This document shows, piece by piece, positions 1 to 64,000 of a stretch of DNA of 64,000 nt (positions are counted from its first letter, which is position 1; each line of letters begins with the position of its first letter). Both the position numbers and the translations under genes were made by a program. This DNA is from Lytechinus pictus. Lineage: Eukaryota. The DNA lies in the NCBI RefSeq assembly GCF_037042905.1, contig NC_087252.1:2420001-2484000 (forward strand), read 5' to 3'. Under the pieces are notes generated by a model, which was not told the DNA's origin, searched no databases, and worked only from the letters and a program-made list of their open reading frames with translations.

Positions 1-800
1 GGTTTTACCGTTTCAGCAGATCCTCCGGGGTTCGGTTTCGCATTATTCAAGGGATCGGCATCTTTGACATCACTTTTCTGTACTTCCGGTTCAAGATTAC
101 TGGTTTTCTTACACTCCTCTCCCCTGTCTTCTTCAACCACTTCTTCAACTTTCATCTCAGATTCTAGTTTCTGTTTCCAAGCACCTGACATTAATAGTGG
201 CATCTTAATCTTTTCTCTCCTGGATCCAAAGACCCCCCTGCTTGCCAGGTCTCGCTTTTCTTCCTCCTTTCTATCACGCTCAGCTTGCTCGCTTTCTTTA
301 GATGCTGTTATCGTTGTTTCCTGTATATCCGTTTCAGATTTGTCCCCCTGTGGAACTTGATCTGCTGATGAGGTTTCGTCTTCAAGCCCCATCGTCTTTA
401 GCGATTCATCAAGAGACTTTTCGACAGGAGTCCCTTGTTTGAATTCCTTGCTCTCTGGGCTCGTACTCGACTTTGGTTTAAATGAAAACACGTATTCCTC
501 TTTCAGCCAACTGTTGTCCCCGTCCTGAGGAGGAGGAGGGATGCAATTGAGATACTTAGGTCTCTGTGCAGCTTTCACAAAACGAAGATCATTGTCCTGG
601 TCAAACACCTGCTTCATGAAGAAACTCCGCTGGTTCCACGACATCGCCGTTTCCCGTTTCCTCTTCTCCCTGTCGATCTTCCTGAGAGTAGCAGCCAACC
701 GCCGTTCCTCACCCGGGTTTCCCAGGGAGATGCCTATCTCCCCGTTCCGTCCACCCCTCGACTCTGAGCGGTTGCTACGTCTAGCTACCTTCTGAGCCAT
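1..800 (-). CDS. First coding exon (partial, runs off window edge) of an uncharacterised protein: basic/coiled-coil-like N-terminus then Glu/Lys/Ser-rich low-complexity region (MAQKVARRSNRSESRGGRNGEIGISLGNPGEERRLAATLRKIDREKRKRETAMSWNQRSFFMKQVFDQDNDLRFVKAAQRPKYLNCIPPPPQDG...)
   Basis: Stop-free minus-strand frame of 266 codons from ATG at 800-798 to the window edge, with coding-like composition. A splice acceptor (pyrimidine tract + CTGCAG, AG at 860-859) lies 58 nt upstream of the ATG. The ORF track omits it because it has no stop in the window. Confidence 0.85.
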   Translation of the reverse strand, partial: MAQKVARRSNRSESRGGRNGEIGISLGNPGEERRLAATLRKIDREKRKRETAMSWNQRSFFMKQVFDQDNDLRFVKAAQRPKYLNCIPPPPQDGDNSWLKEEYVFSFKPKSSTSPESKEFKQGTPVEKSLDESLKTMGLEDETSSADQVPQGDKSETDIQETTITASKESEQAERDRKEEEKRDLASRGVFGSRREKIKMPLLMSGAWKQKLESEMKVEEVVEEDRGEECKKTSNLEPEVQKSDVKDADPLNNAKPNPGGSAETVK

Positions 801-3456
801 AGTCCCGGCAAGATGTATCGTGCACCTCTAATTAGTTCCTCGTGATCATGATAATATTCTGCAGGGGGGGGGATATGAAAAAAATAGAAACGATAAGACC
901 ATTACCTTCAAAATTTCCACATTACTGGCCATTAAAATTCCTTAAAAATTCAGCATTCTTAAACAAGTTTTAATATCCATTTCCGAAAAAAAATCCACAA
1001 AAAGCATACTAATTTATAATGTCATAATTACAAAAATAAGAAAAACTTCGTTCCTTACAAAAGAAATTCCATCCGACTTCAAATGATGATGACCCAAGAG
1101 CTACCCAGAAGCATCAATTCAATAAATACTTGAACGTTGGAATATAGAGTAATAAAATAACCGACCAGCTTTACAGTGTAGCCGCATCGATGTCAATTAA
1201 GTATTATAACCCCAGTGTTGTTTGACCACACCAATAATTTCCTTAATGTCTCCAATATTGAAAAAGGGAACTCTTGGCACAAATTAATCGATAAGACTCA
1301 GAAGGTAAAGGCCACAATAAAGAATAAGATCCTCCCAAAGCGACCCGCTCCTTCGATGTAATTCCACATGTTAACTCATCCCTATACCGGGGCCATTTTA
1401 TCATCTAGTTTAACCTATTGTTGTGGCGAAAGCACCCGTTATTGCGGTCACCCAAAACCTTATAGACTCCTTTGTTCGGATACATTGATCAGTTATCGAT
1501 TGGTTTTGTGTAGTAGTGAAAAGAAAGAAAGGTAGAAGTATGCAAACTAGTATTCAGTGTTGCTGGGATATTTGGGTTTTGTTTAGAGAATGGAGATCGG
1601 AGCAATAACCCAACAGAGACATGTACATGGAAGAGTCTCGAGGGGTGTGTGGGCTTTGTCGTCTGGTCGAAATCATTTAAAAAACACACACAAATTAATA
1701 TGTCAGAAAAATTAGTTGTTAAGTAATTTCAAATTTGAATACTCTAATTATATCATTTCCATGAGTGAAATTTGCCATTCACTGGTTTATTGTGATACAA
1801 ACGTTTTCAAAGAAAATGAAGTTTACAAATGAGATGACAAAAATAAATAATTTACATGTCAGCAGAAATAATACACTTATTTCAACACAGGGTTAATGCC
1901 TTTTAATAGCAAGTTGTAAGCATGAATTAAGAATCCGGGCACATTCGATGATCCATTTATATATCTTAGTTCATTGAAAAATTTAGATCCAGTACATGGC
2001 ATATGATCATCATAAATTATCATGTTTTACTTATAAAAAAGTAAAATTTACAAATGTATGCTATAATTCTTAGAATATGGAAATCATTTAATCCATTAAT
2101 TGAAATTGTTGTTTATAATATTACATGTGAAATAAGCTTACTGAAATAAGCAATTATCGGGTTTGGCTATAAATTTGGAATGATCATGAAAGAAGTTACT
2201 CCTGTCTGGTGAAACTGTTGGATTTGAATTGTAATGCTCGTTATAGTGTCCCCATTTTATCGCGGAAGCGTTCATACCAAAGTTGCCATACGTACTCTTA
2301 TGTAATTTCTGATGCAGTGGCTACTTGCAGTGGATTACGGGGAAGAAAATATATCAATCGAATTTATTTCAATCTGATGATCCTGATCGAGCCTCTTTTT
2401 TGTTTATTCTGATTCATTTTTTTTTTCTTATCTTTATTTTTATCTATTTTTATTAATATTATTATTTATTTTATTCTTTATGTTTCATTTTTCTATTTTT
2501 TATTTTAATTTATTTCTTTATTTATTCATTTTGTTATTATCATTATTATCATTTTTTTTATTCGGAGGGGGGGGGGGGGCAATCATGAGCTACCACTGCC
2601 ACTCAAACATCATAGTCTATTTTCTTATACCCTAAGTAATTTTAATTCCCTTGAGTTCAGTCGGGAAAATTAACAGATCGATACCAGCAGTGTCTTGTCA
2701 TTAACGCTTCAAGAGACAGCAAAACGTGCGAAATGTCATTATTTCAGGTTAGATATATAAGTGATAGTAAGTGATGGATACAAACATATATATCATCCTG
2801 TTCTTTAGGGTATATATTGACATTTTACATCTCAAAGATGCAAAGCTATGAAACGAAAATCGATTAATGAGCACTCCGTTGATTTGCCAGAAACGAGGTC
2901 GGGTTTGGTCAACAAAATGGCGCTTGGAAATAGGGAAATGAAATGTTATACAATTATCAAATCATAAATGTAGACTGATTATAGTATGCGGAAAAAATTG
3001 GCTCAAAGGTATAAATCGATTAAGTGTATACTCTTTGATAGTCATCACATGACTACTTCATGAAAGTTGTCAGCAGCTATACGTAATCTTTATCTAACCG
3101 TAGCCATAGTAACAAACAGAAGCCAGTGCTTCTCAGCCAATCAACAATCTCAAATTGAGTCAGCGCTCACGACTGATGTCATTAAAATGTCACCGAAATA
3201 TCTCTTTGATTGTACGGCACGGACCTTGGAGCGATTTGTAAAGAGGGGTGTCGGTTTGTTAGCATTCACCCCATCCCCCTCCCCTCCGAAAAAGGAAGGG
3301 AAACAAATTAAAAAAGGATGGGATTTACGTCAGAAAAAATGACAAGACATTTTTTTTTAAGCTAAAAAGAAATAAATAAAAACAAAATTGAGGAGATTTA
3401 GGTCAATATCTATATTTTAGAGTAGCAACCTCATTTCATGGGGGATTTTAATAATA

Positions 3457-3545
3457 GCAGGGCCCGCTGGGAGAACAGTTTTCGGAACTGAAGCGGCTTC
3501 CCTGGGTAAATATACCTGTATTATTATTATTATTATTATTATTCT
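3457..3545 (+). repeat. 3' tail of a LINE/SINE-like retroposon (GCAGGGCCCGCTG...CCCTGGGTAAATA + (ATT)n); second copy at ~29196-29265
   Basis: Two dispersed similar copies in the window, each ending in an A/T simple-repeat tail. Confidence 0.55.
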
Positions 3546-3904
3546 ATGTTCTTCATGCACCCTGGGTTTTTGTTTTGTTTTTGTTTTTTTACAATGAATC
3601 CCCAACTAGGAGCTATTTACGATTAAAATTTATTTCGTGTTCTTATACGTACATTCATTTTTGTGAAGATACGCACGCCGGGCTGCCCCTTTCAAAATAC
3701 ACTCACCCTTCCCATTTACACTGCCCTACTTTACTTTGAAAGGTTGTACTTTTCGAAGGACATTCAGAACGGGAAGACAAGAAAATGAGATTATCTCAGG
3801 CGAAGGAGGAAAGACAAATATTCCTCCAAAGGACTTGCTCTTGTTTTCCACATCTTAACCTGGTCTAACATGCTAGGGTTGGTCCATTATTTTAGTCTGC
3901 CTAA

Positions 3905-4010
3905 GGCTACAGATACACCAACGAAACCGACTCCAAACCGACTGATGATCTGTCATTGGTAATAATGTAATAGCTTTGATCGGTTTGGAGCCGGTTTCGC
4001 TCGTGTAACT
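3905..4010. mobile_element. Short hairpin MITE (GAAACCGACTCCA...TGGAGCCGGTTTC family); other copies ~24394-24505 and ~54631-54710
   Basis: Internal inverted repeats and three related copies in the window. Confidence 0.65.
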
Positions 4011-4508
4011 TGGTCTCTCTGTGTACATTGCAGGTAAAGACGTGTTTTGTGTAATAACAATTAGAAAGCAAATAACAGGTACATGTGAACATCCTTGATG
4101 GTCAATAACTGAAAAACCTTTTTTTAAAGGACAAAGTTTTTTCACACCCTCCTAAAGTGGCCATAGCGACGACTGGCTAGACAGGAATGGGCTGGTCATT
4201 TAAATTTGTTCTTACAACTATCTAAAATTAAAATCGTTGATTTTATTGAGAGAAAAATAGAAGTCAGAGTTACAGTTCGGTTTTATTTCCAGTGAAAAGT
4301 GGATCCGAAAAGAAAGGATACCCTGGGAAGATTAGATATGATATCACTGTAAACCTAATAGACTTTCTCCTAAAAATAAAAAGTTTTTGTCAAAACAACT
4401 ATACCACGTATAGTAACGAGGGTTTTTTGTTTAATAAGAATCTTGTATTTCGTTTAATAACAAATATATTTAGTGTTCCTTTGATCTGATTATTGGTTCA
4501 ATATTGAA

Positions 4509-4650
4509 AAGCTTCAGGATCGCACACAACTAGCTCTCATTCATCAAGATGTCAGGTCGCCGAAAAGGAGAGAATGGTCTCGGAAAGGGTGGTGCCAAGC
4601 GTCTTTGCAAGGTTCTACGAGACAACATCCAAGGTATCACGAAGCTTTAG
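4509..4650 (+). pseudogene. H4: Truncated histone H4 pseudogene (orphon) with part of the 5' leader
   Basis: 4549-4650 translates [33 protein letters not shown] versus canonical H4 [33 protein letters not shown] (26/31 identical after Met). Homology stops at K31 and a stop follows. The upstream CAGGATCGCACACAACTAGCTCTCA resembles the sea-urchin early H4 leader as recalled. Confidence 0.92.
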
Positions 4651-6430
4651 ATTAATCAGATTTTTTTTCAAATGGGATAGACTCAACTGGAAAAGGGGGA
4701 GGGGCAGAATATGACAACAGAAAATAGAAGCAATAGCTGAAAAGTAGCTGACTGCCAAATAAAAGCAAAAACGTCCATGAAAATCTCTCTGAAACACATA
4801 CGTATGCCGTGGAGTGATTTGAATATCAGACGGCATGTTAAAGATTCAATTACCGGTACATGTTTCCACAATGCATTGGATTGACTGTCTCCTGTCGATT
4901 TTCACAAAGAAAAGGAGAAACAACAGATACCTACAAAGTACAGAAACCTCAGAAGAGTTAGAAAAAAGGTCAGCGAATTCTTATCAATGACTATTGGTTC
5001 TTTATGATTATACAACTGATCCAACAAAATTGAACAAACAAGACTCTAATGAGCAATTATCCCATTTCTGTGACTGAAAATCATTATCTAAATTCTGTTC
5101 TTGGGACAATAATTGTAACACATGGCATAAAACTGAGGGGTTCTGGTGCCTCGTGCATTTTCACTTTGCAAGCACCAACGCGTTGGTAACGCGTTGCAAC
5201 GTCTTCAGGTAAATTGGGGCTTTACATATCGAATATTCGAAAGTCACATATCAATGTTATCCAATGTCCTTAACTTCCCAGAAGGGAAAATCCATCTGCA
5301 ATTTCAGAACTTTCATGAGACCAATATGAGCGAATGAATTAAAGCCAAATCTTGAAACACTTAACAATATTCGAAGAAGAAAAAAATATCTTTAAGTCTA
5401 GCGAACATTATACATTTACAACAACAAAATATTTGAATTTATCGATTCAAGTCCATTTGTAAAAATATGAAATAAATAGTTAAATGAATAAAATAATAAA
5501 TGGACACCTAAATTATCATGATTGCAGTTTTTTTCTGACCAGTGAGGGAGGGGAGGGGGTCCATGGCCTTGGGAAGTGGGGATGCTGAAACACCCGCAAG
5601 ATTTTCCTGGGGTGCTGCGTGCAATCTTCTCCATAGGCACTACCCCTTGGAATTCTATTAGGTGTGACAAAATTGAGAAATATAACCTAATGACCTTCAT
5701 TTTGTATAAAAAGTGTATTTTTTATTGCTTGCTTGTCAAATTTCTTGGGACCAAAATGACCTTCATTTTGTAGTGAAACCCCACTTTTTGTTTGCTTCTC
5801 AAATTTAGATCAACACCCCCTATAAAAAAAAAAATCGTTCCCAGGGCCCTGAGGCTTTGCCAGTAGACTCAAAGTTAAGATTAAATATATCTGGATTCGC
5901 TGTTGATTTTCATAGTGTTGCTTTTTTGTTTTTCTCCCAGTTGTATAGATAAATGATCATATTATGATCTTATTCATGTTTTGTACATATTTTGCCAGTT
6001 ACATAGTTGTATAATAATTCATAAGGGGCCATGGTTGAAAACCAGTGAACATACATAAAGATGTAATGTTCTGCAGTTATCATAATAAGATAATATGAAT
6101 TTTATCACCTCATTCTATAATGTCTTGTCGTTTGAATTCCCCCTTAGGCATATTCCTTCACACTCGTTTCAAGCACCATTCACCGAGAATGGAGTAGGGG
6201 TAATTATGTACACAATGTGCAAAAGGGGGAGAGGGCCCCCTCATCAATCAATAGAGATTGAAATTGTACATAAATGTGAGAGGGACAATAGGATAAACAA
6301 AATAGATATAATAGGGACACCTGCATATAAGTACTATACTAGATCTATTTTGTCTGCGTTCATTGTGCTAATAAAACGGGGTTCATTACAATGGATGATT
6401 AATGAATATCGGGATCATTAGCTTAAAGCC

Positions 6431-6455
6431 GCTGCTATAGAAACAATCACGTGAC
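6431..6455. promoter_or_regulatory. RFX X-box-like motif (GCTGCTATAGAAAC) next to a USF/TFE-type E-box (TCACGTGAC)
   Basis: Motif match only; lies upstream of the minus-strand coding exon. Confidence 0.35.
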
Positions 6456-7676
6456 TTTTGAATGGAACTATCTGAGGAGGGACCGGGAGGCTTATTTTTA
6501 CGTTGCGACGAGAATCCTGTTTTCTGTGATTAGATTTAAGTCATTTGATTCATAAAAAGAAATATGTAGATAAACAATTTTGTAAAAATAAATTAATAAA
6601 ACTTGATGAAATAAAAAAGATAAATAAGAAAATGAATAAAATAAAGAAAGAAATGAACAAGCCAACAAACAAATCAACAAATAGTAAATGAATATTTTCA
6701 TAGTGGGATACAATGAAAGTATTGCTTTTTATAAAATTTACATGTTAAAAAAGTTAAAGTTAAAGCATAAATATCTCCCTTTTGGAGATTTTTCGTCTTT
6801 CGGATTTGAAAATAATATGAAGAAATACTGAGTTTGGATAATAAATGTCAATGAGTGTGGTAACAATTCGAAGACTATTAGCCCGGTTATGGAATTCAGT
6901 AATGGTGTTTCATGTACGAATGGGGAAGTGAAGGGGGGGCTCAAAACGTTATGGTCTCTGTTAACCCTTATCCTCACACTACTGTAACTCAACTATCAAT
7001 GTTTATCGCATGAACGGATAACTATTCACTGCAAAAAAGCCTCGTACTTGACCCATCGAATATTCTTTTCTACTTAATTGTTTAATCCCTCTTAGCCATG
7101 GTCGATTATCATGGTCTGAAATCGATTGTGTCGGTCGCGTTCTCCTAATCCTCTTTTTACCCTGTTCTATTCATGCTTTGTGGGTTTTTGATCCTCCTGC
7201 TTTCTTTTTAATTCTTGTCCCGTACTTGACCTTGCTGGTTTTCTCTTCTATGCTTTCAATCAGTCCAATTCAGTTCTATTTTCAATTTGTTCCATAAAAT
7301 CTAAGAATAAACGCATTATGTTGATCTTTTTTAACAAGTCTATCAAATCTAGGAATAAACGTCTACGCTGATGTTGTTTAATCAAGACATTTTAATTAAA
7401 ACCCAAATCGTCCTATACAATCTAAAACCAACATTTATTAATGTCGCAATAAATGGACCTGCTCTGCTACCTCATGTATGTTTTGTATAACATGTTTCAA
7501 TATGATGCATGAATATAAATGTAAAAGGAGACTGAACTTAAATATCTTGGAGACAGAGTTCAGACATTGTTTTTTATGTATGACTGCCATAATCATAAAC
7601 AAGAACACGGAATAATTGCTGAGAACTCAAGACCGAATCCGGCTGATACAGCAATGTAATTGTGAAATGGCATTTG

Positions 7677-7691
7677 GTTTCCTATAGCAAC
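7677..7691. promoter_or_regulatory. RFX X-box (GTTTCCTATAGCAAC)
   Basis: Fits the GTNNCC-N0-3-RGYAAC consensus; function not demonstrated. Confidence 0.4.
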
Positions 7692-8044
7692 ACTATACAC
7701 AAATCGCCTAAAACATGGAATCCACAGAGAAAGAGATTGGCAAAACAAGCTGACCATAAATTTCTATGAACTTGGGGATAAAGTTCACGGTCGAGTCACC
7801 TTTCAAGCTATTTTTCAGATATTATCTGATCAGTGATTCAGAAATGACATTCTGTCGGGGGTATTGAATATAGGAATTTCGGGGTATTGAAACCGGAACT
7901 TGCGTGGAGAAAAAAAATATTGCATTCAAGGCCATCTGTATCAGTAAATAGTATACATATATTTCATCAAAATATGCAGTATTGTATGTGGTATCAGCCC
8001 TACATTGTTGTGAGGGTGAAGTATTTGTTTAAAAGAAATAAGAG

Positions 8045-8420
8045 CACTAATACTACTACTGCTACAATTACTACAACTACTACAACAACTACTACTACTA
8101 ATACTACTTCTACTCCTATTATCATTTCTGATATAAAGGTATTGCAGTTGATAATAATGCGATCATTTGGAGTATTATTAATAATATTATAAATGATAGG
8201 AATGATAGTGATGGCGATAATAATAAAAATATTGATGATGATGATAATGAAAATGATTATAATAATAACGATAATAATAATTATAATTGACAATAACAAT
8301 ACTACTACTATACTGAATAATAATAATAATAATGATGATGATGATAATAGTATAATAACAACAACAAAAAACAATGGTAATGATATTGATAATACTAACT
8401 TAATAATTGTTATATATTTT
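8045..8420. repeat. Degenerate (ACT)n/(AAT)n/(GAT)n trinucleotide microsatellite
   Basis: Directly visible; the source of spurious poly-T/I/N ORFs. Confidence 0.95.
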
Positions 8421-8574
8421 AAATATTTTAATTTCAAAAGTGTTGTGTTTACGAATCTTTTTAAAATGAAGAGAAAGAATAAAAGACATTAAGAAATTAA
8501 TTATTTTCATCATTGATCATTATTTGTTCGTATGTTATTTCTGTAATATTCTGAAAATCGGTTGTTCGAATGCA

Positions 8575-8612
<38 letters not shown>

Positions 8613-8867
8613 ATCTGCGTCGCTGTCTCTCCTTCTGCATACGCCTTATATCTCCTCAGAGATACCATAATTTTGTATGTGTACACGCTGTATCATAAAT
8701 TTCACTAAACGGCAGTTTTAAAAGGTATAGAGCCATGAGAAGCCAAAAAACCGAACGGGAGAACAAAAAATACCAACACAATAATCACTGTACCTAGTGT
8801 AACTAGAATGATAATACATGTAAATTATCAGGAATTTATTAAAAGTAACAACTTTTCAAACACTTAC

Positions 8868-9270
8868 TTTATTCTTAGGGGAAGTCCACGTTCCTTACGA
8901 CATTATTCCTTCCTGAGCTTTGCTTGAGAAGAAGAACAAAATTCGATTGAACTTTGGTATTATGCTTGGTAACTCTTGTTAATATTGCCGTACTTCGAAG
9001 TACAGACTCGAGAGCATGCAGTACTGAAGGCTTTAGTAAGTTCTACAATGTACTTAAGTATTCGATCCGTTTATGGTTTTATTGTTGGCGAAGCTCATCC
9101 CTATATCCCCTGTGGTATGCCTCCGACCAGTGTCATTACACTTCTCGACTGTCTGCTGAGCGTAATTCAAAAAAATTGTCAGTTAAACCCGGATTCAGCA
9201 CTCGACGCAGTGGGGCCAGAAGTTCTAAAGTTTACGCACCGACTAATACAATCAAGAAGTCACCCCCTCC
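8868..9270 (-). other. Candidate non-coding first exon/promoter of the minus-strand gene
   Basis: CpG-rich island ending in a strong minus-strand donor AAA|GTAAGTG (plus CACTTAC at 8861-8867), which could splice to the acceptor at 859. An alternative donor AGG|GTGAGT lies at 3707/3706. Confidence 0.35.
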
Positions 9271-9950
9271 CGCTTAGGAAATGTCTTCATCTTCTTTTTT
9301 TTCAGATTCATGACCTCTCCCTTTCCCGTCTCTCTCTCTCTCTCTCTCTCTCTCCTGTATGATCCTACTTGGGAGGAGCCGCGGAACCCCCCCCCCCCAC
9401 TTTCAGTACCGTTCGGCGGTCCCCGGGGGGGGGGGGGGTTACTGACAAAATTTCACCAAAAAAAATCACCATAAACGTGCATGAAATCCTTCAATTTTGT
9501 CTTTAGAAAATGCCAAAGCGCACCAGGACAAGCTTGGTCGCTCCGTTCCCTCGCTCTCGAGTTAATTCGATGTTTTTTTTTTTTCTTAAATGCGTTTTAC
9601 CCCCGAAAACAATTTTGATTTAATCATTCCTCTTCTTTCGCCCCCCCCCCCCCCCTTCATCTCTTCTTTATCTTGTTGGTCTCCGTGTTTCGTTATCCTT
9701 TCAATCTACCATCTGCATTTTTTCTCTTTTGTCCGATCATTTCTTTTTTTCACCATTATGACCATAGAACTTAATATTTGCCACCAAAAGCAGAGTTGCA
9801 AGGTAGTGCTTGCCGACATTACAAAAAAGAAAAATTGTTACATTTGGAATATATAATTTGCTTTTAAGAACCTTACACATTATTACATGCATGTTATTAT
9901 TTTGCTCATTTTGTTTTGGATTTGTTTGTGTTTTTTAAGAGAGAGAGAAG

Positions 9951-10137
9951 GTGTGTGTGTGTGTGTATTTGAGTTTTTGTCAGACGTGTATCAGTCAGAT
10001 ATGATTATTTACGTCTGGGACCGACCTTTAACGTCACCATCAGAAAGACGTGACCAAGGTTTGAACCTCGAGCCTCTGCATCAATTTGTAACTTCCCCAC
10101 GTAGCTTGGATTACAGGCGCACGCCACAACGCCCAGG
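9951..10137 (-). mobile_element. SINE with 7SL (Alu-domain)-like head, B-box, Meta-domain-like core and (CA)n tail
   Basis: Minus strand reads CTGGGCGTTGTGGCGTGCGCCTGTAATCCAAGCTAC (7SL/Alu 5' end-like), then GGTTCAAACC (B box), then GTCTTTCTGATGGTGACGTTAAAGGTCGGTCCC (MetaSINE core-like), then a CA repeat. Confidence 0.75.
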
Positions 10138-11350
10138 TATTTCATCTCATTTTTTTTTTATTACATACGTATACTTATTTTCTCGTTGAGTATTGGATGA
10201 ATATAAAGCCCAGTATAATAATGTCTGTCTCGAGTGTCCAATTCTTGGTAAACAAAGCATCCTAAAATGGATCGAAGACTATAGCTTAACTTCGCGGGGA
10301 GTTTCTTTTTGATTGAACGCCCGCCCCCTCGGCGTCATTGTTGTCCAACAAAGCGTCTCGACTATCGATCGCATTTCGATACAAAAGCTCGATCGCAAGT
10401 TTATTTATGCCGGTGAGGGGTAAAAGAAATTGCTACACTACCATGATTATTGAACAGCAAGAGAGTGGAGGGGGTGCGTGCCCTCGCCTTTTGAACAATT
10501 TATCTTACCCCTTAAAAGCTGATGTTGCAATGTCGCATATTTTACAAATAAATTCAACAGTAGTAATGATTAGTTTTCTTCCCTGCCTTCATATTATAGA
10601 AGTTAGTAAGCGGCAATAGTTGTTGAATAACATAAGTTTAATAATCATCAGTAACAATTGTGCAACTTGGAATTCTTGATTCGGAGAAAATAACATGGAA
10701 ACAAAAGTCATTATTATTCCCCCCAAACTAATTCAGCTTGCATATAGGGTTGAAGATCGCGCATCACCAAAAAAGAGGGCGTAATTCTGTGTCATTGGAA
10801 GTGCTCGATTGAGTGTGCGACGAACAGACGACGCCAATTTGAGGGGTTTCGTCTACATCCGGCGTTAATATAACAAAATCTTTTTGCGCATATTTGTCAT
10901 CAACAGAAATTACGAGGTTTCTTGACTAATGAGGGACTGCTGATGTATTGATGCGAAACCGATTTGTTGTGTGAAGTATGATATGCATTTGTAGTTTTAT
11001 CAACACAATTTTTTTCTGAACTTCATGGAATATTCATTAATCGTAATTATTTGTCATCATCTCCATTATCTTGATGAATCGCAAATCGTCGTCGCCATCT
11101 TCACCACTATACAACTATTACAATCATTCCTTCATGAATTGATTAATTAATCCATTGATCAGTTCACTCACCAGTTCATTAATTTAGTAATACGTGTATT
11201 CATTTATAATTCATTTTACATATTCATTCATCTATCCATTCTCCATTCATTCATCTATCAATTCTCTTATCCATTTTAAGATCTAATTTCACATCCGACT
11301 TTCGACAAGGAATCCGGGAACAGTCTATGATCAAAACAAGCTCACAGCAT

Positions 11351-11939
11351 GGAGAATGAAACTCTTGGAGCAAGTTAGCTTTTGTGAAAGTAGAAAAATC
11401 AAAGAATAAGATCAACAAAAGTTTGAGTAAAATAGGACTAGCAATAGAAGAGTTATGAGCATTTGAATGTCGAGATCACTAATGCTATGGCGATCCTCCC
11501 ATTGGCAATGCGACCAAGATCTATGATGTCACAGATGAACAACTCTCCCCTTTTGGACACTGAAAATATACCCCAAAACATCTCTTTTTGCTCATTCTAA
11601 TCATATGACAAACGATTCATCAATGATATAATGTTGTGAAACCTCTGTACTTGTCCTCTCATACAAAGAGAACACATCACCTTGTGATAGACTCTATAAA
11701 AGTGAGAATATAAGTGAAATAAGTACTAAAGTAATGAGGGAGTTGTACGTGTGTGACATCACAGATCTTGATCGCATTGCCAATGGGAAGATCTACATTG
11801 CATTAGCGATCTCGACATTCAAATGCACATAACTTTCTTATTATTCATTCAATCTTCCTCAAACTTTCAACAATATGTTTCTTTGATTTTTCTCTTTGAT
11901 ATGGATTCAGCTGGTTTCAAGGGTTTCATTCTCCTTTAA
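11351..11939. mobile_element. Non-autonomous DNA transposon (Kolobok-like MITE), ~190-bp imperfect TIRs
   Basis: GGAGAATGAAAC...GTTTCATTCTCCT ends, TTAA at right end (11936-11939). Long inverted match, e.g. CATTTGAATGTCGAGATC / GATCTCGACATTCAAATG and CCCATTGGCAATGCGA / TCGCATTGCCAATGGG. Confidence 0.85.
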
Positions 11940-14900
11940 CCTTCCATTTCCATGCTCACAAGTATTACAAATCCAATGTTTGATGAGGATACCATAGTGC
12001 ATTCTGCCCTCTATCGATCAGAGCCTACATAGTCCAAGAATCGAGCCTCGTACGTGACGAAGACCACGTTGTCTATTTTTTTTTTACAACCTGTGTTCGA
12101 TTTTCGTGAAATCTAAGTTTGGATATAATTTAAAAGGCAATGAATTCAAAATCCATCTCATTCTCTGTAATACAGGTCTGGAAAATGTTGCGAGACGTCG
12201 ACTCCATTTAAAAGCGCACCCTTATCACCAACACTTTTATTTTCGTAGGTTAAAAAAATGAACCATCAGAATAAAAAAAAAGAATATTTTAATCATTATG
12301 CTGAGGTTCGGGACAAAAAGTAATAAACATGAGAAAGGAAATATGTATGAAGAGAACAGGAGGGCCCCGAGAGTATAATGATTGGGAGGGTGGAGTGAGA
12401 GAGGGGTGGGGGTCAAGACTATCTAAAGGGAAGTCATGTTTTGATGTCAATTAATAAAAAAGTAATTTCCCGGTATGCTCTTCTTTTGCCTTCCCCCTTT
12501 TCTTCCTCATTTTACATCTTCTTTCCCCTCTTTCATAGTCATAGGAGGGCGGCGCTCCCAAGACCTGCCCAGTCTGTTTCACCACCACAAGAAGAGAGAA
12601 TGAGAGGTGGGGGGTAGAGAGAGAGGGGGAAAATGAGATTGAGGGGGGCAAAGAGACAAAGAGAGAGGGGGCGAAGAGGAAGAAGGAGAGGGAAAGATGA
12701 ACTGAGACAGATTTCTTTTTTTTTTCAAATATGTTTTGTTATATTCGCTGGAAAAGAAATATTTGTAAACTGTTTGGATTTCCTGATATTAGTGTTTTAT
12801 TGACAGTGCAAATTTCCCATGCAAATTTTTAAAAAGTCGGTAAGAAATTCAATTAATTTTGTTGTTGAAACCCGTTAATTTGACTCTTTTTAAAATCAAA
12901 ATACTAAGCTGTCAATCAAATAATATGCATAAATCTTAAATTTTTGTACGATTGAAGTTACATATTTCCCATTTGTATTTTTTTTTTCTAAAAGCTCCAG
13001 TCTGGGTCTTTAACATAAACATGGTGTACATCAAGACCAGGACAGCCAATTCATACGCCAGTGCTTCGATTTTTTACTTTTCACTATAATAAGATTCTCT
13101 CATAAATACTCCTCTCCGTCGAAACGGAAGTGAAATCCAATTCCGTCGTGATAGAAGTCATGAAAATGAAGATATGATAGTAACTGTTTATTCGCTTACG
13201 TCAACAGCCACTGTTTTCAAGTGGGCCTCGTCATTTCTCGAGGGGGCTTGCAACGGTTCAGCGAAAAACTACGATTTCAATGACGGCGGAGTATGAACTT
13301 GCATTTCAATACGAGGTACCTGGTCTGTAAACCGGATATGATTATAAAGCGAGAATGTTGATTTCGTTTAACGACAGTTGCTTCTTAAATTTTCGCCGAA
13401 GTTTTCTGTACCTGTCACGACAAGGTTGGGTATAATAATTGATTTCTGTGTGTTCAAATTACGATGTATTACAAAATCCCAACGTTTATTTTGTAACATG
13501 TCACAAATCAAATAATTCAATTCCTCATTGATAATGACTATGGCCAACAGTTACGATCCTGGGGATAGGGAATAGGGGCGTCCACCCCACCCCCCCCCAT
13601 TTGGAATTTTGTACAGCAACCGAAGAGAGGGAGTCCTCCCCCCCCCCCCTCCGTATAAAAGGACCAAAAAATCACGAAATCGCCGCCAGTTCTCATGACA
13701 TTCTTTTTTCTCGCACCCACTCATCCTACCCGATGAAAACACATTATTTAAATTCTTATCTTTTCAATTAAAAAAAAAATTAATTTGATATTTCAGATTG
13801 AGCAACTGACATTATTTCTTTTTTTTCAAAACATGAAAACATGAATAAATATTATAGGTTGTGCATATTGTTCTAAATCCAGGGTTGAAGTCAGTCATTC
13901 CATTAGTATGTGGATTTTATAGCGAAGCAATTGATTGGCATGGTATTCACACGCCGCCACTCCTTTCTTTATGTATTCTCTTTCCCTCTTTTACGCCCGT
14001 GCGAAGCGCAAAAGTTCTTACTTTTCTCAGGAAAAATACAACGTCACCTAAACTTCGAAATCAGCAATTACATAACCAAGGCATGCATCGCGAGAAATAA
14101 TCTAATAAAGCAGACCTAAATAAATGAAAAGTAAGAGTAACGGAGAAAGGAGATTTTAGATACCATTGTAATTTATGAAACTGGTTAAAATGAAGTACTT
14201 ATGTTGGTTATACTTTGACCATTACCTTCTTCTTACTTCCGTCTTTTTCCCCTTCGTCTTTTTTGCCACACTTTGACATATCTAACTTGCCTACGCTTTC
14301 ACTTTGAATCTTTTCCATTTCCCTTTGTATAAAATATTATTTTATTAATTTATTTGCTCGTTTAATAATCTCGTTTTATTTTATGTTCTTATGTTTACTT
14401 TTCTCTTTAACTTCTTCAGATTCTCTTTTTTTTTGGTAGTCCTGGGGAGTTATCCATGAAGGGATTTGTCAAAAAGTCAGTTTATCCGATAGTTACCATA
14501 GTAACATTGCTTCTAGGCCAATCAACATCAAGAAAAGTTGTCAGATCCAACAAATTGTCAAACGAGAAACTTTGATGGAATGCTTGCCTGTTCTGAATCT
14601 TTGTTTTTATTATGATTATTATTTTTTTAATTCCTTTTTACATTCTGTTTTCGCAAGACTATTATTCAGAGCTTTTCCCCTTATCTGCCCAAGCATACAA
14701 GAATTTTGGCATTGACCCCATCCATCTTTACTTGTTTTTTTTTTTTCAACTCACCCCTCTCAAGCTTTCTACTAGTATCTCAACAAACATTTCTCCCCCT
14801 GCAAAAAAAAAGAAAGTTAGCGTATTATCTTTTGAATTACAAATTGCCTCGTATTACCTTTAATAATGAAACTGCAAATAAAGAAGAAAAAAAACATCGA

Positions 14901-16809
14901 GTTGATGAATCTAAATGTTTTATTTCGGAAATTTATATTAATCATGTAGTTTCATTTTTTAATCGAAACAGATGTAGTTTTTATATGATAAGGGGTTTTT
15001 AACTCTAATTATCACTGATTATAGAGTCATTTATTTTGTCACAAATGCAATTTTTGTCATAAAAGGGACCATATCACATTTTTCGTAGTCATCAAAACGA
15101 TCAATCATAATTTGAAACATATTGGACAAATCCTTTAAATTATTGAACATGCATAGCAATAACTAAACAGATATGTTTATTTCAAAATTTTCAGGTAATG
15201 GAAAAAAATACGTTCAACCTTATTTTTGATGTCTGTCTCGTAGAAAGAAAATAACGGCGAGTAAACTCCTCGGTCACTCTCGACGCGGCGGTTGAAGAGG
15301 TCTCCCGGGGAGCTCTCGGCCGGCGAATCGAGTAGGGGGCCGGTGAAGAGTGGCGTTGCGCTGACTTTTTGCGCACTCTTCCCCTCTCTGGTAATTTGCT
15401 ATTGGATGTTTTTCTCGAAAGACATTTGGAGAGATGGTGAATCTTGTTGAATACCAATGAGGCAGCATTTATGAGACAAGAAACTCGAACAAAGTCGAGA
15501 GGCTCTTGTTACGGGAACGAGGAGGGATGTATCGCGTTGCCAAGGGGGTGAAACCGGTCCCCTTAAAAAGGGGAGGGGTATTACTTCTTTTCAATATAAG
15601 TGTAGATTACATAATTAAGAAAAGGGACATCCCCTTCCATTGAGTTCTTCATTTTATTAGATAATCAATTACAATGCAATTCATTCATCAATTTCATACA
15701 GACAATTGAATGGATAAAGCAATTCTGATTAAAAACAATCATTTTATAATGATAATAAATCAGAATGAACTCGGGAGTATGACTCACAGAAAATTACAAC
15801 CATTCGATTAAGTGTAACTGTTAAGGAAATAAATCATGAACTCTTCTGGAAACAAAAGAAATATTGCAATTTCATTGGAGCATATGCATATGTATATGCC
15901 TTATCAATGAGGTTATGACTTTCAACTTGATTGCCTTACAAAAGCCATGCGACAAAGACCCACATTTTCAAATTAAACAAATAATGAACTGAACAAATAA
16001 AACAATTTTAATGAACACATTAATATCCGTGATCGTCAATAATACTATTTCATTCAGGAAGTTGTTTATCGTGTGGATACAGGTCGCGATTGCAGTTTAG
16101 TACTCTCCTAAACATGTCAACAAATAAGCTAGCTTTCATGATTTATTAGAGGGATATGGGTCGTCAACAATTGTTCCTTTCTCAGAAAATATGGAAAAAG
16201 GGAGAATGATGTCATCTAAAATTCTTAAGTGTACTTATGCTTCCGGAAGAAAGGAAATGTTAAAGATGACCGGTAACAACCAGACTGGACTGGTGAAAAG
16301 TCTTGCCCTATTTTTTCTGTGATAATTAAAAGCGTGGAATTCCCGACAAATGTGTGTGTGAGGATGTGCCTGAGATGTGTGCGATGTGGGTTTGTGTGTT
16401 TTCCGTGGGCGTTTTGTGTATGATCTTAATGTTGGTGCATAGTACATTACAGGATTTCTTACTTTTTGAGGGACCATTTATGAGTGTATTGCCTTTCACA
16501 AAAAGCACATTTTCAATTCATAGAAAGTATTGTGGACGGGGAGAAGGATTTTTTTTTTGTTAATTACTGATTCCGTCATTCTTTTTGTTGTATAATTATG
16601 ATACATATTTATATCAATTCATTGACAATTACAATGTAATATATGTATTAATTCACTGCCCCTCCCCACAGAAAAAACACATACCACGGCCATGAGAAAT
16701 TAGAATATTAAGACGTTAAGATATTTTGGTTTTGATGGAATCAGAGTAAAACAGTAAAGGAAAATATTGTTGTGTGAGCGAACGCATGGGGAGAGTGTAT
16801 GTAGGAAGC

Positions 16810-16985
16810 ACAGTAAAAAAAAAATAGCACGTTGTTTAAGCCTGTCACTCTAACAACAAGTTGTTTAAACTTGTTTAAAATTATTTAATATTTTTAAACA
16901 ACTTGTTTAAAAAGTTTAAACAGTTGTTGTTAGAGTGACGGGCTTAAACAACGTGCTTAGAATTTTAAACAGCGTTTTTTTTTCT
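16810..16985. mobile_element. Fold-back MITE (AGCACGTTGTTTAAGCC...GGCTTAAACAACGTGCT); diverged copy at ~63815-63955
   Basis: Near-perfect long inverted repeat; two copies. Confidence 0.75.
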
Positions 16986-19602
16986 AGGGGTAGATTGACA
17001 GGCCTTTAGGCCAACGTCCTGCATATACCTACTAAGAAGAGTAGTGAACCCATTGTTGTATATGATTGAACTCTAGCGTTAAAGGTTACTATGTAACTTT
17101 ATTAATGGATCATCCACGTGGCTGATCATCTTCCTATACATCAATTAATCCCGCTTGTCATACTTTACGTCTTCTAAATCCGACTTATTTGGTCCTGGTA
17201 AACTTTAAATTGTATGGTAATACAACCAGGGATGAGAGGTGAGATACTTGCTTTACGCGCTGTGATGTATTGTACGTTTAATAAGATACGAAGCTGTCTC
17301 CAAGAGCGTTCCCGCCGCACTGATACCATTTTGTCATTCTTTCATACGATTTCTTTTGTTCTCCTTATTCTTGTAACCTTCGTATTTTTCTTTTCCCCCT
17401 CTTTCTCATATTTCTCCTGCATGTATTCGTTCCTATGAGTCTTAAGTCTTCGTTCCCTCCTATTTTTGTTCATTATCTTCTCCTTTATTCTAATATTTCT
17501 TTCCATCCCCCTTTCCTCTCTATTTATTTTTCGTTCTTCTCCTTTTAAACCATTATGTTAACTTATTTTTAGTCATCTTATTTTTTTCTTCTTCCTCCCC
17601 CTCCTTCCGCCTCCTTCTTTTTCTTCATATTCATTTTCTTCTTCTTCTTTATACTCTTGGTCCTTTTTTCTACTTCCTTACACCAAGAAGACGGTTCATG
17701 CAAACGTGCTTTTTGTGGTTTACTCTAGCCTGTAAAGATGAACATTAGCAAAATGTTCATTCCCTTAAATGCATCCAGCATACACTTAAAGTCTTTGTTC
17801 ATCATATCTCGTAAACCACATTTTCGTTTGGTTGCATCTTTGAAAAGAGTTAGTATTTTTTCATCTTTAACATCTGTGGTTCGACTGTACAACGTTGTCG
17901 AGGTCAATGCCAGGTCGCATAGAAATTTGTTTGTACAAGCGATGTCCTTAATGACATCGCTTAACTCTAGCATTTAGGCCAGTCATTGCTTGAGATCAAA
18001 CAATGAGAATTAGAAAACTGACACCAACAATCGAATTGAATAAGGGATCTTGAAACTAATCTTTTAAACCTCGGGGATACATATGATCATGATTCGTGCC
18101 TATAAAGATAAACTTCAACTTAAGTTTCCATGTACAATGTATAATTCAATTAATTTATAATGCAAATACGAAAGGAACTAGAAAAATAATTATTAAACAA
18201 GGTGAATTCACTCTAAACTCCAGTACCATCAATTCAAAACATCATTTGAGAATCGTGGGAGAAGCAGCTATTTTGTCACGTGGAAAGAATGACAGAATAC
18301 TGCGCTTTGCCATTTTTATGCATCCAGATTTTCAAATCTCTATTGTGCGATGCACGATGTTACTTAATAGCAATAGTAATAATAAACAGGTTCTTATATA
18401 GCGAGCAGTGAATTCAAACTATATTACACTCAGACAAAAATTGATATGGTCTTAGGTGCCTTTGTTCTCATCCAAGGTAAAATCAATCTACGAGGGTGAA
18501 ATGAATACAAGATATTAAACACGCATCTCATTTTCTATATGATTTTGAAAAGAAATACATCATGCCCCAATATTTTTTCATGCAGAATTGCTCGTAATTA
18601 CTGTATATCTCTTGTAAGGTATAAATCATGTCAAAATAGAAGACAACATTTACATTAAATTCACTTTGGGGAAAGAGAGGAAAAATGAATCGTATAGACA
18701 GTCATAACAAAGTGAAGTTGTAGGTATTATATAGATAATTTTGCTTGATTGATTAAATGTATTCTTTTTCATTTCAAAGTCAAACAAATTAACTAAAAAG
18801 GTACAAAGCAGAATTTAGATTTCAAAAAAGAAAAGGGGCAACTCACTGGAAAGCATCCTTTGTTTATGCAAGGTCCTGCATTTTTACTCCTAGAAATATA
18901 ATTAGACAGGTAGATAATTAACAAAATTACAAAAAAGCAAGATGCAAACTTGCCCATGGAAAACCAATGTTGGTGTCCACTGCATTTTGAATTTCTTTAA
19001 AGTGTGATATTGGTATCAGAGATTTGTAGTGAATATGATTCCACTCCTAGGCATATGCTATCTTAACTAGGACAATTTTTACATGCTCACATTTCCTTTC
19101 CCCATATTTATTCATTTCAGCTGAATACAGTCCGTCAAATTATAGGGTTAACGAGAATACCATTAATTATCGGGATAATAGGTTCCGCTGAGAATAGTGT
19201 CTCTCATTTGTCTATGTGTCATCAGAAATCGACGGGATGCAATTAATGACCCCACAATCATCAAACTAGTTTGAAAGACGAGCGATATTCCCTTCGGATT
19301 GATTTAAAAACGCAAAATAGAATATCCCCCAATTATGGACTTTGATTTTATGATGATCTATTTCTAATCTTTTCAGGAGAAAGGACGGTTGGAAGACGGA
19401 AATTAATGGTTATCATTATGACGGATGATTTTTACATAAGACATGTATAAAGTTGCTTTGTTTTGTGTTTGTTCGTTTGTATGTTTGGGGGATGTCTTTT
19501 TTCAATTATTAATGAATGAAAGGATTCATTTTGTTAATTCGTTCTCATTAATTATCACTCTTATGTAATTTCATTTCAAAGTTTTATTTATTCATTCATT
19601 TG

Positions 19603-19800
19603 CACACTCTGAAAATAGTTGGGGGAAAAAATACTATCCACACAATTATCGGTTAAAATCTGCCCAAATTAGGTAATGAAAACTAATAATTTGGTGATAA
19701 ATTTGCTCAATTGGAAAATAATTGCACAATATACTAGCAAAGTATCACAATACCCAACACAGTGGACAGTATTGCCCTACATTTTAAGTATGTATGCATT
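19603..19800. mobile_element. Dispersed repeat/MITE fragment; related copy at ~61840-61950
   Basis: Shared CACACAA(T/C)TAT(C/T)GGTTAAAATCTG(C/T)CCAAATT(A/G)GGT segment in both places. Confidence 0.55.
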
Positions 19801-20718
19801 TTGATGGGGGAACTTGGATTTGAGCTACAGACTTATTGCACTTCTTGACCCAAAGTCGACAAGTGATACTTCGCTACCAAGCTACATTGTGTCTGCAATA
19901 AGGTCTATTTTGTTCATTTACAATCTTGGGGCTGATAATTAATTGGGCTATCCAAGCACGTTCTGTACATTAGACTAACAAAACATTGGATTGAATGCAA
20001 ATGAATATACATGTATACATAATTATTCTGTCATCTCATCTCATCTTAAGTATTGATTTTTTTTTAAACAAACAACCTTCCTTATATTCATAAAAACAAT
20101 TCTGATTTGTAAAATTATAATAATCAGTTAAAGTCTTTGAATCAGTCAAATAAGATTGGGTTCGTTATATATATAAATAACACTCTTATATGTCAGATTT
20201 GACACTTCTGGTGATTCAGAAAATCATGGATTGAAAATCATCACCACCAACAACAAAAAAAACCCAGATTAGTTATGATTTAGATAAGGTATGAATACTT
20301 CATTTTGGTGTTTTCTCCGTTTACTTGAATCGTAAGATTTGACCGGGAATAGCAGCAATTTGAATTCCCAAGAGAGGTCATTAGAATGTGATAATCATGA
20401 TAATTGATATTAATTTTACCATAATAACTGAAGGTGAATTGTTTCTGAAAATCCGCATTGTCGGTTCATTAAGGAAATGCTTGGAATCTCGAAGGTTGGT
20501 TTCATGATTTAATTCAATGGCATCTATTCCCAGTGGACAAATCATTGTGACACAATAAGTTCAGGGTACTTTTACGGTCGTATCACGTGATACTATGGCG
20601 GAGAAAATAAGAGAAAGAAAGAGAGTGAGAGCAAGAGGGCGAGAAGGGGGTTTGGAGCCTGAGGGCATGTGAGGGTGTGTTTGTATGTGAGAAAAGGAAA
20701 GGGCAGAGGGGGTTGGGG

Positions 20719-20749
<31 letters not shown>

Positions 20750-23700
20750 TGAGAGGGGGGGGACAAAGAGTTACTGAGACCGTAGAGATGCCAATGGTGA
20801 GATGATGTTCATGTGTATGTATGGGTGAATGTGAATGTGTGAGTATGATTTGTGCGTGAGGGTTGGGGTGTATGTGTGTGTGAGAGGGGGTGGATAGAGA
20901 GGAAGAAGGGGGGGTGATAGCAGATGAGTGAAAGAGAGGGGACTTTATATATACAAGTCATGATACAGCTACGCTAGGATAGGGAAGAAATGTATAAGTG
21001 TGAGCGAAATAGACGCATCAAATTGAGGAGAAATTGAAATCGAAAGAGTCGTGACAAGAGGAGATGTAGAGTCGAAGAGAGATGGAATTGGAAAACGTCC
21101 GTTCGTAATCAAGAGTTCAATCACCTCTCGCAACGTAAGATGCCATCTCGACTTGTCGGCTTTTCGGTCGTCATCAAACAATAAATTTGATGTGAATTTA
21201 TGAACATATTCCTGCAATTTAAATTTAGTTTATTCACAATGGATTAAGTTAAATACAAGTTTTATTGGAAATTTCTGATAATCCGAAGAAATGAAAGGGT
21301 AGGTTTAATCATTGTCCAAAATAAACGAGGTAAAGACCAATAATTGCTCAGAAATTAGTAAGATATGGATTTATTTCCATCACTAGCTTAATAAAAAGAT
21401 ATGTTCTTCAATATGTGAAGCATAAGAACTGAGACTCAACTAGGCCTACTTATTAGTGTTAGTAGTTTCAGCTTTTTAGCATGTTCCTCTTCTAATTAGT
21501 TTTAACCTCGAACATTTTATGGGCTTCCTATGCAGTTAAAACAGTAGTTTGTTATTCTGACTTGAGTTTAAATACTTTCTCCGAAAAGTCTTGCTGATTG
21601 CAAAGAATAATTGACCTGCGTTGTTTGCCAAAATTGTGGCTTTATTTTGAAAAAAAAAGGATAATGAGAATGCAATTTCAACTTAAAATGAAAATTATAT
21701 CGCGTAATACTTTGCTTATAATTGTTTATACTCTGAATTCTCAGTAATGCAATTTTTTTTTGGATACATTATGATGGAAATTTCTTGTAATTTCTCGTAA
21801 GATGTAATATAAAATTAATTGGCAACTTAATGAGCTGTCGTTACGTGAAGAGATAGATCCCAGAAAATCCATGTCAAAATAGCCATGTGCTTCAAATGAC
21901 GCTCAAATATAAATATAATGATTTCCTCTTTATGGAACATATCACAAGGAAACTACAAAGACCAATTGATAACATTTATTACGGATATGCAGTGTATTTG
22001 GACAAAAGGGTTTAGAAGGGAAGGGGAGCTGCACTCCGTACTCCCGCGGCAAGGGGCACGCTACCGTGCAAGCAGTGACACCAGTCAATTAGGTGAAAGC
22101 GTCAATACTTGTGCAACACTTTATAAGTGTACAACGTTACCTGATTAGATTAGAAGCTTCGATTGAGAAATATGGCGTGTATTTGGAGAGGACACTTCCA
22201 CTATAAAAATATGAAAATTAATTTTCAAGGAAGCTCTATTACGACACCATGTATATTTCATATTAAGAGGAGACAGACTGAGATTGTTGATGTAATTTAC
22301 CTGCCACACCCTCCGAAACTCGCATATGCACCATGTTAAAAAAATCACGAGGTCCCATTTTAAATTTATGTAATAAAAAGATAATGCACAAAACCATAGT
22401 CATTTAATGACCTAACAATCCACATTTATACATTTATGATTGAAAAATATTGATTTTTAGAGAAAACAACTCAGTGGTAAAAAAAAATGAAAATAAACTG
22501 ACAAAAAATGTCCATACTGCAAAACATGCCTTGGATCTCGAGGGAGGCTGTACATGGCTAACCTTTACCGCTATGTTCTCAAGGCTTCTTCGAGAGAACT
22601 CAGGTCTGGACGCACTGTTAATTCTAGAGTGGGTCTCTGCAAGTCACGCCAGCATGGCCAGGTGTGTGGGAGGAGTAAAGTTCAAAGACGTGTGCATAAG
22701 CTAGCCAGGATGCGTGGAATAGTGTATTGTTGGATCGTGTTAATCATAAATGCCTCTTTTGTTTCTAAAACACACACACACACTTTCTGTTCCCTTCTGT
22801 AACAAATGAGTTATATATTTTAATGACGAATTATGTGGAATGATATCTTGGTTCGAATATTTCAAGAGAGAGCCTATAATGAATCAAAAGGTATTAACAA
22901 TATTGAATAATTCTTACTTCTTATTTCGAAGCATATTCATCATTTCCCTCTTCTCTTACTCCACTAACTATATAGAATGCTACTTTTTTATTTAGTTTAT
23001 CATAGGCATCTTTTTCCTTCTCTTGATCATCTCCTGTTACACTTCTCTTTTTTGTCCTTGCTTTAGTTTTCGATTATTCATTTTTCATCCTTCTCTTATA
23101 TTTTCTTTTTTTCATTTTCTTCTTCTTTTACTTCTTTGTCTACTTTTATTGTTTTTTGCATCTTCTCCCCCTTCTTTTCTTCTTCTTCGTATTCTTCTTC
23201 TTCCTCTTTCTCTTCCCCTTCTTTTGATACTATTCTTACTCTTCTTCTTGTCCTTGTATACTGCCTGTCCTCTCGTTGAATTTTTTTTTTTACTTTAAAA
23301 CCCACGAGTAATGTACTTCCTGTATCCCAACTTGGCTTAGTTGTGTAGTAATCTACTACGGAAGTTATCAATAAAAGTATACCAGGAATAAGATTTCCCC
23401 TCCCCCCTCTCTAAATTATTTTATTTGGATAAACCATTTCGTTAACTTATGAACGACGACGAATGAGTAATGAAGCCAAGGATCATTTCATTCCATTCAT
23501 TCGTTCTTATCACTGGTGATGGAATAGTCATAACGGCGAAACCGATTGAAGACCGTCCAAAAACGGTTACGTTACCACCAATTGCATACCATTGATCGTT
23601 TGGGAATCGTATTGTTGTTGTGACTGGAAGCCTTACGGATAATCGAGTGACTAATCTGCGGAACGACAGAGAAATGAAAACGATCATGATACAGTCACAC

Positions 23701-24257
23701 CCAACGTGAACCGTGGAACCTATATTGGACTGATCAAAGGTTAATGCGTTATTTACAATGGTAGTACCGCCGGTCGGTTTCGAGTCAGTCTCGTTGGTAA
23801 GACTGGAGTATTGATTTGACTATAGTAAGATTGATTTTCATGTCAAGTTACAATATGACAATTGACAAAAAAATTATTTCTGTAATTATTATCAATCATC
23901 GATGGCGTCATATATTGTCAAGAAGAAGAGGCGCATGGGCACTACGTCATTTCCCGATAACGAAATTTCAACTACTTTTTTGTTTAATCATGCCTAATTT
24001 AATAGGTGGCCTCAATTTATTGGTCAAGTTCAGAAAGTAAAACCATGTCCTTCTTTAAATTAATGGAGTCAAACTTTTTTCGACATTTTTTTTTCAAAGG
24101 GAACACCCCCCCCCCCCCCTTTATTCTTGGATGAAATTTCATTGTATTTTGCAGAGTATGCAATAAATTATAAACCAAAGATTTTTTTAGCAAGTAAACA
24201 CATATATAGTTATTGAGAACGTCTACGGCATTTCCTTTTATTTGAATGAAGGATAAA

Positions 24258-24373
24258 AGAGCATTGTCGATTAATTGCCTTGCTCACGGCCATATGTGCC
24301 GTGGCTGGGAATCGAACCTCGGTATTTCATGTGTCTAGTCAGGCGCCTTAGACCACTCGGCCACGGCATGTCC
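24258..24373 (-). mobile_element. tRNA-derived SINE 5' fragment
   Basis: Minus strand has A box TGGCCGAGTGG and B box GGTTCGATTCC, followed by SINE body GAGCAAGGCAATT; not a complete cloverleaf. Confidence 0.8.
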
Positions 24374-25495
24374 ATTTCATACCAAGCGATTAACGCTACA
24401 TTCACACTAATGAAACCGACTCCAGACAGATCGATGATATATATCATTGGAAATAATGTAATAGCTTTGGTCAGTCTGGAGTCGGTTCTCTGAGTGTGAC
24501 TGTTTCATATCTATTGAAGTTGTCACATAACCTTGTTCTTAATATTATATACTAACAAAATTACCCGGATGTCCTTGTTTCTTAAATACCATGTTAACAC
24601 CATTGCCATACTCTCGTCTCAGCCTCTGACATCTTTGAACATTTAGGTGGTAATTATCAACATTGTGCATACATAGTATCTCCATGTCACCTAATTTATT
24701 CTGATTATTATATCTCATAAACTTCGTATGGGGATACCGGTCCTTCAAGCATAATATAACAATAAGATAACATTCCTTTACAATTTGGGATGGACGATGA
24801 ATAATGCATACGGTTGATATAACATTATCTCTCTTTTTTTTTTTTTTTTTTTTTTGCAAAATTATTTTTGATGTTTGTTTAAATTTGCATTTATTATTGA
24901 CATGATTGAAATAGATACTTTTTATCACAAAGGCCAATGTTACATTTTGTTAAGCTTTGTATTAATACCTCAGAAGAAAATAAAAATACTTTAATGATAT
25001 TAAAGAAATCTTGAACAATCAAATCCTGTTTATTTTGGAAGATGAGTAATAGGAGAAAATTATTTTTCCATGCCATAGATTACTGAACAGAAATAGCATT
25101 ATCGTCACAAACCCAATATTATGAATTTATAACATCCTAAAGCGGGTCTATATCAATTACTGCTCAGTTAATGGTTTGACTTCTCTCATTCCCTCATTCT
25201 CTTTCTCTGTCTCTCCTTTCCTTTCTCTCCCTCTATCTATTTTCCTTCCCCCTTCCCCAAAGTTCAGCTACCTCCCCCTCCGCATCATCCACCCTTTTTT
25301 TTTTTTATATATCCCCATCCATGTCATTGCTTCTTAGATTTGCATTCTATTTTCCACCCTTATACTCGTGTCATCATTCTTCATTTTCTCTCCATCTTCA
25401 TTTTCGACCCTCTCCACCTCCCTTCGCTTCCCTTCTTCCACTTCCTCGAGATGCCATAATTAAATTGATGGACCTAACTTCTGGACGTGTGATGT

Positions 25496-25507
25496 CGCGC
25501 ATGCGCA
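25496..25507. promoter_or_regulatory. NRF1/P3A2-type palindrome CGCGCATGCGCA at the start of a ~1.3-kb CpG-rich island; candidate promoter of the GPCR
   Basis: Consensus match. It is followed by CpG-rich sequence with plus-strand donor-like sites (e.g. TAA|GTGAGT near 26119). Confidence 0.4.
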
Positions 25508-27244
25508 CTATCCCAAAAGCTCACGTAGATACATCGCCTGTGATACTTTTTCTTCAGGGCATGCGTGTCTGCCTATATCATCCCAGCGATGCCTAAACTT
25601 ACCCACCATAAAATCAGCTCACTCTTCAGAGAAAGTTTCGGTTTATACGACAGCGGGTCGGCTGCGATAGATACCAGCGTTGAAGAGATTCCCGCGCCAG
25701 GCACATATCTTAATACAACGTTCACATCTACGTTAGATGGCATGGCGTGATTTTGTTTGTTTATTCTGTTCTGTTTTACGAGAGGTAAACGGAAACTTAA
25801 TCCTTCCTTATGTGTACTCAAACTCTCCATTTCCAATAGAGACTTTGTCTCACCTCTTCATCACGTTTCTTCGTTTCTCAAATTAAATCTTCAATATTGC
25901 TTTGATAGACGATTGTAATCATACAACCGTCTAAACAAATACTATCGACAAAAGCTTTGTGTCATTAGGTTGAGAAGTGGAAGATATACCAATATTAAAC
26001 GGACGGTGGATCATTAAGAAGCGATTCACATTTCTTTTTATTTCTGTTGACTTTATATCACAATGACAATTAGCTTCTCGATGTCACACTTTGGGTATTT
26101 GCGTTTCCCGGTTGATAAGTGAGTGTAAAGTTATATAGAGTGTATGGGAGAAGTTTCGGGACCGCAAATCTCCCAGGTTCTTCACGCGAATCTCCGCACC
26201 TCTGTACCCTTCCCTTCGAAGCTGACGCATCGTTTGTGCATACGCTGAATTAAGAGTGTGTCTCGGTGCTTCTTAATTTGTCCCCCGATTCTGTTTCGTG
26301 TGTACCCGACAACCGGTTAAGTCCGGGCGATCTCGTTAATCAAAATTGAAGCTCAGACGGTTTTTGGCGGTAAGCTCTTCACGCCACGCGGACTTATTTG
26401 CTCGTGAAAAGCAAACATGAGAACATGAAAGAGGGGCACGGGATGATGCGATAGCCGTGTTTTATCTTCATCAAGTTTTTGTATTGAAGAAAAACAACAA
26501 ACAACCTTCGATCACCTTGTCATTGGAATGTCCGCAACCTACGTACACGTTGAAAGGTAATGTAGCAAAGTGTTTAATTTCCCCCATTTTCAATGTCATT
26601 ATCTTCTTTATGTTTCTTGTCACATTAAAAACTAACATTAGTAAGATTTTTAGCTCGATTTGAGGAAAAAGGTCAAGTTTTGATGACTTTGGAAATTTCC
26701 AACTTTCGACAGAATTCACTTTCGTTGAGGCAAGTCTTCCACAAAAACTGCGATCTGTTTGAACTAACCTCAGAGCTGGAAATTGATCAAGATAAGGTGC
26801 TTTATTTATTACCTGTGGCCAATTCTCGATTTGCTATAAATAAAACTTATTACATTTCTTCTATGTCCTTGTAACATTGGTCGAAGCATTTCATTGATAG
26901 AATGCATCGTAGTTTGGCACAAAAAAACCGGTTTCGATGCGGTAGAGTACACAGTTTGATGATATACATGTATAGTTTTGCAATAATTCTTCATTAAACT
27001 GATTTTTGTTTTTCTTTCATATAGAAAGACACATAGGAAAAACTAGTTCCTTGAATTTCATCGTATATTTATGTCATTTTTGGACTGTTAAACCCCCCCC
27101 CCCCCCAAAAAAAAAAAAAAAAAAAAAAAAAACGTCTTTACGTCATATTAAATCAAATGTTGACTTCATATTTCACTTCGGAATAATGATTCAATCACAC
27201 CATTTAAGGATACATTTTGTGCAAATAATTTTCTGAGGGTCATT

Positions 27245-27282
<38 letters not shown>

Positions 27283-28218
27283 TTTCGTGTAGAGGGTTGC
27301 TAGATCCATATGACAGTTAACCTGTTGACTACGGAATTCAGTCATTCCAATAGGGTTCATACAGGTACCACCTGGTTTCAGTAGTCAATGGGCTGAATTG
27401 GAATATTAACAAAGCATTCATTAGCGATATGCCGTGGCCACTACAATTTTGTAATAGTATTAGGGTTGGTTATTATTACATCACCTCACCAATGAAAGTG
27501 TGAAAGCATTCGAAAAGATTTATTAAAAAATAAACAAGTAGATTACGTACTACAGTACGAGATACGTCACATATGTCACATTCACAAGAGAGCTGGTTAG
27601 TTTTTGTGCAAAGGTTGCCCATTCGGTGATAAAGTTTCGAATAGTTGACGTCATACCATGTTTACAGTCTTTTGCCATTCATCCCAACAGGCTTTTTTTA
27701 TCAAACCACTACTGACTATTTAGAATCGATTGATTTACTATTTTTCTTTGTTTGCTAATTTACTTTCTCTATATATCCTTATTCTTTCAACAACAAAAAA
27801 AGTCAAATGTGTTCATGTGAAATGTAACGTCATCAATGGGAGAGCGTAAAATGTGAGTAGACTTAAACATTATGACGTAATCATGGATATTGAAGTTTCC
27901 AAAGTCCGACGGTTTTGGCGGGTTTCGTAGGGTCATTGACATTATTTGGTCACACCTGTACCTATTAGCAAGTGTATATGCCGGGACATATAAGGCAAGC
28001 AGCTTCATCATTCAATCATTATTTATTTTTGCCATTTACAGAATATCAAGAAATCACATTTCTTTATATCAAAATATCATGTGTTAATAAAATGGAACTC
28101 TGTTAATTTGGCTTGTTTTTTTTAATCAGTTATAGATTTATTCTTTTATTCATATTCATACTTTCGTCGATTTTTTTCAGGCATTTCTTCATACTTTCTT
28201 TCTCCCCTCCCCCACCAG

Positions 28219-28253
28219 ACGATTCTATGTGCAAGTTTTTTTTCTCTATCAAG
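28219..28253 (+). other. Candidate 35-nt 5'UTR exon of the GPCR
   Basis: Long pyrimidine tract + CCACCAG acceptor, perfect AAG|GTAAGT donor, same strand as and upstream of the receptor acceptor at 39325. Confidence 0.5.
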
Positions 28254-28287
28254 GTAAGTACCAAATCTGAAAGTCATTTGCCATTTT

Positions 28288-28336
<49 letters not shown>

Positions 28337-30995
28337 TAGATATATATGTGTGTGTGTGTGTATACGTGTATATATATATTATGGTGACATATAAGAACCA
28401 TTTTCAAACAAAATTATTAATTGTTCATACTATTCAATGATGTCGCAATGAGCAGAAAGTGTCAACTCTTAAATGATATTACGACGGACTTTTAAAATCA
28501 ATTTGAATCATGAACTCCCGTCATTTCCAGTGGTGTATCCTCGGATGATGTCGATTTACCTTTTGCCGACAATATTATGTAAAACTAAGGGGTTACATGA
28601 ACAGCGAGTACGTGTGTTTTTGGAGTGTGATTTAAGACTTACGTCAAAACACCAGAAAGCAAGGTGTTTACAATGGATGCCAGTATGGAATGACTTTCAC
28701 TATTAGCAAGATTGATACTCCATTTATTACTTTGTTATGGAATGCCTTTCTACATCCCCGATCTAGATCCAGGAGGAAACAAAATGGACCCCTCCCTGCC
28801 CCTTGCCACAATTGCCGGTCCGGTTTACGGGTAACTCCTATCTGCCAAACTTGTTTTGCCTTCTGGTAGACCTAATTCCTATATTTGCCTCTAAACATGC
28901 ACACACAAAACAAATCAAATCATCCCAATTATCATAATGTGCCCCTTCCCCCTCTTCCCCTTCACACTTCTCTCTCTTCTCCTTCTCTCACGCCCTCTAT
29001 CCCACCCCTACCCCCCTCTCTCTCTCAACATATTCTCAAAAGGTGTGCGTGTGCATTTTATAACTAATCATCGGACACATTATTCCATTCCGCCTATAAA
29101 TGAAAAGTGATATATTATTAGGTAAACTGTAAACCATTGTAAAATACCAACTATAGCCGCTGCGATTAATATATTTTTATAACAAATTATATTATGCAGG
29201 GCCCGCTGATATACCAGTTTCCTAACTGAGGTGGCTACCCTGGGTAAATAAAACATAATTTTTTTTTTATTAATGGAATCAATGCGATGTTACATAACTT
29301 TTTTTTGTAATGCATCGTAACTTTAATATTACTCTTTGGATTTTGGTCTAGGTTTAATCAATATCTCTTCCTTTCTTTCATTTTCCTGATTTTATTTTAC
29401 TTATAATTAGTGCGACCTTTAACAGGTTGTTTTCTTTAGTATGCGAGTGACATGATTGAGAACTCAAAACGTGTGTTTGGAGATGGCTCGAACGATAAGC
29501 CAGTACAGGGGCAATTTAAATTTCAAAAAGCCTTTTTTATTCACTATTTGCGGTCAGTCAAGATGGGGGTGTAATGCGGGGGCTGCGTGGACCGTATAAC
29601 TCGATCAATGAAAAGTCCTTAATCGTCTTGGCTACAATGATTGAGCACTTCATTTTCACCTACTTACACGAATGTGTCATGTAAAACGAGATCCGGAGAA
29701 TTAGCAGGGATTCCCAAACGAAAGTGTCCATTAATGTCATAGAGCAATGTTCCCTTGTGTAGCATTTATTTCATTGTATATAGCTATATATTTTTTTTAT
29801 GATGGGGGCGTTAAAGATGCATCATAGTTGAAGACACTATTGGGAGATGAGCATCAAACAGGTATTTTATGACTTTTAATATCGAATTAGGAAGACTTAA
29901 GGCCCGTTCAATATACATGAAGGCTTACAATAAAAGCAACTTTTCCATTATGATACAACTTTCACCGAAACCTTGATTTCGATTGTCTGCTGAGCCGTGT
30001 TACTATGGCAATTACCATAATTGCAAATCTTTACAATTCTAAGTCCTTAATCAAACATACTCCTTGCGATCAGTCTTATGAAAGCCTTTAAAAAATATGA
30101 CAAAAAAAATGAATTGATGGTTAAAAAAAACGCTGAAATCATTAATTAGAGACAGTTTTGAGGGGTTTGGGGGCAGTTTTCGTAAACGTCTATCCCAAAC
30201 AAGGCATGATACTGAGAATGTCTGTAATATCAGACTTACCATGCTTTCAAAGGCGGTTATGACATTTCAAAAACTCGATTATTTATTATTATTCAATTCA
30301 ATTCATTTATTTGACATTCTTTAAAAACATCCAAACATATATACAAGTATAATATGATACAACAACAAAGGAGTAAAAGACTTTAAATCACAGTATAAGC
30401 AATAAAAAATGGTAGAAATATAAAAGGCCTTCGCCCACTCCGGATCTGTGCACAATATATCATACCTGTCAATGTCTAGTAAAACATGTCAAATGTACCG
30501 TTTGTTCTAGAACCTTCCACATTTCCATGGTTCATGGGAATAAAGTTACATGGCGGCTTAATCTGTCATCAAAAATAGTTTAGTGGTGTATAAGTAGGCC
30601 TATACTTTATGTTCAACCCAAGCAGGCCGTGAAGGAGAAACATGTTTTCTTGTTAATTTGGGCTTTTATTTTCCTTGTTTTAGCCGCAAAACCGCTCTAC
30701 CGATGATACGTCCTGTTCCTTGCGGATGGGCTTTTTCACACCTTTTGCTTGTCTGACACTTGCAGTTTTTAACCAAGATATTCAAAAGAATCCATGTTTT
30801 GGTTGGGTTGTTTTAAACATGGGAAAATTTGGCTTCGAATAGGCCTACCTGTATATCATCATTCTGAAAATGAAATAGAAGATATAGAGAGCTGCAAAAT
30901 ATTGATGAAAAGAAGATTGTCACATCGTGTACATGGTATGTTCACATTGTATTTACATTGTATATACATGTACAGTGTGTTCATTATGTATTTTA

Positions 30996-31562
30996 AGGGA
31001 TGGTCTGGGCTTAGTAAATAGAGTAAAATTCACTGAGCAAAATGCCGAAAATTGCATCAAAATCGGATAACAAATAACAAAGTTATTGCATTTTAAAGTT
31101 TAGCAATATTTAGTGAAAATAGTTGTCATGAATATTCATTAGGTGGGCTGATGATGTCACATACCCACTTGTTCTTTTGTATTTTATTATATGAAATTAG
31201 GTTTATTCAATTTTTTTCCTCTAAGAACTAGAAAAACTGGATTAACAACTGATTTAGTGCATTAGATATTTATTGCTGTAACTTATTTCATTATAAGGGA
31301 GACATATTATTCACAAAAGTATGAAATAATGAAAAAAATATGATTTTATGTAATAACATAAGAAAACGGAAAGTGGGGATGTGACATCATCAGCCCACCT
31401 AATGAATATTCACGACGACTGTTTTCACAAAATATTGCTAAACTTTAAACTTCAATAACTTTATCATTTGTTATCCGATTTTGAAGAAATGTTCAAAAAG
31501 TTTGCTCAGTGAATTCTACTCTATGTATTAAGATATAAATATTTTCAGCCCGGACTATCCCT
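30996..31562. mobile_element. Kolobok-like MITE with ~170-bp TIRs
   Basis: AGGGATGGTCTGGGCT...AGCCCGGACTATCCCT ends flanked by TTTA/TTAA; internal inverted match GAATATTCATTAGGTGGGCTGATGATGTCAC. Confidence 0.88.
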
Positions 31563-31724
31563 TTAACAGTGTGTTCACAGTATATTTAGAGTGTATTCAG
31601 TGTATTTACAGTGTGTTCACAGTATATTTAGAGTGTGCTAACCGTGTATTAAGAGTGTGTTCACAGTATGTTTACAGTGTGTTCACAGTGTAGTTAGAGT
31701 GTGTTAACAGTATATTTACAGTGT

Positions 31725-32043
31725 GTGTAGTGGTTCTGACTTGTAAACAGAGGGTCCCGTCACAGTCTGGCGTCCTTTGGCAAGGCGTTAATCCACACTT
31801 TGCCACTCTCAGCCTAGGTGCTAAATGGGTACCTGGTAGGATTTGAAAGTCATTGTAGCTTGTCCAGTACTGTGTGCGCCTCACCGGCGACAGGCTGGAA
31901 TACTCCCTAGGGAGTGGAGGGTGTGCACACATTGTTTGCGGAAATGACAGATTGAATCCGATAACCGGGTTAATACTATATCTGTAAAGCGCTTAGACAC
32001 GTCGTTCCGATGTATTAAGCGCTTTATAAAAGCGGATTATTAT
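31725..32043 (+). mobile_element. tRNA-derived SINE (Deu/Nin-type core, L2-like tail)
   Basis: Degraded tRNA head GTGTAGTGGTT, CCTTTGGCAAGGCG, AAATGGGTACC core, and tail GTAAAGCGCTTAG...AAGCGCTTTATAAAAGCGGATTATTAT. Confidence 0.8.
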
Positions 32044-34344
32044 ATTTACAGTGTGTTCACAGTGTATTGAGAGTGTGTTCACAGTATATTTATAGTGTGT
32101 TCACAGATAGTTCACAGTGTATTTACAGTATGCACACAGTGTCTTCACAGTGTATTTACAATGTGCTTCAAACGTGTTTACAGTGTATTTACAGTATTTT
32201 CACTGTTCATATTGTACGGTGTGTTCACTGTTCACAGTGTATTCAGTGTGTTCACGATGTGTTCACAGAGTATTTTCAGTGTGTTCACGGTATGTTAACA
32301 GCGTCTTCACAGTGTGTTACCGGATTATTCATGCCGTGTACTCATAGCCTGTTTACAGTGTGTTCACAGTGTGTTCATAGTGTGTTCATAGTATGTTCAA
32401 GGCGTATTTGCAATGTGTTCACGTCGTGGGGGATATAAAGATGTGATTCCACACTGTGGGCTCCTCAACACGGTGAGTGTTCACAGTTTTTTCACACAGT
32501 TGCCTATGTTAAGATGTGATTTCCATTCTTAAAATAATCCCATTGAACAGTGTGAAGATGATTTCACAGTGTATTCAACACTGTGAATACACTGTTGGAC
32601 ATACTCTAGGGGCATTGTGATCTTTCCAGCGGAAAAGTAATTTAAATACCAAGTGACTGATGATAATTACGCACTACTCCCAGGTGATTGTAACAGCCGT
32701 TAACCAGAAAAGTGTCGCCATGGAAAATAAGGCGAAATGTGTGTTTTTTCTCCCCTTTTTTTTTTGTGGAAGTGCAAGTGCTATCTATTCCCACACCCCC
32801 TTCTTCTTTCGTCGTCTTTTTTTTTTTGGTAGCTTTACAGCCACTCTTGCTTTTTCTTTTCTTTATTTCTTTTTTTTGGGGGGTGGGGTGTTCCATCATA
32901 TATCTTTCATATCGTTACGCCATTTACTCTTCCTCCTTTTCTTTTCCTCTCCCATTCAGCATGTCCATCCCCTGCCCGATCCATTTATCTACTTCATTCA
33001 TTTGAAGACTAAAATCGATACCGTGTGGTTACAGGGTAAAAACAAAAACGATAATACTTGATCTCTTTCATATCTAACACTTATGAGGGTTTGTTTTATA
33101 TTCTCAGTAAATAACTGAAATTCCATGAGATAAATTATTGAAATCAAATGAGCCTAGAATTGCGCTATTTGTATTTTCATAGTATCATGTTTTTAATTAA
33201 GCCGTAACCCTAAACTTCAAGCGTCAATATGATATTTGATTAGCACATCAGCTTAGCGTGATGCGTGCAAGTACAGTAAAGCGCTTATGCCGTTCCGATG
33301 TGCGATAAACATGACAAATTAGAGGTATATCGTTACCGTTTCATAAACGTTTTTACACAGTTTAGTTTTTTAAAGTTTTTTTTTTACAACTATAAAAAAA
33401 AATGCGTGAAATCTGATTAAATCGGGTTACCACACATAATGGCCCCGCAGGCCCTGTTCCGAAACCTGCTAACAATATACTCTTGAACAAGATACAGCAT
33501 ATCATATAATTATGATTCTTATATTTCATATTTACTCTCGGATTATTACATGTTCATGATATTACCAACTATATAGCTTGGAAAAGTTCATGTGTTTTTT
33601 TCACAAAATTTTCTAAAAATATTTTCACAAAATAATGCAGACGGGTTCGAAACTCAACCCTCGCAAGTTGTTCTGAATACTGTATTACACGGGTGGGGGT
33701 GTATCCCCAACCAACATGCACGCATGAAATCACATAGACACACACACACATTTTAGAGAGGGATGATGCCTGATTAAACATATTCATACGTTCAAAATTT
33801 AGAAATTAGTATTTGTTTATCATCACATAATTGATTGCATAAGTGTTAAAATGTCTGAGTTTGCCCCAATGACCACCCAATGACACTAGGACCTGGGATG
33901 GACAAACTAACAAGATACAAGGAATATGAAAAATGAATGCAGTGTCCGTATATTCTAATCTTTTCATTGACAAGATGTATTGACATGGAGTTAAGCTTTA
34001 AAGTGGAAAATATTAACATGCGCGTATAGGGAAACCTAAGACGGGGAAAAGACTTGAGCACTTGACTTTTTCATTGCTACACAACGAACTTAAATGTCTG
34101 AGAGAGTGGTGTTTCGCGGGGGTCTATGCGATTCTAACGGGAATATGGGACATGTTCTGTTTGTAAAAAAAATGTTAATATGGAAATCTGTTCACTTTTC
34201 TGGGCATTTTCTCTTCTAATATGGTCAATGTAACTCTAAAAACCATTTGGTAGTAATAGTAGGAATAGTAAAATAAGTAACAGTATTGATAATAGTAGAC
34301 AAGGCCCTTGGAACGACAGGGGTTGCTGATTTAAATTTTACAAG

Positions 34345-34398
<54 letters not shown>

Positions 34399-35198
34399 TT
34401 CGCAAAAAAAAATGTTGGTCATTTTGGTCCCGAAAAATTTGACAAGCGAAAAAAAGGGTTTTTCGGTTGTATTTTTTCAATTTTGTCACACTTGCCACAA
34501 TAGCAGGGGTGCTGCCTGTGGAGAAGAATACACCCCCCCCCCCTCAGCACCCCCACTTCACAGGGCCATGGCAGTAGATTTATAGAAATAAAGGAAGTAG
34601 TAACAGCAACAGCAGGAGAAAAGGGGGGAAGGAGTAGTATAGTAGTTTCAATTCCTCTGCTGCAGTGGTACTTGTTGTCGATATTTTGTTTTGGCAGTAT
34701 AATGGGTTGTAACAATAATGCCCCCAAATCACGAGAAAACAAAATTTGGATAGAAAATGAAGGAGAGACAAAATAGAGGGTGAAAAGAGTTAGTAAGATA
34801 CAGAGAGAGACAGAGAGGGGGAAACCCTGACCTACAAGAAATTAGAAAGAAAAGTTACCTTGTCGTCTGCAGAAAATCCGCTTCGCAATACCTTTACTCT
34901 AAGTGTTTGCCAAGTCTTTTGCAAAGAGCGTTTACTTACCTGAAGACCCCATTCAACTGGAAGTTGAGAGGGAAATAAAATGATTCATGCCCTCCTTATA
35001 CCCCAGTCGAGTGTACTCGGGGTATATCAAAATTAATGACAAAGCTATTGCTTTTATTGACCTTCTTTCGAACGACCAAGGATAACATGGAAAGGTAGGC
35101 TGGATTAGGAAGCAGCGAACGAGTAGCGCTCTTGAACTTGATGGGCATTTTCTTAGTGTATATTATTATTTTTCTTTGAAAACAGAGCGACTACACCT

Positions 35199-35490
35199 GG
35201 GCCCTTGTAACATTAAACTTAACAATTGATCGTGGGACTGTTTTTTACAATCGATTGCATTGATTATTGTGTATGATCAATCGTAAAAACAGCCAAGTGA
35301 CCAATCGTTAATCTTTATGTAACAGGGATCTGGGCTCCGTAACACAAAGATTTAGCGATCAATCGCTAAATGGACTGACCAGTCAGGATCAATGTTACAA
35401 GCGCATTAAATTCAAAATACTGACCGGGAGCCAATTAGATGTGTTCTTTCATATTTGCTATTCGTCGCTAAGCATTGTGTTACAGGGCCC
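35199..35490. mobile_element. Two adjacent MITEs with GGGC(C/T)CCGTAACACAAAG-type TIRs; further copies ~38243-38385 and ~53763-53915
   Basis: Terminal inverted repeats and shared internal sequence (GCGATCAATC.CTAAATGGACTG, CTTTCATATTTGCTATTC) in several copies. Confidence 0.75.
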
Positions 35491-36217
35491 TGATTGGATG
35501 ATATTTATTATAAAACTGAATTTCAAAGTAGTTTGAATCTTTTAGCCAACAATTTGAAAGCCTCTCTAGTACAATCCGTCTTTCTCCATCACCATTTCTC
35601 CATTCACCAAGAGTCTCATGACCACTAAAGGAGAGCTTATTTATTATCAGTTTTGCAATATTTGTGAGACCGTTTTGGTAAATGTATGCAATTCTTTTAT
35701 TCAAAAACAAAATGCTCACATTTGCACAATGTTCACATTCATGGCACGGACGCTGCCGACTTTTCAGCAAGCATTAAGCCAATTACCCTCCGAGCTAATG
35801 AGTGTCAACTTTGTGGCAATAGCTATTGAACAGGGGGATTATCATGATTTTCTTTCCATTACCACAGTCACAAGAAGATTGAACATGAGACGTCACTTTC
35901 CGAGAATTCCAACATGCTTGTATCGTAGAGTATTATGTAGAAAAAAAAATCCCTTGACATGTTTTGAAATGGAGAAATTTGTCTTTATTATGTTGTGTAT
36001 CAGGAAGAAAATTCACAACGCCGTCTTTTAATCTAATTATTGATTTCTCCCCACAAGCCGTGGTGATTCTGTATGTCGACCAAAATGATATCATTATAAT
36101 CACTCTCTTCCCCTTTCTCTATTTCAATCTCTATACATAGTTTCCTCTATTTCTTCTTCTTTTTTCAGCGTTCTAAAGTTTTAAAAGACTTATACCTTTA
36201 TGGATTTTTCTTTCGTA

Positions 36218-36520
36218 CACTGTTAAAAAAAAACTGATTTTACAGGGGAAAAAATAAAATTTTGCAGAAAGCAATAACATAATCATTCTGTAAATTCATA
36301 AAACATGAATTTTTCTGCAATTTAACAGAACAGGTCTGTTTAAAAGGGGGAAAAGGGTGTTTTATTAAAGGAAATTTGTAGGGTTCCATACACCAAATAC
36401 CAAATTCCTGTAATTTTACATGATATAATGTAAGATTACGCAATCTGGTAAGATTACAGGTGTTCTCGAGACTCTGCTGCAGGAACTTCTTTTATTGTAA
36501 GGATAAATTTTCTAACAGTG
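36218..36520. mobile_element. MITE with CACTGTTA...TAACAGTG termini
   Basis: Short terminal inverted repeats with AT-rich subterminal repeats. Confidence 0.6.
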
Positions 36521-36639
36521 TTTAGTTTTCATTAGGTTTTCATGTTCTTAGGATAAACTTTAATAAGGAAATGATAATGATTTAAATGATGATAAAGTAC
36601 ATAAAGGCATTAATAAGAGTTTCATCGAAAATATCAATA

Positions 36640-36900
36640 ATTATAAGAATAACGACAACAATAAGGATTATAGTAGTAATGATATTAACAATTTATAATA
36701 ATAATTATAATAATGACGGTGATAACGATGGTGATTATAACAATGATAGTAATAACATGAATAATATACTACTACTTTGTTACTATTACTACTACTACTA
36801 AATACTACTAATACTACTATTACTAGTACGAATACTTATACTAATACTACTACAAAATGATATTAGTGCATGGTATTAATGATAATGACAAAAATATTAT
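36640..36900. repeat. (AAT)n/(ACT)n low-complexity repeat
   Basis: Directly visible. Confidence 0.9.
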
Positions 36901-39325
36901 TAATATCAATAAGAAGAGTAAGCATCGTTCCTATAACTGTCATCACAAGAACTATAGTAGAAAATAGATTTAAGTTTTATTCCTGTTGTTGAAACTGCTC
37001 TTCAATTTGTTTTTTAAATGGAAGAAAATAAATATATGAATTGAATTTCTGCAATGAATATGTTTATGTTTATCATCATTCAACACGTAATGAGTTTATA
37101 AAAGAATCACTTTTAAATCAAACCAACCGCTATAGCTTTTTCAATACCTCAAGATTTGACCCGCATTTCTCAGCTATTCATTATAAAGATTATAAAGGTG
37201 ATACCATATTTTCAAAACTTCCATGGCCTTGTTGGCTAGTTCTTCGTGCCTGCTTCTTCTACCATGCAGCTCCACTTCCCATCCAATTTCAGCTTCTAAA
37301 ATGCGAACCGATGTACTTTCATGTCCAATTTGTCGCGCGAGCTTAATTTCGCAGATTTCCCGCCAAAGTTATCACAAAACCACGCATCGCCTGCGCACAA
37401 GCTACCCTATTTTATTAACCAGCATCACAAGCAAATTCTGATGATGTGTCTTGTTGGTTAGAGCCATTATCAACGTCCGAATTGATCGTCATCCAGTGCT
37501 TACCAGTCAAAACTGATTTCTCTGCATGAGTATTTAAACGTAGGGATATCGTATAATCTGATGAAATATGTAATTGATTGGAATAACTATTTTCTTTCCA
37601 TCTTTTGTCTTTTGATATCTTCGTATTAAAGAATTTGGAGGCATAATATTCCCAGGTTCCCTTTCTGTTTTTGTTTTCTCTCTATCTCTAAAGCTTTTCT
37701 TAGAAGTTTAACTTGATTTTGAGTTAGTTCGTTTTATTCTGTCTGCCCCATCATCCTTCTATCTATTCTCAGTAATTTCTCCGCATGCAAATTATTTTTC
37801 TTTTCTTTTTAGTATGTATTTTATTAGTATTCAATCACATACAATCACAATATTTACTAGTAAAATCCAAATTTTTTCATCACTGCTAATTGTCTGATAG
37901 AAAAAGCAGAAGTGCCCTCAGAACATGAATGGAACGAGCTATATTTTCAAAGAAAATGAACAAAACAAGACAAAACGGAAACGATTTTGATTTTTTTTTC
38001 ATTATGCTTGCTCGTCACTAGTCATCTCCGGGGCTCCCACTTCCCCCTGACCCCACCTCCCACCCCTCGTACAATACTTTTTTGAGAAGTATTGACTTTA
38101 ACCCCCTTTTCTCCTCCATTTATGTAGCTTTCTATCAACTAGTCCATGATTGAGGCTGGTGATCTTATGCTTCAGCCTCACACGAAACGACTCTAAACTG
38201 ACAAGTGTTTATGTCATAATAACACCAAAGCTTTGGTCGATCTGGGCCCATAGATCCATAGATTAGCGATCAATCACTAAATGGACTGGCCAATCAATAT
38301 CAATGTTTCACGCGAATTTGGTTTAAAATACTGACCAGGAACCAATTAGAAGTGCTCTTTCATATTTGCTATTCATCGCTAAGCTGGGGTCAGGTTCGGC
38401 AGTGTGGCTATGACATTCCTCCAGGTCGATCTGCTCCGTTAAATAGGGAGTTATTCATTCAGCGATGTATGGGGGAATTGAAAACAGAGAAAATCTATTG
38501 TCAAATGCCCGTTATGAAAATGAATACCAACGACGTTTTGGTCGAAAATTTGTGAATCAAGCAAGCATTTTTAATCCCAGATTCTGGACAAACGACATTG
38601 GCCATTTTTCTTCAGCTCTGAAACCTAGCACGAAACTCCTGCTCCGGTTCATCAATTTTTCGACTGAGACCTTACAGCTGTTCTTTGTCATTTACGGGCA
38701 TTTTCAATACATTTACTCTGTAATCGAATCCTCCCCACGTTACTGAGCGAAACTCCTTAATGACTGTCCTCTGCTTCATGTCTGCAATTTTACCCAAACA
38801 CCTTACCCGCATCACGAACATAATTGGGAGTTTATTAATAAGCGCTCCAATCTGCGGCCCCGCTCTCTTCTGAAATGTCCTCATAACAGGTCATCAAACT
38901 ATCCCTGTATATTTTTCACAAGAGGTCAGCCTGTATCGGAGGGGTTGGGAGTGACATAATAGGTCAATGCTAATCATGTTGTTTCAGTTGTGGTAGAATT
39001 GTTTTGAAAAAAAAAGTTTAACAGATAACAGTAGGGCATAGAAAATATAACATCGGGATTGATCTGAAAACGAAGTTGAATCTCGCATACTGTTCAAACA
39101 TTGATACGTATATATATATGGGCTCATCGATTGGTTAATAATGATGTCATCACATTGATTGGTTAAAGGTGGTTAAATCATAGAGCTATTACTGTAATAG
39201 CTCTATGGTTAAATCGTCATGAAGTGCACACATGTATTGTGATACGGTCACAAATCATCATTATGATTTATAAAGATTTTTCGGGTTAGTAATCACCATT
39301 TACTCTCATTCATTGTTCTGTACAG

Positions 39326-39910
39326 GTGCGAAGACATATCTTGAAGAAGCTTTTGGATCAGAATGAAAATGCGTTGATGATGGTATTCTCGAGAATGTCA
39401 CCCGTACCCTGAAGATCCCTCGACTCAAAGACATCAAGGGAAATAGAATTACAAATCATCGTAACACCGTTGCCAACTTCCATTGAAACGCATAGCCCGC
39501 CCTCTACGGCAACACATTGAATGTATGTCACCATGGAGCCTGTGAACCTCACCAGCAGCCACAACCCGTACGATGATTACTACGCGACATTCGGTAACTA
39601 CTCATACTCATCCTCAACAGATTACTTCTACGACCTTATCCTTGAGATGGTCTATCCCAGAACGCACGAATGGGTCATTCTGGGGTTCTTCCTGCTCCTG
39701 CTCCTCTTGGCGCTTGGCGGAAATTTCTTGGTAGTTTATGCCGTACTGCGGAACGAGCACATGCGTTCGGTTACCAATTACTACATCATGAACCTGAGTG
39801 TTGCCGATATCCTGGTGTCTTTGATCTGTTTCGGACCGACTGCAGTTGGTGACGTTACGGAAACCTGGTGGCTTGGAGCTACAGCTTGCAAACTAATACC
39901 CTACTTTCAG
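39326..39910 (+). CDS. HCRTR: Orexin-type receptor coding exon 1 (5'UTR 39326-39520, N-terminus, TM1-TM2, start of TM3)
   Basis: Acceptor TACAG at 39321-39325; ATGs at 39521 and 39533 (GTCACCATGG); donor CAG|GTAACT at 39910. Confidence 0.95.
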
Positions 39911-42900
39911 GTAACTAATATCAGGTATTTAATAAAGCTGTAGGCCTACATAAGTTACGAGAGACTTTACGAACAACAAAGATGCTAATTCAACATGAAT
40001 GAAAATTAAGTGATAACATATACCACAAAAAAGGATCCATAGTCGTTTGTAAGCCGTTCGTAACTTGCGATCAGCTTTATGAAACACCTTCCATCACAAT
40101 CATATCATGTTAGCATGTTAACGATTTCGTCAGTATAAAGAAGTGTCGCATGCTGCCTGTCTGTCAGACAAGAAACATGAAGAAATTGGCATGTTGTTCC
40201 AAACACTTAAACCCACCATGGTGACAAGTTTGATTATTATCTTTCATGTGTGATATAGCCTTTTTAATATTGTACACAGTTTCAATGTCGTGGAATGTCT
40301 TATTTTCATAAATTGTACCTGATCGCATTTATTCATTGTTTTACATTGGGGATACATGACACTGGTTTATGCGCATTTTTTATTTTTGTATTTTCATTCA
40401 TAAATTCAAACAATGGGTATTCAATATTCGATATTCCCTTTTACTGTCCAACAGAAAGAAATATAAGGCCATCCACTGAGGCACTTTAAGTTATGAACAA
40501 ATTGTATACATCTCGAATAGGCTGTCACTTACCATGCTTATGCACCCTTATCTTGGTAAGGGACTTATGAATCAACATTTGTTGTGATGCCGAAGCACGC
40601 CGGGTCTGTGGTATGTTAAATTATGACGTGAACTAACGAAGCTACGTTAAAACAGTCATCCCATTCATCTTCTTCTCTGTGACGTTTTGCTCTACTCACG
40701 ACATTCCGACAGATGAACAACACTGAAAGGCTTGGGGTGTTTCACACAGATGTTAAAGAGTGTGGCTTGGAGTAGCACTTATATTTCATTTGCGTGCGAT
40801 ATTAACACATCATTGCATTGGCCAGATCATACGCACGAGACGCGCACTTCCTGATTAGTATATCCTCACCGAAGCCTAACCCTAAACTAACAAATCTTAT
40901 TGCAACACTAACCCTAACCCTACAACTTAGACGAAATAAAGTCCGGGGCAATTGTCGCCGGGGTTAATGTCGAGTTACCACATTTTAAGCTTTGTTAATA
41001 ATTTCATTAGGGTTTTTTTTTTATTTTTTATTTTTTTTATTTCTATAACTTTCATCATAAATAAAGCTCAGCAACCGAAATGCAAGATATTCTAAATTAT
41101 ATCAGTGGGCAATATTGATGTACGTTTCTTCTATCGTAAATCAGCTATGAAATTACAGTGAGTCCATCTCATATCCTATCAGAAATATTTCCGAATGATA
41201 TCAATCTAACGATCAGGACATATTTCTAATAAATCACAATTGAAAAACATGCACTGACATTCATCACGACTTCCCTACTCTTCGTTTTATGATCCCATTG
41301 GTTGCTTAACTATTGGACCAAGCGATAAATTTTGAACTTGACAGCTCCAAGTTGAGTTGACTCGGTCACAATATACGCACTTATATCAATTACCATTGGT
41401 TGATTAAGAAGAGGCCGTGCATGCATGTTTGCCGTGTAAATAAACAATAATAGCTGTGTGAATGTTACACAATGTTATGTGACTTTCACACCTTGTCGTG
41501 TGCGTTTTACACGATGATTTTTACACAGTTCTTTGTAAATTTGACACAATATGACGAAACCTGGCGCTAAACAGCTGAAGCATTTTTGGTCTTTTCCATT
41601 ATTGTCCCCGATCTTCATCTTTCATTTTTTGGTCAATATTTGGTAAATTGCATTTTAACGATTGTCTTAACATGATCTAAAACATACCTGAGCTCTAAAA
41701 ACACAAGAGTTTGACAAATCGGAAATGGAGTGTTTTCACTTTAAAAAAAAACCCACTGTACTTCATTGGACCCTTAAGAGGTGATCTAAATCGAATTACG
41801 AAAATAATCAAACTATATGGAGTTCGACAGTATGCGATGAAGACTGCATCGAGTACGGTAGTATATGGGGGCTTGCCTGTATCCTCTCTGCATAATTCTC
41901 ATTTTGCACTCGGTGATGGAATATTTTTCATGACTTGGGAAGAGTCTATAAAGTGAAATTTATTGTTTCTGAGACATCTCCCCATTACCACACATAAATG
42001 GTTCACCCGTCTATACACATCTGTCTGAAGTTCATTATCTTGCATGGAAAACACACCGAATATAAGTATGAAAATTATATTAGGTCATTTGAAAATAAAA
42101 CACATAGAGACTTTTTTAATAGATATAAGAAAGCCGTTGTTAAAAAAAATCAACTAAACTAAGTTTGATTCATGTGTTATTACATATTGAGTATGATATG
42201 GATAAAACAACACAAAGCGGAAGAAAACAAAATCTTGCAGAGACTTGTAATATATCTGTGACCAAAGAAATTATCATTTACTAAATCTCCTGGAGGTACT
42301 AATATAACATAGAATTAGTGTATGGATGAAATTGAAAAAAATTTCCGTTCACTTTATATTTCACTTTTTTGAAGCACTAAAAAAGATTTCCAGGCGCGAT
42401 TTTCTTAGGTTTCATTTTAATGACATATCACAGGCATGGGTAACAAGTGGGACCTTGTAGCTCATATTTTTTTTCAAAGTCGAATCTGCTGTCTTTTTTG
42501 TGTTCCTTATGATGTTACGATACTGCAACAAATAATTAAACAAATGGTCAAAAGAATTTTAGTTATTAAAATATCTTCTTCTTTCCTATTTATTTACATG
42601 AAACAAATGACAAAATAAAAATAAATACTGGGCTATCTTACAAATCTTGAAGAATCAGGTCTGGCTAGTCCACAAATGTATATTCCAGTATTAAATCCAA
42701 ATAATGTCCAGGTTGGCTGGCGAAGATTCATTAAATTAAAGTTCACAATGCTGGCGATGATGAGATTTATGTTAAAACACGATGGATGATTAGAGTCACT
42801 GTAGTGAGTTGAAATGTCTGTGAAGACAGGACGAAGTTGATGATGATAAACATTCGATTTCAGGAATCCATGGGTTGAAAAATGTCCTTTTGAACAGTTT

Positions 42901-45900
42901 GATGATCTTGATGAGAACTGATAATTCCTTTCTTAAAATAATTGAAAACAGTTATCGTGTGCAAACAATTCCAAAGAAGTTATTGCCCTGGCATTGAGAC
43001 TGGCGAGAAACTCTGAGTTCTGATCTGATATGATGATGTCCTTGAAGAAACTGCCAGCTTATATATACAAATTTCTGAAATTTTCTAGTATTGTCTTTAA
43101 AAAGAACATTCTCCTTCTTTCTAGAGCAATCCTAATTCTAGAAGACTCTTGAATGACCTCAGTGAACTTAACAATGTAAAGAACATAGCTAATGCTATTG
43201 AACGTATCCCTGCTAGCAGTCTCTATTGTTTATTGTCCATTATAAATTTAAAAAATACCAGACATTGCAGTGCCTCATTTAATATGAGTGCCTAACAAAG
43301 CTTAACTAAGACATTCTGGAATATTCTTATTATACAATGAACTTCCTTAGAGAAAAAATAACTAAATGAATGAATATGCATGTAATTTCTTTGACTTACA
43401 ATCCTTCTAATATATAACAATGATAAAATCACTTCAGTCATGTCAGTCATCTCAATAGGGACAGTTTTCAGGAAACAACTCTTCGTATTTAACTCATGTC
43501 CCAAATTTCATTCGTGTATTTCATATGATCTATTCTTGACCCAGTATAACTCCACTTCTAATTTGTATGAGATTTGTAATAATACAGGGCAAACTTTGTA
43601 TGCAGGGGGGATACATGCCTGACAAATTTTACTTGTCTAGAGTTAACGAAGCCTTTAATTTGTAATGCATTATCTTACACAAGTACGATGATCATGAGAG
43701 TTATTTACTTCCAAAGCACTGGAGAAAAAACACTTGCATCACAGAAACATTTGCTCAACTTTACCGCCACTAATTCATGTTCAAAATAATACTGTTTTGT
43801 TTTCGTGGATGAATGCTTGTACTTTTTAACAGACCTCTGCCATGTCAGCTACGATGGGTGAAGGCCAACGCGGCTCTCGCCCTCGGGCAAGGCCCCGGGG
43901 TTTGGTGTTGGCCTTGGATTCGCCTAAATGAATTACAAGACTGGATACGCACGCAAAGACATGTGTGATGACATGGTTTTACAGAACGCAAGGCGCCATT
44001 TTTGGTCGTACTACCAGTTTGATAACATGTCTCTTCTTTCGGTCGCATTGGTCATGCTGGTACAATCAATGCAGTTTTACGTCCACATTATTTATTTTAC
44101 GAGTTTTTAATGCTGTTAAGATAACATTTGTTTTACACAATTACATGTATATCCTTATTTTGGCATTCTTCACTTTTAGCGATTTTTTTTTTCATGGCTT
44201 TGATTCTACATTAAAACATAACACACAACAGAGTCTGGCAATGATTTTACAAGCAAATAGCTAAGGGTAGATTTTTGGGGGGGTTTTTTCATTCAAAGTC
44301 ATTTACAACAAGCAAATCGAATCCAGCATTTTGGGAAATAATATTTCAAAAATATCTTTATTACATGCGTAGGTTACATTCCAAATTTGCCAGTCAAACA
44401 CTCGATCTAGACTTCCAAATTACATGTGTGAAATAATCTTTTCTTTAAATCATTTACATTTCATTGCATTTACAAAAGAAATTACCATTCTTTCTATCAT
44501 ACCGAAAAAAATAGCTGAAAAATCTTGGAAAGAAAATAAACGAGTGCATGCTTAGCACTTATACATGGTTTGTGGTTGGCGTTTCGAGACCCCTATTTTT
44601 TCACCAAACCTTGTTCTCTTTAGTTATCTTCTATAATCATTTCACCATACATATCAACTTGGTCAACGGACCTAATCAACATAACAATTTTCAAGGGACA
44701 AGTGCATCAACATTTCTTACCAATCTTCACTTGAGAAAAATCCAATACAAGTCTTAATTTAGCACGTCTCATAAACGCTAAAAACAAAGTTCCAATTAAT
44801 GACGTAGTTATTGAAGTTAAGACGGGACGTAGTATAATGTGTACGGGCCAAGGTCATGTGACCCGGTATCCTCATTACGTATCGCCATAAAGGATTCTAT
44901 TTAGACCAAAGACAGACCTACATGCCATCTTCAATGTGCTAAATAAAGATTAGACATGCCAGTGACACCATCAATACGCACACTAACACATTGTAGGGCA
45001 ATCAAAAACACGAGGAAACGTTCCATCCAATTTACCTGGGTAATCTCTCATGGATACATCGTTTAAATACATCTTGCAGAAAAGTGATGGTATAATAAAA
45101 GAGCGCAATCGAAAGGAAATCCTCGATAATTCTAAAGCAATCTCAGTGCTACAAAATGATACACAATCATTTACATGCTTTTTCATGTAAAAGTAAGGTC
45201 TTGGAATTGCCTCCCGATTTGTCGAAACAATTCGATGTCAATTCTCCCAAATGCACAGGTGAGGTGAGGCGTTCTTTAAGTCTTGTCATTTCTCATTTGA
45301 CACAAAAATGCCTTCAGCATGTTCAATTCAAGAAATAGGTAAAATGTTCTTTTAAGTATTACCATTTCGCATTTGACGCAAATGACTTCAATTTCAAGAC
45401 AGGTAACACCCACCTTCGAGTTGAAGACATTTGCAAAGAATGTTAGGTGACAGAACTCAAAAGGACGCCTTACCTTGTTATATTCAGACGAATATAACAT
45501 TATGGATCATTTGTTTCAATTCCATGTTATCTCCTGCTGTGTTGTCACAATCGGAGACATATCATGCATATGACTTAGAATTGATAAGAAGTAAATGCAT
45601 TTTATGTTTTTAAAATGTCATTATTCTCAGCAAACTTAAAATCAACTGTATTATCTAGAGATTATGAACATTCGCATGATCGCATCTTATGAAGGTACGA
45701 TAAGACAGAGCCAGATACGACACCGAGGGCATTAAGGGAAGGGGGTTGGGGTTTTCTTTAAGCAATCAGATAACAGGCAAAGAATAGATAAGAAGAAAGA
45801 AAAGGGAAGAAAGAAAGGAGAGTAATGAAAAGATTGAAAAAGGAAAGAGAATATTGTCCGTAGTCTCATTTACGTTTTCTGTATTAAAAGTTAAATATAT

Positions 45901-48900
45901 CATAATGATCAACACTGGGGCTAACATGTTCCAACTTTCTTTTAGCGGAAGCACTTTAAATCTGGACACAACATGGATCCTCAAAATAAAATCCTCACCA
46001 TTTTCAAGGAGACACCCTTAGTCTTTTGTGAGAGAACATCGGGATAAGACGAATTTGTTGACACAAAGAAAACGCAATAGTCTCCCTTCGGACCAACCGG
46101 GAAAGGCTTTTGCATTCATCAAATTGTCACTTCCGTATTCTCAAACCACTTTTACCAAGAAATTCTCGCATTTGAATCTATTTCAGGGTATTTAAAATAC
46201 AAGAAGAGGTGGGGTATTTTTGTATTCTAAATATGTACAATGTGGTGTTGTGTTATCTTTAGAAATTTGGTATTTAGTTCGCGAGAAATCACACAAAAAC
46301 ATTGCGACACTTAATGAACTATTTTGGATTACAGTAGAAAAAAAGTTTGATCAATTTTGCTAGATAACAACCGACTATCGTTAGGACTTGTGTTATTGGT
46401 GAGTATGTTTTGTGCGGTTTTAAAATAATAATAATAATAATAATAATAGATGCAATTTATAAGGCGCCAAATCCATTAAAAATATAATGCTCAAGGCGCA
46501 CAATGATATTACTTTTCAGAGTGAGATTTGTACCTTCTTCTTCTGCTTCTTCATCGTCATCGTCATCTTCTCCATCCTCTTCATCTCCTCCTCTCCTCCT
46601 TCTTCGTCTTTTTCTTCTTCTTCTTTTTCTACTACTACTACTACTTGTTCTTCTTCTTCTATGTCTTCTTTCCTTCTTCTTCTTCTTCTTTTTCTTCTTC
46701 TTCTCCTTTTTCTTCTTCTTCTTCTTAATCGCATTTTTGTTCTTCTCATCCTTTGATTTAATTTACTTATTATAACGTATTTATTTCCTACGTTTCACTG
46801 CTGCTTTTTTCTTCTTTTTTTCCAGCACGTGACAGAATGTGTATCGATTTATACTTTGACTGCGATCGCTGCTGACCGGTACCTTGCCATCTGCCACCCG
46901 CTGAAATTTCGTATCCGGGCTTCACGAACGATTTTCATTATAATCGCCGTTTGGATTTGGTCTTTTGTTGCCGTTTTACCACAGGTGAGCTATTATTTCA
47001 CCCCCCCCCCCCAACAAAAAAAGGAAAGAAAGAAAGAAAAATTTGATTTTAATAAAATAAGGTAAATAACACAAGGACATCACTGAAAGTATTATCGATG
47101 TAAACCAAGAAAATATTTGTTTTACAAGCGTATCTCGCCATAAGTTGTTGCCGTCAGGGAACTATGCCTTCTTCTGTTATCATATATGTATTTATATTTT
47201 GATTACAATTTTTTTTGTATAATTCATATTGTAAAATGATATTTATTGTGAAAATTGGAAAAAAATCAATGTTTATTTTAATTGAATTGAAGTAATGATT
47301 TTCTTTTAAAAACTTCGTTTAATTTCATAAAAGAGAATTCACATCCGGGTCCGTGTGCTAATGGAGGAACTAATGACGTCATCTTTTTGTTTTTGTTAAT
47401 TGGAATGTGAAATAGCATTGATGCTTCCCTGAACATGTGGTTTTGTAATTCTATTGAAGAGCTGCCCTATTGACAAACCTAACAGAGTTCAAATAGCTAC
47501 ATAAGTTACATCACAAAATACCAAAAATACGGGTATATGACATCATCGTCTCTCTCATTTGCATACCACCCACGTTGGATATAAGACTCATTTTGTAAAA
47601 ATAAACGATTTTCTAGCAGTCATACTTTTCCTTTTTTTAACCCATATTTATCAATTATCAGCTTATCGCTCGTTTCATTTTTATCTCTTCACAAATCGAC
47701 TTTTTGTTGGGTTGAACTTGACGGGGAACTTGACCTTTCAGGGTACTCTTGCTTGCCCTTGTTTTTGTTTTCTTGTATGTTTATGTCAGATACTAGTAGT
47801 TTCCATTGTCAAATATAACTTATGAAGCACGTGTTAACAAGGAAAACACAACCATCCCAAACACATACTAGCCGTACTAGCCAATCTTGTTTTGTTTGAC
47901 TGCAGGCAATTTTCTCAGAATTGGAGTATGACCGGCACACGCCCTCTATAAACAGGCCTGTCTGGTTGGCCAAGTGTTACGAGGTTAGTTAAAAGAAGTT
48001 GTAAAAAAATTTACTACTAGTCTACTTTGTTACTACTTCTGTACTTGTCTCTCTGAATCATAATGCAATTTTAGACTTATACGCCGATTTGTAATACTTG
48101 TATTCTAACTTTGTGTCATGTTTGTTTTGGGATATGGTAATACTGAGAGAATAAAACGATTTGAATTTGAACTTACAACAATAACAAGAATACCAATAAA
48201 CACACACTACTACTACTACTACTAATACTACTACAACTATTTCTGCTGCTGCAAACTAGGAATATATCGTACTTTCGAGGGGCTTCCTTTCCTACCTGCA
48301 CAGAGTTTCTTTGCAAACCACTCCGTTCTTCCTTTTTTCTTAAACTTAATTTGACAAAGTCAGCTATACCTAGCTTATAGACCATAATCATGATATTTAT
48401 TCACTCTTCTATTATATTTAAGAATTACTGTGATGGAAAAGCTTTGTGATCATGGTGATATAACTGTGTAATGTTATATTACTTTGTTTTATGTGAATGC
48501 AAAGGCAGTAAATACATGCAAATACTAGAAAATAGTTAATTTTTAATTCAAGATACAATTCTTTAACTGCTTTAATACGTTTTTGATCCCCAGACTGGAT
48601 GGCACAATTCGTTATGGCAAAAGGTATATTACGTAAGCATCGTTCTTCTAACCTACATCCTACCACTGTGTGTCATTGTAGTCACATACTCAATGGTGAG
48701 ATCCTCAAATTTGTAATATCGAGTTAAATTATGAATATTGGTTTTAGGATAAAGTATGTGGTAAAAATGAATTTCATGAAATAAACTGTACCAAAGTAGC
48801 TGGAAAGTGTTAAAGAAAACGCAACTTAGATTTTGTTTCTGTAAGATCTTGCAATAACTCGAATGTTAATGAATGAAATTAAATCAATTTAGGGCTAGAC

Positions 48901-51717
48901 TAGTTTTACAAAGAATTCCATATATTTCACTTCACATGTATATATTTTAGCAGATGATCTAATATGTTTACACTCTAAAGACTGAAATGTTTAATAAACA
49001 ATTAAAAAGGTTGGAGGAATGACAACCTTTTCTAGATGTTACATTTACCACTTTATATGGTTCGACCCAACAATTGAATTGTTGGATTCAGCTTTATGCG
49101 AGATATGTACCATTTAGAGAAGTTTGTCACTCAACTAACCTTTCAATGATGATTTAACATTTCAGTTTTAGAGTGCAGGGCCAAGTTCAAATATCACGGC
49201 ATCAGAGGGATATTTCTTTGAACATTTTATCACATGCGTCGATTTTTTTTTCTTTATGATTTACATATTATTTACTAATTTTCCTTCCTCTGGGGAATAG
49301 TCACCACGAAATCATCAGATTTGCCTTATTTGATTACACCTCCAGGTCTGTATTCGGCTATGGTCGGCCATCCCCACTGAAGAGACGAGCCGAAAGAAAC
49401 CGACGGACTCGAACAACGAATCGCGCCATCAAAACAGCGGGAAATCCAACCACACCGGTAATGGTGCGATCCGAGGGGGCAGTCGCTCCCGGTCTGGACC
49501 GGTTAAAACCAGTACGGAGACACAGGTGGAGTCCAGACGGAAAGTAGCCCGGATGCTAATCATCGTAGCTTTCATATTTTTCATCTGTTATCTGCCAATC
49601 AACGTCTTAAATACTCTCAGGTACAGGAAAATTACGCTTTTGAAATTTTGAGCTAATTTAATTTGGGGAAAGAATATAATAATGAATGCAATCAATATCC
49701 CTTCAGACTCCATAGAAAAGATGACGCACCTGTTTCTATATATGTTAAAGGTTTTTCTGTGGTTGCTGTTATGTTTGCTTTGGTTTTACAATGTTTTTGA
49801 GGACCCCCCCCCCCCCCCCCCCACAAAAAAATAAAATAAAATAAAAAATAAATAAGGGCGGATCTATCTTTGTTTCAATAGTGGGGAGGGGGTTAGCTTG
49901 ACCAGTTGTTTTAACCCAATCCCGATGAGCTGCGACAAAGTGAGTCCTAGCCCGCCCTCCCCCTCCATTTTTATACTTGTGCAACCTTCGTCAACAGGGA
50001 AGTGGTGTTGGTGTTTGTTCACCCCCCCCCCCCCCCCTTTTTTTTTTCTTTCTTTTCTTTGGGGATGTGATCGTTTGATTAAACCCCTACATCTACATGT
50101 GATCCACACTGAAACCATCACTGAATATTGCTTTTTCGAAGGGTCAAGTAATAAGTTACGTCTGTATTGCTCACATAACTCATGTGATGTAATGAGATAA
50201 ATATGATGATGAAGATGACGATTAACTCTAAAAAATGATTGGTCAAAATTACCAATCCGTCGGTGAATATCGCGTCCGACCAATAAATACGGTCAAATTA
50301 ATCAAACCATTGGTAAGAATTTATTTTTAGATTACCATATTCCACAATATATTAGTTACCGTGGGCAATCCTTTTGAAGGGTGAGTTAAGCTAATTTTTG
50401 TTCATCTTTATCTTCTCGATTAGATACATGCAAGTATTTTCTAAGAACCTCAAACCGAATCCCGGGGACCGAAGCAAGATCACCCTTCCTTTCACGGTCG
50501 CTCATTTTCTAGTGTATATCAACAGCACAATTAATCCAATCATCTATAACTTCTTAAGTGGTGAGTATGCCTATCAAGGCTTATCTCGAAGTGTTGGGTT
50601 GCGGTGCGTTCCTGTGCGGCGCACAAACGCAACCCTTTTTGCCCCCCCCCCCCCCCTTGTCCTACCTGCTTGTGTCGAAAGGATGCGTTTACCCGCCATT
50701 CCGTTCTCAACATACCTTTTCGAGACGAGCGTTGTGAAGGGGGATCCCGAAGTGTTGCGTGAGCGCACAGCAGCACAACGCTTCGAGATAAACCGCCTGT
50801 CAATAAGCCCAGTGCAATCTACACGATCCATTTCCGATCCGATTTAGAAATAAAAATATGATAGCATTTGAAATATAGATATACCAAATGACCAACGTTC
50901 CGAATAGTGGCTTTAGTACGAAATGGAATTGCTGTCTATTTCGAACTTCTATGTAGGTTGAAAGACGACTTTTGTTCCATATCGTAATTACGTCGTCATC
51001 GGCTACGATCTGAAGCCGATCTGATGTTAACTGGGACCACGAGGCTTGAAGTAAAATATAAGTTTTATTTTAGTATTTCGAGCATTAGTCCGATCGTAGA
51101 GTATCACAGATTTCGCTTATTGACGTTTGGTTTGTTTTCAAGCACACATATCACTTTTAACAGAGGATGCCTACTTTTAGGATATATGTATAAAAAAGAA
51201 TAAACAAGCAAAACAAATCAAACAGAGCAGCAGTTCCGTCTTAGATATATTGCGAAAGACAATACATCGTCCGCTGTGGAATGATCACGTGACTGCCGTC
51301 TCGATTCATTGTTTTGTATCTTTGTATTAGGCACCCATTCCCTCTGACAACACATTAAATACTCTCTGTGCTAGAATCATTAGCACGAAAAGTCAAAATT
51401 TTCTCCCTTTTGGGGCTGATATTAATCAGTTTTCTCTTCTTATAAATCATGTAATTGTATTGATTCACGTTGCTGTAGTTATATGATTATCTTTTCCTTT
51501 CCCGCCAGCTAAATTCCGACGAGAATTTCGAACCGCCTTCGCAAACTGTCCATGCTGCCCTCAACGTCCAAATGACACAACTGCCATCACGAGTACGGCA
51601 AGTCGACGCACCCAACGGCCGAACCCAACGGGACGAACGAACAGCACCGAGTACATGCAAATGTCAAGGGTTAATACGAAAACAGATCCAAGTCAAGGTC
51701 TTCTGACCTCAGACTGA
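39521..51717 (+). CDS. HCRTR: Orexin (hypocretin)/allatotropin-type class A GPCR, complete: join(39521..39910,46826..46984,47906..47983,48594..48695,49346..49620,50424..50560,51509..51717) = 449 aa (445 aa from the better-Kozak ATG at 39533)
   Basis: All six introns are GT-AG with matching phases (0,0,0,0,2,1). All seven TMs are present with family motifs: YPRTHEW, GN, NEHMRSVTNYYIMNLSVAD, DVTETWWLG..CKLIPYFQ, DRYLAICHPL, TYILPL, RRKVARML, CYLPINVLN, AHFLVYINSTINPIIYNFLS, KFRREFR. These closely match recalled HCRTR1/2 sequences. Confidence 0.95.
42513..43419 (-). mobile_element. Solo LTR (~907 bp), Gypsy-like 4-bp TSD, in the first coding intron of the receptor
   Basis: TGTTA...TAACA termini flanked by ATGA at 42509-42512 and 43420-43423. 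Minus-strand TATA (plus TTATATATA 43059-43067) and AATAAA (plus TTTATT 42589-42594) are in the expected order. Confidence 0.7.
46530..46730. repeat. (TTC)n/(TCA)n/(ACT)n microsatellite
   Basis: Directly visible. Confidence 0.95.
46826..46984 (+). CDS. HCRTR: Receptor coding exon 2 (TM3 DRY, TM4): HVTECVSIYTLTAIAADRYLAICHPLKFRIRASRTIFIIIAVWIWSFVAVLPQ
   Basis: TTCCAG acceptor, CAG|GTGAGC donor, 159 nt, phase 0/0. Confidence 0.95.
47906..47983 (+). CDS. HCRTR: Receptor coding exon 3 (ECL2): AIFSELEYDRHTPSINRPVWLAKCYE
   Basis: TGCAG acceptor, GAG|GTTAGT donor, 78 nt, contains the ECL2 Cys. Confidence 0.9.
48594..48695 (+). CDS. HCRTR: Receptor coding exon 4 (TM5): TGWHNSLWQKVYYVSIVLLTYILPLCVIVVTYSM
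   Basis: CCCCAG acceptor, ATG|GTGAGA donor, 102 nt, TM5 Y..P motif. Confidence 0.92.
48971..49175. mobile_element. MITE with CACTCTAAA...TTTAGAGTG termini; similar-ended element at ~59677-59896
   Basis: Terminal and subterminal inverted repeats (CTGAAATGTT / AACATTTCAG). Confidence 0.65.
49346..49620 (+). CDS. HCRTR: Receptor coding exon 5 (ICL3, TM6): VCIRLWSAIPTEE...QVESRRKVARMLIIVAFIFFICYLPINVLNTL
   Basis: CTCCAG acceptor, CAG|GTACAG donor, 275 nt, phase 0/2. Confidence 0.95.
50424..50560 (+). CDS. HCRTR: Receptor coding exon 6 (ECL3, TM7 NPIIY)
   Basis: ATTAG acceptor, GTG|GTGAGT donor, 137 nt, phase 2/1. Confidence 0.95.
50578..50794. mobile_element. GC-rich MITE just inside receptor intron 6
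   Basis: TIRs GGCTTATCTCGAAGTGTTG / CAACGCTTCGAGATAAACC. Confidence 0.7.
51509..51717 (+). CDS. HCRTR: Receptor last coding exon (helix 8, Cys cluster, Ser/Thr-rich tail): AKFRREFRTAFANCPCCPQRP...GLLTSD*
   Basis: CGCCAG acceptor, phase 1, TGA at 51715-51717. AATAAA candidates lie near 52029 and 54570. Confidence 0.93.
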
Positions 51718-54713
51718 CATTTATCTGTACGATGATGATGAATCTTTCACTAGATTTAAGGACATGTGTGCAAGTTGCGTCCCTTTTGTGATGTCACTCA
51801 CTCGCGTCAATCCTGAGTCATTGGTTGATCAATGTGTATCCATCAACCCGCACAAATCACTGAGTTTATTTGTAGAAGAATTACAAATTTTATTTGAACA
51901 TTGAAGTTTTTATCTTTTTGTTCTACTGATTAATCGTCCGTGATCATCTCAGCGTCAAGGATTCGTTGTTAAGTTTTCAATTTTTTTTAACTTTTATATT
52001 TTCACTCTCTTATTGCGTATCCTGTAAAAATAAAATTGCATTCTTAGAACTACCGATCAATGAGATAAACACGGTAAAGCATATACCTCTCATGAAAATG
52101 AACGTTTTTGGCGCATGTAATATAAAACTCACGACTTGCTCGACTCTCCCTTCATTTTACCACTGGAACTTAGACCATGGTCTAACTCTGTGCTAAAATT
52201 ATAGAAAGCCAAAAATGTCAAAGTTTGTACACTTAATATGTTTCTTATGTTTTCCTAATTCTCGGATGGTAAAGACAGCTATTTTTGGACTCTTCCCAGA
52301 CAGTTCAACATGCTTTGAGAGCCAATGAAACCCACACCTTAAACCTCTCCCGTGAGAGAGAACGGGTTTCAATTAAACTCTATCCAAACTTTGTGATTAA
52401 GCAATGGATATCCTATTAATCTACATCCGTGCATATTAATTTTACAAAATCTTTATTAAACGCGACCCCGCTTGTATAATCAAATGGCGTACGTGTAATT
52501 TTGTAGAGGAAGACGCACTGTATTTTTTGTTATTTTTTTTTTTTGTATGCAGAACCCGTTAGAAGTCGCTTTGTAAATGATAGTTTCTCCATTTCATCAT
52601 TAATACCACTCACTTACCAATCTTTTTTACCATTGGTATGTTAGTCAATACCTGATAAATAAAATAGTTTTATGCGTATTGGAATGAAATAGTATAGTGG
52701 TTCTGAAATCTGACTCGGAAGCAGGTTACGTCGTGTGTCAATTTTCGTCCATAGTAATTATGTCAGTGCTATTAAATCGTTGATTTAGCAACCACAAAAT
52801 AGCAAAATTGTAAAGATGGCTTAAAAATTTGTCAAATTAGCAGCAAATCCTTCAGATTAGAGGTCCGTAATAATATAAACGTTACATGGCATGTTAAGCG
52901 AACCAAGTGCAAGTTCTCAACAACAAGAGACGCTGCCTCAAGAGACGATTATCTTCTTTTTTTTTTTGCTTTTTTTTCAGTCGTATGAAATGTTAGTGTA
53001 AGTTAGCATTGATAGATAAAAGGGGACGTCAGTCTTTCCTTGACTTGCACATGCACACTGCCAAGCTCCGCCTATTATTTGTTACATCATCATTGACATT
53101 GCTCTGGCGCCTAGCTTTATCTCAAAATCTCATACGATTGATAAATATTTACTATGACCAAGGTCTGTCCGGAACTTTCATATTTACCTTAAAATTCGAG
53201 ACAATGACCATCATTGCGCAATACAGGTCAATATCTTGAATTTTGAGGAAAAAAGCAAAATAATCGACCATCCAAGGACATGTTCAGCAGGCGTTTAGTG
53301 GCTATTTTTTTTCAGAGGCTGAACGATTGTATGTGGGCGTCTGCATTAAAACCACACCAGGTTCTCTCGTGGCAGTGAGTTGAAATCACTATAAATTACT
53401 ATTGATTAATTTTCCATAATCAACATTGAGAATGATCTAGAGAATTTCTGTGTGTCTGTTAAGTGTCACGTAATATTATTGGAGAAATGGGTGTTTCGTG
53501 TTGCGCTAAAAATTATCATGTTGAAAACGTATATTTGGTTTTTACAGCCCTGATATTAAAATTGTCATTAAAAACAAACGGAAAATGTCTGTACTCAATA
53601 AGGAATCGTAGGTAAAATGTTTGTGTAGCGATAGATGCTTGCACATTCTCTATTTGGGGGGTTGGGGGCAATTTAGACCCCAAAATGCTCAAAAGGGCCC
53701 TAAAAACTAATTAAAAAACAGGAGCCCTGGAAATCCCCATTCATTGCAATGTTAAGCTTATCTGGGCTCCGTAACACAAATGTTTGCGATGAATAGCAAA
53801 CATGACAAAACACTTCTGATTGGGTCCTAGTTAGTATTTTGCGCCAAATGCGTGTGTAACATTGATCTTGATTGGTCAGTTCATTCAGAGATTGATCACT
53901 AATCTTTGTGTAACAGATTTAGGCAGTTGGTGGCGAGAAGCAGCCCCCCCCCCCCGAAAATGAAAAAAAAATCCCAAGTCTCCAAAGAAACAACTGAGAA
54001 GAAACAAGAGAGTGTATTTACTACGTGAAAATTGTCGTAGAATTGTTGTATTCATTCAGCTTTTCAGTGATATTGATTAGTGTTACGAAAATTAGTGTGG
54101 CTAGAATGAGCCCCAGCTATCCATACTACACTTACTATTGTGGAATATCGATATTTAGTTACCTTTGGTGTAGATTAGCTCTATTTACCTTATCAGGATA
54201 CTTCCAATCCAGAATTCCCTTCAATCAATATATTAACTTGTCAACACGATTAATGATATCGCAAACAAAATCACAACTTTTTAATAATTTTCTAGAATTT
54301 AAAAACGAAAAAAAAGATCTGTATAAAGGGATAGTGATAAGTTTGAATAAGAGTGATACTAACTGTATACAAATTTTCAGTGATTGCACAACAATGTATA
54401 TTTCTATAAAATCATTCATTACTTGTTGTATATAACAATTCAGATACATGTACAAAATATATATTATATTTAAATTCATTACATGAAAATGATATTTGTA
54501 TAAGGAAATTTGTACATTCAAATGTGGAATATATACGATCGTAAGTGTTTTTGTCAATATTTCTTCTGTAATAAACTTCATCATGTATCGCTATTAAGTG
54601 GAGTATGACTTCTCATTGTTTGTATCGTATGTTACAGCCATACCAACGAAACCAACTCCAGATCGATCAAAGTTGTTACATTATTTCTGTTCCGTTGGTG
54701 TAACCGTAGAATC

Positions 54714-54865
54714 AGTCACATTTTTCCTATACGGCGGTCGTACTGCGAGTCGAAAACAGCCGTTTTAACAATTGTTGTACCAAATTCATATAGGTTGTTT
54801 GAATAAAAACGAATAAAACCGCTGTTTTCGATCCGCCGTACTGCCGCCGTAGGGGAAATGTGATT
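54714..54865. mobile_element. Hairpin MITE (GTCACATTT..TACGGCGG..CGAGTCGAAAACAG family); second copy ~59325-59480
   Basis: About 50-bp TIRs, two similar copies in the same orientation. Confidence 0.8.
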
Positions 54866-55259
54866 TAGGTAAAAACAGCTCACTATTCGAAAGGTGCGTT
54901 ATTCGGAATGGTAGAATACTCCGGAGGTTCTTTATGCCAACGATTTATAATCAAGGAATGATCAATGATAAGAATGACCGGAAATGTTTGTATTAATTCT
55001 TAACATTAAAATAAGGTTCCATATTCTAAACGTTCCTCGCCCATTATCTTGCCGTATAGTTTACAGCCCCCCCCCGAAATCCTTCTCCATGAAATATTAA
55101 TCTTAATCTTTCGTTTTCTTTAGTAAAACATCGAAGTAAGCCTTGCTTTTCCGAAGGTTCGATTGTTACGAATATTTGTAGAGTTCATTATTTTAGTCCG
55201 TGTTTACGTGTGCATTTGTGGATTGATAAGAATATGTCTGCTCTTCATGAATTCCTATA

Positions 55260-55815
55260 AGAACAAGCGTTAGAATACCCCTCTTCAGGTCTAAATTTCA
55301 GAATTTTTCAGCTCGCGCTTCGCGCTCGTAATATTTGGTTAGTGAGATACATATCATGTTCATGATTCCAATGACTAAAAAAGTACTTCATGCGTTTAGG
55401 TGCGATTCTAGCAATATGAGCAATATGGTGGGATTATGAAATATGTACATTTAAAGTCTTCATGAATTCTTTTAAAATATCCCTGTTTGGGGTCAATAAA
55501 TACAGAAATTTCAGATTGCGCTTCGCGCTCGTATTGTTTGTTTAGTGAGACATGTACGTATAATAATTACATAAAATTGCATATATCAACTTTTTAGGTC
55601 TGAATATCAAGAAGTTTCAGCTCGCGCTTCGCGCTCGCATTATTTGATAAATGAGATACTTATCCGTTTAATGGCACAATCTTTAAAATATCTCCATTAG
55701 ATCAGCATACCTGGCAATTGAGCGTGTTTTGCGCGCCAACTAAGTGACTCAAAATTTGTGCTGGTGCCTCCCCCCCCCCCCCCCCCCCATGCCATGATCC
55801 ACGGTAAGCCACTGC
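55260..55815. repeat. Repeat element with internal recurring TTTCAGCTCGCGCTTCGCGCTCG units and a poly-C/GCCACTG end
   Basis: Motif repeated at ~55307, 55510, 55615 and degenerately at 55720. Confidence 0.7.
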
Positions 55816-57634
55816 TGACGGACCTTAATTTTTTTTGTTCGATTGACTGAAGCTCCGAAATAATCGACTATATTTTAATGTCGCATTAACTAACTTTTGG
55901 CAAATTGCCACAAATTTTCGGATTTACACACTCCCCTCCCCCTTTTTCGTACTGAAACGTCTTTGTATATGAAATTGATTTTTATTTTTAGGAATAACTA
56001 TCCTTTCCAGTAATGGACCTTATTTAGTTTTCGTATTCACCAACCTATATGGAATATCGAACCTTATTTCCATATTAGAAATGAAAATAAAGTCCTTCTG
56101 ATCAACGAAATATAAGACTTAAAACCACTCAAAACACATTTACACACTTTCATAATTCAGCTGTGAAAAATCCCATCATTGTGCTGGTGCCAAGAAAATC
56201 AATGAATACATAACCATTTGCTGGAAAGAAAAGAAAACCCAGTTGTGTGTCTCAGCAGTCAGTAGTAGTAGAAAAAAAGAATAGGAAAGGAGGAAGTGTG
56301 AAATATTATTTTCTGAATATTATATCAAGTGTCGAAATTTTTGCTCACCCTCTTCACTCACAAGTTTTTATACATTTTGCCCGATAAGCCTCATCTTAAT
56401 GTTTGGCTCATTATGCCACTGTTCACAGTGTACAGTGTGGAACACAAAGCGAAATTATCTTAGCTCAATTTAAATTTGATTTGAGTTTTTCTTTCTTTTT
56501 AGTATACACACGAAAAATACAGAAATACAAATCAAGAATAAACAAGCAAAAAAATGAACTTACAGTTGTGAATGTGTAATATCGATACGGACTTTTTGGA
56601 TTTAAAAAAAAAAATTAGTCCTCAAAATTATAAATAATGTTTGGCTGGTCACTATACCAATTAATTTCGATTCCTTAAAATTCAGAATGTGTACGAACAC
56701 ACTGTGAAAACTGTGTGAAAAATTCTCCACAGTTTCGAATTTGAGCATAATCCCTTTAAACTTTTATCTCTATCTTCGCCAGTCGGATTTTGGATTTAAA
56801 TTTGGCAGTTAATACTCCGTTCATGTGGTTATTATTGTAACTGTCCTACCTACGTCAATTCAGTTACCTTGTGGATTTATACAACAATGAATTCACAGGA
56901 GGCTATGGCCACCGTGACGAAATAAAGAAGAAGAGAAGCAAATTATCCCGTGACTTTGTTTATTTGCATTTTTGGTAATAAAAGTCTAATTTGACGGATA
57001 TTGATTACGTGCAAGAAATGGAGCGCGCACACCTTTTGTTTTCAAAATGGTCAAATCAAACAGAATTTACAAGCTGTTTGCTCTCATTGGGCGTCTTTAT
57101 TCGGACAATTAATTTTGTTTTTCTTGTTCCATATAAATTATCATTAACCAAACAAACTCACCGCTGCACCTTTTCTTTGTTAAATTAAATGACTAATAGA
57201 AATGGGAATAGTCAAGGTCGTCTCGTCCTTCACATAATTTTTTATTAAATTTTTTGTTGGTTTAAACAAAAAACTTTTTTTTTATAATTTTGAATAGAGT
57301 GCCAGTCTTTGCGATTATAGTCATTGCAAGGTCAAGTTTATTGTCGCCTCCTGTTGTCATAATCTATTACGAATGGAAAAAAAAACAATGTCATCAACAC
57401 TTACAGTTTTGTTAACTAAAAATTGAGGTATTCTCCTGTTATGATAACAATACCACAATAAATCAAATAATAATCTAGTCTCTTCACGCTAACTTTATAT
57501 TAGCCCCCCTCCCCCTGTAAAAAACAATTTCTTCTTTACATAGCGTGGGAAAAATCAGAACAAAGTTGAAATCGATTAAATTCATTTGGGTTCAGCACTT
57601 ATTTGTTCGGTAATTTTCATTGTCTTGTAGAGAG

Positions 57635-57748
57635 TATAAATACTGGCAACATATCTAGAATTGGTCAGATTCATCACTAATTTATTGCGAATTAATTTCT
57701 TCTCCTTTTCTCGGTTGATTCGCTAGAAGTTTAACCTCATCGAGCATC
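57635..57748 (+). promoter_or_regulatory. TATA box (57635-57642) and non-coding exon 1 (~57666-57748) of the small secreted-protein gene
   Basis: TATAAATA, an Inr-like TCAGATT ~30 nt downstream, and donor ATC|GTAAGT at 57748/9. Splicing to 58897 gives GCATC-ATG, with A at -3. Confidence 0.65.
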
Positions 57749-58896
57749 GTAAGTTTTTTTTCTACGTTCGATATATTTTTTTTTACTTTCAGATAGTAAC
57801 TTTTGATTTTTATTTGATATTATTTGATTTGACTGATGACGAAAAGTGTATCTTGCTCAGAACACTGCATCATTTCAGGAATTCAGTCATTGTCTTACAA
57901 TATTGTTATCAATATTCACGTTGCCATGGTTGCTTTAAATATTTCTTACCTTTCTCTTGAGAATAAATCTTGAGAATAAGTTGACACTTTAAAACAGAAA
58001 TTGTTCAATTTTAATGTTCAAGTTCTTTTTGCTTGTTTCTTTTTTTTTTTTTTTGGTGTTGCTTTTTTTTATTGGGATATGCATGCTATTCTCAATAGAG
58101 CCATGTCCTGGACTAATTTGTATTTTAAATAAGTAAATAAATAAATAAAGTCTAAATTTTTATATCGGGATTTTTTTTCATACATTCTGACAGCATTTTA
58201 TTTGAAAATTTAGTTCATCTCATCATTTTGCTGTTCGTGTTGGAATAGTAGGGGGAGGGGGTTCGGGAGCATCACACTAACTTTATTTGCTTAAAATCAA
58301 TCATTGGTCTTCTTTATCATGTTTGTAAAAACAAAATAGATATCTTCTAATGTCAAATAATTACGATCTTATAGTGTCATTCTCACTTTTAAACGCTAGT
58401 TTACCGATTTCTCGAATTGTCAAACTGCTTTTTGATGAAATATTCCTTGTCTAGTATTCATCAGTTCTATGATTTATGATAATAACAGTGTGCATTTCAC
58501 AATTTAAATTGAGACCCTCTGATCTTTAGGATAGTTGTGGGTGGGGTTCGTGTTAAAGGCCAGTTTTGGGGTCCTGGTTACCCCCCCCCCCCCAACCACC
58601 ACCCCCTATTTCCTTTATCTTTATTGGTCTCATTTCCCGTTCCTTCATTTTTTGTATACATGATGCTACTATTTTTTTCTTTTTATGAATCTGTGTATTT
58701 TTATTGTTATATTGTTTTATTGTTTTATTTCTATTGGTAAACAGTCACATATTTCAGTCTTTGGACTGCTTGCGATTGTATATTTTGATATTTTTATAAT
58801 AATAAAATCCAATTATGTATATTTTAATCAGAATCTTTACCTTTAAAAGTATCTGATTCATAGTGCTGTTAATTAATATTTATATTCCCTCAACAG

Positions 58897-61800
58897 ATGA
58901 AGACGTTCCAGCTTTCTGTTATTCTCTTCGTATCCATCTGCCTCCTGATAAGCACAGGACAATCTGAAGCACGCCGTAAGAATTTAATTTTTTATTCACT
59001 TCAAGACAACGATCTTTTGTCACGTTGATTATAATTGTTTTCTTTTTTATGTATATCTTTTTTATTATTATTGTACACCACAATTATATATACAAGGGCG
59101 TAGGCTGGGAGGTGCACCCTACCGCTGTGGCAGAGGTGTTCCGACACTGGCAAGCAAAACTAAATGTGTACCCTTTCTTTTGCTTTCAACAGCTGATTTT
59201 CCAAACTTTAGTTCAAGGATGTGCACCCCCATGCGCAAACACGCCCTTGTAGTTACTGAGCTCTAATCATTTTGCTCGGTCGCAAACTTATTCTCTTTCC
59301 TCGCAGTAGCAACAATTCATACAACGGTCACATTTTTTCTACGGCGGCCATACGGCGAGTCGAAAACAGTCGTTTTAACATTTTTTGTACCAGCTAAATA
59401 TAGGTGGTTTGAATAAAAATGAATAAAACGGTTGTTTTCGACTCGCCGTACGGCCGCCCTAGAGCGAATGTGACCGAGGTATAGTTTGAAGCTTAATTTC
59501 GCGCATGCGTTTTGGGAGGGGAAGGGACATAATCAGTCGGTAGTATCAAGACGTTTTGATCTAGGTCTCAAATCCCTTATCAATTTATCCTGGACACAAC
59601 TCGTATGCAATTGGCTATATTATATGCATTCGAATGCTTTCACTATTTCAAAAGAGACCTTTTTTAGCTACTAATATACTCTATACAAACGTTTACCCGA
59701 TATATGGTAAAATGGAAACATGCATGTTTTCTGGGTAAAGTACCAAATTTACTTTTACGCAATATTGCGTTGAAATGTATCCTCATTAAAACATGCATTT
59801 TGCCAAATATCAGGGGAAAATTACCCAGCAAACGTGCATGTTCCATTTCTTCCCAATACTGTGTAAATGTTTACCTCAATCTTTTTTTTAGAGTGTATGG
59901 CTTGCGTTTACATGGGGGGGGGGGGGGTTAGGGCCAAGCACCTCAAAAACGTTCACTACCAAAAAAAAGAGAAGGAATAAGAAGAAGAAATGAAAGGGAT
60001 GCAATACCATTTTCTAACTATTTTGTGCAAACATATCTCAAAATTAGATTTTCGTAATTAAAACGATCCACATGTTTGCTTGGTCGCTTTGCTCGCTCGC
60101 AGCTATTAAGACATTGTCTGCTATCTCAGAGTCATTACGCTACTGAATGAAATACGGATTTAGTTTTTTATTAGTCGTGTGTTATATCCTCCTCTCGTTT
60201 TAACCACTCGCAATACCCTTTTCCGACGCGATTGCGCGTTTCTAAACAATCGTAATAGTCGACCCCCCCCCAAAAAAAAAAAAGCTTTGAAGTATCAACT
60301 ATACTTGATGATATGGTGAGATATTTTCTCTTGCCATGTCGCTTTTATAGCGTTATACAGTGCGTATCAAAAAAAAACGGGACAGATTTGAAAAGTCTAT
60401 AAAATTTTAGTTTCAAATTATTATGTCTATATTTTGGTGTTAATAGGTGCTCTAAGGTCTTGTCTTTCAAATGTTATTAAAAATTTTTAGTTTTGTTCAT
60501 GCTTGAGCGAACACGGGACGTTTTTGTTGGGGGTTCAAAAAGAGGCTTGCGCCAGAATTGCAGAATATGAGTAATATGATGATCAGACTTCTTGCTAATT
60601 TGCAGACTTCCTCTTAACCTTTTCATTATCTTTGCCATAATTTTCAAATCATGCGGTCAAAATTCATTATCAGATCTATTTATTTGCTTGAATTATTCTG
60701 TTATTTCTTTTTAATATGCTCTCTGTTAGCTTTGAATATTCCTTCTTCAAGCTAAAATTATTTTTTTCAACCTAATTATGGGAGAGCATGGATTTTTAAT
60801 TCAAATCCTTTCATTATGTGCTACAAAGGTTATGGTGCCTTTTGAACAAAGCCACACAGATGGGCGGGCGCTCGGGTTGCCCCCCCCCCCTCAATTCAAA
60901 AAAATCATGACCAAGAAAAAAAAGTGGACAGGAAATAAAAGGAAAGATAGAAAGTAAAATATGATATTATTTTCTAAATATTATGTCAAAATCTATCACA
61001 AAATTTGATATTGTAATTAAAAAAAAGTGGGAATATTTGCGTGCTCACTTCGCTCGCTCACAACTTTTTAATACATTTTACCCGATCTGCCATATCTAGC
61101 TCCTTCAAAATTGACTCAATACACCATTGTCATTGAAAGACATGAATCCCTTCCTGTGTTTCCTGTCAAGCAATTAAACTTGGTCAAGGAATTAATGACC
61201 CATTGAAAAATAGATTCATGTCTTTTAAAGGTACATAACATAATTTATTTCACATAAAAAAACGATTTGAATAATCACAAGTTTTCCTAATTAATAATTC
61301 AAATCTTCTTGCTTGGGTTGACAAAAAAAATCTTCTTTTCTCAGCTACTTATGAAGGAAAATTAAAAGGTAAGAGAAGTTTGAATGAAAAAACAAAATAA
61401 TTCAATTAAATAAATAACTTAGTAAATGAAATTTGACAACATAAATCGAAAATTGTGGCACAGATAATGAAAAGGTCAAGAGGAAGTCTCCTGATTAGCA
61501 AGAAGTCTGATCATTGTATTACACATATTCTGCAATTCTGGCGCAAGCCTCTTTTTGAACCCCCAACAAAAACGTCCCGTGTTCGCTCAAGCATGAATAA
61601 AATTTTTTTTTTTAAATTGCATTTCAAAGATAAGACCTTAGAGCATCTATTAACACCAAAATATAGACAACATTATTTGAAACAATTTTTTTTTAGACTT
61701 TTCAAATCTGTCCCGTTTTTTTTATACGCACTGTAGAGTTGACGAGATGATATCATAAAAAGTCATATGTCGTTTGCCATGGAAAGATGCATGCTCTCTT

Positions 61801-62980
61801 AAAAAAGTAAGGCAAAAAAGTGCAAAATTTGTAACCGTCATTGGGCAACATACTGTTCACACAACTATTGGTTAAAATCTGTCCAAATTGGGTTATAAAA
61901 ACTAATACAATTGGGTAATGAATTTGCTAAGTTGGATAATAAATGCTCAGAGTATATAAATATATATTGTTGGATTAAAGCATGAAAGTTTCAACCTTGT
62001 TTCTCTTAATATTACTCCAACACGTGGAATATCTACCGAATATATATATATACATTATATATTCCCGGCAGAGATATTTTTCGGCATCACCAATTTTTCC
62101 AAAGGGTAGATAGCTCTGGGGAACCTTGATTTAAGCTACGCCTACCATTGTTCTCTTCATCCATTTCTTTACAATATTTAAATAAAAGAGTTGCCAAAGC
62201 TGTTGTACATGTATAACTTCACACACATTGATTTTGTATACTTTCTCCCATACGTGTACTGTATCAAAGGTAGCTCTTTAAAGCTTTCGTATCCCCCAAA
62301 ACTTTTACTCTCCAATTTCCATCAGCAAGAAATTTCTCCATGCTGTGTTTCACTGTACCCTGGTGCGGTAAACGGTTACTTGGTCGCAGTAATTCCTTAA
62401 ATGCACTGAGTGCCGCTAATGGTATCTCGAGCTATAAAAGCCGGGGCAATAATAGTTGCGCCTTGTATTCTTTGTCAAATACCACTATTTCAATCCAGCA
62501 TTTATTATTATTACTATTATTATTATTATTATAATCATTCTTCTTCTTCTTTCTTCTTCTTCCTCTCCTTCTTCTTCTTCTTATTATCATTATTTTATGG
62601 TTATTAATATCATTATTATTATCATTATTATTATTATTATTATTATTATCATTATTATTATTATCATTATTGTTATCATCATCATCATTATTGTTATTAT
62701 TATTATCATCATCATCATTATTCTTACTATTTTTAATTTTTGGAAGTTTTTGGAACAATTTCCTTTGTTTTTATGTTATATGTTATATGTATTTTGATGT
62801 TTTATGTTTGTTTCATCAGGCCATGGTCTGTCTAAGGATAATATGGCAAAAGAGAATTCTCTGCATCCTCGTGAGAAGCGATCTTCATCTTCATCTTCAT
62901 CTTCATCTTCTTCTTCTTCATCATCTTCAGAATCTGATTCTGATTCAGCAGAGGTAACGACCGCCGCTCCCGCTCCTTAG
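58897..62980 (+). CDS. Small secreted Ser/Asp-rich preproprotein, join(58897..58975,62820..62980) = 79 aa: MKTFQLSVILFVSICLLISTGQSEA-RRHGLSKDNMAKENSLHPREKR-SSSSSSSSSSSSSSSSESDSDSAEVTTAAPAP*
   Basis: CAACAG acceptor immediately before the ATG. Classic signal peptide (MK, hydrophobic core, S-E-A cleavage). Donor GCC|GTAAGA is phase 1 and matches acceptor TTTCATCAG at 62819. R-X-K-R furin site directly precedes the poly-Ser. Confidence 0.82.
59092..59251. mobile_element. Small MITE with ACAAGGGCGT/ACGCCCTTGT TIRs (Harbinger-like)
   Basis: Perfect 10-bp terminal inverted repeat. Confidence 0.55.
60358..61733. mobile_element. Non-autonomous Tc1/mariner-like element with ~300-bp TIRs, TA target duplication
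   Basis: TA|CAGTGCGTAT...ATACGCACTG|TA, with long high-identity inverted repeats (e.g. CATGCTTGAGCGAACACGGGACGTTTTTGTTGGGGGTTCAAAAAGAGGCTTGCGCCAGAATTGCAGAATATG). No transposase ORF. Confidence 0.92.
62320..62530 (+). mobile_element. 5'-truncated SURF1-like SINE with (ATT)n tail
   Basis: AATTCCTTAAATGCACTGAGTGCCG...AGCCGGGGCAATAATAG body resembles recalled sea-urchin SINE 3' halves; ends in ATT repeats. Confidence 0.6.
62500..62725. repeat. (ATT)n/(TTC)n/(ATC)n microsatellite
   Basis: Directly visible. Confidence 0.95.
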
Positions 62981-64000
62981 TACTGATGACAGTGCAGACA
63001 GTGATACTAGCGATTAGCCATCATCTTGGTTCAAGGCAACTGCGGTGACTCAATGGATCCTTGAGGAACTCAATCTTAAAAGGCTCTTAACGGCTCATGT
63101 TAACTATATAACATGCCCCTCTCACTTTTAATAGCCCCCCCCCCCTCCCCTCTAAAGTGACACTACTCACGAGACAAAGCTCCTGCATGGATTCACATCC
63201 GGGATAGTTGTTTGATCATGTGGTTCACCCTTTTGACTCTTGGGTCGTATTGACCCGGAACCGGTCCGATGTGACCTCTTCATGGTCAGATCTTACCTTT
63301 TCCATGTCACATAGACAATTTTTCATGTCATTTTCAAGAAAATATTGTTAAAATATCCAAAATAAAAAATTTGTCAACTTCCTAATCCTCTTTTGGAATC
63401 AGACGACTAGTCAGACAATGCTTGCATAAAATTAGCCTTATTCCCCATCATTCATCTTCATAATTATACGCAATGAGTATATTTTTAATTAGTTTCATTT
63501 TGTTAACGAAATATGCCGTATTCATTCTTTTCTTTGGAGGGAGTTAGGGAGGGACTTTCTTTATCTTTCTCTCCCTCTATCTCTCTATTCTCTCTCTCTC
63601 TTTGCTGTTGGTTTTTTTCTTTATCCTGTATTCCAAGACACATATTAAGAACCGTATTAAGATTAAATTGAAGTTCAAACAGTTTGTCGTTTCTGAGAGT
63701 GTTGTTGTTGTGGTTGGATATGTACTTACATTCTTTTATTGTACCATGGATTGATTTATTTTTTCTTTACTGAAAATTTCTCATAGAAAATATCAATAAC
63801 GTATTTGGTATATCTAATACACTGTTTTAAGCACGTTGTTGAAGTCTTTCACTCTAAAAGTTCTTTAAATTTTCAACAAGTTGTTAAACAATGATTTAAA
63901 GTTTTGGCAATTGTTGTCAAAGTGAAGGGATTCATAAGCAACGTGCTTAATATTAAAAGAAAAGCATATAGGTTGTGTTTGCATGATTTAAATGCAAAGT

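What the first reader, a model, noticed from the sequence alone, without database searches (positions are those of the whole stretch)
57635..63017. Hidden three-exon gene for a small secreted, convertase-processed poly-serine/acidic peptide
Seen in sequence: TATA box, a non-coding exon 1 ending ATC|GTAAGT, an exon 2 that starts exactly at ATG and encodes a 25-aa signal peptide, a phase-1 intron, and an exon 3 encoding a short pro-segment ending REKR, then Ser16-ESDSDSAEVTTAAPAP. The ORF track does not show this protein. Established: R-X-K-R is the furin/PC consensus, and the secretory kinase Fam20C phosphorylates S-x-E/pS, so the terminal SSE could prime phosphorylation along the Ser run. Inference: the product is a ~32-aa highly phosphorylated polyanion, a candidate Ca2+-binding biomineralisation (skeleton/tooth), adhesive or matrix peptide. 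The layout (non-coding exon 1, signal-peptide exon 2, acidic Ser-rich exon) parallels vertebrate SCPP genes, but the intron is phase 1 rather than phase 0, which suggests convergence. I do not recognise it as a named gene.
Basis: partly seen in the sequence, partly recalled or inferred. Interest (0 to 1): 0.85.

Follow-up and report, generated by a model that had tools for sequence, protein, structure and literature searches.

The report
Sea urchin secreted poly-serine peptide gene
A spliced gene with no database match, also transcribed in a related species, encodes a small precursor that is likely secreted, cut and phosphorylated into a 32-residue, strongly negative peptide that would most likely bind calcium and control mineral growth in the sea urchin skeleton or teeth, though where it is made is unknown.

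Summary
The gene is real. Both predicted splice joints appear in transcript contigs of two runs from two studies. A second organism transcribes an ortholog with the same exon 2/3 joint, synonymous changes at the signal-peptide end, in-frame indels and the same stop. The 79-aa precursor has a signal peptide, a 22-aa pro-segment ending REKR and a 32-aa product whose 19 serines all fit a Fam20C S-x-E/pS cascade. No homologue or published peptide was found. Cleavage, phosphorylation, tissue and function are untested, and REKR was not covered in the second species. A mineral role rests on analogy (about 45%). It is not an SCPP (phase-1 intron). New here: directly behind the stop, the +1 frame encodes a further acidic Ser/Asp 12-mer, far beyond chance. 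This is most likely a lost tail, possibly a frameshift extension. The scan noted a similar design elsewhere in this genome (e1-9369119). Verdict: a new member of a known kind.

The parts
57635..57642 (+). TATA box (TATAAATA); candidate start site near 57667, 32 nt downstream
   Evidence: Sequence. X1 contig reaches 57678. The organism B contig in X9 carries about 85 nt upstream of exon 2, matching a start near 57664 if there are no indels (arithmetic).
57667..57748 (+). Non-coding exon 1 (5' end inferred; covered from 57678)
   Evidence: Joint 57748>58897 in X1 and X15; no ATG
57749..58896 (+). Intron 1 (1148 nt, GT..AG)
58897..58975 (+). Exon 2: predicted 25-aa signal peptide (cleavage after S-E-A inferred), one Arg and one base of the next codon
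   Evidence: 3 of 3 differences in its last 24 nt in organism B are synonymous
58976..62819 (+). Intron 2 (3844 nt, phase 1, GT..AG), rich in dispersed repeats
62820..62881 (+). Rest of the 22-aa pro-segment, ending in the predicted convertase site REKR (62870-62881)
   Evidence: in organism B only 62820-62848 is readable (two replacements, then 23 identical nt)
62882..62977 (+). Predicted mature 32-aa peptide: Ser16, acidic block with two S-x-E seeds, Thr/Ala/Pro tail
   Evidence: organism B is 3 nt longer between 62848 and 62952 (X9) and 12 nt longer in the Pro/Ala tail (X5, X7, X9), both in frame
62978..62980 (+). Stop codon TAG
   Evidence: 0 differences and 0 gaps in contigs of X1, X15 and X4 over this place; no difference listed in organism B
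62979..63017 (+). Out-of-frame (+1) acidic 12-codon stretch STDDSADSDTSD with its own stop: lost C-terminal tail or frameshift extension
   Evidence: (0 of 200000 random draws, 1 of 200000 shuffles)
62981..63667 (+). 3' UTR to at least 63641; likely polyadenylation signal ATTAAA at 63662

Best explanation
This spliced, transcribed gene encodes a 79-aa precursor that is likely secreted, likely cut after REKR by a furin-type convertase and likely phosphorylated by Fam20C, giving a predicted 32-residue polyanion that would bind Ca2+/Mg2+ and most likely regulates calcium carbonate deposition in skeleton, spine or tooth. Shown: exon structure, splicing, reading frame, an ortholog in a second organism. 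Inferred from established motif rules: signal cleavage after residue 25; convertase cleavage; processive phosphorylation running N-ward from two S-x-E seeds, one for each register, up to 19 phosphoserines (net charge up to about -40). Inferred by analogy only: stabilising amorphous calcium carbonate or inhibiting and shaping calcite growth. The acidic 12-mer behind the stop is most likely the old C-terminus, cut off by a one-base insertion before the two species split.
For: Junctions in 2 of 4 runs. Ortholog transcripts in 3 of 3 organism B runs laid: 3 of 3 changes at the exon 2 end synonymous (chance 0.016); 2 of 2 coding indels in frame against 1 of 7 main-contig UTR indels (Fisher 0.083). 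19 of 19 Ser reachable by the S-x-E/pS rule. Fam20C phosphorylates polyserine such as phosvitin, and S. purpuratus has two Fam20C genes (PMC7948968, passages). An urchin Fam20C was found in tooth matrix (PMC2830187) and is a direct Alx1 target (PMC7719703, passages). Known urchin mineral proteins use phosphorylated Ser/Asp tracts (UTMP16, PMC2758014, passages; phosphodontin). Zero exon depth in two raw-read RNA runs against high contig depth in X1 fits restricted expression (contig depth is a poor measure).
Against: No tissue or stage information for any run. No peptide like it in Tables 1 and 2 of the S. purpuratus test and tooth phosphoproteomes, although that search used gene models and the peptide has no Lys/Arg. 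REKR is not covered in organism B: the X9 match stops at 62848, before the masked repeat at 62875, which suggests divergence there. No Alx1-type TAATNNNATTA site in 56600-58896; one TAATNNATTA at 57360 (motif recalled). Poly-phosphoserine also serves glues and yolk. TCT and TCA repeats arise freely in this genome (intron microsatellite 62496-62734), so the run length alone means little.
Confidence: 0.45

Rival explanations
1. The same secreted phosphopeptide is a component of an adhesive, mucus, cuticle or other extracellular coat, cross-linked by Ca2+/Mg2+ bridges as in tubeworm cement; the Thr/Ala/Pro tail may be O-glycosylated.
For: Polyphosphoserine proteins Pc-3A/B and Mefp-5 work this way, and urchin footprint adhesive is 45.5% inorganic (PMC4275877, passages). 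Restricted, sometimes high expression.
Against: The urchin tube-foot phosphoprotein named in that review is nectin. A 3-kDa peptide with no Tyr, Lys or Cys offers nothing for covalent cross-linking.
Confidence: 0.2
2. It is a stand-alone 'mini-phosvitin': a soluble carrier or buffer for Ca, Fe or phosphate in gonad, egg or coelomic fluid, not tied to skeleton.
For: Polyserine and an RXRR convertase site occur together in insect vitellogenins (PMC2999396, passages); phosvitin is a cleaved polyserine Fam20C substrate.
Against: No vitellogenin or other Pfam match in either coding exon, and no uptake domain in 79 aa.
Confidence: 0.13
3. The acidic 12-mer behind the stop is still used: a share of ribosomes slips +1 at the Pro codon before the stop and makes a 44-aa product with two acidic blocks joined by the Pro/Ala linker.
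For: Coding-like composition (0 of 200000 draws; 1 of 200000 shuffles; the only plus-strand hit among 127924 twelve-codon windows). No difference shared by X5 and X7 is listed in its 39 nt, against 39 in the next 418 nt. A minor X5 contig has deletions starting at 63019, two bases after its stop. Organism B reads CCC-UAG-U, where tRNA-Pro could re-pair.
Against: Conservation is borderline (Fisher 0.064; 0.17 against the proximal UTR), and 19 table rows were not shown. Organism A reads CCU-UAG-U, a poor re-pairing. No stimulatory structure (z -0.30). +1 shifts are rare in animal genes (own knowledge). A recent loss explains the composition equally well.
Confidence: 0.07
4. The precursor is neuropeptide-like: the segment between the RR after the signal peptide and REKR is the active peptide, and the serine/acidic part is a spacer.
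For: The segment is bounded by basic sites at both ends. An orexin-type receptor gene lies upstream.
Against: Its first two residues differ in organism B and the match ends after 23 more nt, while the signal end and C-terminal part are better kept. No Gly amidation signal, no Cys, no similarity to orexin by inspection. The neighbouring receptor is no evidence.
Confidence: 0.07
5. The transcript is non-coding and the reading frame is an accident of a TCT/TCA microsatellite.
For: No protein record anywhere; similar microsatellites lie in the intron just upstream.
Against: A unique signal-peptide exon, synonymous changes and in-frame indels in the ortholog, and an ordered signal / basic site / acidic layout.
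Confidence: 0.04

Closest known systems
Sea urchin P16 / L. variegatus UTMP16 (PMC2758014, passages read)
   Same: Small, signal peptide, phosphorylated Ser/Asp tract, echinoid
   Different: UTMP16 is about 160 aa and membrane-anchored with an SSD/SDD tract. This product is predicted to be soluble, released by a convertase and nearly pure serine. No alignment to P16 was run.
Phosphodontin, S. purpuratus tooth (PMC2830187, parts 1-4 of 6 read)
   Same: Secreted, acidic, serine-phosphorylated, no predicted fold
   Different: 35 Glu-rich repeats with one phosphate each and over 400 aa; none of that repeat is present here
Phosvitin and vitellogenin polyserine tracts (PMC7948968, PMC2999396, passages)
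   Same: Polyserine, Fam20C substrate, released by cleavage; an RXRR convertase site occurs in the insect precursors
   Different: Those are parts of very large yolk precursors; here the tract is its own 79-aa gene
Vertebrate acidic SCPPs (DSPP/phosphophoryn, statherin; family features partly recalled; phase rule from PMC6732285, passages)
   Same: Non-coding exon 1, signal peptide in exon 2, S-x-E sites, acidic disordered product
   Different: Phase-1 intron here against phase 0; no sequence match; invertebrate
Tubeworm cement protein Pc-3 (PMC4275877, passages)
   Same: Polyphosphoserine chemistry, possible Ca/Mg bridging
   Different: Annelid glue protein; the peptide here has no Tyr (Pc-3's Tyr content is recalled); no adhesive-tissue data

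Membership tests
SCPP | Phase-0 introns | tested here: not met
   Intron 2 is phase 1; rule from PMC6732285
SCPP | Non-coding exon 1 and whole signal peptide in exon 2 (recalled) | tested here: met
SCPP | S-x-E Fam20C sites | tested here: met
   Two S-x-E seeds in the sequence; phosphorylation itself not shown
SCPP | Descent from SPARCL1 within a vertebrate gene cluster (recalled) | tested here: inconclusive
   No Pfam or sequence match and no paralog in the window, but such searches are weak for short low-complexity proteins
P16/UTMP16 | C-terminal transmembrane segment | tested here: not met
   Product ends in a Thr/Ala/Pro tail and a stop; UTMP16 anatomy
P16/UTMP16 | Location at mineralising syncytial membranes | not testable with these tools
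   No tissue data
Phosphodontin | 35 repeats of an 11-12 aa Glu-rich unit | tested here: not met
Phosvitin/vitellogenin | Polyserine within a vitellogenin precursor | tested here: not met
   Complete 79-aa frame with stop and 3' UTR; no Pfam match
Secreted acidic phosphoserine-rich mineral regulators (functional kind, not a family) | Signal peptide and clustered Ser/Asp/Glu | tested here: met
Secreted acidic phosphoserine-rich mineral regulators (functional kind, not a family) | Phosphorylated in vivo, binds Ca2+, present at a mineral front | not testable with these tools
   Needs experiment
Amidated neuropeptide precursor | Gly before the basic cleavage site | tested here: not met
Programmed +1 frameshift at a stop codon | Slippery P-site codon, conserved +1 frame, stimulatory element | tested here: inconclusive
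   Re-pairing possible in organism B only; conservation borderline; no structure

The most novel reading that the evidence does not exclude
A sea urchin mineral-regulating phosphopeptide whose length and charge are set by a programmed +1 ribosomal frameshift at its stop codon, giving a short one-block form and a long two-block form from one mRNA.
Probability: 0.07. Interest if true: 0.85.

Novelty: new member of a known kind. Interest (0 to 1): 0.5.

Why it matters
If phosphorylated as predicted, this is a minimal, gene-encoded phosvitin- or phosphophoryn-like polyanion in an echinoderm. Proteomics built on gene models and trypsin would likely miss it: the frame is under 100 codons, no protein record was found, and the mature part has no Lys or Arg. 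It would link the urchin Fam20C, already tied to the skeletogenic network, to a defined substrate. At 32 residues it can be synthesised and tested directly on amorphous calcium carbonate. It would also be an independent arrival at the SCPP-like gene layout. The orphaned acidic tail records either a recent truncation or a rare animal +1 recoding site.

Tried and rejected
No whole genome is held, so paralogs could be sought only in the window, where tblastn and blastn found nothing but the gene itself. Homologue searches were all empty: exon 3 as it stands (28-91 aa, 0 hits at E<=0.001 in 1.84 billion representatives, Atlas features, Pfam); exon 3 read on into the +1 tail (35-112 aa, 113-2000 aa, 0 of 30 candidates at E<=10, 0 of 615 metagenome stretches confirmed); a degenerate pattern for the tail. 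These searches have low power for a short low-complexity query and never included the signal peptide, so they do not show absence. The Atlas was not searched for the extended form. Literature: four 8-residue motifs in full text gave 0 papers; topical searches listed no description of such a gene. Subscription papers and supplements (for example tooth and skeletogenic-cell transcriptome tables) were not seen and may list it. The Cozza 2018 polyserine paper is not held and is cited only through the review. Alternative splicing into the +1 tail is rejected by inspection: that frame has a stop at 62955-62957, and no acceptor AG of the right phase lies between it and the tail. An assembly error at the stop is rejected: contigs of X1, X15 and X4 match with no gap. 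A retrocopy or DNA origin of the joints is unlikely, given zero depth in single-copy intron and flank bins. Of 20 runs listed, 8 were laid. Structure prediction was not run (composition implies disorder). I did not establish the species.

Full report
Observation. Exon 2 (58897-58975, 79 nt) joined to exon 3 (from 62820) gives a 79-aa frame that ends at TAG 62978-62980. Exon 1 has no ATG. As a chance control I scanned both strands of the 64 kb for an ATG followed by a basic residue, a hydrophobic core and a GTRAG donor; the only hit is exon 2 (a simple rule of mine, not SignalP).

Splicing. Of 20 runs listed, I laid 8. In one search, contigs of X1 and X15 (two studies) contain both joints, 57748>58897 and 58975>62820, with GT..AG ends. 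Their RNA status is not on record, but single-copy intron and flank bins have zero depth, so they behave as RNA. The raw RNA runs X18 and X19 (same species label, about 6% of each read) have zero depth in the bins holding the three exons. Contig depth ranged from about 6 (X4) and 12 (X15) to over 1300 (X1). The tool warns that this is a poor measure of expression, so I take it only as a hint of restricted expression. No tissue or stage is known. The transcript runs from at least 57678 to at least 63641, with ATTAAA at 63662. The serine run has the window's length in X4 (77 letters across the masked repeat) and, by arithmetic, in X15.

Ortholog. All 3 organism B runs laid at 80% likeness hold a related transcript, about 91% identical in the 3' UTR. 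In X9 the loose end before 62826 is the 3' end of exon 2 joined to exon 3 at the same phase. Its 3 differences in the last 24 nt of exon 2 are all synonymous (chance 0.016). The first two pro-segment codons change (His to Tyr, Gly to Arg) and 23 identical nt follow. The match then stops at 62848, so REKR is not covered and its conservation is not shown. X9 is 3 nt longer between 62848 and 62952, and all three runs have 12 extra nt in the Pro/Ala tail (two allelic forms). Thus 2 of 2 coding indels keep frame, against 1 of 7 main-contig UTR indels (Fisher 0.083; three deletions of a minor X5 contig were left out of that count). The stop is in the same place. Each test is small; together they favour a translated gene.

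Organism and neighbourhood. No tool named the species. Earlier scan notes call this genome a sea urchin and point to Lytechinus (e1-9919159, e1-9839153; not tested here). Upstream on the same strand lie exons of a rhodopsin-family receptor, whose first exon's best 12 PDB matches are orexin receptors. Nothing links it to the peptide. There is no paralog in the window. The scan noted another small acidic precursor with an RKRR site on other DNA of this genome (e1-9369119); it was not returned as a look-alike of exon 3 or exon 2, so it is a similar design, not a close copy.

Mechanism. Inferred from motif rules: signal cleavage after residue 25, a 22-aa pro-segment removed at REKR, and a 32-aa product of 2.9 kDa and pI 4.05 with 19 Ser and 4 Asp/Glu. 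Applying the S-x-E/pS rule repeatedly modifies 19 of 19 Ser. The SSE seeds one register of the run; the S-A-E further down seeds the other through the two S-D-S steps. Fam20C phosphorylates polyserine such as phosvitin even without Glu, and S. purpuratus has two Fam20C genes (PMC7948968, passages). One was found in tooth matrix (PMC2830187, parts 1-4 of 6), and fam20C is a direct target of the skeletogenic factor Alx1 (PMC7719703, passages). The product would be an extreme polyanion. Urchin mineral proteins UTMP16 and phosphodontin use the same chemistry, which is why I rank mineral control first (0.45). Against this: no expression site is known, the peptide is not in the two phosphoproteome tables (searched against gene models), and the same chemistry serves glues (PMC4275877, passages) and yolk (PMC2999396, passages).

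One base out of frame, overlapping the stop, codons 62979-63014 read STDDSADSDTSD and end in their own TAG. By a rule set after seeing it (at least 5 Asp/Glu and at least 9 Asp/Glu/Ser in 12), 0 of 200000 random draws and 1 of 200000 shuffles qualify. It is the only plus-strand hit among 127924 windows; the other 47 hits are minus-strand readings of simple repeats or of this gene's own serine region. It reads as the natural end of the peptide: acidic block, Pro/Ala linker, acidic block. Both organisms have the stop in frame, so it is no assembly error, and no splice route reaches the frame. The simplest account is a one-base insertion before the two lineages split, with too little time for decay. 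The bolder one is a programmed +1 shift. For it: no difference shared by X5 and X7 is listed in these 39 nt, against 39 in the next 418, and a minor X5 contig has deletions just after the second stop. Against it: the conservation is borderline (Fisher 0.064; 0.17 against the proximal UTR), 19 rows of the table were not shown, the codon before the stop suits slippage only in organism B, and there is no stable downstream structure. I put frameshifting at 0.07.

Comparison with what is known. It works like the secreted acidic phosphoserine proteins but fails membership of each named family tested: SCPP (phase-1 intron against phase 0, PMC6732285, passages), P16/UTMP16 (no membrane anchor), phosphodontin (no repeat) and phosvitin (no vitellogenin). 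No homologue came, and four peptide motifs gave 0 papers; some searches were seen as search listings. These negatives are weak for a short low-complexity protein, and subscription papers and supplements were not seen.

Verdict. A real gene for a predicted secreted poly-serine peptide, with no record found and an ortholog in a second organism. It is a new member of a known functional kind, with function unproven but easy to test. Interest 0.5.

Noticed in passing
window 39521-39943, 46757-47065, 49334-49651, 50395-50847 (+), probably ending near 51717: Exons of a rhodopsin-family GPCR; the first exon's best PDB matches are orexin receptors.
   Followed up: partly
window 62061-62269: Degenerate copy of a very abundant RNA: about 17,000-21,000-fold depth on one strand in raw runs X18 and X19, with loose ends showing a tRNA-like T-loop. 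Likely a tRNA-derived SINE transcribed elsewhere; no tRNA by ARAGORN and no Rfam match there.
   Followed up: partly
window 59323-59479: Palindromic high-copy repeat (MITE-like); weak Rfam microRNA matches far below gathering scores; high depth in all four runs.
   Followed up: partly
window about 60490-60570 and 61525-61600: By eye, a long inverted repeat pair about 1 kb apart inside intron 2, probably the ends of a non-autonomous DNA transposon (an opposite-strand joint 60400/61667).
   Followed up: no
run X7 record 8 versus X9 record 10, laid at window 62952: The X7 contig has 382 letters upstream of 62952 against 299 in X9: either a longer 5' end or a longer serine run in one allele of organism B.
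   Followed up: no
window 62496-62734: Compound ATT/TTC/ATC microsatellite just upstream of the exon 3 acceptor.
   Followed up: no
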